A DNA stretch of 64,000 bases from Okamejei kenojei (Eukaryota). The stretch lies in contig CM069131.1 in assembly GCA_035221665.1 (NCBI GenBank), forward strand, positions 75,454,001 through 75,518,000, in the 5' to 3' direction. Of the stretch, positions 1-64,000 are shown piece by piece. The translations under genes were made by a program, and so were the position numbers. The notes under the pieces are model-generated. The model saw nothing but the letters and a program-made list of their open reading frames with translations, ran no database searches and was not told the DNA's origin. Position 1 is the first letter of the stretch. Every line of letters starts with the position of its first letter.

Positions 1-210
1 CAAATTGGAGGAACAGCACCTATTATTTCGCTTGGGTGGTTTACACCCCAGCGGTATGAACATCTCCTGACATCAGTCTGAAGAAGGATCTCGGCCCGAA
101 ACGTCGTCCATTCCTTTTCTCCAGAGATGCTGCCTCGCCCACTGAGTTACTCCAGTATTTTGTGTTTACCATTGATTTAAACCAGCATCTGCAGTTCTTT
201 CTTACACACT
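1..210 (+). mobile_element. Penelope-like element 3' fragment (end of GIY-YIG ORF plus pLTR/3' UTR with hammerhead motif)
   Basis: Bases 2-60 translate as KLEEQHLLFRLGGLHPSGMN, matching the C-terminus of ORF 984..1481. Hammerhead core at 78-105, followed by the family tail ...ccagcatctgcagttc. Confidence 0.8.
78..105 (+). ncRNA. Minimal type I hammerhead ribozyme motif (Penelope-associated)
   Basis: CTGAAGA a GGATC-TC-GGCCC GAAAC GTC: conserved CUGANGA and GAAA boxes and a GUC triplet; stem II is imperfect. Confidence 0.6.
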
Positions 211-720
211 CTCTAGAACTCTACAGGTGTATGGCAGTCATAAAGTGGTGAACGCTGCTCGGTCCATCACATAAACTGACCTCCCCACCATTGAAGGGAT
301 CTATAAGAGGCCCTGTCTCAAAAAGGCAGCCAGTATTATCAAAGACTCACACCACCCTGGCAACATTCATTTCAATCCTTCCATGGGGAAGAAAGTAGAG
401 AAATCTGAAATCTGTTATGTCCAGGTTCAAGAGCAGCTGTTTCCCAACAGCCATCAGGCTATTGAACACAAAAAACTGCAAACTGCCTTGGTTGCACTAG
501 GGACATCGTGCTTTGTTTTTTTTTTGCACTATATTGTTTTTTTTAAATGGATTGATCTTTTAATTTTGTTTTGTTTATTAGTTTGATTATATTATCTATG
601 GAGTACTGTGCTTACAAACTTGTTGTGTTGCTGCTGCACCGAAGAATTTCATCGGGGGTACACAAAAAGCTGGAGAAACTCAGCGGGTGCAGCAGCATCT
701 AAGGAGCGAAGGAGATAGGC

Positions 721-748
721 GACGTTTCGGGTCGAGACCCTTCTTCAG
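721..748 (-). ncRNA. Minimal hammerhead ribozyme motif in the Penelope 3' UTR
   Basis: Reverse complement reads CTGAAGA A GGGTC TC GACCC GAAAC GTC. Confidence 0.7.
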
Positions 749-983
749 ACTGGTCAGGGATCAGGGAAACAAGAGATATAGACGGTGATGTGAGAGATAA
801 AGAACAATGAATGAAAGATATGCAAAAAAGTATCGATGATAAAGGGAACAAGCCATTGTAAGCTGTTTGTGGTGTGAAAATAAGAAGCTAGTGCGACTAG
901 GGTGGGGGAGGGAGATAGAGATAGAGGGAATGCCAGGGCCCGAGGGCTGAGAGAGAGGTGGGAAGGGGAGGAGACAGCAGGGG

Positions 984-1481
984 TTAACAGAATTGAGAAA
1001 ATTCAATGTTCAAGCCCAAAGGATGCAAACTCCCCAAGCGGAATATGAGGTGCTGTTCCTCCAACTTGCGGTGTTGCTCACTCTGGCCATGGAGGAGGCC
1101 CAGGACCGAGAGGTCGGATACGGAATGGGAGGGGGAGTTGAAGTGCTGAGCGACCGGGAGGTCGGGTTGGTTTTTGCGGACCGAGCGGAGGTGTTCGGCG
1201 AAACGATCGCCAAGCCTCCGCTTGGTCTCACCGATATAGATCATCTGGCATCTGGAGCAGCGGATGCAGTAGATGAGGTTGGAGGAGGTGCAGGTGAACC
1301 TCTGTCGGACCTGGAAGGACTGCTTGGGTCCCTGAAAGGAGTGGAGGGGGGAGGTGAAGGGACAAGTGTTGCATTTCTTGCGGTTGCAAGGGAAAGTGCC
1401 CGGGGAAGGAGTAGAGCGGGAGGGGAGGGAAGAATGGACAAGGGAGTCGCGGAGGGAGCGATCTTTGCGGAAGGCAGACAA
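984..1481 (-). pseudogene. GIY-YIG endonuclease domain of the Penelope-like element (Neptune-like linker)
   Basis: LIY...YIGET.R.L..RF.EH and terminal GLN motifs, preceded by a Cys-rich linker. Confidence 0.9.
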
Positions 1482-2155
1482 GGGGGGAGATGGGAAGATG
1501 TGGCGGGTGGAGGGTCACGTTGGAGGTGGCGAAACTGGCGGAGGACTATCTGTTGTATTTGCGGCTGGTGGGGTGAAAGGTGAGGACCAGGGGGACTCTG
1601 CCTGTTTGCGAGTGGGGGAATGGGGAGAGAGGGCAGTGTTGCGGGGTATGGAGGAGACCCTGGTGCGAGCCTCATCAATAGTAGGGGAGGGGAATCCCCG
1701 TTCTCTGAAGAATAAGGCCATTTGTGATGACCTGGTGTGAAACGCCTCATCCTGGGAGCAGATGCGGCGTAGACGAAGGAATTGGGAATAGGGGATGGAA
1801 TCCTTACAGGAAGCAGGGTGGGAGGAAGAATAGTCCAGGTAGCTGTGGGAGTCAGTGGGTTTGTAGTGGATGTCGGTCAGGAGTGTATCACCTGCAATAG
1901 AGTGAATTTTATTGTCCTGTTTTGATACATTTGACAATAAAACACTCCTGACTCTCTTGAGATAAGACGATGGAAGCTGAACATGGTACTATCCCCAGAT
2001 GTCACATTCTTGCTCCGGCCACTCTTACTGCACCATATTCCTGACTCTGCTTTATGGCTTTTAGAATCTGAGGCTCCATTCTCTCCTTCTGGTAGCTGCT
2101 GTTGTCTTCAGCTGGCAATGTTGTGCATCAAGCAGCAGATAAAGTCAAATCATTA

Positions 2156-3109
2156 GGGGGTACACAAAAGGCTGGAGAAACTCAGCGGGTGCAGCAGCAT
2201 AGAAACATAGAAACATAGAAATTAGGTGCAGGAGCAGGCCATTCGGCCCTTCGAGCCTGCACCGCCATTCAATATGATCATGGCTGATCATCCAACTCAG
2301 TATCCTGTACCTGCCTTCTCTCCATACCCCCTGAACCCTTCAGCCACAAGGGCCACATCCAACTCCCTCTTAAATATGGCCAACGAACTGGCCTCAACTA
2401 CCTTCTGTGGCAGAGAATTCCACAGATTCACCACTCTCTGTGTGAAAAACGATTTTCTCATCTCGGTCCTAAAAGACTTCCCCCTTATCCTTAAACTGTG
2501 ACCACTTGTTCTGGACTACCCCAACATCGGGAACAATCTTCCTGCATTTAGCCTGTCCAACCCCTTAAGAATTTTGTAAGTCTCTATGAGATCACCCCTC
2601 AATCTTCTAAATTCCAGCGAGTACAAGCCAAGTCTATCCAGTCTTTCTTCATATGGAAGTCGTGCCATCCCAGGAATCAGTCTGGGGAACCTTCTCTGTA
2701 CTCCCTCTATGGCAAGAATGTCTTTCCTCAGATTAGGAGACCAAAACTGCACGCAATACTCCAGGTGTGGCCTCACCAAGACCCTGTACAACTGCAGTAG
2801 AACCTCCCTGCTCTTGTACTCAAATCCTTTTGCTATGAATGCCAACATACCATTCGCTCTCTTCACAGCCTGCTGCACCTGCATGCCTACTTTCAATGAC
2901 TGGTGTACCATGACACCCAGGTCTCGCTGCATCTCCCCTTTTCCTAATCGGTCACCATTCAAATAATAGTCTACCTTCCTGTTTTTGCCACCAAAGTGGA
3001 TAACCTCACATTTATCCACATTATACTGCATCTGCCATGCATTTGCCTCTAAGCATCTAAGGAGCGAAGGAGATAGGCGACGTTTCGGGTCGACACCCTT
3101 CTTCAGACT
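2156..3109 (-). mobile_element. ~95-nt Penelope hammerhead mini-element split by a CR1 insertion (halves 2156-2200 and 3052-3109)
   Basis: ggtacacaaaaggctggagaaactcagcgggtgcagcagcat continues after the LINE as agcatctaaggagcgaaggagataggcgacgtttcgggtcgacacccttcttcagac. agcat is duplicated at the junction. Confidence 0.8.
2201..3050 (-). mobile_element. CR1-clade LINE 3' fragment
   Basis: ORF 2516..3031 (MQYNVDKCEVIHFG...[15 protein letters not shown]...[10 protein letters not shown]) and a (catagaaa)n tail at 2201-2220. Confidence 0.92.
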
Positions 3110-4704
3110 CCATTATGTCACTCCACGATGCCTCGAACTAAAGCTGGCAACAATGTCTCATCTTCAGAAGACATGATATTTTCAGTTACGATCCTTGTGC
3201 TCTGATGGTTCTCTTTGAACATGTGTTTAGCTACTGTTGTTGAGAGTAAGTAGCCAAATCCACCCTTTGTTTCTTAGGAAACATCTTTCCAATCAATGCC
3301 AGTGACAGGAAGTGTTGGATAGTACAGACCGCTTTAGGGTAAAGGTATCATCTTGAACATAGCATTCACCACTAGGAAATTCAATTGATGCACATATTGA
3401 GGGAACAGAAAATAAGTATCTGTGTGGTTTGGGGGAGCCTTTATGTGGATTTTTAAGTAGGCTGTAATTAACTATGAATACATGTATTGAACATAATTTT
3501 TGACAAAAGGGAAATGTATTTCTCACACACCATTTACAGTTTTGTCCAAAATTTATCCCAACGTTACTGAAACCATTTAAGGACATAAGAAATAGAAAAA
3601 TTAGGAGGGCATTCCATCTCTCAAACAACTTGGCCAATCATTAAATATTGACCAGCTCTGTACATCAAGTCTATTTTCCCACCCAATAGCCATTGCCCTT
3701 CAATCCTTTCCTGACTGAAAATACATCAGTCTAGCCTTTGCCTCAACATCCTGAGGTTAGATTTTGAACCCTTTTAAAAATTCTTCTCAATCTTAACTGG
3801 TAAACTCTTTACCCTGAGATTGTGCCTCATCTATAGCTTTGAGGCTATTGAGTGACTCGATAAAGTGGAATTTTCAAATTGTCTTCTGTATTCATTTAAA
3901 AATATCTGCATAAATCACACTTCGATAGTAACTTGATTTCTTACGGGGCTGCTATGGCAGTTTTGTATGGGCCAGCTGAGTTATACTTAGTGAAGAATGA
4001 GAGGATGAGATCGCAAGTGCCGGATTAACGATAAATAGCAGATTACAAATTCATGAGATGGCATGAATGTGTTTCCATCCATGTGTAACCTATAAAGCCT
4101 GTCAGTCCGGCAAAGATAACAAAGTTCTTTGTTAAGGTTTCAACATTTCAAGCAAGAGGACACCATGATAAGAGAAAACAATGGCACTGACTAGAGCATG
4201 GTTGCTAGGTATTGACAAAGTATCCCAAGCACTTTAGCCACATTAATATTCAGTGACATTATCTGGTTTCCAACTCCCACCACACAAACCTATCAAAAGC
4301 ATATCCTGGATCCAATGGGTGGGCAAAGGTGAGTGACCATTATTTAAACAACTATTACTCAATTTAACAATATCTGTAAATTATTAAGTGACCTCTGCAG
4401 GCAAATCCATTATTGTGCTTGGTGGATCTAAGGAAGTTCCTGTTAACTCTTTAATGCTGAGCCGGGGTAAGATTTCCAAAGCATGACTGCAAAAAGATAT
4501 TTACCGTTATTCAACGTCTGAGAAAATTGTACCATTTTTCTTATTTTATATCTTTATGAGTAAGCTATTGTATGAAGATAGTTACTTCTAATGGAATATT
4601 GTGCAGTTTGGCCATTAGGTGACGTAACAAGCTCTGCGGCAAAGAGTTGTTTGGAACAGACTGCACCCATTTAAATCTTAATTAGTGCAAATAAAGGGGA
4701 AAGG

Positions 4705-4890
4705 TTCAAAGTGCTGGAGTAACTCAGCAGGTCAGGCAGCATCTCGGGAGAACATGAATAGGTGACGTTTCAGGTCGGGACCCTTCAGACACTAACTCAC
4801 CTGTCCATGTTCTCCAGAGATGCTGCCTGACCCGCTTAACTAGTCCAGCAATTTGTGTGGTTTTATTTGCAAACCAGTATCTGCAGTTCC
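4705..4890. mobile_element. Penelope pLTR-derived fold-back element (older subfamily) with decayed hammerhead
   Basis: ctggagtaactcagcaggtcaggcagcatctcgggagaacatg is mirrored by catgttctccagagatgctgcctgacccgc, with tail ...gtatctgcagttcc. Confidence 0.7.
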
Positions 4891-5221
4891 AGGGAAAAGG
4901 TGTGTGGGGGCAGAAACATAACATATTGCAACTGTTTAAACTGTTGATTGATCTGACACGAGTCCAATAATGAACAATTTCACGGAGGGCAATGCTTTGT
5001 TTTAAGTTTGCTACTATCAACTTGTCAGGTTGCCAGTGTGATTGATGTACATGAGGGTTAGCATTCAGCCCAGCTAAAGCAATGATCTAGTAATAATCTA
5101 TTCCTGCACCACACAGCCAGCTGCTTCTTACATGCTCTGCAGGTTCCTGGCTCTATGCTCCTGCCCAGAATGCCATTCCAAAAATAATGTTGACTTTAGT
5201 CCTGAATTTGTTTTTCGTAAG

Positions 5222-5940
5222 GTCATAAGTGATAGGAGCAGAGTTAGGCCATACGGCCCATCAGGTCTACTCTGCCATTCAATCATGGCTGATCTACCTC
5301 TCCCTCCTAAACCCATTCTCCAGCCTTCTCCAGTACTAATCAAGAATCTCCCGTACACCCGTACTAATCAAGAATCTATCTATCTCCGCCTTAAAAATAT
5401 CCATTGACATGGCCCCCACAGCCTTCTGTGGCAAATAATTCCACAGATTCACCACCCCCTGACTAAAGAAATTCCTCCTCATCTCCTTCCTAAAAGAAGG
5501 TCCTTTAATTCTGAAGCTATGATCTCTGGCCCTAGACTCTCCCATAAGTGGAAACATCCTATCCACATCCACTCTATCCAAGCCTTTCACTTTTCGATAA
5601 GGTTCAATGAGGACCCCCGCCCCCCCCCCCCCCCCTCCCCCCCCCCCCCCCCCCCCCCCCCCCATCCTTCTAAACTCCAGCGAGTACAGGCCCAGTGCCA
5701 TCAAACACTCACGATATGTTAACCCACTCATTCGTGGGATGATTCTTGTAAACCTCCTCTGGACCCTCTCCAGAGCCAGATCCTCAGATACGGTGCCCAA
5801 AATTGCACACAATACTGCAAATGCACCCTGACCAGCACCTTATAGAGCCTCAGCATTACATCCCTGTTTTTGTATTCTATCCTTCTTGAAATAAATGCGA
5901 GCATTACGTTTGTCTTCCTTACTACTGATTCAACTTGCAG
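5222..5940 (-). mobile_element. CR1 LINE 3' fragment with an internal poly-C/G run
   Basis: ORF 5336..5812: LERVQRRFTRIIP...LYSLEFRRM...FFSQGVVNLWN. Confidence 0.88.
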
Positions 5941-5979
5941 TTTGAATCTAATTTTCTGCTATCAAAGTTTAGTCTAAAG

Positions 5980-6499
5980 CAGGGGTGGGGAACCTGCGGC
6001 GCATAAGGCCACACGCGGCCTTCTAGGCCATTAAGTGCGGCCTTTTGAATGAATCCAAATTTTGTAGAACAAATCCTTTTATTTTTATTGATATGTTTTT
6101 TATTCGTCTTTTATTATTTTTTATTTTAATCTTAAAATGAACGTATTTAAAATACCAAACAGTAAAATAAGATTCAACGAAATAATCCTCCCCGACTGAC
6201 AGCCACAATTAAAACATTAGTAAATCATGAGGGCTATTTTAACACTTGTTAAACTCATGATTTAGTTCTAATGCAACTCTAGACTCTAGAAAGCAGTCAC
6301 AACAAAGTCATTAAAAGGTTAGTTAACTTTAGAATTAATTTTTTTTTTTCATTTTCTTGAAGTTAGTACATAATTGTTAGATTTTTACAAAATAATGTAC
6401 ATTTTGTAGTATATCTAATTGAAGTTTCTTCGATGCAGCCTTATTAGATTACAGCTAACTTAACGCGGCAATCCAACATGAAAAGGTTCCCCCCCCCCG
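5980..6499. mobile_element. Non-autonomous hAT (Charlie-type) MITE
   Basis: TIRs CAGGGGTGGGGAACCT and AGGTTCCCCCCCCCCG. 8-bp TSD GTCTAAAG at 5972-5979 and 6500-6507. Confidence 0.85.
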
Positions 6500-6789
6500 G
6501 TCTAAAGTAATGTGAATTTACAGTTCTTGTACTAATGTCATATATTTCTTGGAGATCTTGGTTAGTTTCTTTCCTCTTATTAGTGAAATAGACAAATATT
6601 TCAAATAATTTATCACCTTTTAACTGCAGAATTCTTGTGCCATGGCTCACCTTTCACTCAGTTCAAAGTCTGAATGATCCAATTTTGATTTGATGGTGGG
6701 AATTTGACAATAATAAAGGTGTTTGTGAAAAAACGAACTAACTAACTAACTGACCTTCAGCTAACTTGCTCCATTGCTGCAAATCACTC

Positions 6790-7942
6790 GACTTACAAAC
6801 TTAAAGCATACGGTATTAGGGGTTCAGTATTGATGTGGATAGAGAACTGGCTGGCAAACAGGAAGCAACGAGTAGGAGTAAATGGGTCCTTTTCACAATG
6901 GCAGGCAGTGACTAGTGGGGTACCGCAGGGCTCAGTGCTGGGACCCCAGCTATTTACAATATATATTAATGATCTGGATGAAGGAATTGAAGGCAATATC
7001 TCCAAGTTTGCGGATTACACTAAGCTGGGGGGCAGTGTTAGCTGTGAGGAGGATGCTAGGAGACAGCAAGGTGACTTGGATAGGCTGGGTGAGTGGGCAA
7101 ATGTTTGGCAGATGCAGTATAATGTGGATAAATGTGAGGTTATCCACTTTGGTGGCAAAAACAGGAAAGCAGACTATTATTTGAATGGTGGCCGATTAGG
7201 AAAAGGGGAGATGCAGCGAGACCTGGGTGTCATGGTACACCAGTCATTGAAAGTAGGCATGCAGGTGCAGCAGGCAGTGAAAAAAGCAAATGGTATATTA
7301 GCTTTCATAGCAAAAGGATTTGAGTATAGGAGCAGGGAGGTTCTACTTCAGTTGTACAGGGTTTTGGTGAGACCACACCTGGAGTATTGCGTACAGTTTT
7401 GGTCTCCAAATCTGAGGAAGAACATTATTGCCATAGAGGGAGTACAGAGAAGGTTCACTAGACTGATTCCTGGGATGTCAGGACTGTCTTATGAAGAAAG
7501 ACTGGATAGACTTGGTTTATACTCTCGGGAATTTAGGAGATTGAGAGGGGATCTTATAGAAACTTACAAAATTCTTAGGGGGTTGGACAGGCTGGATGCA
7601 GGAAGATTGTTCCCGATGTTGGGGAAGTCCAGGACAAGAGGTCACAGCTTAAGGATAAGGGGGAAATCCTTTAGGACCGAGATGAGAAAGACTTTTTCAC
7701 ACAGAGAGTGGTGAGTCTCTGGAACTCTCTGCCACAGAGGGTAGTTGAGGCCGGTTCATTGGCTATATTTAAGAGGGAGTTAGATGTGGCCCTTGTGGCT
7801 AAGGGGATCAGAGGGTATGGAGAGAAGGCAGGTACGGGATACTGAGTTGGATGATCAGCCATGATCATATTGAATGGCGGTGCAGGCTCGAAGGGCCGAA
7901 TGGCCTACTCCTGCACCTATTTTCTATGTTTCTATGTTTCTA
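6790..7942 (+). mobile_element. CR1 LINE 3' portion (RT domain and tail)
   Basis: ORF 6830..7714 with SGVPQGSVLGPQLF and KFAD(Y)TKL; (tttctatg)n tail at 7921-7942. Confidence 0.93.
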
Positions 7943-9514
7943 CGACAAAGTGGGAAATTGCCAGAGTTTGTGGCATCTGCAAAAAGTGGGCCAGTCTAAC
8001 CCAGGTTAATGGAGCTCGTTCTCCATTATCAGCGAAATGACGGAAGGAGATATGAGCAATGTAGTGAGGTGCCGCCTATTCATATACAGACTTCTCATTA
8101 CTGAGAAGCAACAGGAGTGAAATTGAATAGATGAAGCTTCCTAAGAATTAAAGATGCTGTCAATGTCATGCGATTGAGATCAATGAGATAGCGATGTCAA
8201 TGAAGATTTAGTCTCAATCCATTCAGATGTGCATGGCTGCCGGAGTAGCTGAGGAGAACACAAACAAGCTGCTCTCAAAGATAAATATTCAAAAGGAATC
8301 TTCAAAACATTTATAGTACCCAAAATAGAGAAAATATAAACAGGCAGTGATGGCTTTCATCCAAAAATTCCACAGATGGCTGCAGAAGTTAGGCTAGGTT
8401 CATAATTTCCAAAGCAATATTTGGAAATGGAATTGCCCCAAAGTACTGGTGTAATTTGTGAAGCAATAAATTGTTTAAAAAAAAAAAATATATATATATA
8501 TATATATAGCCCAGTTTGTCTTACATACACAGATAAATTCCACAATGGGCAATTTTGTATGAAATTATTGAAATTTGAAAATACCTAATTTGTATGTATT
8601 TGTATTTTAGAGGAAATATGTATGAAAGAAAACAATGTTATATTGTATGTCATTTATAGAAATTATTTTATATATGAATTCATGGTGACTGCAACATTTT
8701 CCACATTGATGGGATGTGGGCAGTGGAGAGCTGAAGACTGTTGAACTGAAACATTTACTTTTATAGTTCTATTAATGTTAAGGACTATGGTTTGTTGCAA
8801 TAGCCGCCTGCTAAATCTGCTCCAGATAAACTGCAAGGCCAACTCCCTTTCTCCAGCCCCACCAGGGGATGCCATTTACAACTGGAAGGTCTGCATTATG
8901 CAGGGTCTACTGACTGCATGAGAGACTTGCTGCTGGAAGATTCACTGAAGGTCCTTGCAGGTTTTGTGGGCAAAGAAGCAGAAAGTAAGGGCACGTTGCT
9001 ATTGCTAGGCAAGGTAGGCTCTACAATTTATACATTCCATTACACAAAAAGTAAGCCAATAAATTATACACATTCTGCCTCTTTGACACAGGTGCCCCTC
9101 ACTTTATGAGTTAGCATTGCTGAACTGGAGCAGTGGTATGCACCGATGCACGCATCTCTTGCACAGAGTGAATGCACAGATCTCTTGGTAGCCCTGATAA
9201 TGGACCCAAATCTGGACAATCTGTGTATGTATGTACATGTACTTCAGAGGCTTAAATGGTAACCTGTGAAAATTGAAAGAACAGTAATGAACATGCACAG
9301 AAACAACAATATGAAAAGTTTGCCTTTCAAGGTACTGCTCTATGCAAGTTTATTTATGAACAAAAAGTAGAATAGAGCCCAGGAGCTGTGTGAATGTGCA
9401 CGAACAGTGAAACTAGCAGGTCGACCAGGGTGCCAAGCACGTGGACCGGACGCGGCCTGCAGTAGTGCAGCAGTGGAGGAGGACACCACGGCTACACTTG
9501 GCCAGGCCGACCCT

Positions 9515-9850
9515 ACAGGGTGGGGGAGGGGCAGAGAGAGAGAGGGAATGACAGGGTTACTTGAAATTAGAGAAATCAACATTCATATCACGGGTTTGTA
9601 AGCCTACAAGTCATCCTGCTAGTTTCATTCTTTCTTTCTTTCTTAAACACTGCTGGTTTCATTGTTCCTCCATGGCCAACAATGAACCATTGTGGGCTCC
9701 AAAGACATTGGTGCCGGCTCTGATTTGTTCTGTACCTTTTCATACCTCTAGTTTCCCTCTCCCCTGAAGAAGGGTCTCGACCGAAAGGTCACATTCCTTT
9801 TCTCCAGAGATGCTGCCTGACACGAGGAGTTACTCCAGCATTTTGTGACT
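9515..9850. mobile_element. Inverted pair of Penelope fragments (GIY-YIG end on -, 3' UTR with hammerhead motif 9764-9790 on +)
   Basis: The - strand at ~9556-9600 reads LQTRDMNVDFSNFK*. The + strand has CTGAAGAAGGGTCTCGACCGAAAGGTC followed by the family tail. Confidence 0.65.
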
Positions 9851-10274
9851 ATTCAACCTATGCCTATTTCAATCCAGAACGATGGTCTGCCAAACCTCTC
9901 CAATTAAGCTGCAGTATACAGACTATTCTTATGTTTGTGTATGTTTGGAGGCCAAGCTCAAAGACATTGTTAACTTGTTCACCAAACATGCAAGAGGATG
10001 AGCTTTGCACTCAATGTTCGCAACACTATAGTGCTCTGCTAACTTGCCGCTCCTGCACCAGACTGTCCTCCCCAAAAAGTATACAACAAAACCCTGGAAA
10101 ACAGGGCCACTTTCCATAGTTTGGAAGCCACACCGTAGCAAGATCAGGTGTTGATGATAAACTCACCATCATGCTCCATGTGCCAGTACAACATTTTGTC
10201 AATTGCGGAAAATTATAATTGAAGATCATGATCTCGGATTCATGAGGAAGTGATCCCTGTCCTCCCATGAATCA

Positions 10275-12690
10275 ATGAGAGAGCAGGCTATTCTAGACTG
10301 GGTATTGAGTAATGAGGAAGGGTTAGTTAGCAGTCTTGTTGTGCGTGGTCCCATGGGCAAGAGTGACCATAATATGGTTGAGTTCTTCATTAGGATGGAG
10401 AGTGACATAATTAATTCAGAAACAAGGGTTCTGAACTTAAAGAAAGGTATGAGACGTGAATTGGCCAAGATAGACTGGCAATTGATTCTTAAAGGGTTGA
10501 CAGTGGATGTGCAATAGAAGGCATTTAAAGACTGCATGGATGAACGACAACAATTGTTCATCCCAGTTTGGCAAAAGAATAAATCAGGGAAGGTAGTGCA
10601 TCCGTGGATAACAAGGGAAATCAGGGATAGTATCAAAACAAAAGATGAAGCATACAAATTAGCCAGAAAACAACCTACCAGAGGACTGGGAGAAATTCAG
10701 AGTCCAGCAGAGGAGGACAAAGGGATTAATTAGGAAAGGGAAAATAGATTATGAAAGAAAACTGGCAGGGAACATAAAAACTGACTGCAAATGTTTTTAT
10801 AGATATGTGAAAAGAAAAAGATTAGTTAAAACAAATGTAGGTCCCTTGCAGTCAGAAACAGGTGAATTGATCATGGGGAACAAGGACATGGCGGACCACT
10901 TGAATAATTACTTTGGTTCTGTCTTCACTAAGGAAGACATAAATAATCTGCCGGAAATAGCAGGGGACTGGGGGTCAAATAAGGTGGAGGAACTGAGTGA
11001 AATCCAGGTTAGCCGGGAAGTGGTGTTGGGTAAATTGGATGGATTAAAGGCCGATAAATCCCCAGGGCCAGATAGGCTGCATCCCAAAGTACTCAAGGAA
11101 GTAGCCACAGAAATAGTGGATGCATTAGTGATAATTTTTCAAAACTCTTTAGATTCTGGAGTAGCTCCTGAGGATTGGAGGGTAGCTAATGTAACCTCAC
11201 TTTAAAAAAAAGGAGGGAGAGAGAAAACGGGGAATTACAGACCAGTTAGTCTAACATCAGTAGTGGGGAAACTGCCAGAGTCAGTTATTAAAGATGAGAT
11301 AGCAGCATATTTGGAAAGTGGTGAAATCATTGGACAAAGTCAGCATGGATTTACGAAAGGTAAATCATGTCTGACGAATCTTATAGAATTTTTTGAGGAT
11401 GTAACTAGTAGAGTGGATAAGGGAGAACCAGTGGATGTGTTATATCTGGATTTCAGAAGGCTTTCGACAAGGTCCCACATAAGAGATTAGTATACAAACT
11501 CAGTATTGATGTGGAAGGGAACTGGCTGGCAGACAGGAAGCAAAGGGTAGGAGTAAACGGGTCCTTTTCAGAATGGCAGGCAGTGACTAGTGGGGTACCG
11601 CAAGGCTCAGTGCTGGGACCCCAGCTATTTACAATATATATTAATGATTTGGACGAGGGAATTGAATGCAACATCTCCAAGTTTGCGGATGACACGAAGC
11701 TCGGGGGCAGTGTTAGGTGTGAGGAGGATGCTAGGAGGCTGCAAGGTGACTTGAATAGGCTGGGTGAGTGGGCAAATGCATGGCGGATGCAGTATAATGT
11801 GGATAAATGGGAAGTTATCCACTTTGGTGGCAAAAACAGGAGGGTAGACTATTATCTGAATGGTGGCCGATTAGGAAAAGGGGAGATGCAATGAGACCTG
11901 GGTGTCATGGTACACCAGTCATTGAAAGTAGGCAGGGTACACAAAAAGCTGGAGAAACTCAGCGGGTGCAGCAGCATCTAAGGAGCGAAGGAGATAGGCG
12001 ACGTTTCAGGTCGAGACCCTTCTTCAGACTGCCAGTGATTGAAAGTAGGCATGCAGGTGCAGCAGGCAGTGAAGAAAGCGAATCGTATATTAGAATTCAT
12101 AGCAAAAGGATTTGAGTATAGGAGCAGGGAGGTTCTACTACAGTTGTACAGGGTTTTGGTGAGACCACACCTGGAGTATTGCGTACAGTTTTGGTCTCCA
12201 AATCTGAGGAAAGACATTCTTGCCATAGAGGGAGTACAGAGAAGGTTCATCAGACTGATTCCTGGGATGTCAAGACTTTCATATGAGGAAAGGCTGGATA
12301 GACTCGGCTTGTACTCGCTAGAATTTAGAAGATTGAGGGGGGATCTTATAGAAACTTACAAAATTCTTAAGGGGTTGGACAGGCTAGTTGCAGGAAGATT
12401 GTTCCCGATGTTGGGGAGGTCCAGAACAAGGGGTCACAGTTTAAGGATAAGGGGGAATTCCTTTAGGACCGAGATGAGGAAAACATTTTTCACACAGAGA
12501 GTGGTGAATCTCTGGAATTCTCTGCCACAGAAGGTAGTTAAGGCCAGTTCATTTGCTATATTTAAGAGGGATTTAGATGTGGCCCTTGTGGCTAAAAGGA
12601 TCAGGGGGTATGGAGAGAAGGCAGGTACAGGATACTGAGTTGAATGATCAGCCATGATCATATTGAATGGCAGTGCAGGCTCGAAGGCTT
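10275..12690 (+). mobile_element. Long CR1 LINE ORF2 remnant (end of APE endonuclease, RT, 3' end), frameshifted
   Basis: ORFs 10275 (ILDWVLSN...GKSDHNMVEF), 10807 (KSPGPD.LHP.VLKE), 11263 (QHGFTKGKSCLTNL), 11511 (PQGSVLGP, FADD) and 12039. Confidence 0.93.
11935..12031 (-). mobile_element. 97-nt Penelope hammerhead mini-element inserted in CR1
   Basis: 20-bp TSD ccagt(c/g)attgaaagtaggca at 11915-11934 and 12032-12051. Hammerhead motif at 12000-12027 on the - strand. Confidence 0.88.
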
Positions 12691-13234
12691 CTAGAATCTG
12701 GACCACGTTCAGAAGACATATACACCAGAAAAATATTTCACCACTTGTATCTGCAGAATTCTCCAAATGCACTGGAAGGATAAGTGCATCAATGTGAAAA
12801 TCCTCTCGCAGGACAACATCCACAGTAATGAGTTACTCATTGAACTAATCACATCCCAGAAATTAAGAAACAGTTGGACAGGTACATGGATTGGACAGGT
12901 TTGGAGGGATATGGACCAAATGTGGGCTGGTGGAACTAGTGTAGCTGGGACATGTTGGCAGGTGTGGGCAAGTTGGGCTGAAGGGCTTGTTTTCACACTG
13001 TATCACTCTATGAAGCCAATTTTCTATCCAGTCAGCTAGCTCTCCACGGATCCCAAGCAATCTAACCTTCCAGAGCAGACTACCACGTGGATCCTAATCA
13101 AATGCTTTGCTGAAGTCCATGTAGACAATGCCTACAGCTTTGCCCTCACCAACTTTTTTTGGTTACAACAGGTAAGGTTAGAAGAATCAAATGGAATCTT
13201 TGGGGACAGACACTAAATGCTGGAGACACAAAAT

Positions 13235-13475
13235 GCAATCAAGTCAAGTGAGTTTATTGTCATGTGTCCCTGATAGGACAATGAAATTCTTGCTTTGCTT
13301 CAGCACAACAGAACATAGTAGGCATTGACTACAAAACAGATCAGTGTGTCCATATATCATTTTATATATATACATACACCCATGAATAAATAAACTGATA
13401 AAGTGCAAATAACAGATAACGGGTAATTAATGATCAGAGTTTTGTCCGAGCCAGGTTTAATAGCCTGACGGCTGT
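13235..13475 (-). mobile_element. Rex1/Babar-type LINE 3' tail
   Basis: caagtcaagtgagtttattgtcatgtgtccc...caatgaaattcttgc is the reverse complement of the tail at 38290-38345. Confidence 0.7.
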
Positions 13476-13599
13476 TATCAAATAGGTATCTTGGATGTCA
13501 GGAGCCAAACTGTAGCTCCACCGATACCAGTGGATGTCAAACTATGTGACACCTGTGACGGTCATAAGCTGAGATGCTCCAACTTTGGCGAACCAGTGC

Positions 13600-14250
13600 A
13601 GCTTTGAGCGCAGCGCTACCGCACTGCAGAGACTGGGCAGGAGGCGGAGCCGGGGCTGGGGAGTTGTCGGCAGCAGCAGCAGCTGAAAAGGATCAGAGGT
13701 GAACTGGAGTCGCAGAAAGGTGCGGCCATGGTATTGGGTTTGATGAGTCTAGTGTTGGAGCTGGTGACAATGGTGAGCAGCTCCTGGACAGTGCTGCCCG
13801 CGGCTCTCGTCGTGGCCTTGGCCACTTGGATGTGGTGGAACAGAGGCAGGAGCCGGGAGGAGCCGGAGCCGGAGCCGGAGACCGAGACCCCGACCCCGGG
13901 CGCTGCCGCCGCCGCCGCCGGCAGTGCAGCCAGAGGCAGGGACCGGGACCGGGACCGGGGCCGGGGCGGGCTCCCTGGCAACGGCGCTGCAGGTAAAACC
14001 ACGACTAATACAACGCGTTTTAAAACACTGCGAGTACGAAGCCAAAGCGCGAAAGACTGGAAACGCTCAACAGGTCAGGCAACACCCGCGCAGAGGATCG
14101 GTGACATTTCAAACGTTGACCCCAAGTCGCTTTCCAGAGGTGCTGCCGGACCAACTCAATGCCTCTCTGTTGCAGCGTGTCCGGCCGGCTCACGCCGAAG
14201 GCTGTGTCCAGCCCAGACTACTGGGGTTCTCCAGACTGCCTCGCAAGAGA
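13600..14250. promoter_or_regulatory. CpG-rich island over STBD1 exon 1 (probable promoter/TSS region)
   Basis: Sharp local rise in GC content and CpG density against the AT-rich flanks; contains the Kozak context GCGGCCATGG at 13722-13731. Confidence 0.7.
13728..13992 (+). CDS. STBD1: Starch-binding domain-containing protein 1, coding exon 1 (hydrophobic membrane anchor)
   Basis: Strong Kozak ATG; WTVLPAALVVALATWMWW hydrophobic segment; donor CAG|GTAAAA in phase 1 matches the exon 2 acceptor. Confidence 0.88.
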
Positions 14251-14649
14251 GCTGCAAACAACGTGGTTGAGCTTTCACAAGCTCCACATTTCTCCCCATT
14301 TCTCCCCATTTCAGTGACTGAACAGACTCCCTCCCCCCACACCCATGTGTGTCTCTGCCTTTGCCATGTTTCCTCCCCCTCTTCCTCTCTGTCCCTGCAA
14401 GGAGCGGTTACAGTTGGTTTGCTGAAGGAACTTCGCCATTGTTGCGCAAAAAAGTGCGACACTGCGCTTATTTAGGAAACAAAACAACAGCTTTTGACAG
14501 TATTTGGCGCTTATTGTACCGATTACTTCCACTGGTTTATATTTATTTGATTTCTGTGACTGAACGGTTGCTCAGTTGTGGAAACAACCGGAACCCACAG
14601 ACCAGCGGTGTGAAATTCAACCCACTCTGGAATACAACCCGCAGAAACA

Positions 14650-15935
14650 AATATAGACAATAGGTGCAGGAGTAGGCCATTCGGCCCTTCGAGCCAGCAC
14701 CGCCATTCAATATGATCACAGCTGATCATCCAAAATCACTATTCTGTTCTGGATTTTTCTCCTATATCCCTTGGTACTAAGAGCTAAATCTAACTATCTT
14801 GAAAACATTAAGTGAATTGGCCTCCACTGCCTTCTTTTGCAGAGAATTCCACAGATTCACACCTCTGGGAGATTTTTTTCCTCATCTCAGTCCTTCCTTG
14901 TTCTGGACTCTCCCAACATTGGATTTTTTTCCCCTGCATCTACCCTGTCCAATCCTCTAAGAATGTTATATGTTTCTATACGTTTCTAAATTCCAGTGAA
15001 TACAAGCCCAGTTGACCCATTCTTTCATCATAAAGTCCCGCCATCCTGGGAATTAACCTGGTGAACCTTTGCTGCACTCTCTCAATTGCAATAATGTCCT
15101 TCCCCAAATTAAGAGACCAAAATTGCACACAATACTCCAGGTGTGGTCTCACCAGGGCCCTGTACAACTGCAGCAGGACCTCCTTGCTCCTAAACTCAAA
15201 TCCTCTTGCAATGAAGGCCAATATGCCATTAGCTTTCTTCACTGCCCGCTGTACCTGCATGCTTGCTTTCAGTGACTTTTACTAGAATGTTGCCAGGGTT
15301 CCAGCAACTATGTTACAGAGAAAGGTTGAACAAGTTAGGTCTTTATTCTTTGGAGCGCAGAAGGTTAAGGGGGGACTTGATTGAGGTCTTTAAAATGATG
15401 AAAGGGATAGACAGAGTTGACGTGGATACGTTTTTCCCATTGAGGGTAGGGAAGATTCAAACAAGAGGGCATGACATGAGAATTAAGGGACAGAGGTTTC
15501 GGGGTAACGTGAGGGGGAACTTCTTTACTCAGAGGGTGGTGGCTGTGTGGAATCAGCTTCCAGCAGAAGTGGTGGAGGCAGGATCGATTTTAACATTTAA
15601 GAGTAAAGTGGATAGGTATATGGACATGAAGGGAATGGAGGGGTATGGTCTGAGTGCAGGTAGATGGGACTAGGGGAAAACAAATGGTCGGCACGGACTG
15701 GAAGGGCCGAGAGGGCCTGTTTCCGTGCTGTAATTGTTATATGGTTATATGGTTATATGTACAAACACACCCAGGTGTCGTTGCACCTCCCCTTCTCCTA
15801 ATCTGACACCATTCAGATAATAATCTGCCTTCCTGTTCTTGCCACCAAAGTGGATAACCTAATTTATCCCCATTATACTGCATCTGCCATGCTTCTGCCC
15901 ATTCACCCAACCCATCCAAGTCCTCCTCGCAACTC
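14650..15935 (-). mobile_element. CR1 fragment in the STBD1 intron, interrupted by a second CR1
   Basis: ORF 14976..15260 ([13 protein letters not shown]); the element resumes at ~15760 (WAEAWQMQYN). Confidence 0.85.
15278..15758 (+). mobile_element. CR1 3' end (different subfamily) nested in the previous element
   Basis: ORF 15263..15673 FTRMLPG...RGDLIEVFK...FFTQRVV; (atatggtt)n tail. Confidence 0.85.
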
Positions 15936-16174
15936 GTACTGCAACCTTGCTCTAATGATAATAATTGGCAACAGTTCATGGGAGCGATTTTGATCATGAG
16001 CTGCAACAGTTTGAACTCCACATTTATGAATCGGTTCAGACAACAGATTATTCAGTGTTGCAGGAGCGAATAAGGTTTGGCAACAGATCAGGTCGGCGAG
16101 TCCAGCCGCTTCCTTCGAGGAGGCGTATCTGTCTGTCCGTGTCTGTCTGTGCCAGAACAACGCCAGTCCTGAGT

Positions 16175-16650
16175 CATAGATTAGATTAATATAGTGTAGA
16201 AACAGGCCCAACTTGCACACACTGGCCAACAATGTCCCAGCTACCCTAGTACCACTTGCCTGTGCTTGGTCCATATCCCTCCAAACCTGTCCTATCCATG
16301 TACCTGTCCAACTGTTTCTTAAACGATGGGATAGACCCAGCCACAACTACCTCCTCTGGCATACACTCGCCACCCTCTGTGTGGAAAAAGTTACCTTGCG
16401 GGTTCCTATTAAATCTTTTCCCCTTCACCTTGAACCTATGTCCTCTGGTCCTTGATCCCCTACTATGGGTAAAAGACTCTGTGCATCTACCCGATCTATT
16501 CCTCTCATGATTTTGTGTACCTCCATAAGATCTCCCTTCATCCTCCTACGCTCCATGGGATAGAGACCCAGCCAATTCACCTCTCCCTCACATAGCTCTA
16601 GTGACAACCTCTAGTTCTGGCAACATCCTCATAAAGACTGTCTATATTCT
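16175..16650 (-). mobile_element. CR1 3' fragment
   Basis: ORFs 16246..16428 and 16425..16607 (GLYPMERRRMKGDLMEVHKI). Confidence 0.8.
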
Positions 16651-17201
16651 GCTCTAGGGCCAACTAATACTGAACCAACACTCCCTCACAAAGAAATATT
16701 TGCAAATTGAAAGAATTCACTGGCTAATTGTTGAAGAGTTTAAATGTTAAACTGCGCACATTGCTGAAATTAGAATATGAACCCAATATTGTATCTGGGC
16801 AAACCCCACAAAGATTCGAGCATCAGATAAAACTGTGGCTGTCTGGACCAATTAGAACTGTTGCCAGTTGTCAAGAGGTTATTGTTAATGTTCTAACACT
16901 CCACTATTACAGTGCTCTTCCCTCAAGACACAGCTCTCTTTAACAGGTACTGTCTGGGAAACTAATTTTTGATACTAAGGCAAGCAGTCCATTATTCTTA
17001 AACAAGTTACCGTAGCATTTGTTTTCAGTAGATATTCTTGACCAGGACCTATTTGTTTAAATGCCTTGATTCAATTGGAACAATATTTGTCTTGACTTTT
17101 TTGGGTGGGGAAACTAAGGATTTTGAAAACCTCCATCTGTTTGCAAGTGATTATGTGGTTAAAATATTAATGGATTTAACATGTGGTCTCTCTTTTCACA
17201 G

Positions 17202-18130
17202 TTAAAACTGATATTGAACGGGATAATTTACTTGAGTTCAAAGAAAGAACCGAGTTAAAAATTGGTGTGCAGTCATCTTCATTTAAACAGAAATCTGTTG
17301 ATTTGGAGTCTAAAGACATTTTGGACACTATGGTCAGCGATCAGAGGGAAAATGACTTTGTTTCTGAACTATCAACGAAGCAAGATTCTGCTGCTGAACA
17401 GATAAGTGACAAGATGCAAATTGAGCCCATAACTCAACCAACGAGTGGTGGGGAACGTCCTGTCCATAATGCACACTTCACTGAGTATAGCTTGGGACAG
17501 GAAAATAAACACGTTTGTGAAAAACTGAAGCCAATTCCGAGTACTGAAGAGGTGTTCAACCAATATGAGCTTGGAGACAAAGCTTTGGATCTTTCTTCAG
17601 CGGTTGAACAGAAATTTGGTGGTACTGAGAGTCGTCTCCTTATTCAGACTAATAAAGACGGCAGTGAGACTAATGCTGATGTGCCTAGTAACTTGAATAT
17701 CATTGAAACTAAAATGGAACAAGACAAAAGAAAAAGCATTAAGTTGGTTTTGAAAGATGAATCCGAAAGAACAGCTGCAAGCTTGGAATCTGAAAATATA
17801 CCCAAGAAAGTTGCTGCAGTTTCCCCTTTGCCTGTTAATAATGTCTCAGTGAGTTTTAATGTTCACTATGTTACCTGCTCAAATTCTCAGATCCTTGCAG
17901 TGACAGGCAGCCATGAGTGCCTGGGACAGTGGGAGAATTATGCCCCATTGAAACCGGACAAGGATGGATTCTGGTCTAATTCTATCCTGCTCCCAGTGAA
18001 TTTAAAATTTGAGTGGAAATATGTGGTGGTGGAAAATGGTAAGATCTGGCGATGGGAGGAATGCCCGAATAGATGGCTGGAGACCAGCCATGAAGATATG
18101 GAAATGTATCAATGTTGGGGTTACCCCTGA
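17202..18130 (+). CDS. STBD1: STBD1 coding exon 2 (acidic linker and C-terminal CBM20 glycogen-binding domain)
   Basis: Acceptor ctctcttttcacAG|TT in phase 1. C-terminus VSFNVHYVT...LAVTGSHECLGQW...GFWS...FEWKYVVVENGKIWRWEECPNRWL is a CBM20. KKVAAVSPLP precedes it as in STBD1. Two-exon structure and position next to CCDC158 agree. Spliced CDS is 1194 nt (397 aa). Confidence 0.93.
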
Positions 18131-18160
18131 GTCCCTCAACAGAAGTTAGTTACAGCAGAA

Positions 18161-18564
18161 TGTTAAAGAAGGAACTGTAGATGCTGGAGAATCAAGGGTA
18201 CACAAAAGGCTGGAGAAACTCAGCGGGTGCAGCAGCATCTAAGGAGCGAAGGAGATAGGCGACGTTTCGGGTCGAGACCCTTCTTCAGACTGGTCAGGGA
18301 AACGAGAGATATCGACGGTGATGTGGAGAGATAAAGAACAATGAATGAAAGATATGCAAAAAAGCCATTGTTCCCTTTATCATCGATACTTTTTTGCATA
18401 TCTTTCATTCATTTTTCTTTATCTCTCCAAATCACTGTCGATATCTCTCGTTTCCCTGATCCCTGACCAGTCTGAAGAAGGGTCTCGACCCGAAACGTCG
18501 CCTATCTCCTTCGCTCCTTAGATGCTGCTGCACCCGCTGAGTTTCTCCAGCCTTTTGTGTACCC
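18161..18564. mobile_element. Penelope pLTR fold-back insertion in the STBD1 3' UTR
   Basis: Inverted arms 18194-18364 and 18389-18566, a 33-nt tail at 18161-18193, and a 15-bp TSD ttagttacagcagaa at 18146-18160 and 18565-18579. Confidence 0.92.
18472..18499 (+). ncRNA. Minimal hammerhead ribozyme motif, sense to STBD1 mRNA (antisense twin at 18261-18288)
   Basis: CTGAAGA A GGGTC TC GACCC GAAAC GTC. Confidence 0.7.
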
Positions 18565-19015
18565 TTAGTTACAGCAGAAGGCAGCTGTAATGCACTGATT
18601 GATATTGCAGGACGGAGCTGAAGTTGAGCTTTGTTCATTAAACTTTTCCCTTCCTCAAATAAGGAAGACTAATTCCTGCTGTTACCCAACTCTTCTCACA
18701 GGCTCAACTGGTTTAATAAGAGTCTGCTGTATCTTCCCCATTTATTTCTGTACTTCAATTTTTAGATTAATAACTTGTCGGCATTTTCACAGCTTGAAGT
18801 CCAGGCTGCTTAATGGTAACTATTTACTGCTTTCTGCAAGTATCTTAACTGTCATCTCCTTTCTTTACCAGAGGACAGTTCCTGTAGTAACTTAGCTAGG
18901 GCAATAAGTATAAAATATTCGGATGGTTATTTGTTACTGATTAATATGTACAAGACCACAAACCTAATTTTTAAATCTGTATTGTCAGAAATGATTTCAA
19001 TTAAAGATGAATTTC

Positions 19016-19021
19016 AATAAA
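19016..19021 (+). terminator. Candidate STBD1 polyadenylation signal
   Basis: First AATAAA I found after the stop codon; an ATTAAA lies at 19000-19005. Confidence 0.5.
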
Positions 19022-19439
19022 TACTTTTGGATGAAGTGGTATTGAATATTTATTAAATTTCCAGACTCTCGTGTGTAAAATGCTTTGGTATGCAGTGAAA
19101 GGTGGAACTAACTGAATACAATTTGTATGTAATCAGTTTGAGCATAAATGGAGCAATAGTCTTGTAGCTTTAAAGGGAAAGATCAATTGATGTTGGCTCG
19201 TTTCCATCTCTACCTGAAGAAATGCTTGAACTATAATTATTAAGACTTGCACTTGTGAATATTGATGTGGGTCATTTGACTATATTGCAAAATATTTGTG
19301 ATATTTTGATACTAGTTGTAAATACAATTTTCCTACCAAACCTCAATGGAAATGGTTGAAGTTGAAATCTGTCTGAGCTTGATCAGAATTTATTTCACAT
19401 GACAGTGCTTTACATGGGTGCTACGATAGTTTTGAATGC

Positions 19440-21195
19440 ATAAGTTTATTGGCTAAGTATGTACATGTACTACAAATTTGCCTTGGTGCTCTGCTCGCAA
19501 GTAACAACACGACATGCAGTAACATTAAATGACACATGAAACATTAAAAATAAAACATTACAGTTTAAACAAGTGAATTAAATAAATACCAGAGCAAAAT
19601 GATGCCACAGATGTTTGGTTATTGAGTACTATCAATTCAACTGCCAACTGTGTCACCTCCTGTCTGTAGGCAGATCCTTCCCATCCTGGATCAGTCCAAT
19701 CAGGGTTGTGTCATCCACAAACTTGAGATGCCTGTGGAGGTGCAGTTGGTGTAGAGAGAATAAAGGAGAGGAGGGAGTACATAGCCTTGCGGTGCTCCTA
19801 TGCTGAGGGTTTGCGGTTCCGAGATGTGCTTTCCCAACCACACATGCAGCATCCTGTCTGTCAGGAAGCTGGTGATCCACCGACAGAGGGGTTCAGGCAC
19901 AGTCAACTTGGAGAGCTTGGAGTGTCATAGCTCTGGCACAATGGTGTTGAATGCAGAGCTAAAATCAATAAAAAATCCTTGGAAAGGTCCCCTGGCGGTC
20001 TAGGTGCTGGAGGATGATGTGCAGGCCTAGGTTGACTGCGTCATCCACAGATCTATTTGGCCGGTATGCAAACAGCAGGGGGTTTGTGATATTGTTCAGG
20101 TGGGCCAGCACGAGTCTTTCAAGGGTCTTCATGACTACAGAGAGTGCAACAGGCCTGTAGTCATTAATACCAGCAATCCTTGCCTTTCGGGGTGCAGGGA
20201 CAATAGTGGGGACATTGAAACAGGCAGGGACGGTACAGGTTTGCAGGGACTGGTTGAAAAATGTCCGTGTAGACCAGTGCAAGTTGTTCGGCACAGAGCC
20301 TGTGGGTAGAGGGAGAAACATTGTTCGGTCCTGGAGATTTCCGGCTTTTCTGTCTCCTGAATAGATTTTCCACATCCTCATTTGGTATTGTTAATGATGG
20401 AGAAGTGGCCAGACTGATGTTGGGCAGCACAGTCAGGCTGTAAGTGGGTGTGAAGTGGTGCTTGGGGAGGAGTGGGTGGGGGAGGGTCCAGTCTTTGCTG
20501 ACTGGAGTTGGGCTGTGAGTAGATGTGAAGTGTTGGTTGAGAAGGGGTTACCAGGGTTCAGTTTCTGTTTATCAAACCTGCAATAGAACCCGTGCAGGTC
20601 ATTGGTCAGCTGACAATTGTCCAAAGAGCAGGGAGCTTTCCTCTTGTAGCTGGTGATTTCTTGCAAGCTCTTCCAAACTGAAGAAGTCATTAGCTGAGAA
20701 CTTGCTCCTCGACTTCCCAGAGTACCTTTCCTTGGCAGCTCTGATTCCTCTTCTCAGCTTGTACTTGGCCTGCCTGTAGAGGTCTGCATCCCCGCTCCTG
20801 TAGGCCTCATCTTTAGACTGGCGGAGCTGTCTGAGTTCCGCTGTAAACCAGGGCTTGTCATTGTTGAACCTGACCTGGGTCCTAGTGGGAATGCAACTGT
20901 CCTCACAAAAGCTGACATATAATGCTACAGTGTCTGTATATTCATTGAGGCTTGTGGTTGCTTCCCTGAACACATTCCAATCCGTGCAGTCAAAGCAGGA
21001 CTGTAGGTTTTCAATGCCCTCACTTGTCTACCTTTTCATTTTTCTGACCACAAGTCTAGCAGAGTTTAGTTTCTGCCTGTAGGTTGGAATAAGGTGAACT
21101 AAACAATGATCAGAGCCGCCCGGGGAACAGAGCGATATGTGTTCTTGATTGAAGTGTAGCAGTGATCGAGTGTTCTCTCCCCTCTGATGGGGCAG
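19440..21195 (-). mobile_element. Rex1/Babar-type LINE ORF2 remnant
   Basis: SDHCLVHLIPTYRQKL, NDKPWFTAELRQLR, NDYRPVALSVVMKTLERLVL...FAYRPNRSVDDAV, GAPQG and KFVDDTTLIGLI. Confidence 0.85.
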
Positions 21196-21199
21196 AGAT

Positions 21200-22360
21200 G
21201 CAATACTCAAAATTCTGGCAAGTGCTATAAAGCTGCACCATGACTTCCTGACTCTTCTGCTTAATGCCCTGATCAATGAACAAGCATAACATATGCCCCT
21301 TTACCATTCGACTTCTGCTGCCACTTACAGGGAGTTAGGGCCTTGGACCTCAATGTTCCTCTGAATGTCAATGCAATGAAGGGTCATGCATTCATTGTAT
21401 ATTCCCCCCTGGTTTTCAACCCTGCAACATCTCACACTTGGCTGGATTAAACTCCATTCTGCCATCTTGCTGCCTATTCCTGTAGCTGATCTATATCCTG
21501 CTGTATGCTTTGATAGACTTGCCCAGTCCATGACCCGAGCAATCCTTGTGTCATCTGCAATGCATATTTATCCCAAACATCACAAATCCCTGCAGAACTG
21601 CACTGGTCACAGATCTCCAGCCTGAATATTGTCCTTCCATCACAACCCTGTCCTCTATCAGGAAGTTGGTTTTGAATTTATATTTAATAAGTTGCTATTA
21701 ATCCTGGGCTTCGTAATCTGGATCAGTCTATCATGGGAAATGTCATTAAATACTTTATTAAAATCCATGCAGACAACATCCACCACCATATCTTCTTCCA
21801 TCACCTTTGTCACCTATTTAAAAAAACTCAATTAGGTTAGTAAGGCATGGCCTGATGCTGACTGTTCATAATTAAGCCATGCTCTTCTAAATGGGAGTAA
21901 ATCCTATCCTAAATCTCTCCATGAGCTTCCCAACCACTGATGTGAGACTCACTGGGCTGTCATTCCCTGCATTTCCACTATTTCCCTTCTTAAACAACAT
22001 CGGCTATTCTGCAATCCTCTGGGACATTACCCCTGGCGATAGAATTTGCAAAGATCATTGTCAAGACTCCTGCATCTCCTCCCTTATCTCATAACCTGGG
22101 GATTTAACCACCTTCCTGCTCTTTGAGCCCATCACCACCTTGTCAAGCTGTCCTTGCATATTAGTGTTCTCCACTCTGATATCACTGTCCTCCATGTCGT
22201 CTTTGGTGAAAACAGATGCAAAGTACTTGTTTAGTACATTGCCTACATTCCCTGACCAAGCACAAATACCCTCCATTATCCTTGAGCAGCCCTATCTTCT
22301 CCCTGGTTGCCCTTTTTTTAATGTAGGTAAAACAAAACCCTGGTTTTCCTTAATCTGATA
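21200..22360 (-). mobile_element. Old, degenerate CR1 remnant
   Basis: Fragments such as VLNKYFASVFTKDD and RPVSLTSVVGKL, plus the ...KKSQEVMVQLY region. Confidence 0.65.
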
Positions 22361-22894
22361 TATAATTTCCTTCTTCCTTCCTTTGTATTCTTAAAGGTTA
22401 GTATATTGTCACGTACCAATTAAGGTACAGTGAAATTCGAATTGCCATACAGCCATACTAAAATAAAAGCAGCAAGACACACAACTACATAAAAGTTAAC
22501 GTAAACATCCACCACAGCGGATTCCTCTCTTCAATGCAAGGTAATAAAGTCCAATCTTCTTCCTCTTTTATTCTCCCGCGCTTGGGGCAGTCGAACCATC
22601 TGCAGTCGGGGTGATCGAAGCTCCCGCAGCCGGCAGCTTGTGGTTCCCGATGTCAGTCTCTGACCAGGGACCGGAGGCTCCGTGATTTTAAAGTCCGCGG
22701 GCAACCGCAGTAGAGCTCAGAGATCTTCAACGACTTGTTCCAAGTGTCGTGTATTCCATTGCACCAATCATGTGCAACTGAGGCAGAAGCCGACACAGAA
22801 TCTTTTTTTTGGCTCCTCTATGAGGAAGTTTAAAAGATTTAAACTTTACAAAAATGGATTCGGCTGAAACTAAAAACAGGCTCCAAGAAAGGAG

Positions 22895-23946
22895 CGAGAG
22901 AGAAAACGGGGTATTACAGACCAGTTAGCCTGACTTCGGTGGTGGGAAAGGTGCTGGAGTCAATTATTGAAGAGGTAATAATGGGGCATTTGGATAGTAG
23001 TAAAAGAATTAGCCCAAGCCAACATGGATTTATGTAAGGGAAATCATGCTTGACTAATCTTCTGGAAATGTTTGAGGATGTGACAAGTAAAATTGATGAA
23101 GGGGTGCCAGTGGATGTAGCAGGCAGTGGCGAGTTGAGAGGCAGTGTGAACTGTGAAGAGGATGTTAGGAGGTTGCAGGGTGACCTGGACAGGTTGGGTG
23201 AGTGGGCAGATGCGTGGCAGATGCAGTATAATATAGATAAATGTGAGGTTATCCTTGTACACCAGTCATTGAAAGTTGGCGTGCAGGTACAGCAGGCAGT
23301 GAAGAAAGCCAATGGAATGTAAGCCTTCATAACAAGAGGATTTCAGTATAGGAGTAAAGAGGTTCTTCTGCAGTTGTAAACGGCTCTGGTGAGACCACAT
23401 CTGGAGTATTGTGTCCAGTTTTGGTCTCCTAATTTGAGGAAGGACATCCTTGTGATTGAGGCAGTGCCGCGTAGGTTCACGAGATTGATCCCTGGGATGG
23501 CAGGACTGTCATATGAGGAAAGATTGAAAATACTAGGCTTGTATTCACTGGAGTTTAGAAGGATGAGGGGGATCTTATAGAAACATATAAAATTATAAAA
23601 GGACTGGACAAGCTAGATGCAGGAAAAATGTTTCCAATGTTGGGCGAGTCCAGAACCAGGGGCCATAGTCTTCGAATAAAGGGGAAGCCATTTAAGACTG
23701 AGGTGAGAAAAACTTTTTCAACCAGAAAGTTGTGAATTTGTGGCAGAGATCAGTGGAGGCCAAGTCACTGGATGGATTTAAGGGAGAGTTAGATAGAGCT
23801 CTAGGGGCTAGTGGAATCAAGGGATATGGGGAGAAGGCAGACACGGGTTATTGATTAGGAACGATCAGCCATGATCACAATGAATGGCGGTGCTGGCTCG
23901 AAGGGCCGAATGGCCTCCTCCTACACCTATTTTCAATGTTTCTATG
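22895..23946 (+). mobile_element. Internally deleted CR1 LINE
   Basis: [46 protein letters not shown]; typical 3' UTR. Confidence 0.88.
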
Positions 23947-24659
23947 AAACTAAAGACAGGCTCCTATTAATTGCAGAGCCAGCAGAAAACGCTTACCCTT
24001 GCCCCTATTAAACTAACAACGCTAATAAAGATGTTTATGCTCCTTTTCCCATAACAAGCGAGATAACAAGCACAACTTCATGAAGGTCTCCTCTACAATA
24101 TAAACTTAAAAAGAATGTTCAGACACTCTGCTCCTACCCTTGCTCTATAAGATTAAAATGTGCGTCATTTATGTAAAAAAAATAAATGCTTGTTTTGCAG
24201 AAAAATAGCCTTCTCATCATAACCATATATGGCTAACCCTTCCTCTCTCAGAAGAAACTGTCAATCTTAAGAAACTGTCAATCTTAAGAAGCAAGAGGCA
24301 GTGCTATTCTCAAAGATAAAATATTGCTGAATCACTGATTATTGAGATATAAATGTTTCTACTTAAAAACTGCCCCTTTGTGTGGGGCTAGAGTGAGCCT
24401 ATTGTCTGTAAAAACTGTGAGAGTCACTACCACACCCGCCTGGCAAAATAAAGATTTTACTGCTTGTTTACTGATTTTATTTGCGTTTATGTCTGTTTAG
24501 TAAAACGAATCACAACACTGCTTTAAAATGGCGCTTAGTATGTTCTTTCCTCCATGTATTGTGTCGTTCTCCACCCTTATGATAACATTTTATTTCCAGG
24601 TTCAGGTGTTAAAAACTGCCAATATGTTGCACAATACTAAACAAACATCTAAAAAAATA

Positions 24660-24802
24660 TTGCGTAGGAAGGAACTGCAGAGGCTGAAGACAGACTCAAA
24701 AAGATGGAGTAACTCAACGGGACAGGCAGCATCTATGGAGAGAAGGAATTTCTCACCTTTTCCTTTTTCTCCAGCGATGCTGTCTGACCCGCTGAGTTAC
24801 AC
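24660..24802. mobile_element. Degenerate Penelope pLTR fold-back element
   Basis: Tail ggaaggaactgcag, then gtaactcaacgggacaggcagcatc mirrored by gatgctgtctgacccgctgagttac. Confidence 0.6.
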
Positions 24803-25142
24803 ATTTATTTCAATTATATTAGCTCCTTGGTTGGTTAATACAATGAGACAAATGATTCACTTGTCTTGCTTTTATACATAATTGTTAATTGTATATCTAT
24901 AACTATCTGTAGTGAGTGTAGAAATAATTCCAGTATATTAAATATTTGTCTTTTTTACCCACCCCAATCTGTCTTGGTTCTCCAATGGGAGACTTTGTTT
25001 ATCCTATACACAATAAATTGAGCATGGAAACTAACAATTTAATACAAAACATAGGCATTTGGCTTTTAATCTCTAGTAGCTAGTGCTCTCCTATACTAAC
25101 ATTTAACTCCGTAACTCTTTAAGATCTTAAATAGCAGCAGAT

Positions 25143-25148
25143 TTTATT
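25143..25148 (-). terminator. Candidate CCDC158 polyadenylation signal
   Basis: AATAAA on the - strand about 60 nt after the stop codon. Confidence 0.5.
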
Positions 25149-25207
25149 TTTGTACTGCACCGAGTCAAAAGCCATACATCGTAGCAATAAAATGCAGAAA
25201 CTGGATG

Positions 25208-25284
25208 TCACTTCTTTAACATTTTCTCTCTGTCTTTTACTCTCTTTATCCTCTTCTCTTGGCTTCTGATCATAGAGGACATTT
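25208..25284 (-). CDS. CCDC158: CCDC158 last coding exon
   Basis: ttgcAG|AA ATG..., reading EMSSMIRSQEKRIKRVKDREKMLKK*, which matches the recalled CCDC158 C-terminus. Phase 1. Confidence 0.92.
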
Positions 25285-25506
25285 CTGCAAATCAAATGGT
25301 TTACATTTGTAACATGTATTAATTATATTGGTTGTACTAATGATTAAAACTGCTGAAAAAAAAAAATCAAATCTATTTTCTGCATTAGAAGCATGCACCA
25401 GATTTTTTAATAACATTTAACAGATCATGTGCGCTCCTTAGTGGAGAAAGATACAAAATAATAATTTCAATATTTTGAAATGTGATAAAGTGGCAAGTAT
25501 TTATAC

Positions 25507-25608
25507 CATGATTCTTCAGCTGAAGGTCTTCCACCAGGTTTTGCAGACCATCCAGTTTGTTCTGCAGTTTTTTGCAGGCCTGTCCTGCGACATCTGTCTG
25601 TTCACCGC
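25507..25608 (-). CDS. CCDC158: CCDC158 exon
   Basis: GEQTDVAGQACKKLQNKLDGLQNLVEDLQLKNH; AG/GT borders; phase 1-1. Confidence 0.92.
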
Positions 25609-26465
25609 CTGATGGGAGAAATTCAAAATACAATTATCACCTCAACGTATCCAAATGTGAAGGGTTCTATAATATCATTTTTCAGTAAATTGGAATTGTG
25701 ATCAATTGAAGATTCATTCTAAAATGATTTTCCAAATTTAAGAGAATTCATCTCATCCACGACTCGCTGATCTCTTGAACCAGTAATTTATGTATTTTTC
25801 ATTTTCAGATAACACTATTGCAGAATATCTGCACATGTGGGCTTATGTGGGATTGGATTGTTTTTAAATTTCCACTTCAGATAATAGGTTAAAGCGTTTT
25901 ATTCCCACCCCCACCCCCCCAACCGGCATTGCCAGATGCAATGTTTTAGAACAAATCCATTTAGCTCTAAACTTTAAATTAAACAACAACCCTCTCGTTA
26001 TCACCCCATTTCCCAGCCAATAATCCACCCTTCCTGAGGTAATCTATTGCCAGTCCTGATTTGTTCTGGCCTTTTCTCGCATACAGTTATTTTCCCCACC
26101 CCACCCACGGCCCACCCCACCCACGGCCCACCGTGCCTATTTTGTGACTATCTTTGATTCATTTTCCCATTTGCTTAACTGGACAAATTCATGTTTTGAC
26201 GCAAATCAAAAATCAGCGCACCTAAATATTAATTTGGGAATATTAGAAACATCTATTAGCTTTTCAATACAGAGGATTTAAAAGTTAAAGGAAGGAATTA
26301 TATATCCAGGTGGTTAAAGGTATGCATTTGTAATGGGTGGCTTTTTACTGTTTGAGGGTAAGGTATGAAGAGATGAGCTCCATGATGAGAATTTTAATGC
26401 AAGTAAGTTACGAAGTAGGACAGATCTCAGCCAACTGCAATGCTATTTAACACAAATGCTCTTAC

Positions 26466-26678
26466 CATTATTTTGGAAGCGAGGTTCATTTTCCACATAT
26501 TGTGCAGGAATGTAGCTGATCCTTGAATCGCACAACTCGCTAAAGGCTGAGGTTTCTCTTCCATGCTCACCCTGAGATATAGAGCCAGTTAGCAAGGAAG
26601 ATACTGGAGATCTCTCTGGTAACGTTTCCCACTTGGAGGAGGTGTAACATGGACCACCTATCTGTGATGAATGGTCTG
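26466..26678 (-). CDS. CCDC158: CCDC158 exon
   Basis: Open frame containing PERSPVSSLLT (human PKKSPVHSLLT, recalled). CAGCAG acceptor (26678 or 26675), G|GTAAG donor; phase 1-1. Confidence 0.85.
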
Positions 26679-26944
26679 CTGGAGAGTGTTATTAAATTAA
26701 ACATTAGTTTTCAGATTATCCAAATTAAATGAATGAATGAAATTAGATCAATGTTTGGCATTTCTATAATTGAATACACAATACATCAGTACTCTGTGAC
26801 CCTTGTTACAAAATGAATCTTCATCCAAGGTTAAATGTTGAAGTGCTTCAAAGCACACCATCTTGTGCACATGGTAAAATGTTCAGACATCTTAACAAGT
26901 TAAAGATGCGAAAATGCTGTCATTTTGAGATAGAGAATGGAAAC

Positions 26945-27205
26945 AAGCACTTTGGCCCTCTGAATCCACGTCAACCATTGATCACCTGTTCATACTAGTT
27001 ATATGTAATCTCACTTTCTCATGCACTTCCTACACACTGGAGGCAATTTACAGAGCCAATTAACCTACAAATCCACACATTGTAAGGACATATGAAGAAA
27101 ATGGAGAACGCAAAAGAAACCTATGCGGTCACAGGGAGAATGTGCAAACTCCACACAAAATACCTAGGGTCTGGACCAAATCTGGGCCTCTGGTGCTGTG
27201 AGGCA
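26945..27205 (-). mobile_element. V-SINE/HE1-like SINE, degenerate
   Basis: cagggagaatgtgcaaactccacac is the reverse complement of the V-domain core; similar to the 49350 copy. Confidence 0.65.
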
Positions 27206-29379
27206 GAAAATAATTTGTAACATGCATCTTTGGCAATTTTCCTGCAGCTATTTAGTACAGAAATTTAATTTTTGAAAGTGTTCTACAAAACTGGCTCTCT
27301 GATGGTTTATCTCAACAGTGATGTGATAAGTAAAATGTCTGATACTGCTTGTAATCAAACTGTCAAATATGGTATATGGAATGAGCTGCCAGAGGAAGCT
27401 GTAGAGGTAGGTACAATAATAATGTTTGAAAGATATTAAGAGAAGTATATAGAAAATAAAGATTTAGAGGGACATGGGCCAAATGGTAAATGGGACTAGT
27501 TCAGAATGCAACTTGGTCATCCTGGAAATTGGGCTGAAGGGCCTGTTATACCAAACATGAGGCAAAGGTAAGCTAATCTCATCTGCCCGCACATGATCTA
27601 TATCCCTCCATTTGTAGCATATTCATGTGCCTATCTAAAAGCCTTTGAAATGCCACTATCAGATCTGCCTTGACCACCACTACTGACATGCCATTCCAGG
27701 CCCCCACCACTCTCTAATTAAAACAAAATTGTTGCACACATATCCTTTAAACTTTGCCCCTTTCACCATAAATCTACACTCTCTAATCTTTGATATTTCC
27801 ACCCTGGCGGAAAAAAGTTCTGACTGTCTATCCTATCTATGCCTCTTAATTTCATATATTTTTTATCAGGTTTCCGCTCAACCAATAACAGTATAAAGAT
27901 ATAAAAGGTATCTATATATTTTACGTCTTCCTCACAGTCCACCACTCCACCAATTTAGGTGTTGTCTGCAAACTTACCTAACCCACCCATCTACATTTAG
28001 ATCCCAGTCCTTAATATTTTTTTTATGCTGAGAATTTATTTCCTCTTAATTTAACCATGAACACTGTGCTTTGCTCTTAAATATATAATGTGTTATTTGA
28101 ATTGTATGAGTCTTATAATTGGCAAAAATAAATCTCACTTTACTCCAACTCAATGGCGCAATCTATTTCTATTCAGTTAAGTGAAATACTGGGATTATTT
28201 CCATTTCATGGTTGGAAGTGCTGCCCTTACTTTTGCCTTTAACTCTGCCTTAATTGGTTATTCCATTATGATACTTTAATATTCTTCTGCACTACTTAGA
28301 TTCTGTTATATTTGACGTAGTATTTCTATACATATTTAAGTATACTCTTTATTTGATACAAGGAATTTTATTACATCCTGGTATATATGACGATAAATTA
28401 ATTTAAATTTCTAAACTAAAGAGCCTCAGAAGTTGCACAGATGTTGTTCTTCACGATCTCAAGAACCTATATTGTAAATAATCTAATTTAGTGAATACAT
28501 GATTATTTCTGATCAATTAGCCAGTTTATTCTTGACCTCGATGCCAGAATATTTTCTTTGAATATGCCAAGACTGATATATGGAATAGCAGGCCAAATGC
28601 TCTAAAACCTGCTCCACCATTCAGAATGTCACCGTGACATCTTGTCTGCTCCTTATACCTTTGGTTTTTGGAGGCCAGTGGAATTGCTTGGGCTTGACCA
28701 TACAGTACTTATTGCTTGCCACCGTCACAATCTAATATTCAAGCTGGCAGCTTCATGACCTTTCTAAATACTGAGCAAAAACCGTTGCAAATTAGGACTT
28801 GTAAAATTGAAGAGACCGATAAAACCTCATTTATTAATGCTTCATCTTAAATAATTTTACATTTATTCAAATCAAACAGTTTCCTTAAGCAAAAGTAAAA
28901 TATTACAATTTGTTATCAAATTTAAACACGGGATACTCTGTCTGCCATTCAACCGAGGTTTAAATACCTGGTTTGTTTCCTGTAAAATTCCATATGAAAT
29001 GTCGATAAGGTATGTAGTACAAATACTAAATGTCATGTTAGAGTTCCATTCATGTAGCCAATGTGATATTGGGGGAGATTTCATATGCTTATCTTGTTTT
29101 TATAAACCACTTTACTCTTAAATAACAAAAGACTACGTCCAGTATGGAAGAATCTATAGCAGCATAAACAGATGTAATGTTCTAAACTGTGGCTTGATGA
29201 CTTCTGAGGATAGCAAGACAGATACAAAGATGCACTTTCTACAAAAGAGAGTAGCAAAGATTTCCGAAATGGTGGGTTTGTCATTACTGGAAAGGGAATT
29301 TAGGCTAGGATTGCATTCTCTAGCGTTTAGATGAATGAGAGAACTTATTTATATACAAATATCTGCAATGGCTTGGGAA

Positions 29380-31880
29380 TAGACAATAGACAATAGGTGC
29401 AGGTGTAGGCAATTCGGCCCTTCGAGTCAGCACTGCCATTCAATGTGATCAGGGCTGATCATCCCCAATCAGTACCCTGTTCCTGCCTTGTCCCCATACA
29501 GTGGCTTGCAAAGGTTTTCATACCCCTTGAACTTTTCCACATTTTGTCACGTTACAACCACAAACGTAAATTTATTTTATTGGGATTTTATGTGACAAAC
29601 CAACACAAAGTGGCGCATAATTGTGAAGTGGAAGGAAAATGATACATGGTTTTCAAATGTTTTTATAAATAAAAAACTGAAAAGTGTGGCGTGCAAAAGT
29701 ATTCAGCCCCCTTTACTCTGATACCCCTAAATAAAATCCAGTGCAACCAATTGCCTTCAGAAGTCACCTAATTAGTAAATAGAGTCCACTTGTGTGTAAT
29801 CTGATCTCAGTATAAATACAGCTGTCCTGTGAAGGCCTCAGAGGTTTGTTAGAGAACATTAGTGAACAAACAGCATCATGAAGCCCAAGGAACACACCAG
29901 ACAGGTCAGGGATAAAGTTGTGGAGAAGTTTAAAGCAGGGTTAGGTTATAAAAAAAATATCCCAAGCTTTGAACATCTCACGGAGCACTGTTCAATCCAT
30001 CATCCGAAAATGGAAAGAGTATGGCACAACTGCAAACCTACCAAGACATGGCCGTCCACCTAAGCTGACAGGCCGGGCAAGGAGAGTATTGATCAGAGAA
30101 GCAGCTAAGAGGCCCATGGTAACTCGGGAGGAGCTGCAGAGATCCACAGCTCAGGTGGGAGAATCTGTCCACAGGACAACTATCAGTCATGCACTCCACA
30201 AATCGGGCCTTTATGGAAGAGAGGCAAGATGAAAGCCATTGTTGAAACAAAGCCATAAGAAGTCCCGTTTGCAGTTTGCCACAAGCCATGTGGGGGACAC
30301 AGCAAACATGTGGCGGAAGGTGCTCTGGTCTGATGAGACCAAAATTCAAGTTTTTGGCCTAAATGCAAAACGCTATGTGTGGCGGAAAACTAACACTGCA
30401 CATCACCCTGAACACACCATCCCCACTGGCAGCATCATGCTGTGGGGATGCTTTTCTTCAGCAGGGACAGGAAAGCTGGTCAGAGTTGATGGGAAGATGC
30501 ATGGAGCCAAATACAGGGCAATCTTGGAAGAAAACCTGTTAGAGTCTGCAAAAGACTTGAGACTGGGGTGGAGGTTCATCTTCCAGCAGGTCAAAGATCC
30601 TAAACATACAGCCAGAGCTACAATGGAATGGTTTAGATCAAAGCATATTCATGTGATAGGATGGCCCAGTCAAAGTCCAGACCTAAATCCAATTGAGAAT
30701 CTCTGGCAAGACTTAAATTGCTGTTCACAGACGCTCTCCATCCAATCTGACTGAGCTTGAGCTATTTTGCAAAGAAGAATGGGCAAAAAATTCAGTCTCT
30801 AGATGTGCAAAGCTGGTAGAGACATACCCCAAAAGACTTGCAGCTGCCATTGCAGCGGAAGGTGGTTCTACAAAGTATTGACTCAGGGGGGCTGAATACT
30901 TTTGCACGCCACACTTTTCAGTTTTTTATTTGTTATAAAATTTGGAAACCATGTATCATTTTCCTTCCACTTCACAATTATGCACCACTTTGTGTTGGTC
31001 TATCACATAAAATCCCAATAAAATACATTTACGTTTGTGGTTGTAACGTGATAAAATGTGGAAAAGTTCAAGGGGTATGAAAACTTTTGCAAGCCACTGT
31101 ATATCCTGACTCCACTATCTTTAAGAGCCCTATCTAGCTCTCTCTTGAAAGTATCCAGGGAACCGGCCTCCACCGCCCTCCGAGGCAGAGAATTCCACAG
31201 ACTCACAACTCTCTGTGTGAAAAAGCTTTTCCTCATCTCTGTTCTAAATGGCTTACTGCTTATTCTTAAACTGTGGCCGCTGGTTCTGGACTCCAACATC
31301 GGGAACATGTTTCCTGCCTCTAGCGTGTCCAAACTCTTAATAATTTTATATGTTTCAATAAGATTCCCTCTCATCCTTCTAAATTCCAGAGTACATAAGC
31401 CCAGCCGCTCTATTCTTTCAGCATATGACAGTCCCGCCATCATGGGAATTAACCTTGTAAACCTATGCTGCACTCCCTCAATAGCAAGAAAGTCCTTCCT
31501 CAAATTAGGAGACCAAAACTGCACACAATACTCCAGGTGTGGTCTCACTAGGGCCCTATACAACTGCAGAAGGACTGCTTTGCTCCTATACTCAACTCCT
31601 CTTGTTATGAAGGCCAACATGCCATTCCCTTTCTTCACTGCCTGCTGTACCTGCATGCTTACTTTCATTGACTGATGAACAAGGACCCCAGATCCCATTG
31701 TACTTCCCCTTTTCCCAACTTGACACTATTTAGATAATAATCTGCCTTCCTGTTTTTAAGTGGATAAACTCACATCTATCCACGTTAAACTGCATCTGAC
31801 ATGCATCTGCCCACTCACCCAACCTGTCCAAGTCACCCTGCATTCTCATAGCATCCTCCTCACAGTTCACCCTGCCACCC
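29380..31880 (-). mobile_element. CR1 3' fragment split by the Tc1 insertion (29380-29498 and 31100-31880)
   Basis: ORF 31003..31698 is CR1 RT C-terminus; the 3' UTR and (agacaat)n tail lie left of the Tc1. Confidence 0.88.
29499..31099 (+). mobile_element. Full-length Tc1/mariner DD34E transposon, Passport-like IR/DR type, defective
   Basis: TA TSD (29497-98 and 31100-01). ~210-bp TIRs starting CAGTGGCTTGCAAA, each with an inner repeat of the end motif. Transposase 29878-30881 has frameshifts and a stop. Confidence 0.95.
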
Positions 31881-32179
31881 AGAAAGCGAATTTGCAAATG
31901 ACATGAATACTTTGCTATTCATTAAGACTATCGCTCATGATCTTAGTACCATTATACATAATTTTACTTAACACCGTTGCCATATCTCTCAATTCCTTTT
32001 CTGTCCTGAAATCTCTTTGAACATGACGACTTTACAGCCCTCCAGGGTAGAACATTCAATAGGTTCCCCACCCAGTGAAGAAATTTCTCATCAGTTCTAG
32101 ACATCTTCCATCTTCTTCTGAAGCCAGGCCCTCTGGCCCAAAAATCACAAGTCAGTGATTTTGTTTCCTGCATCTAGAT

Positions 32180-34660
32180 AGGACTGAACGCTGATAAATC
32201 CCCAGGGTCTGATGATCTGCATCTCGGGGTACTTAAGGAAGTGGCTCCAGAAATTGGTGACACATTGGTGATAATTTTCCAATGTTCTATAGATTTAGGA
32301 TCAGTTCCTGTAGATTGAAGGGTAGCTAATGTTTTCCTACTTTTTAAGAAAGGCAGGAGAGAAAACAGGGAATTATAGACCAGTTAGTCTGACATCGGTG
32401 GTGGGGAAGATGCTGGAGTCAATCATAAAAGATGAAATAGCGGCACATTTGGATAGCAGTAACAGGATCGGTCTGCGTCAGCATGGATTTACGAAGGAGA
32501 AATCATGCTTGACTAATCTTCTGGAATTCTTTGAGGATGTAACTAGGAATATGGAACAGGGATGTAGTGTACCTGGATGTTCAGAAAGTATTTGATAAGG
32601 TTCCACATAGGAGATTAGTGGGCAAAATGAGAGCACATGGTATTGGGGGTAGAGTGCTGACATGGATAGAAAATTGGTTGGCAGACAGGAAACAAAGAGT
32701 AGGGATAAACTAATCTCTTTCAGAATGGCAGGCAGTGACTAGTGGGGTACTGCAAGGCTCGGTGCTAGGACCACAGCTATTTACAATATATATCAATGAT
32801 TTAGATGAAGTGATTAAAAGTAACATTAGCAAATTTGCAGATGACACAAAGCTGGGTGGCAGTGTGAACTGTGAGGAGGATGTTATGAGAATGCAGGGTG
32901 ACCTGGACAGGTTGGGTTCTTGTTCTTCTTGGGTTTCCTGGTCCTCCAAAATATTCCAAATGGAATTTAAACTGGAGGTGGTGGAGGGAGGACAAGCCAG
33001 AAAGGGTTCCTGGGAAGAAACAGCTACTTTAAATTTAGTTGTGTCTGGTTGGGTAATTATTGTAGGGTGAAGACTACTCCATGCTTTAATTGTGTGGGGG
33101 AAGAATGAATTGCTGTACACATCTGTCTTGGTAGCTGGTATCTCAAATTGGATCGAATGCCCTCATCTGCTCCTAATTGGTTTGGATTTGGTGTAGGTTT
33201 TGTTATCCATGTCGAGCTGGCCATTTAACATTTTGTAAAAACAGGTCAAACGGTGAGCTTCACGTCTGTCTTGGAGAGGGTTCCACCCCAGTGAATTCAG
33301 AAGTTTGGTAACACTCGCTTCTCTCTCATAGGTATTAGTAACAAATCAAGCCTCCTGTCTTTGGACACGTTCGATGGGAGAAATGTTTTTATTTGTGTAT
33401 GGGTCCCATGCTGCAAAGGCGTAGTCCAAATGAGGTCTAACGAGGGTGAAGTATAGCTATTCCTTGATAGAAGTTGAACAATGATGAAAGTTGCGTCTCA
33501 GAAAGTTTAGGACACCTGTTGCTTTCACCGTTGCATGATGAGTCTGACCATTCCAACATCGATCGTTCTGTAATATGATGCCAAGATACTTGGTTTGTTT
33601 GGATTCTTCAAGGGTGGCACCAAGTATATTGTAAGAGGTTTTGCTTGGATTCCTCTTTCTGGGGACACGCATAGTTTTACATTTGGAAGGGTTGAACTGC
33701 ATGCCCCATTGTTATGACGACTCAATCCATAGTATCGAGATCCTTTTGGAGAGCATCTTCATCATCAGCTGACTTAATTGAACGGTACAGCAAACAATCA
33801 TCAGTGAATAGTCTGGTCATACTTGTGACTTTTTCATGGATGTCATTTATGTAAAGCAAAAACAGATGTGGGCCAAGTTAGTGGGCAGATACATGGCAGA
33901 TGCAGTTTAATGTGGATAAATGTGAGGTTATCCACTTTGGTGGCAAAAACAGGAAGGCAGATTATAATCTGAAAGTGTCAAGTTGGGAAAAGGGGAAGTA
34001 CAGCGAGATCTAGAGGGTCCTTGTTCATCAGTCACTGAAAGTAAGCATTGCAGGTACAGCAAGCAGTGAAGAAAGCGAATGGTATGTTGGCCTTCATACC
34101 AGAGGAGTTGAGTACTGGAGCAAAGCGGTCCTTCTGCTTTTGTACAGGGCCCTAGTGAGACCATGCCTGGAGTATTGTGTGCAGTTTTGGTTCCCAAATT
34201 TGTGGAAGGACATTCTTGCTATTGAGGGAGTGCAGCGTAGGTTCACAGGTTAATTCCCGGGATGGCGGGACCGTCATATGTTGATAGAATGGAGCGGCTG
34301 GGCTTGTATACTCAGGAATTTAGAAGGATGAGAGGAGATCTTATTGAAACATGTAAGATTATTAAGGGTTTGGACATGCGAGATGCAGGAAACATGTTCC
34401 CGATGTTGGGAGAGTCCAGAACACAGATTAAGAATAAGGGGTAAGCCATTTAGAACTAAGATGAGGAAAAACTTTTTCACGCAGAGAGTTGTGAATCTGT
34501 GGAATTCTCTGGAGGCTTTCAAGAGAGAGTTAGATAGGGCTCTTAAAGATAGCGGAGACAGGGGATATGGGGAAAAGGCAGGAACGGGGTACTGATTGTG
34601 GATGATCAGCCATGATCACATCGAACAGCCGAATGGCCTACTCCTGCACCTATTGTCTAT
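32180..34660 (+). mobile_element. CR1 LINE remnant interrupted by a different LINE
   Basis: NYRPVSLTSVVGKML and FADDTKLGG...DLDRLG, resuming at ~33878 with agtgggcagatacatggcag. Confidence 0.88.
32917..33877 (-). mobile_element. L2/CR1-group LINE 3' fragment of a distinct (Daphne-like) family
   Basis: LFTDDCLLYR, MQFNPSKC...KYLGIILQND..WNGQ...LNFLRRNF, YFTLVRPHLDYA.AAWDPYT, NSFFPHTIKAW; gaa-rich tail. Confidence 0.7.
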
Positions 34661-34972
34661 TCTCCCTTAATTATACCTTGCCAAAAAGTGCAATTTTTGT
34701 AAACATTAAATTTCATGTTATAATTCTACTAATTTACCAATTTGCCCTTGAATTCAACTATCTTCACAGTTTACAGATTTCAAATGTGCCATCTACAAAT
34801 TTTAAAGTTATATTCTGTACCCATCAAGAGTTCAAATCATTGAGTTATTAAAGAGTACTGAAATATACAAACTTCCAGTTTAAAAACTATAAGAGTAGAA
34901 AGTCTAGAAAATCCTATTAAAACACTAGTTCAGCCCCAGTAGGATTACGCTCCATTCCTGGGCACCCTGTCG

Positions 34973-35307
34973 GAAACATGTTCCCGATGTTGGGGGAATC
35001 CAGAACCAGGGGCCACAATTTAAGAATAAGGGGTAAGCCATTTAGAACGGAGACGAGGAAACACTTTTTCTCACAGAGAGTTGTGAGTCTGTGGAATTCT
35101 CTGCCTCAGAGGGCGGTGGAGGTCAGTTCTCTGAATGCTTTCAAGAGAGAGCTGGATAGGGCTCTTAAAGATAGCGGAGACAGGGGATATGGGGAAAAGG
35201 CAGGAATGGGGTACTGATTGGGGATGATCAGCCATGATCACATTGAATGACGGTGCTGGCTCGAAGGGCCGAATGGCCTCCTCCTGCACCTATTGTCTAT
35301 TGTCTAT
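34973..35307 (+). mobile_element. CR1 3' end
   Basis: ORF 34978..35217 and a (tattgtc)n tail. Confidence 0.85.
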
Positions 35308-35789
35308 TTAAAAACAAAACAGGTTTACAATCTCTTTGGGCATCCAAGAGTCCCCTACATTACAATCTTATTTCTTCTCACTGCAACATGCCAGTCCTGA
35401 ACTTTGATCATGTGGCCTTTAAACAACGTCCCATATGTCAGACGTGTACTTACCCAATAACGATTGTTCTCAGTGTACTCTCCCAAGCTCCTGCCTAATA
35501 ACATTGTAATTTGCCTTACTCCAATTTAGAACCTTCCGCAAGGTCCAACCTTCTCCCTATTCAAAACAATCTTAAAACCTATGGAGTTGTGATCACTATC
35601 CGCAAAATACTCTCTCGCTGAAATACCGGTCACCTGGCCTTTCACAACAGAAGGTCCAGTATGTTCCCTCGGGTCGGACTATCTACAAACTGTTTCAAGA
35701 AACCCACTCGGATACACTTCACAAATTCTGCACCATGTATGCCTTTGATACCGAGCAGGTCCTAGTCAATATTGGTTAAGACAACCATA

Positions 35790-36405
35790 TTGGGGGTGCC
35801 GCCCTGTATGTTATGGCTGCCCAGCCTGCAGCTGTTTGTTTTTCACTCTTTTCTTTATTTTTAGTGAGTTAAAGTGTTTTGTTTTGGAGTTCTTTTCTTT
35901 TTTATGTGGGATGTGGGGGGTGGGGGGTGGGGGGCGGAAGGGGGGGAAACTACTTTTCCTGGTCGGAGAGGCAGCTTTTCTCCGGGCTGCACTTTCGACT
36001 CGTCCTCGCGGCCTACCAGGGGGCCTGGAGCGCCATTTCCTGAGGAGACCGCCCAGAACCTCGGCTTCGGCAGCGGCGCAGTGCTGGAGCGCCATCGCGG
36101 AGCGGGCGATGCCTTGCCTGGGTCGCCGCGCTGGAACTCCGGTGAGCTGAAGACCGCCGACAAAAACGGCCTGGAACATCGGGCCTCCGTGAAGGTGACT
36201 GCGGAGGCTTCAATAGGCCCGACAATGGGTGGACATGGGATGGGGACTGGACATTGTGCCTTCCCTCATAATGGGAACCATTGTGGTGGAATGTTTTTTG
36301 TGTTTAAATCTCTTTATCAGTGTTATGTCTGTATTCTTTTTTATGTGCTGCATTGGCAAGAAACATTTCACTACACCTATTGATGTACGTGACCAATAAA
36401 TTAAC
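35790..36405 (+). mobile_element. GC-rich non-coding repeat with a LINE-like 3' tail (unclassified, SINE-like)
   Basis: CpG-rich core without a credible ORF, ending atttcactacacc...gtacgtgaccaataaa, like the tails at ~22400 (-) and ~41100. Confidence 0.45.
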
Positions 36406-36499
36406 CTTTGAACCATTATTGCTTTGGCATCTATCGGTAATGAGTCTACATGTCTGTTCCTCTATCTCCCGTTTGCTATTGAGGGGTCTATAGTACAAT

Positions 36500-37130
36500 T
36501 ATGCTGAACTATACCAAAATGAACCAGTTATGCTGAACAAGCCCTGGAACAATACCATCAAAGATCCTTACGAAAGAATTCTGAGGATCAGCTGCGAGGA
36601 CAAACGCACCAACATCAGCGTTTTGGAGGAAGCCAACATGACCAGCAACACCTCCACAATAATGCAGCACCAACTTCGATGGACTGGCCATGTCATCCGC
36701 ATGTCCAACACACGACTCCCTAAAGAAATCCTGTATTCTCAACTGAAGGAAGGTCGGTGAGCCCCTGGCGGGCCAAAGAAATGCTTCAAGGACAACATGA
36801 AGAACAGTCTGATGAAATTCCACATCACATCGAGCAACTGGGAGCATATTGCATTGGACAGGCGCTGCTGGAGGAAATCTGTGTAGGAAGGAGCTGCACG
36901 TTACGAAATGGGAATACGCTGTGTCACAGAGACAAAGCGACAGCACCTTAAGGAGAGAGAGAAGGGGGCTCGACGACTACCAACTGCCAGTCTCCACTGC
37001 CCACGTTGCACCATGGTGTGTGGATCGGCCTCTACAGACATCTGCAGACCCACAAGTAGATGACCCTATGGAGAGGAGAGGACAGTCATACTCGTTTTGA
37101 GTGACCGCCGATGATGATGATGATGATGAT
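36500..37130 (+). mobile_element. RTE-clade LINE 3' end
   Basis: RILRISCEDKRTNISVLEEA...QLRWTGHVIRMSNTRLPKEILYSQL..G; (gat)n tail at 37110-37130. Confidence 0.85.
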
Positions 37131-37729
37131 ATGGATTCTGTGGTGGTTGACATTTCCCAATTATTTCCATTCCATTTTGTGCATCTTCTTTGACCCCTCC
37201 TATCCAAAGCTTTACTTTGTCCTTGCCTTCTCATATCACGGCTGAGCACTTGAACAAAAGCCCAATCTGACCTGACAACTTGTGTTGGAGTTGGGTGTCG
37301 TAAAATTAAAAGGCTGGTTTTGGATTGGACCATGACAGGTTGGATCACCGTTAAAAACATTGCATAGAAACGGTGCAGAGAAGGGTCACAGCCTGCAAAT
37401 AGGCAGGACAATTTGGAGAGGACAGCAAGAGGTTCTTGCTGCTCCATGTTTGGCTTTGCAGTTGAACCTGGGTATCTGACCTGAACCTGATGGGACCAAA
37501 CAAGATGCGTTACATTCAGGTATCCAAAAAGTAAGTTTTTGGAGTGGAATCATTTTAATTCGCTATCACACCAAACTTCTGATCCACCCGTCACATTGAG
37601 CATGTCATCATTTCGGTTATTGCACAACAGGCCCTCCAAAAATATCTGTCCCCAATTCAGCTGAAACCACTCTGTCTGCCATCCCATGTCCATCATTATT
37701 GCCCCAGAAGCCTGTTGCTTTCCGTGACT

Positions 37730-38350
37730 TCCTCAGGCACATCAGCGCCTCTACTTCCTAAGAAGATTACGGAGAGTCGGTAAGTCAAGGAGGACTCCCT
37801 CGAACCTCTACAGGTGCACCGTAGAGAGCATACTGACTGACTGGCTGCATCGTGGCTTGGTTCGGCAACTTGAACGTCCAGGAGCGGAAAAAAATGCAGA
37901 AAGTTGTGACCACTGCCCAGTCCATCATCGGCTCTGACATCCCCACCATCGAAGGGATCTATCACAGTCACTGCCTCATAAAGGCAGCCAACATCATCAA
38001 AGACCCACACCACCCTGGCCACACACTCATCTCACCGTTGCCATCGGGAAGAAAGTACAGGAGCTTGAAATCTGGAACATCTAGGTTCAGGAACAGCTTC
38101 TTCCCCACAGCCATCAGGTTATTAAACACAACACCAAACAAGCTCTGAACAATAAGAGTGTATTATTACTATTGCACTTTATCTGTTTATTTATTGTGTA
38201 TATATATATATGGTCTATGGTATATAGACACACTGAACCTTTATCTCCTGTTCTGTACTATGTTTACATGTTCTGTTGTGCTGCAGCAAGCAAGAATTTC
38301 ATTGTCCTATCTGGGACACATGACAACAAAACTCTCTTGACTTGACTCTT
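37730..38350 (+). mobile_element. Rex1/Babar-type LINE 3' end
   Basis: AWFGN...IIKDPHHPGHTLISPLPSGRKYRSL...RFRNSFFPTAIRLLN; (cttga)n tail. Confidence 0.88.
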
Positions 38351-40216
38351 GACAAATGCCTGAAGCGCACCCACTTCCCTTTTATCTCCCCCTCCAACAG
38401 CCCAAACAAATTTACAGTTGAAGTAGCAACTTGCATGCACTTTATTCAACGTAGCTGTTCACCGTACGCAATCTCTTTTGAAAAAAATCTGAAGGCCTCA
38501 CCCCAATATTCTGGTCATCTGTCATTTTCACCAAGCCAGTTCCGAACTTTCCACCACATCTGATCCTGTTGTAATAATCACATTTTCCCTGCCGCTCCAT
38601 TACATACAGCTTCCCTTTCTTTTACACATTTTCTAACATTTGTGCAGCTTGCAACTATTACTTTTGTGATGCAGGCAGTGGGAGGTCAGATACACTGTCC
38701 ATGCACTTAAGATAGTTCAGCAGGGCTAGGAATAGCAACAGAAGCAACAGCATGTTGCATGCGTGTGGCACGGGAAGACAAGAATCCTATGAAAGCACAT
38801 ATTAAACCTTGAAACACATAGTGGGCAAACAGTGGTCATCTACTGGTGAGAAAGGGTATTAAGGGAGCAGATTTTCACTGAAAGAAACAAAGAAACAAAG
38901 AAAAACTTATGGATTATGGGTTTCTTCACCACAATTAGCTTATTGTGGTTTCTGTAATAATGTGAAAACCCTCCGTTATGGAGTCTGAGCTCAGAGAGAA
39001 TTTAGGAATATCGCACTTAGTTTGGGACTTGGGCCCTTGAGCCTGTTGACCTATGCTCTATTCCTTGACTTGGTTTGAGTCATTCTGTGCCACATGACTT
39101 TCTTGCATGATGTTCATGTACTAATTAGTTTAAAGACTTACTATTTACAGTTGGCCCCATTAAAGGCAAACAGAGTCTAAGGACAGAAGTCCAAGATAGG
39201 GCCTAGTAAAACTGGCGAAGACTAGAAAGCCTGACTGCAGTGCAAGGGAACGAGAAACTACAGATGTTGGTGTACCAAGGAAGGACTCAAAATGATGAAG
39301 TAGCTCAGCAGGTCATGCAGCATCTCTGGAGAACATGGATAGTTTTGGGTCAGGCCCCATCGTCAGAATAAGCAGAAGGGTTCCGACTGCTGAAATCACC
39401 TCAACAGAATAATTACAATTCATAATAAGCAACCCACCTACTAGGTTTGAGTTAAATGAAGAGGTTGGGGGACCTTTTGAGCGGTGTGGTTTTGTTGAGA
39501 TTAAACTCAATTAAAAAATACTGTTGCTACCTTAACTTGGTTCAGTTATTTAAAGTACGACAGGAGGAAAGAAAGTTTTGTACATTGCCAATACACCGAA
39601 ACCAAAGCACCTCCATTGTCATGTGAAACCACCTTACAATTTAATGATAGAAATAATTTTAAAGTACTTGCACCTGCCAGGAAAGCACTTGCAAAGTGAA
39701 CACGTTGGAAATTCGGGCACAAATTCCTCACTGTTTTTGTTAATGGCAGAATTTCCAATTTGCGCATGCGCCCGGTAGCACAATGGATTATTAGATAATG
39801 CCCTTTCACTTACGACCTGGGTTATTGTAGCCCAAAGTGACAGGGTGACCATCTACCATCTGCTTCTGTAAAAAGAATATGTTGAATGATTCTCAGTTCA
39901 CTTTCAAGTCAGAATAGGATTCTAACACAGCAGCAACTTTGAATTGCTGTTATTCATAGCTTAGTTCAAAAGAAGTCATAAGATTGTTGAGAAATTTAAA
40001 CATTTTTTCCCGTAAATTAATACTCAGTACATTGTGGACTGTACATACTTAATACTAAAATATTTTGCTGATTAACAATTAATGAGATTTGCATCAATTT
40101 GCTGTGGAAATGCATAATGGAGCCCACATAAATTAAACATGCTAACAATAGCAAAACACAAGCTATTAGTGAAATGACAACAGAGATGGAGACGACAGCT
40201 ATAAAGTTAAACTCAC

Positions 40217-40281
40217 CACTGCAAGTTAAATTGTCAATATTGAAAGGATCTTTCACATCTGAAGTACACGTTAGTTGTTCC
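40217..40281 (-). CDS. CCDC158: CCDC158 exon
   Basis: (R)EQLTCTSDVKDPFNIDNLTCS; ctgcAG acceptor, G|GTGAGT donor; phase 2-1. Confidence 0.75.
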
Positions 40282-40859
40282 CTGCAGAAGAAATGCACAG
40301 AGCATTCCATGTAGCAAGCAACATACACAGATTTAGTAGCAATTGCATGACAGTTAATTATAGCAGCTATTCACACCTGTCCTCATATTTTATCGGAACA
40401 CAAAGCACATTTACGCACATGCATCTACTACATTTCAAAGTTTTAGAATAATGGAAAGGATGAACTTTGTTTATTTGGGAATGAAAGACATTTATAAGGA
40501 TTTTAAAACTTTTCTATGCCTCTCGTGATCCTTGACCTAACCATGTGTAAGATACTGAGTGATAGCTCATGTCGCTGAACCCATGGAGCAGCATTGAATT
40601 TTATTGTTGATGTAAACTGAGAACGTTTCAATTGTCATTCTACACAACTATGGCATCATGCAATCTAAAACGTTCTCCTGTTTGATCCAACACATGTGCC
40701 TTGCACTGTGTGAGGAAGTAAGAAATGAGGCCTCTTTAAAAGAGAAAGGGAATGGGAGCAGTTTGCATAAAGCTTAAATTTATCTATGCTCTGGAGATTA
40801 TGAAAGGTTTGTGGGCAGTAAAGATTTAGCATTAAAGTATATTACTTTTCTGTTCCCAG

Positions 40860-41135
40860 TATCTCCCCAGGTGTTATCAGGCAAATGAATCATCCTACCA
40901 TAATCAGAGAGCAGTGCTGAACCACTATCTACCTCTTTGGAGCCCCTTGCAATGCCCTAGATCGGACTTTGCTGGCTTTACCTTGCACTAAATGTTATTC
41001 GCTTATCATGTATCAATGCAATGTAAATGGATCAATCGTAATCATGTATTGTCTTTCTGCTGACTGGTTAGCATGCAACAAAAGCTTTTCACTGTACCTC
41101 AGTACATGTGACAATAAACTAAACTGAACTAAACA
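40860..41135 (+). mobile_element. Short retroposon tail fragment
   Basis: Ends ...ttttcactgtacctcagtacatgtgacaataaactaaactgaactaaac. Confidence 0.55.
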
Positions 41136-41483
41136 ATAATGTTTTACACAATTATGTGCAGAATTGCGTACTAGATTTTCATACAAAATAAGAATATTAA
41201 CTGACATGTTAATTCCGTCTCCCAATCAATCATGTTAGAGAGAACTCAATGTTACTATATATGTGAACTCAAAGGTTGTATTAAATTATTCAAACTTCAA
41301 TGAAATTTATTTTTTTCAAAAAGCAATTCTTTGCAGTAATTGGGAACCCTTGATCTGCATTGAATCTTTTTACTACAACTTAAGGCAGAACATAATGATC
41401 ATTTTAATTTGTTTTCCTAACAGTGTGCTTATGAACAAAAACACAGTGAGAAAAATATATTTAAAAATCATAATTAAAACAGT

Positions 41484-41617
41484 TTAAGAAAGAACTGCAG
41501 ATGCTGGAAAAATCGAAGGAACAGTTGACATTTCGGGTCGACCCTTCTTCAGCCTGTTCCTTCGCTCCATAGATGCTGCCTCACCCCCTGAGTTTCTCCA
41601 GCATTTTTGTCTACCTT
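41484..41617. mobile_element. Short Penelope pLTR fold-back insertion
   Basis: 14-bp TSD ataattaaaacagt (41470-41483 and 41618-41631), tail aagaactgcagatgctgg, degenerate antisense hammerhead. Confidence 0.8.
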
Positions 41618-41644
41618 ATAATTAAAACAGTAATATTTTCAAAC

Positions 41645-41701
41645 CTAAAGAGAGAGTCTTGGTTTCCTCGTTCCCTGCAGACATCTGTATTCAAGTCATC
41701 A
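41645..41701 (-). CDS. CCDC158: CCDC158 small exon
   Basis: DDLNTDVCRERGNQDSLF(R), similar to human SDMCHRSNNSLR (recalled); phase 2-2 fits both neighbours. Confidence 0.65.
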
Positions 41702-41774
41702 CTAAAAATGAAAACAAGAATAAAAGTAATCTGACAAAATTCATACCATTATAATTTAATATCTATCAATATGT

Positions 41775-42270
41775 AGAGGGTCCAGAGGAGGTCTACAAGA
41801 ATGATTCCAGGAATGAGTGGGTTAGCATATGATGAGCGTTTGACAGCACTGAGCCTGTACTCGCTGGAGTTTAGAAGGTTGAGGGGGGACATCATTGAAA
41901 CTTACAGGATAATGAAAGGCACAGATAGAGTGGATGCGGAAAGGGCGTTTTCACTGGTGGGAGAGTCTAGGACCAGAAGTCGTAGCCTCAGAATTAAAGG
42001 GCGCTCTTTTAGAAAGGAGCTGAGGAGGAACCTCTTTAGTCAGAGGGTAGTTAATCTGTGGAATTTATTGCCACAGAGGGCAGTGGAGCTTGTCAGCGGA
42101 TATTTTTAAGGCAGAGATAGACAAATTCATGATTCGAACGGATGTCAAGGGTTATGGGGTGAAGGCAGGAAAATGGGATTAAGAGGCAGAGATCAGCCAT
42201 GATTGAATGACGGAGTAGATCTGAGCTGAATGGCCTAATTCTACTCCAATAACGTGTGAACTTGTGAATA
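41775..42270 (+). mobile_element. CR1 3' end
   Basis: ORF 41801..42109. Confidence 0.85.
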
Positions 42271-42547
42271 TTCATTACTTAAGACATTAGAAAACCCTGG
42301 ACCATACTAGAAACATTCATTGTGCATTAATAGAAAATATTGCAATGTTACACTGGAACTGAGCTTTTTCGCAGCTTAACTATAAATGATGAGGCCCAAG
42401 ATGCACATGAAGGGAATAAAATGTTCATTTGGGTAGGTCATTAGATCACGGTTGGAGTAGGGTATAAGGTCAGCAATTACATTTTAACAACTACAGGAAA
42501 CAAGACCTAAAGAATAAATGAAAATGTACCCAGTGTTTATATCTTAC

Positions 42548-42708
42548 ACTGCATGCATGTTCCTTGATCTTTGTTCTCCCTCACATTCATTGTAATTTAT
42601 GTTGTTTGATCTGTTGCACCCATCACAGACAGTATTCTTAAGGTCCATTAAAATATTGGTCAAGTGAGGGTTCAAATCCTCTTGAAGACAACAGGTTCCT
42701 GAAGGTGC
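42548..42708 (-). CDS. CCDC158: CCDC158 exon
   Basis: APSGTCCLQEDLNPHLTNILMDLKNTV...; tttcAG acceptor, GTAAGA donor; phase 0-2. Confidence 0.8.
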
Positions 42709-43519
42709 CTGAAATTCATACACAAAAAGAAACGAGTCAAAACTGGGCTGTTTTTGTGAGGCGAATAAAAAAAGTCTAAAGTGAATGATAATATGCAACC
42801 TGAATTTGTTATAAATTTTGAATTAGGGAGAGAAAATAGAAATAACCTTTATCTTCATGGTTTGGACAATAAACCACTGAGTTGGAACATTAACTAGCTA
42901 CAGGAGCCATCTGATGACCATTTACATCGAAGCTAATGGAAGTGGATTGAGTTTTACATCAAGAATTTACTCAATTATTTACTATCCTTGTGGTGAAGAT
43001 GAAAGTGGGATCCAATTTTATCAAATTATGTTTTTGTGTTTACATTCTCTTTCAAAAACAACTGGGCGTTCAACTTGTTGTTTGATTGATTACTCTTGAT
43101 AGCCCCAATGATATACTTGCATCTACAGGATTTTTTTTTTCAAGAGCCAATTAATATGGAGGTAAATGTTTTTTTTGCATATGGAGTCATTTATTGTAAG
43201 TTGGTGTATTTGGTTAGATAATACTTTGGTTTTGGCCTTGGTTTTCTTAATTGAGCACTTATCCTGGAGTTATAGAACAAGCAATTTGTGTTTTAATTGT
43301 AATTTTACATTAGCCCAGCTAGTGATTGTTGTGAACAGAGCAGCTGACAACTAGGGAAAGTCCAAGGAACAGCTTGGAAAGACAGCTGACAGGAGGGAAT
43401 AGACCCCACTGGAACTGTTATGGGTTAGCACCTCATTGAAGCAGTGGCGTAGATTGTAAACAGTCTCGCTGCACCCCTAAAAAGCTACGACAAATAAAAG
43501 AATGATACCCCTTGAGTCT

Positions 43520-44420
43520 GTGAGAGCTGTGCATAGCTGGACACAGTGCGAACTCCATCATCAAGTTCGCTGACGACACCACTGTTGTGGGATGAATCAC
43601 TGATGGGGACGAGTCAGAGCATAGAAGTGAGATCAACCGATTGACCAAATGGTGCCAACACAATAACCTGGCTCTCAACACCAGCAAAACCAAGGAACTG
43701 ATTGTGGACTTTGGAAGGGGTAGGATAGGGACCCACAATCCCGTTTACATCAATGGGACGATGGTGGAAAGGGTCAAGAACGTCAAATTCCTGGGCGTGC
43801 ACATTTCCGAAAATCTTTCCTGGTCCCAGGACACTGATGCAATTATAAAGAAAGCACACATCATCGCCTCTACTTCCAGAGAAGACTACGGAGAGTCGGT
43901 ATGTCAAAGAGGACTCTCTCGAACTTCTACAGGTGCACATCAGAGAGCATGCTGACTGGTTGCATCGTGGCTTGGTTCGGCAACCTGAGCATCCAGGAGT
44001 GGAAAAGGATGCAGAAAGTTGTGACCACTGCCCAGTCCATCATCGGCTCTGACCTCCCCACCATCGAAGGGATCTATCGCAGTCGCTGCCTCAAAAAGGC
44101 AGCCAACTTCATCAAGGACCCACACCATCCTGGCCACACACTCATCTCTCCGCTACCATCGGGCAGAAGGTAAAAGAGCCTGAAATCTGTTACATCCAGG
44201 TTCAGGAACAGCTTCTTCCCACAGCCATCAGGCTATTAAACACGACAACAAACAGACTCTGAACTGTAACAGACTATTGCACTTTATCTGCTTATTTATA
44301 TGTATATTGAACTGAACTGTTCTGTATTTATGCTTACAATATTCTGTTGTGCTGCAGCAAGCAAGAATTTCATTGTGCTATCTGGGACACATGACAATAA
44401 ACTCTCTTGACTTGACTTGA
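43520..44420 (+). mobile_element. Rex1/Babar-type LINE 3' portion
   Basis: NSIIKFADDTTVVG, WCQHNNLALNTSKTKELIVDF, KDPHHPGHTLISPLPSGRR; (cttga)n tail. Confidence 0.9.
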
Positions 44421-44424
44421 GAAA

Positions 44425-46025
44425 AGACTACGAGTAGGCTTAGCACATCAATGAAGGACAGCGGCTCAGTGGTAGAGGGAAAAAAGCTCCAGGTCTGTTC
44501 TTGTGGTTGGCAGAAACTAACAACAGCAAAGGGCTCAGAATACATCAGGGAAAGAAGAAGAGCTTGTTAGAGGGAGTGCAGGGAAATCGCATTGAGCAGT
44601 ACTTCTTGAGAAGTCAGGCAAGTCAGTCAAGTTAAGTCCAGCTACAGGTAGAAAACCACAGTTCGCAGGATATCATTACCCCTGTCACTGATGAGGAGGA
44701 AACAAGTGCTGTAGAGGGGGATGTAGGTGGTGGTGAGGCTAATCTGCCAATCAGGAAGATGAATGGTGGGCTGAAACCTAGAGTTAAATGGCCGAGGGCA
44801 AGCGAATGGAAGGAATGGGAAACTGTTAATATAGATTTGGTAAAGGTGTTAGAGAGTCTGAAAGGGACAAGTTAGATAAGATGAGAGAGTTTATTTACCA
44901 ATATTGTGCAGACAGGTTTGGTGTTATTGAGAAAAAAGAAAGTGCAGCTCTACAGGTGGTTAGATCTAGACAAGAGAGGGAAATCAAGAGGATTGTGAAG
45001 GAGAGGAGAAAGCAGTGGAGAAAGGCTACAGTTGATGAGAGAGAGGGAATTAATGTTTTGCAAGAAGAGTTAGGAAATTGGTTAGGAATATTAAGGAGGG
45101 CAGAGAAAGAAGATGGAGCAAGATGGGTCAGCATTTTATAGGGATCCATTTAAATTTGTTAAAAGAATGTTTAGTCAGGAAAAAAGTGGAAAACTCAAAG
45201 CTTCAAAGGAAGAGTTGGAGGAATCTTTAAAAAGGACAAACTCGGATTCAGAAAAGAAAAGGGGAATGGGGTTCCCACCAGATATACCACCCTTAAGAGA
45301 GATAGAGTATGTTAGATGTTTTGCCACCAAAGTGGAAGGAAGTGGAAGCAGTAATAAGGCGTGCAAAGGCTTCTTCGGCCTCAGGGCCAAATGGAGTCCC
45401 TTACCGGGTATATAAAAATGCACCTGATGTGCTTAGATTCGTGTGGAGACTCTTGTGTATAGTTTGGGAGAAGCAGGACAGACCAAAGGTTTGGTGTAGA
45501 GCATGGGAAATTTTTGTTCCCAAGGAGTTAAGTCAGTTTAGGCTTATGTCTCCTAAATGTAGAAGGCAAGATTTTCTTCAGCATAATGGACACAGAAGCT
45601 GCGTTATTTAGAAACAAACAGGTTAATAGATACCACAGTGGAGAAAGCATGAATCCCAGGTTTCACAGGTTGCTGAGAACATATTAGCATAATATGGCAC
45701 CAGATTTAGACAGCCAAGCTCGAGAGTTGCATGTAGTGTTTTTGGACCTGCCAAATGTGTTTGGATCTGTGCCACATAGTCTTATTTGGAGTGCTTTTGA
45801 TTTCTTTAAAGTTCCAAAATCAATAGTAAATTTAGTGAAAGCATATTTCCAAGATGTCCGCACATGTTTTAGTACACAGACTTTACGACAGCATGGCAGA
45901 TACTAGAGATGGGCATTATGGCAGGGTGTACTATTTCCCCGCTAGCGTTTACAATGGCGATGGAGCTAGTTATTAGTGCATCACGGTGGGTCGTCGGCGG
46001 GGGATATGGCAGGATGGATGGCGCC
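44425..46025 (+). mobile_element. Degenerate RLE-type non-LTR retrotransposon (Hero-like), 5' part with RT
   Basis: N-terminal CSCG...KGL.IHQG zinc finger; ASSASGPNGVPYRVYK, LHVVFLDLPNVFGSVPH, GIMAGCTISPLAFTMAME. Confidence 0.75.
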
Positions 46026-47096
46026 TCTCTCCAGTAGATGCGTCTAGCATTTGACGAGAGAGGAAGCCCAGATTAATCCCAGTAAGGGGTATTGAGACAA
46101 TGTCCGATGCCTTTGAGGTATGCAGTGACTGATGACTTTGATACGCAAGTATCTTGTACCAAATGTCTGATATCCTTGATATGTAAAGTCCTTGTACCAC
46201 ATGACAAGATTTCTTTGATGCAACTGATGTGACGAGACAACTCAGACGCATCCTGTAGTAACGTGTATTCTCTGTACCTCTGACCATGACTAATGTTTGT
46301 GGAATGTGCTAAGGTGACAAAAAGCAGTATATAATACCATGCAATTCTGTTGTTCCGGGAAGTGGACTCACTTGTGTTGCTCACTTGGCTGGGGTTTCCT
46401 AGCCACCTCCATCGGCCGATAATAAGTAAAGTTTTGAATTGGTCTACCAAACCATGTTGTGAGTTGTCTGTTTATTAAGAAGCGAATTTGTTTAATTAAA
46501 AGTAACTTTTTCATCTATAGTGGTCTTTTTAGACACCATTTTTGGTTATCAATTTTTAGTTAAAATGTACCAAGAACACTTTTCGAATGTCTCTAACTAA
46601 TTTTTTGATTTGGTGTCCTTTTTACTAATACAATCTTTTTAACAATTAAAATAAAAAGTATTCATACTTTTGAAGAACAACCAGCTGGGAAAGCACCAAG
46701 TTCCTCACAAGTATTGTTAAGCTTGTTGTCTGCGATCCTCGGGCAGGTGTGATCCTGGAAGGAAACCCATGTTGTAAAAGTACTTCAGGAGTTAATGATC
46801 AATCTTTAATAGAACACAGATTAATTCGCACAATGCTCATTGAAACAAGGAATCCATCCCTTTGTCTGTGTGTCAATTTTGTTTTGATTCCCCTATAACC
46901 TTGTTTCTAGATTTGCAGTGCCGTTCCTTTCCATGATAAACATGACAAAAAAAGAGTGCCTGATTCAATATAAAACAATATATGATGCAAGTTCAGCAAT
47001 CTGAAACACTATCATGGATTTTCTCCCTTCGACCTGTTGAACTTATTTCCAGCATTTTCCGTTAGATTAATTCAAAAGAGATTACTCCTTTTTTCA

Positions 47097-47289
47097 TGGA
47101 AGGAACTGCAGGTTTAAACCAAAGATAGACACAAAAAGCTGGAACAAGTCAGTAGGTCAGGCAGCATCTCTGGAGAAAAGGAATAGGTAACGTTTTGAGT
47201 CTGAAGAAGAGTCTGGACCCGAAACGTCACCTATTCCTTTTCTCCAGAGATGGTGCCTGACCCGCTAAGTTACTCCAGATTTTTATGTC
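47097..47289. mobile_element. Penelope pLTR fold-back insertion with hammerhead motif (47201-47228, +)
   Basis: 15-bp TSD ttactccttttttca (47082-47096 and 47290-47304); inverted arms; CTGAAGAAGAGTCTGGACCCGAAACGTC. Confidence 0.85.
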
Positions 47290-47553
47290 TTACTCCTTTT
47301 TTCAGTCAAAGGAGCTTTGTGCCAGCACTAAAATAATTGTGAGCTGCCTATTGCAAAAATAGGGTCACTGCTGCCATCCTGAGATTTTTAAATCTTGAGC
47401 CTTTAAATTGTTGCCTTCATTTGACAGGTCCATCATGAACAGACAAAATAACACAGGGCACCCCCAAAAACAAATGAAACGATATGAAGCACAATTGAAT
47501 ACTGGAAAATAAAGATGCACTGATTACTTGTATTAACAAGAGTGAGAACTTAC

Positions 47554-47673
47554 AGTGGAAAGGTATCCTGGTGAAGTCCGGGAAGGTGATGGATTAACAC
47601 AGGTGGGAGGGGAATAACCTCTAGGATTTGAATATGGACAGGTAGTAGAACCAAAATTCGGACCTTGGAGCTC
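47554..47673 (-). CDS. CCDC158: CCDC158 exon
   Basis: ELQGPNFGSTTCPYSNPRGYSPP...GYLST; GTAAGT donor; phase 0-0. Confidence 0.88.
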
Positions 47674-47979
47674 CTTGAAAACAAATATATTAGACAGAGT
47701 TGTAGATGGCATACCCCTTTAAAAAATATATTTACTAATATATTGTAAAAATGAATTAGCACTTAATTGACCAGTATATTTTTGATGATATGAAAAATTA
47801 AAAACTGGATTCAACAGCAAAGAGTAAATAGAACAGCTTCTCCATTGGAAGCATGTGACTGAACACAAAGCAGCACACAACATTTTAAGGCAATTTACTT
47901 TCTGAATTGCTAAATGACAAATTGACTTAATACAGTCAATAATTTCTCAAGTAGCGCTATATTCAAAAACTCACCACCG

Positions 47980-48805
47980 AGGAATGGTTGATGGAATTGA
48001 ATACAGAGAAGTGTGAGGTGTTGGATTTTGGGACGTCAAACAAGGCCAGGACCCACACAGTGAATGGTGGCCCTCTGGGGAGTGTTGTAGAGCAGAGGGA
48101 TCTAGGAGTACAGGTGCATGGTTCCTTGAAGGTCGAGTCGCAGGTAGATAAAGTGGTCAAAAAGGCTTTTGGCACTTTGGCCTTCATCAGTCAGAGTAAT
48201 GAGTATAGAAGTTGGGAGGTCATGTTGCAGTTGTATAAGACGTTGGTGAGACTGCATTTAGAATATTGTGTTCAGTTCTGGGCACCATGTTATAGGAAAG
48301 ATATTGTCAAACTTGAAAGGGTTCAGAAAAGATTTACGAGGATGTTGCCAGGACTAGAGGGTGTGAGCTATAGGGAGAAGTTAAGTAGGCTGGGTCTCTA
48401 TTCCATGGTGCGTAGGAGGATGAGGGAAGATCTTATAGAGGTATACAAAATCATGAGAAGAATAGATCGGGTAGATGCACAGTCTTTTACCCAGAGTGGG
48501 GGAATCGAGGACCAGAGGACATAGGTTCAAGGTGAAGGGGAAAAGATTTAATGGGAATCCGAGGGGTAACGTTTTCCACACAGAGGGTGGTGGGTGTATG
48601 GAACAAGCTGCCAGAGGAGGTAGTTGAGGCTGGGACTATCCCATCGTTTAAGAAACAGTTGGACGGGTGCATGGATAGGACAGGTTTGGAGGGTTATGGA
48701 CCAAGCGCAGGCAAGTGGGACTAGGGTAGCTGGGACATTGTTGGCCGGTGTGGGCGAGTTGGGCCGAAGGGCCTGTTTCCACATTGTATCACTCTATGAC
48801 TCTAT
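47980..48805 (+). mobile_element. CR1 3' portion
   Basis: ORF 47988..48524 (KCEVLDFG...[15 protein letters not shown]). Confidence 0.9.
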
Positions 48806-49349
48806 GTTGGTATTTACATCTGTATTAATAGTTTCTGTGTGGCTCAACATATCCCATATAAATCAACTCAAATAAAAATGTTCTGACACAGCTAGATCAC
48901 CAGCAGCAACTAAACATTGCTTAGATTAAATATATTTAACACATGGCTCAAAACTGAAATGTATCAAGGAGAGAAGCTTGATGTGCCATTTATTATTTAA
49001 TGAGCTAAATTATCCAAATTAATGAAAATTGCAAACTTAAGTGTAAGTGAAATTCTGGTGTCTATTAAATCATGATAATTTGATCTGAATTTAATTTAAA
49101 ATTTGTGTCACAGCCATAGCAAGGTTCAGCTTAGGATAGCATATTGATAATGTTCAGTTTGAAGGATTGCAGCACATGTTTTGCAATGCAAGTCCATCCC
49201 AGTTCATGTCACAACGTAACAAATTACACTCAGGCTCTTTCTGTTTAGGGTTACATCTTGGATGAGAAGGAAAGGTTCTCCAACCAGATTGCAGTTTAAT
49301 CATTATGCCAACAAAGTTAATCTCCCCTCACAGACATGCCCAAACCTTT

Positions 49350-49637
49350 TTTAGTTTAGATACAGTGCGGATGGAAACAGGGCCTTCCACCCACCGAGTC
49401 CGTGCCGACAGCGATCCCCATACACTAACACTATCTTACACACACCAGGGACAATATACAATCATAACAAGCCAATTAACCTACAAACCTGTACGTCTTT
49501 GGATTGTGGGAGGATACCGGAGCACCCGGAGAAACCCCACGCAGGTTACGGGGAGAACGTACAAACTCCATACAGACAGCACCTATATTCAGGATCGAAC
49601 CCAGGTCTCTGGCAGCAACTTTACCACTGCACCACCA
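49350..49637 (-). mobile_element. V-SINE/HE1-like tRNA-derived SINE
   Basis: The - strand has a tRNA-like head (TGGTGCAGTGG A-box; GGTTCGATCC B-box), the V-domain GTCTGTATGGAGTTTGTACGTTCTCCCCG and a CR1-like tail. Confidence 0.8.
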
Positions 49638-50879
49638 AGCTTCCCTTTCATTCTCTTCATCCAACACTACTCTGCTGGTTTGTCAGAAAACCTTTAACTA
49701 GCCCACTCATTGGATTCCTTCATGAATGGCACAAAGAACATGAAGCATTCTCATTCCCAGTATGCTGTTTAAATTTCTAACAAATTGCAGCAAACATTCA
49801 TTCCCAATTAAAAGGTTACAATAGTCCTTTACTAATTAGAAGCTAACATAACCCCAGCTATCATGTTCCAGTGAACGATTATTTAACTTCATTCAGTTAA
49901 AAAGGTCACATGAGGAAGGTCGGCGTTGAGAAGTAAAATTGCTCTACATAGCAATCATGCAAAGCCACATTCTAACAGAGCAGTCTACATTTTGCATCTT
50001 TTTCAAGTGCAATCTCAAAGTCTCAGCAGGACTGTAATGAGCATACAGTATGCTGTCTATGTCTATTTTTGTCTCATCACTTTCCATTCCATTCTTAACC
50101 TTTCCAAAAGTAGTCCATCAACACAGCATTACTTGCTTTTGATAGAAGACGATTTCCTCACAGCCTGAGTAAACCATTGGTAAACATTTTATATCCTGCC
50201 GTGTCCTATCTTGCAAATTCAGAAATTACGTTTATTAACAGCAATTTAAAAAAAAAATCAAGACACAAGAGAATGCAGATACAGGAACCTCAAGCAAAAA
50301 GATAAACTGCTGTAAGAATTCAGCAAATGGACAGTTCTGTGGAGAGAAATGGACAGTTAAAATTCCCTTCAAGTTTCAAGACTTCAAATTTTGTGGCTGA
50401 CATTTTCTGGAAGGGATTATGGAGAATTTAGATGACAATGGACATAGAGGAAATATTGGCTGACAGTAAACATTCTGTCTGGCACTGTGTCAGTCTCATG
50501 AATAAGCCGCACAAATGTTCAAAAGCAAATCTTAATGCTTATTTTTATTAGAAAATCCCTTCCATGTAGTAAGTAAAATGTAAAATGTAAAATCATTTTA
50601 AAAACTCCACCTTTCAGTGGAATCTACAATCCATTTTCCCTTCATAAATATTTGAAATTCCACCATGAAATTACCAGACACAACACTGAATGTAACCTCT
50701 AAGCTCGCTTCCACCAGTTCTGAACCACACCATGACAGTAAGCAGATCGCTGAGATCGTTGACTCACAACAAAACTGCCATCCCTGCTGACCCCAGACAC
50801 AAGATGATTGGATGCTGCCCCTGTTAGAATAACTCCTCGTTGTTACGTGTATTTCCATCTGCTGGTTTGGTTTAGTTCA

Positions 50880-51140
50880 GGCGTAGTTTAGATACAGTGT
50901 TGAAACAGGCCTTTCGGACCACCGAGTCCACATCGACCAACAATCAGCCCCTGTATCGTAGTTCTATCCTACACACTGCCAAAACCTAAAAACCTGCATG
51001 TCTCTGGAATATGGGAGGAAACCAGAGCACCCAGAGAAAACCTACGCAATAATACAAACTCTGTACAGACAGCACCAGAGTCCAGGAATTAACCCAGGTC
51101 TCTGTGAGGGAGCAACTTTACCTCTGAGCCACTGTGCTGC
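50880..51140 (-). mobile_element. V-SINE/HE1-like SINE
   Basis: Homologous to 49350-49637. Confidence 0.7.
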
Positions 51141-51986
51141 TCCATCTGTATTAGTTATTCTGAATCATTGAATTGAAGACCATGGTAGATCCCTTCTGCA
51201 TATATTCATACTATATCAGGAAATTACAATGTTATAACCACAAACATTTACCTCCAGGCATCTTCTAATGACAACATCTATTAGTAAATTTTAATTTACT
51301 GATCAAAAGTGGCCAAGATATTGGACAGAAGTGTAAAATACGAGTAAGCAAACGGTTGAGTTTTCATGGGAAAAGAGAGAGTGGGACCTGGTGTGCACCT
51401 TTCTCCGCTCTCACCGAGATTCCTCAAGCTCCGGATGAAAAGACTCAGGCTTCTCTTGCCTGTCGTGTGTCTCTCAAGGCAGGGATGTTAATATCTGTGA
51501 CAGTAGAACAACATGTTGGGCTTGCCCATGAATATCCTGAACTTCATTCTGAGAGGTGGAAAATAACCTATCCATAATTATATTTTCACATGGGATGTTG
51601 GTTGCACACCAGCGACCACAAGAATATGGCAGAGTCTTGCTAGATGTTAATGGGTATGAAACACCTGCGGACTAGAATCTGCTAAATGGATATTTACATC
51701 CTTAGACATGTACATGGATGCCTCTTCTCTCTTCCACATGCACACACAGGTGTATGGGTGGGATTATTCATACAAGCCCATGCCCATTGCCTCTTCCTCT
51801 CAGCCCTCCTCTTTCACCTCACTTATGTAAACCACCTTCATCTTCTACTAAATAACGGTCTCAGAGTATACTACCTCTGATAGGTGTAAAATCATTCAGA
51901 TTCTCAGGTTCAAACAGATCAGTTTTAGAAGTAACAATAGCAAAACGTCTCGAAGAAAATTCAAATATTGGGTAAACGAGCTGTAC

Positions 51987-52079
51987 CTTTACTTCCAAAG
52001 CATGTTGTAGTTTTAAACGCATGAAGTCTTGTTCCTGACGCTGAATAACCGATTGACAATCAGAAAACCGAAGGCAGGC
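51987..52079 (-). CDS. CCDC158: CCDC158 exon
   Basis: ACLRFSDCQSVIQRQEQDFMRLKLQHALEVK; phase 0-0. Confidence 0.92.
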
Positions 52080-52609
52080 CTGTTTTAGATGGAAACCACA
52101 AGCATACTTTAAATTTATCAGCCAAATGTATCATTGCCCTTGATATGTTTTTTGTAGAAATTATTAATATTTCCCCCCAATTTAACAGCAATTATAAACT
52201 GGACTATTGCATAGTTTAGATGATTAATAAATCAAAAATATGTTTCTTTACATTTTTTCAATTACTAAAAAACATTTTGTTATAGCAGGGATGTCTAACC
52301 TAAACTAAACTAATTATATCTTGCATAATTTCCCATTTTATTCCTTAAATTCCCCCAACTGGGCAAGGATCTGTCAGTTACCCTGACCATGAAGCAACCT
52401 ATGACCCTCAGCAAAATCTATGGATCAGGATGGCAAGAAGACAAGAATTCAATGAATTAGAAAGACAAAAAACAAAATCAGCTTTAAATCACAGCCGCTT
52501 GACACAATTCCATAATTGGGTACAGACCCAAAGGTTAAACAAACGAATGCTCATGGAGTAACTGCCAATACTGCAACATATGGCTGGTTATCAAAATTTA
52601 CAACAGAAT

Positions 52610-53550
52610 CTTGATCAGTTGGGCAAATGGCCTAAGTAATAGTTAATGGTGTTTAATGCAGATAAGTATGAGGAGGAGGTATTGCATTTTGGGAACACAA
52701 ACCAGGGCAGGACATTCACAGTGAATGGTAGGGCCCTGGGGAGTGTGATAGAGCAGAGGGATCTAGGAGTGCAGCCACATTGTTCCTTGAAAGTGAGGTC
52801 ACAGGCAGATAGTGTGGTCAAGGAGGCTTTCAGTACATTTACCTTCATCAGTCAGAGTATTGAGTATTGAAGGTACACAAAAAGCTGGAGAAACTCAGCG
52901 GGTGCAGCAGCATCTAAGGAGCGAAGGAGATAGGCGACGTTTCGGGTCGAGACCCTTCTTCAGACGTATTGAAGTTGGGATGTTATAGTTACAACTGTAC
53001 AAGACATTGGTGAGGCTGCATGTGGAATACTGTGGTCAGTTTTGATCAACCTGGCCTAGAAAGGATGTTGTTAAGGTGGAAAGGGTACAGAGAGGATTTA
53101 CAAGGATGTTGCCAGTACTTGAGGGCCTGAGATGTAGGGAGAGGTTGGCCAGGCTAGGATTATATTCCTTGGAGCACAGGAGGATGAAGGGTGATATTAA
53201 AGAGGTGTATAAAATCAGGAGGAGACTAAAACAGGTGAATGCAATCGAGTAATTTACACAAGGCTGGGAATCAAGAACCAGAGGAAAAAGGTTGAATGAG
53301 TGAGGGGAAACGTTTAATAGGAAGCCGAGAGGCAAATTTCTGATGCAGAGTATGGTGGGGATATGGAATCAGCTGCTAGCGGATGTAGTGGAAGTAGATA
53401 CTATAATAACATTTAAAATACATTTGGACAACTACATGGATAGGAATGGTTTAGAGGGACATGGACCAAACGTAGTCAGGAGACATCTTGGTTGGCATGG
53501 GCAGGTTGGGCTGAAGGGGCCTATTTCTATGCTGCATGTCTCTATGGCTC
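52610..53550 (+). mobile_element. Degenerate CR1 3' portion
   Basis: ORFs 52646..52870 and 53343..53609. Confidence 0.8.
52873..52965 (-). mobile_element. 93-nt Penelope hammerhead mini-element inserted in CR1 (sense to CCDC158 pre-mRNA)
   Basis: 9-bp TSD gtattgaag (52864-52872 and 52966-52974); intact hammerhead motif at 52936-52963. Confidence 0.88.
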
Positions 53551-53819
53551 TACCCAAACAACTGTACACAAAATTGAGACACATGAAACTGCAGATGCTG
53601 GAATCTTGAGTAAAACACAAAGTGCTAGAGTAACTCAGCGGGTCAGCAGCCTGTATGGAGGGAATAGACAGACAACGTTTTGGGTCGGATTCAATGATGG
53701 ATCGCAACCCAAAACATTGCCTGTCCATTTCGTCCACAGATGCTGCCTGACTCCTGAGTTACTTCAACACTTAGTGTTTTACTACACACAGAATAAACAT
53801 TGCGACATTAAGGTCATTA

Positions 53820-54312
53820 AGGTGTATAAAATCATGAGAGGAACAGATCGGGTAGATTCACAGAGGAAAAAAGGGTCTCGACCCGAAACGTCACCCATTC
53901 CTTCTCTCCAGAGATGCTGCCTGGCCCGCTGAATTACTCCAGCATTTTGTGTCTACCTTCAATTTAAACCAGCATCTGCAGTTGTTTCCTGCACAGAGTC
54001 TCTTGCCCAGAGTAGGGGAATCAAGGACCAGAGGACATAGGTTAAAGGTGAAGGGGAAAAGATTTAATAGGAATCCGAAGGCTAACCTTTTCACACAGTG
54101 GGTGGTGGGTGTATGGAACAAGATGCCAGAGGACGAAGTTGAGGCTCGGACTATCCCAACATTGAAAAAACAGTTAGAGAGGTACATGGATAGGACAGGT
54201 TTGGAGGGATATTGACCAAACGTGGGCAGGTGGGACCAGTGTAGCTGGGACATGTTGACCGGTGTGGGCAAGTTGGGCCGAAGCGTCTGTTTCCACACTG
54301 TATCACTCTATG
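53820..54312 (+). mobile_element. CR1 3' end containing a Penelope pLTR insert (53866-53991)
   Basis: cacagag is duplicated around the insert, which retains GGGTCTCGACCCGAAACGTC but lacks the CTGA box. Confidence 0.8.
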
Positions 54313-55009
54313 ACACAGAAGAATAAAGCACACCTGCAAGTTTCTTGTGTTCCTAATTTATAAATGTCACTATATATAATTTCCCCTACCCATAAGCATT
54401 ACCCATACCCATTAGAAATGATAATAAAAGGTTAAAACAACTGAACTAATGTGTAGTATTAACTGAATGAAGCGCTGTCAATAAAAATATCAAAAGTAAT
54501 ATTTCCAAAATAAAGAAAGGCAAAACGGCAGCATACAGGAGTCTTCAGAAAGGGTTCACTAATCTGATTAATCGTGACAATAAAGGAATAAACAAACAGA
54601 AGCCAAGAGGAAGGTCAGCAGAAAGGTTTCTTGATATATCTGGCACCTCTTATTTCCTTTTCTCCTACCCTAAGTTATAAAGTTTGTTTCTTACTATGTA
54701 CTATTAAAACTGACAGTAAAAGCTTTTACAATTTCTGTTTATGCATATTTGCTGTCTTCAGTAAAATGTGGAGTAGAGATGCGTGGTTCATTGAGTTAAC
54801 TCAGATCGAGGACAATCCCGATGGTACAAATGCCTGCTCTACCTGTCAGCCCATGAATGTTTGGGAACTCACAGCTCAACTGCAGACACTAGGTGGCAAA
54901 GTTGGTTTAAGAAAAGATTACTATCCCTAGCACTGACATGGTCGATTATAACGAATACGAGGTTTACCCCAAATAATGATGGGGAAAAAAATAAAGTAAG
55001 ATCAATTAC

Positions 55010-55168
55010 CTTTTCCAATGCTGACTCCAACCTCATCAGTTTGTCCCTCAGAGATTTTTCCTGAGACTTCACACTGTCGAGCTCTCCAGCAATTTTATTT
55101 CTCTCTGATACGATGCAAGCAAGTTCCTTAGTCAGACGTACTTTCTCCTCTTTTAGATAGCATTTCTC
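55010..55168 (-). CDS. CCDC158: CCDC158 exon
   Basis: EKCYLKEEKVRLTKELACIVSERNKIAGELDSVKSQEKSLRDKLMRLESALEK; phase 0-0. Confidence 0.92.
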
Positions 55169-56079
55169 CTATCGAATGTAAAACCAGGTTAAAAAGTGTG
55201 AGTGTGTGAGTGAGTGAATGAGTGCGTGCAGATGCATGTGTGTGTGCGAGTGCGAGTGCGTGTGCAGGGGACAGGAGAAGGGGAAGTAAGATAGAAAGTA
55301 AGAGAAATTATACCCATTGGCAGAATGTCCAGAACCAGGAAAAAGTAGGGGTGACATGGAGAAAAGGCTTTCCAGTTAACAAGTAGTCATGATCCAGAAT
55401 TCTTTGCCTTAAGAGGTAGTGCTAGCACGTTCAATTACTACTTTCAAAAGGAAACTGGATAAACCATGGAGGCGGTAAAAGGGTGCAGTGAAAGAGCTGG
55501 AGAATAGGGATAACCAGATTGCTCTGACACCATTGGCTTCCTTTGGTGCTGGAATAAATCAATGATTCAATGAAACTTGAAATTTCAGCTCCATTGTTTC
55601 AACAGCAATAATATATAATTTAAAATAGAATATTCAATATGAAAGAATATATCAAGTACATTGACTGGAAGTTTGATACAAGAAGGAAGAGTCTAATTGT
55701 GCAACAGTGCAATAAACAATATTTCTTGGACCAGCAGTGCTGTCGCATCACTAGGAAAAAATCATGCGATTTAGAGCACTGGCCATTTGGTGAGTGGAAA
55801 ATCCAGAGCATTTAACAGCTGCAACACTAAAATGGATAAGTAGCGTGATTCCCCAATTTTGAACAAATAGTGATTCTTTGGTGTTTTACGGTGTCTACTA
55901 AGAAAGAAATTGCACAGAGCTACTCAATTTCATTCACGATTAACAGGACAAACTGTACAAGAAGAATGAACCAGCAATAATTCCCTTGTTGATATAATTA
56001 AAGGCGTTGAGCCCAAACTGTGCAGTGACATGTACTTACACCTCACTATTACACGTCATCATCACACGTCACCATAAGC

Positions 56080-56750
56080 AGTTCAAGTGCCTGGGTGTGC
56101 ATATCTTTGAAGATTTCTCATGTGCTTAGCACATCGATGCAATCACAAAGAAAGATCATCAGTGCCTCCATTTCTTCAGAAGATTGAGGAGATTTGGTAT
56201 GCCAATAAATACTCTGTTGAACGTCTGCAGGTGTACAATGGCATATGGTTGCACCATAACCTGGTTCGGCAACTCAAATGTTCAGGAATAAAGGAGATTG
56301 CAGAGAGTGGTAGACACTACCTGGTCCATCACAGGTAATGACCTTTCCACCATTGAAGGATTCTTTAGGAGTCCCTGCCTCAAAATGTCAGCCAATCTCA
56401 AAGACCTGCACCACCCTGGCCACAGTCTTATTTCACCACTACCATCAGGAAGAAGGTACAGGAGCTTGAAAACAGTGCCCTGCATGTTCAAGAATAGCTT
56501 CTTCCAGCAACCATCATGCTCCTGAACACTACACAACACTAATCACAGACACCATGATCTTCCATGGACTGTGCTTCTGTTTGCCCTACAGGGGCTTTGT
56601 TTTTTACACTATTGTTATCATATTATAACTGTTCGGTTTTTGATTATTATATATGTTATCTGGGTTTTATTGCATTTATGGGGCAGTTATACTGCAACAA
56701 CCAAGGATTTCATTGTTCCATTGTCAGTACATATGGCAATTAAACTCATG
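56080..56750 (+). mobile_element. Rex1/Babar-type LINE 3' end, degenerate
   Basis: LKDLHHPGHSLISPLPSGRRYRSL. Confidence 0.8.
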
Positions 56751-58317
56751 ATTCGGTAAAGTAGGGTTGCAATACAAGGGTATTGCATCATGACAATTGC
56801 ATGACAATACATGTATTACATCATGACAATTGGACCTTCTCATCTCACCCATCACCGTTCTTATTGTCGTTCCTAACCTTCCTGCTAACCTGGTGACTTC
56901 AGTGACACCTAGAAGTCTCTGCCCTTTTCTCATTGAAAAATTAAATTACATTCATCATTTCAGCCCAAGACAATTCTTTACATTGCAATTTTGATACATT
57001 CAAAATATGAAATAACAACAATCATAAAAGCTTACTTTATGTGAACTAAAATATCAGGAAACTTGTATTTCTTTATCCAAAAATATGAACTGATGAATGT
57101 GTGTGTGAATATTCACACAAATAATAAAAATGTTTTACATAATCAAAAAAGCTAGTGCCCTTCCAATACTTAAATTGTTAATGACTTTCCATATTTCTGA
57201 CATTGTACACAGAATAATTATTGCTCTTAAAGGACAAAATCTAACAACAACCACCCATTGAAAAATACTTGAATATTTTCAATAAAGGATTATGAGCTTA
57301 CATTATGGAAGAGTAAGATATTAATGTCCAATTAAAAATAGCAATGGTGTCTTTGATTTAGCACTGGGAAATTATAACAAGTGAGGCAATTCAATCTGAA
57401 CCATTCCTTCTATGGCTCCTATGGAAATCGGCTAAATTTAACTCCGAACTCCTGCCAAAAGCAGCTGCCTGGAAATTTAAAAACCCTTGCCACGGCATGT
57501 ATGCTTTAAACATTTATAGGGGAAGAGCAAAGCAATTCATCAATCACTTCAATTTGATAATGAGTGTTGGGTCATTTTTGTGTTGCTGTCACTTTTCCTA
57601 GCCCACAGCAAACATTTCTGCACTGCAGAAAGTTATGTAAAACCTGAGGACTGCCTGCAGGGAGCTGATTGCAGAAACTCCCAAATATTTATTCTAGGCA
57701 CATATTGAAAAGAAATGTACAGAAAAATATCATTACTACTTTGCACAAACATGTACAGTGCTCACGTCAAATGGGGGAATGTGATATATGAAAGGGGGTG
57801 GTAGCAGAAAGGGGAGTGAGGAACAATGTCAAACGTTCAACAAATTCTCAGGTGTTCCAAAACCACACTGGGACTACTTTCCTGCTAACTTGTCGAATAT
57901 TTTAGCTGTTAGCATAAACTCATGTTGTGGCCCAGGGCTTGTCCACCACAAATTTCAAGATGTGTTTCGATCTCCTTCAAGTCATACAACCCCTAACATC
58001 GCTAGCAAACTCTACAAATATTAGGAAAGGTAATATCAAGTAACATATATTTCTGCCCTAGTCAATACGCACCTCATAAGAGGTAACAATGGAGGTTAAT
58101 ATGGTCCCGTTTAAAGATGTGTGGGGCAACTCTTTTTTTACGCTGAGGGTAATGAATGCCAAGAATGCACTGCCAGGGTTTGTGGTTGAGGGAGATACGA
58201 TAGTGGCATTTAAGAGACTTTAGGATAGGCCTATGGATATGCAGGGAATGGAGGGATATTAATTGTGAGCAAGCAGATAAGAGATGGTCTTGGCATCATG
58301 TTCAGCATAGATATTGT

Positions 58318-59082
58318 GACACGATGTCGCAGCGGTAGAGATGCTGCCTTGCAGCACTTACAGTGCCAGAGACGAGGGTTCGATCCCGACTATGGGTGCT
58401 GTCTGTGTGGAGTTTGTACGTTCTCTTCGTAACTGTGTGGGCTTTCTCCGAGATCTTCGGTTTCCTCCCACACTCCATAGACGTACATGTTTGTAGGTTA
58501 ATTGGCCTGGGTTTGTATACTTAGTATTGTAGTAATTCACACGTTGTGAATAAAACGATCTTTATTGACAAATACAACTCTTAAATACACGTGCGCTAAG
58601 TGAGAGCTCAAGCAAGGTCCCTGCTGTTGCAGTAGGACACACACGTTGACTGATGACGTTCTCTTCCCGCCAAATGCAGTCACGTTACTGTTCCAGTTCT
58701 GGTGATGAGGGTTCGATCAGTAAGTGGTTTGACCACCAGGTGGTGCCACATGACCCCCCCAGAACTGGAGAATAGAAAACGAGCAGACAGACGAAACACG
58801 GCGACCTGAACTCGTAACTACAACACCCGCGCCAGGAAACACAACCGTGTTTGTGGATGAGACTGGCGAGGCTGGGCCACCTGTAAGGGCTGACCAATGT
58901 TTCAAATGAGTGGGTTTGGTCAATAAGTGGCTTGCCACCAGGTGGCGCCACAGTATAAGTGTAAATTGTCCGTAGTATGTGTAGGATAGTGTTAATGTGC
59001 GAGGATCGCTCATCGGCATGGACTCAGTGGGCCGAAGGGTCTATTTCCGCGCTGTATGTATCCCCATACCAAATTAAACTAA
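58318..59082 (+). mobile_element. V-SINE/HE1-like SINE interrupted by a solo LTR
   Basis: B-box GGTTCGATCC and V-domain at ~58397-58480; the SINE resumes at 58953. Confidence 0.8.
58528..58952 (-). mobile_element. Solo LTR (probably Gypsy-type)
   Basis: TGT...ACA termini, 4-bp TSD GTAT (58524-27 and 58953-56), 425 bp long, AATAAA near one end. Orientation is tentative. Confidence 0.75.
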
Positions 59083-59448
59083 ATTGTTGGCTGAAAGGCC
59101 TGTTCTGTATTATTCTATGTTCAAAGTAACAATGGAAAAAAAAAAATTTAAGTTCAACATAAAAGTAACAATGCAATTTACAACTAATTTGTTGTGACAT
59201 GCACGGTATGAAAGGGTAAAACCATCGAAAATATAACTGACAGGAATTTCCAAATGTGGCCGTAAACACAAGAGGTTAAAGAATGGTCTCTGAGATGGTG
59301 TAAAGGTATTAAAAGGAATCATGCATGATGTGTTTCCTTTTCTAACAACCAAACAAATAATGAATTATCATTATTATAGAACAATAACTAGTGAAAATCA
59401 ATAACTAGTTTTTGAATATGACTTAAATATTAATGATATCTGACATAC

Positions 59449-59561
59449 CCTCTCAGAGTTTTCTAAAGCTTCTTCCAGGAACTGAATTTTGCTCTGTAAT
59501 GCATCAATCTGTCCCCGCTTAGCTGTGATTTGCTTTTGCATTCCCATGGCAACTTTCATTG
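59449..59561 (-). CDS. CCDC158: CCDC158 exon
   Basis: AMKVAMGMQKQITAKRGQIDALQSKIQFLEEA, the hallmark conserved CCDC158 segment; phase 1-0. Confidence 0.95.
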
Positions 59562-60174
59562 CTGTAAAGAATAACATTTTATATTTTAATAAAACAAATG
59601 TGTTCATACATCGATTGCGAAGCAGGTAGGATAGGAAAAAATCAAAGTTGAATCCCTACCCAGATCTAAAAAATGAATATTTTCATTACTGTCCTACAGA
59701 TTATTTTACTCAAGGTCTTTTGTAGCCTTTTCTAAAGGCGAATAACATGGGGTTTTTGAAACCGAGGGCTTTTCACATTTCATGGCCATAAATGCTGTGG
59801 AAGATTGTTGGAAGTGGTGCAAATTTTCCATTTATTTCTCCATGTCCGCCAGCAATCTCTCATTGAAGTAATAGCTGAGCATGCCAAAAAAATCCCAACC
59901 CATCACTTCTCCGTACAAATTAAGGAACCAAAATTATTAAAGAAGAACATTTGAAAGAATTCCCAGGAAATTCCAGAAATGCAAAGCACAATGATAACTG
60001 AAGGGACACGTTAGAATAGTAATTCCCTAAAATGAAATCTTGCAGATGCACCAATCTATTTTTCAGAAAATCAACAACATATTAAAAATAAATAAAATTT
60101 TGAGGGAGAAAGCTAGAATAACAAAGTAACTTCCAATGCCAATAGTCTAGTAAAAATGGACTGAAAATTGGTAC

Positions 60175-60327
60175 CGTGGGAGTCAGCTCCTTCGAGAACT
60201 TTCATTGCCTCTCTGTTTTGATCCAGATCATTTTGGACTGATTTCAGCTGAGCTCTAAGTTTGTTTGTAGACCATTCATATTCTTTGGTTTTAGAAGCAT
60301 AGGTCCTCTGCAAATTATTATACTCCT
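60175..60327 (-). CDS. CCDC158: CCDC158 exon
   Basis: EEYNNLQRTYASKTKEYEWSTNKLRAQLKSVQNDLDQNREAMKVLEGADSH; phase 1-1. Confidence 0.92.
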
Positions 60328-60759
60328 CTATAATCAACAAAAAAAGGGAACTGAATAAAAAATTCATTTAATGACAGTCATTGTACAACCTACATTTATA
60401 TAACAAAGCATTGAATCTAAGTGTTGCAACACCATCATAAACCATTCCCAACTACTCTCCACATAATTGCACATCGTTTGGACATTCTTTGTACAATTAT
60501 ATCAGCTAATAGAAGTAATGAATGATCCTTAACTCCAGCACATCTCTTCATAAACATCTTATCTATCACACATACCAGCTCATCAAATTTACTATCTCTA
60601 CTGTAACATACTATTATTCCTTTAACACTTCAATTAGGATATTCCAAATACTCTTCTAAAATTCAATAATTACTTTTTTTTTGTGATCTCTTTGCCCCTT
60701 TTATAATCTACCACCTTCATTGATCTGTTTTATCCTTTTTCCTGTTTGTGCAACTATAA

Positions 60760-61065
60760 ACATAGAAAATAGATGCAGGAGGAGGCCCTTCGAGCCAGCA
60801 CCGCCATTCATTGTGATCATGGCTGATCGTCCCCTATAAATAACCCGTGCCTGCCTTCTCCCCATATCCCTTGATTCCACTAGCCCCGAGAGCTCTATCT
60901 AACTCTCTCTTAAATACATCCAGTGATTTGGCCTCCACTGCCCTCCGTGGCAGGGAATTCCATAAATTCACAACTCTCTGGGTAAAAACTTTTTTTTCTC
61001 ACCTCAGTCTTAAATGACCTCCCCCTTTATTCTAAGACTGTGGCCCCTGGTTCTGGACTCGCCCA
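60760..61065 (-). mobile_element. CR1 3' end
   Basis: Reverse complement of the standard CR1 3' UTR seen elsewhere in this window. Confidence 0.85.
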
Positions 61066-61787
61066 AAACTGTTGCAATTTTGTTTTGTACTACAGGCTTT
61101 ATCAATATATTTTAAGTCTTGGTTTTGGTTTTTATTTCTCTCACCCTTCCACTCAGGCTTTTTAATTATCAGTTCAAATCTTTACATGTTCTTTGTTTTT
61201 ACTAACTGTTTACTGACTTCAATTTTTTTCCAGATATCTAATTTAGTCATGAATTTTCTTTTGATCCATTTCTTATGCTGGAATATAGTTGATTTGTGTC
61301 ATTCCATGCTCTTGTTTAATTATGTCCCATTGTGATTATTGATCTATTTACCAATACCCCCCTCCATGCGATTACAAAAAAATCCCTTGTTAACCCACAA
61401 AACATGGCTCCCCCAACCAAGTATTTTCCTGTTCTTTGACCGACTCTGGCTTTGCTGCAGTCATTGTATTAGATTATTCCTGTTTTTAGGGAGCCTTCAT
61501 GTTCTGCTTTATTTCACAGATCCGGTAAAAGCAACTCCGGCTTTTTTGGCAGCGCAGTGGATATAAAAACATCTGCACTCAAAAAATATTGTCTCTTGTG
61601 CCCTGTTCCAAGTTTTCTTATGGGGGGGGGGGGGGAGGGAGAGGAGCAGTTTGAGTGAGCATCTGCAAAAACTCCTAATACAGCTGAGAAATTCATTCTT
61701 AATTCATTTTTCACTGTCTGTCAATTTATAAAATACTCTCAAATATTTTATGCAAAGTGTCATGCATTATCAATTTGAATAGATGTT

Positions 61788-61890
61788 AATCAGTCTGAAG
61801 AAGGGTCTTGATCCGAAATGTCACCCCTTCCTTCTCTCCAGAGATGCTGCCTGTCCTGCTTAGTTACTCCAGCATTTTGTCTCTATCTTC
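61788..61890 (+). mobile_element. Penelope hammerhead mini-element (older subfamily)
   Basis: CTGAAGAAGGGTCTTGATCCGAAATGTC at 61795-61822; imperfect TSD tgaata(g)atgtt. Confidence 0.7.
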
Positions 61891-62144
61891 TGAATAATGT
61901 TGTTTGGGCTGTGAGTCTATTTATTGGTTAACAACTTCAAGTAAGGTACTCAGGAACTGCATTTCAATTATGGCATTTTGGAGCTCATTAATTATCTCAC
62001 AGATATAAAGCTATCAAAATCTGTAAACATGCATTTGCAAACAAGATAGAATAAAGTTGATTTACAATGTTAACAGGAAAACAAAGGAAGCCTAAAAATG
62101 AAAATGAGCTTTGAACATGTCTTGTTAGAAGAGTGTTCTCATAC

Positions 62145-62334
62145 CTTTCAGACAACTCATCTGGTCCTGGATGTGTTTTAGGTCAGTTGCAAGCTCTTCC
62201 TTTTCCTGCAACAATTCTCCCAGCTCAGACATTTGTTCAGTTGCAGAATTTACCATCTTAATTTTCTCCCGTTCCAACTCACTGAGATGAGCCTGCAGCT
62301 CTTGCATTTTTATATCTTTGTGCTCCAATTCAGT
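62145..62334 (-). CDS. CCDC158: CCDC158 exon (most 5' exon in the window; the gene continues beyond 64000)
   Basis: TELEHKDIKMQELQAHLSELEREKIKMVNSATEQ... coiled coil; G|GTATGA donor; phase 0-1. Confidence 0.9.
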
Positions 62335-62492
62335 CTAGTACAAACGGCAGTCACTGATAAATTAGATTAATGCAAAGTGACATGCATTATCAAATGACCG
62401 TGGACGTGTGTGCACACTTCCATCCGTTTTTAACATGCGAACAGTAAATAAGATAAATTCATCACATTTCCAGCAACTGTTTTTAGAAGATA

Positions 62493-64000
62493 CAGTAGCT
62501 TGCAAAAGTATTCATACCCCTTGAACTTTTCCACATTTTGTCACATTACAACCACAAACGTAAATGTATTTTATTGGGATTTTATGTGATAGACCAACAC
62601 AAAGTGGTGCATAATTGTGAAGTGGAAGGAAAATGATACATGGTTTTCAAATCTTTTTACAAATAAAAAACTGAAAAGTGTGGCGTGCAAAGGTATTCAG
62701 TCCCCTTTACTCTGATACCCCTAAATAAAATACAGTGCAACCAATTGCCTTCAGAAGTCACCTAATTAGTAAATAGAGTCCACTTCTGTGTAATCTAATC
62801 TCAGTATAAATACAGCTGTTCTGTGAAGGCCTTAGACGTTTGTTAGAGAACATTAGTGAACAAACAGCATCATGAAGCCCAAGGAACACACCAGACAGGT
62901 CAGGGATAAAGTTGTGGAGAAGTTTAAAGCAGGGTTAGGTTATAAAAAAATATCCCAAGCTTTGAACATCTCACGGAGCACTGTTCAATCCATCATCCGA
63001 AAATGGAAAGAGTATGGCACAATTGCAAACCTACCAAGACATGGCCGTCCACCTAAACTGACAGGCCGGGCAAAGAGAGCATAGATCAGAGAAGCAGCCA
63101 AGACGCCCATGGTAACTCTGGAGGTGCTGCAGAGATCCCCAGCTCAGGTGGGAGAATCTGTCCACAGGACAACTCTTAGTTGTGCACTCCATGAATCGGG
63201 CCTTTATGGAAGAGTGGCAAGAAGAAAGCCATTGTTGAAACAAAGCCATAAGAAGTCCCGTTTGCAGTTTGCCACAAGCCATGTGGGGGACACAGCAAAC
63301 ATGTGGAGGAAGGTGCTCTGGTCTGATGAGACCAAAATTGAAGTTTTTGGCCTAAATTCAAAACGCTATGTGTGGCGGGAAACTAACACTGCACATCACC
63401 CTGAACACACCATCCCCACTGTGAAACATGGTGGTGGCAGCATCATGCTGTGGGGATGCTTTTCTTCAGCAGGGACAGGGAAGCTGGTCAGAGTTAATGG
63501 GAAGATGGATGGAGCCAAATACAGGGCAATCTTGGAAGAAAACCTATTAAAGTCTGCAAAAGACTTGAGACTGGGGCGGAGGTTCACCTTCCAGCAGGAC
63601 AACGACCCTAAACATACAGCCAGAGCTACAATGGAATGGTTTAGATCAAGGCATATTCATGGTTAGAATCGCCCAGTCAAAGTCCAGACCTAAATCCAAT
63701 TGAGAATCTCTGGCAAGACTTGAGAATTGCTGTTCACAGACGCTCTCTATCCAATCTGACTGAGCTTGAGCTATTTTGCAAAGAAGAATGGGCAAAAATT
63801 TCAGTCTCTAGATGTGCAAAGCTGGTAGAGACATACCCCAAAAGACTTGCAGCTGTAATTGCAGCGAAAGGTGGTTCTACAAAGTATTGACTCGGGGGGG
63901 GGGGGGGGGGGGGGGGGGCTGAATACTTTTGCACGCCACACTTTTCAGTTTTTTATTTGTAATAAAATTTGGAAACTATGTATCATTTTCCTTCCACTTC
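62493..64000 (+). mobile_element. Second Passport-like Tc1 DD34E transposon; right TIR runs off the window
   Basis: TA|CAGTAGCTTGCAAAAG start. Transposase 62872-63890 has a TAG at 63082-84 and a frameshift near 63661. DETK, QDND and NPIE motifs are present. Confidence 0.95.

Follow-up and report, generated by a model that had tools for sequence, protein, structure and literature searches.

A young, lineage-limited Penelope hairpin in the STBD1 3' UTR, most likely tolerated, with a hammerhead motif that is likely an inactive passenger

Introduction

When a Penelope-like element leaves a long hairpin a few tens of nucleotides past a stop codon, with a hammerhead motif in one arm and its antisense copy in the other, does the host mRNA gain a switch or a passenger? 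This is the question raised by the STBD1 locus in the window, by which we mean the whole 64,000-nucleotide stretch of DNA that was analysed. A preliminary description had proposed a self-masking switch, in which the hairpin duplex hides the ribozyme until editing or unwinding releases a cut that removes the poly(A) tail, and had named a neutral recent insertion as the alternative. That alternative is the best fit to the evidence assembled here: we consider it probable that the locus carries a young, lineage-limited, head-to-head Penelope hairpin in the STBD1 3' UTR, most likely tolerated, and that the hammerhead is likely an inactive passenger. Because the insert is one of an estimated tens of thousands of such hairpins and its ribozyme motif is likely buried and incapable of cutting, it is probably ordinary.

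The host gene and its 3' UTR

The two coding exons upstream of the insert join into an open frame of 397 amino acids. The exon 2 product contains a CBM_20 domain, and the best PDB match is STBD1 (E 5e-36), the gene to which we assign the locus on these sequence matches. The features of the host gene are as follows:

13728..13992, + strand: STBD1 exon 1, coding part (265 nt), with a hydrophobic N-terminus; GT donor at 13993.
17202..18130, + strand: STBD1 exon 2, coding part, preceded by an AG acceptor, with a C-terminal CBM20 and the stop codon TGA at 18128-18130.
19016..19021, + strand: AATAAA, the likely main poly(A) signal, to which contig ends at 19030 and 19035 in two studies give a weak hint.

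Neither AATAAA nor ATTAAA occurs between the STBD1 stop and the insert's end. The preliminary description placed the insert upstream of the first AATAAA it found, at 19016, and this holds for the earlier signals as well: ATTAAA at 18637 and at 19000 precede that AATAAA, yet both lie downstream of the insert. The ATTAAA and AATAAA hexamers of the window also include copies at 19052, 19549 and 19581, beside those at 18637 and 19000.

Architecture of the insert

The 404-bp insert begins 30 nt past the STBD1 stop and is bracketed by a 15-bp target-site duplication, TTAGTTACAGCAGAA, whose copies (18146-18160 and 18565-18579) are 100% identical; as a control, a longest flanking repeat of at least 12 nt was found at 4 of 300 random places. 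From left to right, the insert and its flanks comprise:

18146..18160, + strand: target-site duplication, left copy; a single copy is implied at organism B's empty site (run X9).
18161..18193, - strand: Penelope 'tail' of 33 nt, present on the left arm only and outside the long stem.
18194..18364, - strand: left arm, the 3' end of a 5'-truncated element, antisense in the mRNA; one TCCCTGA unit is missing.
18261..18288, - strand: antisense copy of the minimal hammerhead core.
18365..18388, no strand: apex or loop; CCA, then element sequence from about 18368, a short-microhomology junction.
18389..18564, + strand: right arm, the sense 3' end of the element without the tail; derived changes at 18414, 18430 and 18436.
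18470..18501, + strand: minimal type-I hammerhead motif, with the core at 18472-18499 and the nominal cut at 18499/18500.
18480-18483 with 18488-18491, + strand: hammerhead helix II.
18495-18498, + strand: palindromic ACGT without a loop III.
18470-18471 with 18500-18501, + strand: hammerhead helix I, 2 bp.
18565..18579, + strand: target-site duplication, right copy, of which the first TT is common to the element end.

Global alignment of the inverted arms (18194-18364 against 18389-18566, with 24 nt between them) gives three substitutions and one 7-nt indel, and the core CTGAAGA-A-GGGT-CTCG-ACCC-GAAAC-GTC at 18472-18499 (+) has an identical copy at 18261-18288 (-). The insertion flanked by a target-site duplication, the reverse-complementary arms with about three substitutions, a 7-nt bulge and a 24-nt loop, and the sense core with its exact antisense copy were thus all correctly recognised in the preliminary description. 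Its distance from the stop codon, 30 nt, is right for the start of the insert and wrong for the hairpin proper: since the 33-nt tail on the left arm is unpaired, the stem begins 63 nt past the stop. The predicted fold of 18131-18600 reaches -351.5 kcal/mol (z -36), a value that none of 100 shuffles equalled. The outer 107 bp of the stem are perfectly complementary and all four arm differences lie near the apex, a clustering that conversion or constraint could explain.

The element family of origin

The family that the insert matches is abundant (2912 candidates in the first pass, 40 of them scored), with nine core matches in the window. Long copies run unbroken from the insert's terminus upstream, at 94% identity over 1798 nt, and their upstream frames, although broken, carry reverse transcriptase (RT) motifs, DKG, a CX4CxxC linker and a GIY-YIG domain with CCHH (copies L091 and L092). 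The frames of both copies contain ADKGG and IYCIRCSRCQMIYIGET..EH..HF, corresponding to DKG and to CCHH with CxxC inside the GIY-YIG core, and the linker between RT and endonuclease reads CNRKKCYIC in L092 and is degraded in L091. Pfam matches to these frameshifted pieces are significant, yet all fall under the curated cut-offs (GIY-YIG, E 4e-4; RVT_1, E 2e-6 and 3e-4), and one of the four long-copy pieces searched against Pfam has no match. The available text of PMC8557442 is the source of the DKG, CCHH and CX2-5CxxC definitions for canonical endonuclease-bearing (EN+) Penelope-like elements. By its sequence motifs, the family can be classed as a canonical Penelope-like element with RT and GIY-YIG, and, by the same motif definitions, the CX2-5CxxC linker assigns it to the Neptune/Nematis type. 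The Penelope origin first proposed for the insert is borne out by RT and GIY-YIG frames that are continuous with its terminus.

The insertion unit described in the accessible part of Craig et al. 2021 (PMC8557442) has the same inverted truncated copies, one-sided tail and duplication, and the same order of RT followed by GIY-YIG; the STBD1 insert differs from that unit in that both of its arms are shorter than 210 nt and contain no ORF, and in its placement in a host 3' UTR.

A non-LTR retrozyme was also considered and rejected. Such elements are tandem arrays in head-to-tail order in which every unit has a type-I hammerhead, as defined in the available portion of 10.64898/2026.07.22.740005, whereas the copies here stand head to head.

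How the insertion formed

The 3' ends of 38 young family matches fall into two groups, 12 at 0-2 nt and 20 at 33-36 nt from the end of the tail. Poseidon of Anolis (Frangieh et al. 2024, PMC11167929) has, in the part of that paper available, the same two 3' ends about 33 nt apart downstream of the hammerhead; there, two internal RT starts define the tail, and both strands are cut and extended. Poseidon belongs to a different clade, since the zinc-finger linker present in the STBD1 insert's family is absent in Penelope/Poseidon, and the mechanism is carried over to the present family by analogy.

In the arm comparison, where 30 of the 54 copies are search matches biased towards the STBD1 insert sequence, a G at 18440 is common to both arms and found in 2 of 35 other copies. 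Sharing so rare a letter argues for a single event and a single source copy behind both arms. On the right arm, all three substitutions are derived (family frequencies 1, 1 and 3 of 35), and the 7-nt loss on the left arm, which about 11 of 35 other copies have likewise, came from slippage in a tandem unit. At the apex, the antisense sequence ending in AAAAAAG jumps to CCA and then continues as sense TTGTTCCC, with microhomologies of 3-4 nt. The insert is consistent with a pair of cDNAs that started from staggered nicks and were then linked by microhomology, and we propose that it would have formed along the following steps:

(i) The endonuclease of the element would nick both strands about 15 bp apart.

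(ii) Reverse transcription would proceed from both nicks and begin at two internal starts about 33 nt apart, so as to yield one arm with the tail and one without.

(iii) The two short cDNAs would be joined at the apex via short microhomologies.

(iv) Both arms would derive from a single source copy and drift afterwards.

Two other origins bear on the same apex. Fold-back synthesis followed by an apex deletion is possible. That the hairpin is instead a mobile, non-autonomous fold-back element, copied whole from a master hairpin, strikes us as extremely improbable: a separate insertion on C21, flanked by a duplication of its own, does have almost the same apex, as a mobile unit would predict, but the apex pattern matches only two places in the genome, the tail stands on opposite arms in the two, and the apices all differ among 26 sampled head-to-head pairs.

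The C21 insertion is the hairpin at L003 1501-1910 (G000:C21:33369237-33369646), whose near-identical apex lies at G000:C21:33369456; the apex that it shares with the STBD1 hairpin suggests a junction hot spot.

How common such hairpins are

The frequency of head-to-head pairs was estimated from 100 stretches of 10 kb, of which four had been picked for long copies and were dropped, leaving 96 at round coordinates on C1-C30 (960 kb). BLAST found 251 terminal matches in this sample. Among neighbours within 300 nt, 32 pairs are head to head, 7 tail to tail and 15 tandem; within 60 nt the counts are 26, 1 and 5 (26 vs 1, p 4e-7). The tail is confined to one arm in 22 of the 26 close head-to-head pairs, and 11 of the 26 have a flanking repeat of at least 9 nt, compared with 8 of 300 random places. 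Extrapolated from the 960-kb sample alone, the genome would hold about 75,000 head-to-head pairs (95% range 49,000-110,000), or some 27 per Mb, and, with a stem of at least 60 bp in 14 of the 26 pairs, about 40,000 with stems of that length; in 6 of the 26, the arm-to-arm stem is shorter than 30 bp, and some of these are perhaps not single events.

A stem as long as that at STBD1 occurs in 1 of the 26 sampled pairs (172 bp). The hammerhead core is kept in at least one arm in 10 and in both arms in 2, which places the STBD1 copy at the long, intact end of the range. A strict core pattern finds 44 cores in 960 kb (about 46 per Mb) and only one close pair; this count misses most pairs because many break inside the core, and BLAST was used for the pair count for that reason.

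The inverted 5'-truncated copy with a one-sided tail of 30-40 bp is a published insertion product (PMC8557442, accessible part), and minimal hammerhead pairs 100-700 bp apart on opposite strands are described in the available text of PMC4209133. The architecture of the STBD1 hairpin is the family's routine, already published insertion product.

Many pairs in the 960-kb sample have their pivot 110-135 nt from the element 3' end, a position at or within the hammerhead core, and one or both cores are often broken as a result. The DNA runs of organisms A and B contain many such joints, and the RNA runs contain a few. A young near-perfect hairpin at L091 8003-8225 (G000:C4, near 85460500) has a 14-nt duplication, a 3-nt loop and a pivot at the start of the hammerhead core.

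Presence in the mRNA

Four public runs were aligned, as contigs only, to 16900-19750: X5, X6 and X13 from organism A and X9 from organism B. X6 and X13, catalogued as unknown and as probably DNA, respectively, were taken as RNA. In X6, exon depth is about 20 times intron depth; in X13, the intron is uncovered, and one contig picks up at the exon 2 acceptor after 243 letters of other sequence. The RNA contigs begin at 17199, in the exon 2 acceptor region.

From the left, an X6 contig runs out of the coding region and 33 nt into the insert's left end; from the right, 27 nt of the insert's right end, a length under the 31-letter bridging rule, are included in an X13 contig that extends to 19035. 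The main X6 coverage ends at 19030, just past the AATAAA at 19016, and the DNA runs continue beyond. The junction contigs, together with the lack of any poly(A) signal before the insert's end, place the insert most likely within the UTR. The STBD1 3' UTR thus most likely includes it, with contigs reaching in from both sides and none spanning the whole. The claim that the insert is part of the mRNA is therefore upheld by RNA contigs that cross into both of its ends, in an analysis of contigs none of which spans 18161-18564. A low-depth X6 contig that extends to 19246 makes alternative 3' ends possible, all of them past the insert.

Contig depth falls from 623 before the insert to about 245 after it in X6, and from 40 to 23 in X13; these are single depths per contig from libraries of unrecorded type, and contig depth cannot rank the parts of a gene. 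We do not count the drop as evidence, because a poly(A)-selected library combined with efficient cleavage would slope the opposite way. The insert arms themselves are covered by thousands of family contigs, and no difference between RNA and DNA could be assigned to the STBD1 locus.

Age and distribution

Presence and absence among individuals and relatives, a check proposed at the outset, came out as a filled site in all four organism-A sources (the assembly, X5, X6 and X13) and an empty one in organism B. X5, a DNA run from another organism-A sample, reaches 29 nt into the left end of the insert and 22 nt into the right. In X9, DNA from organism B, one contig of 2459 nt joins 18148 directly to 18567, which is the empty site. 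Organism B differs from the assembly at 39 of 2156 aligned bases (1.8%), and the arms of the insert differ from each other at 3 of 171. X13 is about 1% different from the assembly and has many alleles in common with organism B, yet it has the insert's right junction; its left contig ends at 18142 with four unmatched letters. Presence in four of four organism-A sources, the diverged X13 among them, indicates that the insert may be fixed. Judged by these sequences, with the empty site checked in one relative, the insert is young and lineage-limited. That it is under selection is possible.

Can the hammerhead cut?

The motif has the CUGAnGA, GAAA and UH core, helix II and the palindromic 15.2-16.2 of a minimal type-I Penelope-like hammerhead. 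The stretch GAAAC-GUC leaves no loop between C15.2 and G16.2, and hence no loop III, so that helix III requires two RNAs, paired with each other by the palindrome ACGU; a second copy is needed in trans. In helix I, positions 1, 2 and 3 are paired in 40, 39 and 11 of 44 family cores, and the best flank duplex at the STBD1 motif is worth -0.6 kcal/mol. When the whole window was scanned with Rfam at gathering thresholds, no match came up, which is no proof of absence, as minimal hammerheads may fall outside the models. Folded alone, the right arm gives no hammerhead (z 0.14). Two 65-nt copies co-fold at -26.7 kcal/mol into a structure that is not the dimer hammerhead, and the dimer hammerhead (two helices II with an intermolecular helix III) has -12.7 kcal/mol without helix I, both being nearest-neighbour energies that ignore tertiary contacts in the core.

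In the fold of the whole UTR, 28 of the 28 core bases are paired, in agreement with the proposal that the duplex hides the ribozyme. Freeing 18470-18501 is predicted to cost 69.8 kcal/mol unedited, 58.4 with every left-arm A read as G and 50.4 with every one non-pairing. Random editing of 50% of the As in both arms brings the mean to 63 or 43 kcal/mol, with a lowest value of 24 in 40 draws, and leaves all five core As intact in 3% of molecules. Given this opening cost and the loss of catalytic As, editing frees no active ribozyme in the model, and because helix III cannot close within one RNA, unmasking alone would be insufficient; the stem might be opened by a helicase or by the element's protein, with a partner RNA still required. 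In the mRNA, the perfect 107-bp outer stem would bury the core, and cutting would in any case require it to dimerise with another RNA.

The minimal hammerheads of Cervera and De la Pena 2014 (PMC4209133, available text) have the same extra nucleotide between 9 and 10.1, the same G10.1-C11.1 and palindromic 15.2-16.2 and likewise no loop III, and close pairs of motifs on opposite strands are already described there. Single motifs of this class do not cleave, according to the same portion of the paper, and dimers and trimers cleave little. Helices II and I have 4 and 2 bp here, compared with 7-8 and 4-5 bp in S. mansoni, and the 2-bp helix I is also that of the D. virilis hammerhead. Cleavage by the anole motif requires the element's protein, and RNA-seq reads show no ends at the site, in the accessible text of PMC11167929. 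The discontinuous hammerhead of mammalian Clec2 3' UTRs (PMC6765202, available part) occupies the same place between stop and poly(A) signal; it is active within one mRNA once its flanking parts meet, and lowers protein expression in vivo. The STBD1 motif, in contrast, is predicted to lie hidden within a duplex, and a close relative lacks it; of the features of a Clec2-like monomer-active ribozyme, a closed helix III and a stable helix I are both lacking, and conservation at the orthologous site is lacking in the one relative compared, where organism B is empty. The analogy with Clec2 drawn in the preliminary description does not carry over, since that ribozyme assembles within one mRNA.

These results bear most directly on a self-masking or element-gated switch, in which the exposed hammerhead would cut at 18499/18500 and the poly(A) tail would be lost. 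In its favour, an intact core sits downstream of the stop and ahead of the poly(A) signal, completely masked; the anole hammerhead shows activity in the presence of the element's protein (PMC11167929, available text), and partner hammerheads are plentiful, with the strict pattern giving some 46 cores per Mb. Set against this are the need for a trans partner, an opening cost that stays high even when the left arm is fully edited, core As that rarely all survive random editing, a right arm that leaves the motif unfolded when folded alone, the low in vitro activity of the class (PMC4209133, accessible part) and the missing insert in a close relative. Nor is there a sign of local tuning: the core is the commonest of the family (14 of 44), core and flanks are family-typical, and the three arm changes, which give two mismatches and one G-U pair, are none of them compensatory. 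We regard such a switch as highly improbable, and its release by editing or unwinding, as first proposed, is unsupported in view of the trans partner and the energy needed for opening, and also of an architecture that is the family's default (26 pairs in 960 kb) and an absence in the close relative. The wider idea that 3' UTR Penelope hairpins form an element-gated control layer, silent as a duplex and cut when the autonomous element's protein and RNA are there to unwind the stem and provide the partner hammerhead, we hold to be very doubtful indeed; if true, any activity of the element, for instance in the germ line, would lead to cleavage of the STBD1 mRNA. A genuine ribozyme switch would mark the first case of a minimal, dimer-dependent hammerhead put to regulatory use in a host mRNA, but the evidence is against it. 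On the folding model, the hammerhead is likely an inactive passenger.

Passive effects of the duplex

A hairpin that cannot cut might yet act as long dsRNA, and measurably alter STBD1 output independently of the ribozyme. The possible routes are translation, nuclear retention, binding of Staufen or ADAR, and Dicer cutting into anti-Penelope siRNAs. The closest parallel is with inverted Alu pairs in human 3' UTRs (Capshew et al. 2012, PMC3458544, available part), which likewise form an intramolecular dsRNA derived from retroelements and expected to be an ADAR substrate; the Alu pairs are two independent inserts, whereas the STBD1 hairpin comes from one event and has a 24-nt loop and about 98% complementarity. 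The predicted duplex in the UTR is very stable, long 3' UTR duplexes in human cells undergo editing, inverted Alus in human 3' UTRs can cut translation 2- to 5-fold independently of editing (same source), and inverted Penelope copies give rise to siRNAs that match the inverted regions in transformed D. melanogaster (PMC3681739, accessible text). However, inverted-Alu reporters whose duplexes stood 21 or 65 nt from the stop showed no drop in translation, a comparison that sets human-cell data beside an STBD1 stem at 63 nt, and export and stability were unchanged by editing or dsRNA (both in the available text of PMC3458544); STBD1, moreover, is well covered in both RNA runs. An effect of this kind is in our judgement unlikely. 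We expect rather that the hairpin, as a tolerated insertion, would be edited by ADAR with little effect on STBD1 output.

Implications

As read here, the STBD1 case matters little; it is a neat instance of an insertion product known from the literature, here placed in a UTR. It is also young, near-perfect, transcribed and absent in a close relative, so that the filled and empty UTRs make a natural test pair, which could tell whether Penelope hairpins in mRNA are edited, diced or neutral. At about 27 head-to-head pairs per Mb, such hairpins could be a main source of intramolecular dsRNA here, as inverted Alus are in primates. A literature search for such hairpins or their editing in cartilaginous fish, with most subscription journals outside its scope, found nothing relevant.

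Other repeats in the window

The window holds three head-to-head pairs, that of STBD1 included. Further pairs in this orientation, older and from the same Penelope family or related ones, lie at 47129-47288, where there is a 15-nt flanking repeat, at 53587-53983 and probably at 41514-41615. At 656-830 and upstream lies a longer 5'-truncated copy on the minus strand, with about 1.25 kb of homology to L023. Pieces of other retroelements, of LINE type and with RT-like frames, are found at 14976-16545, in the STBD1 intron, and at 19600-20390, downstream of the gene.
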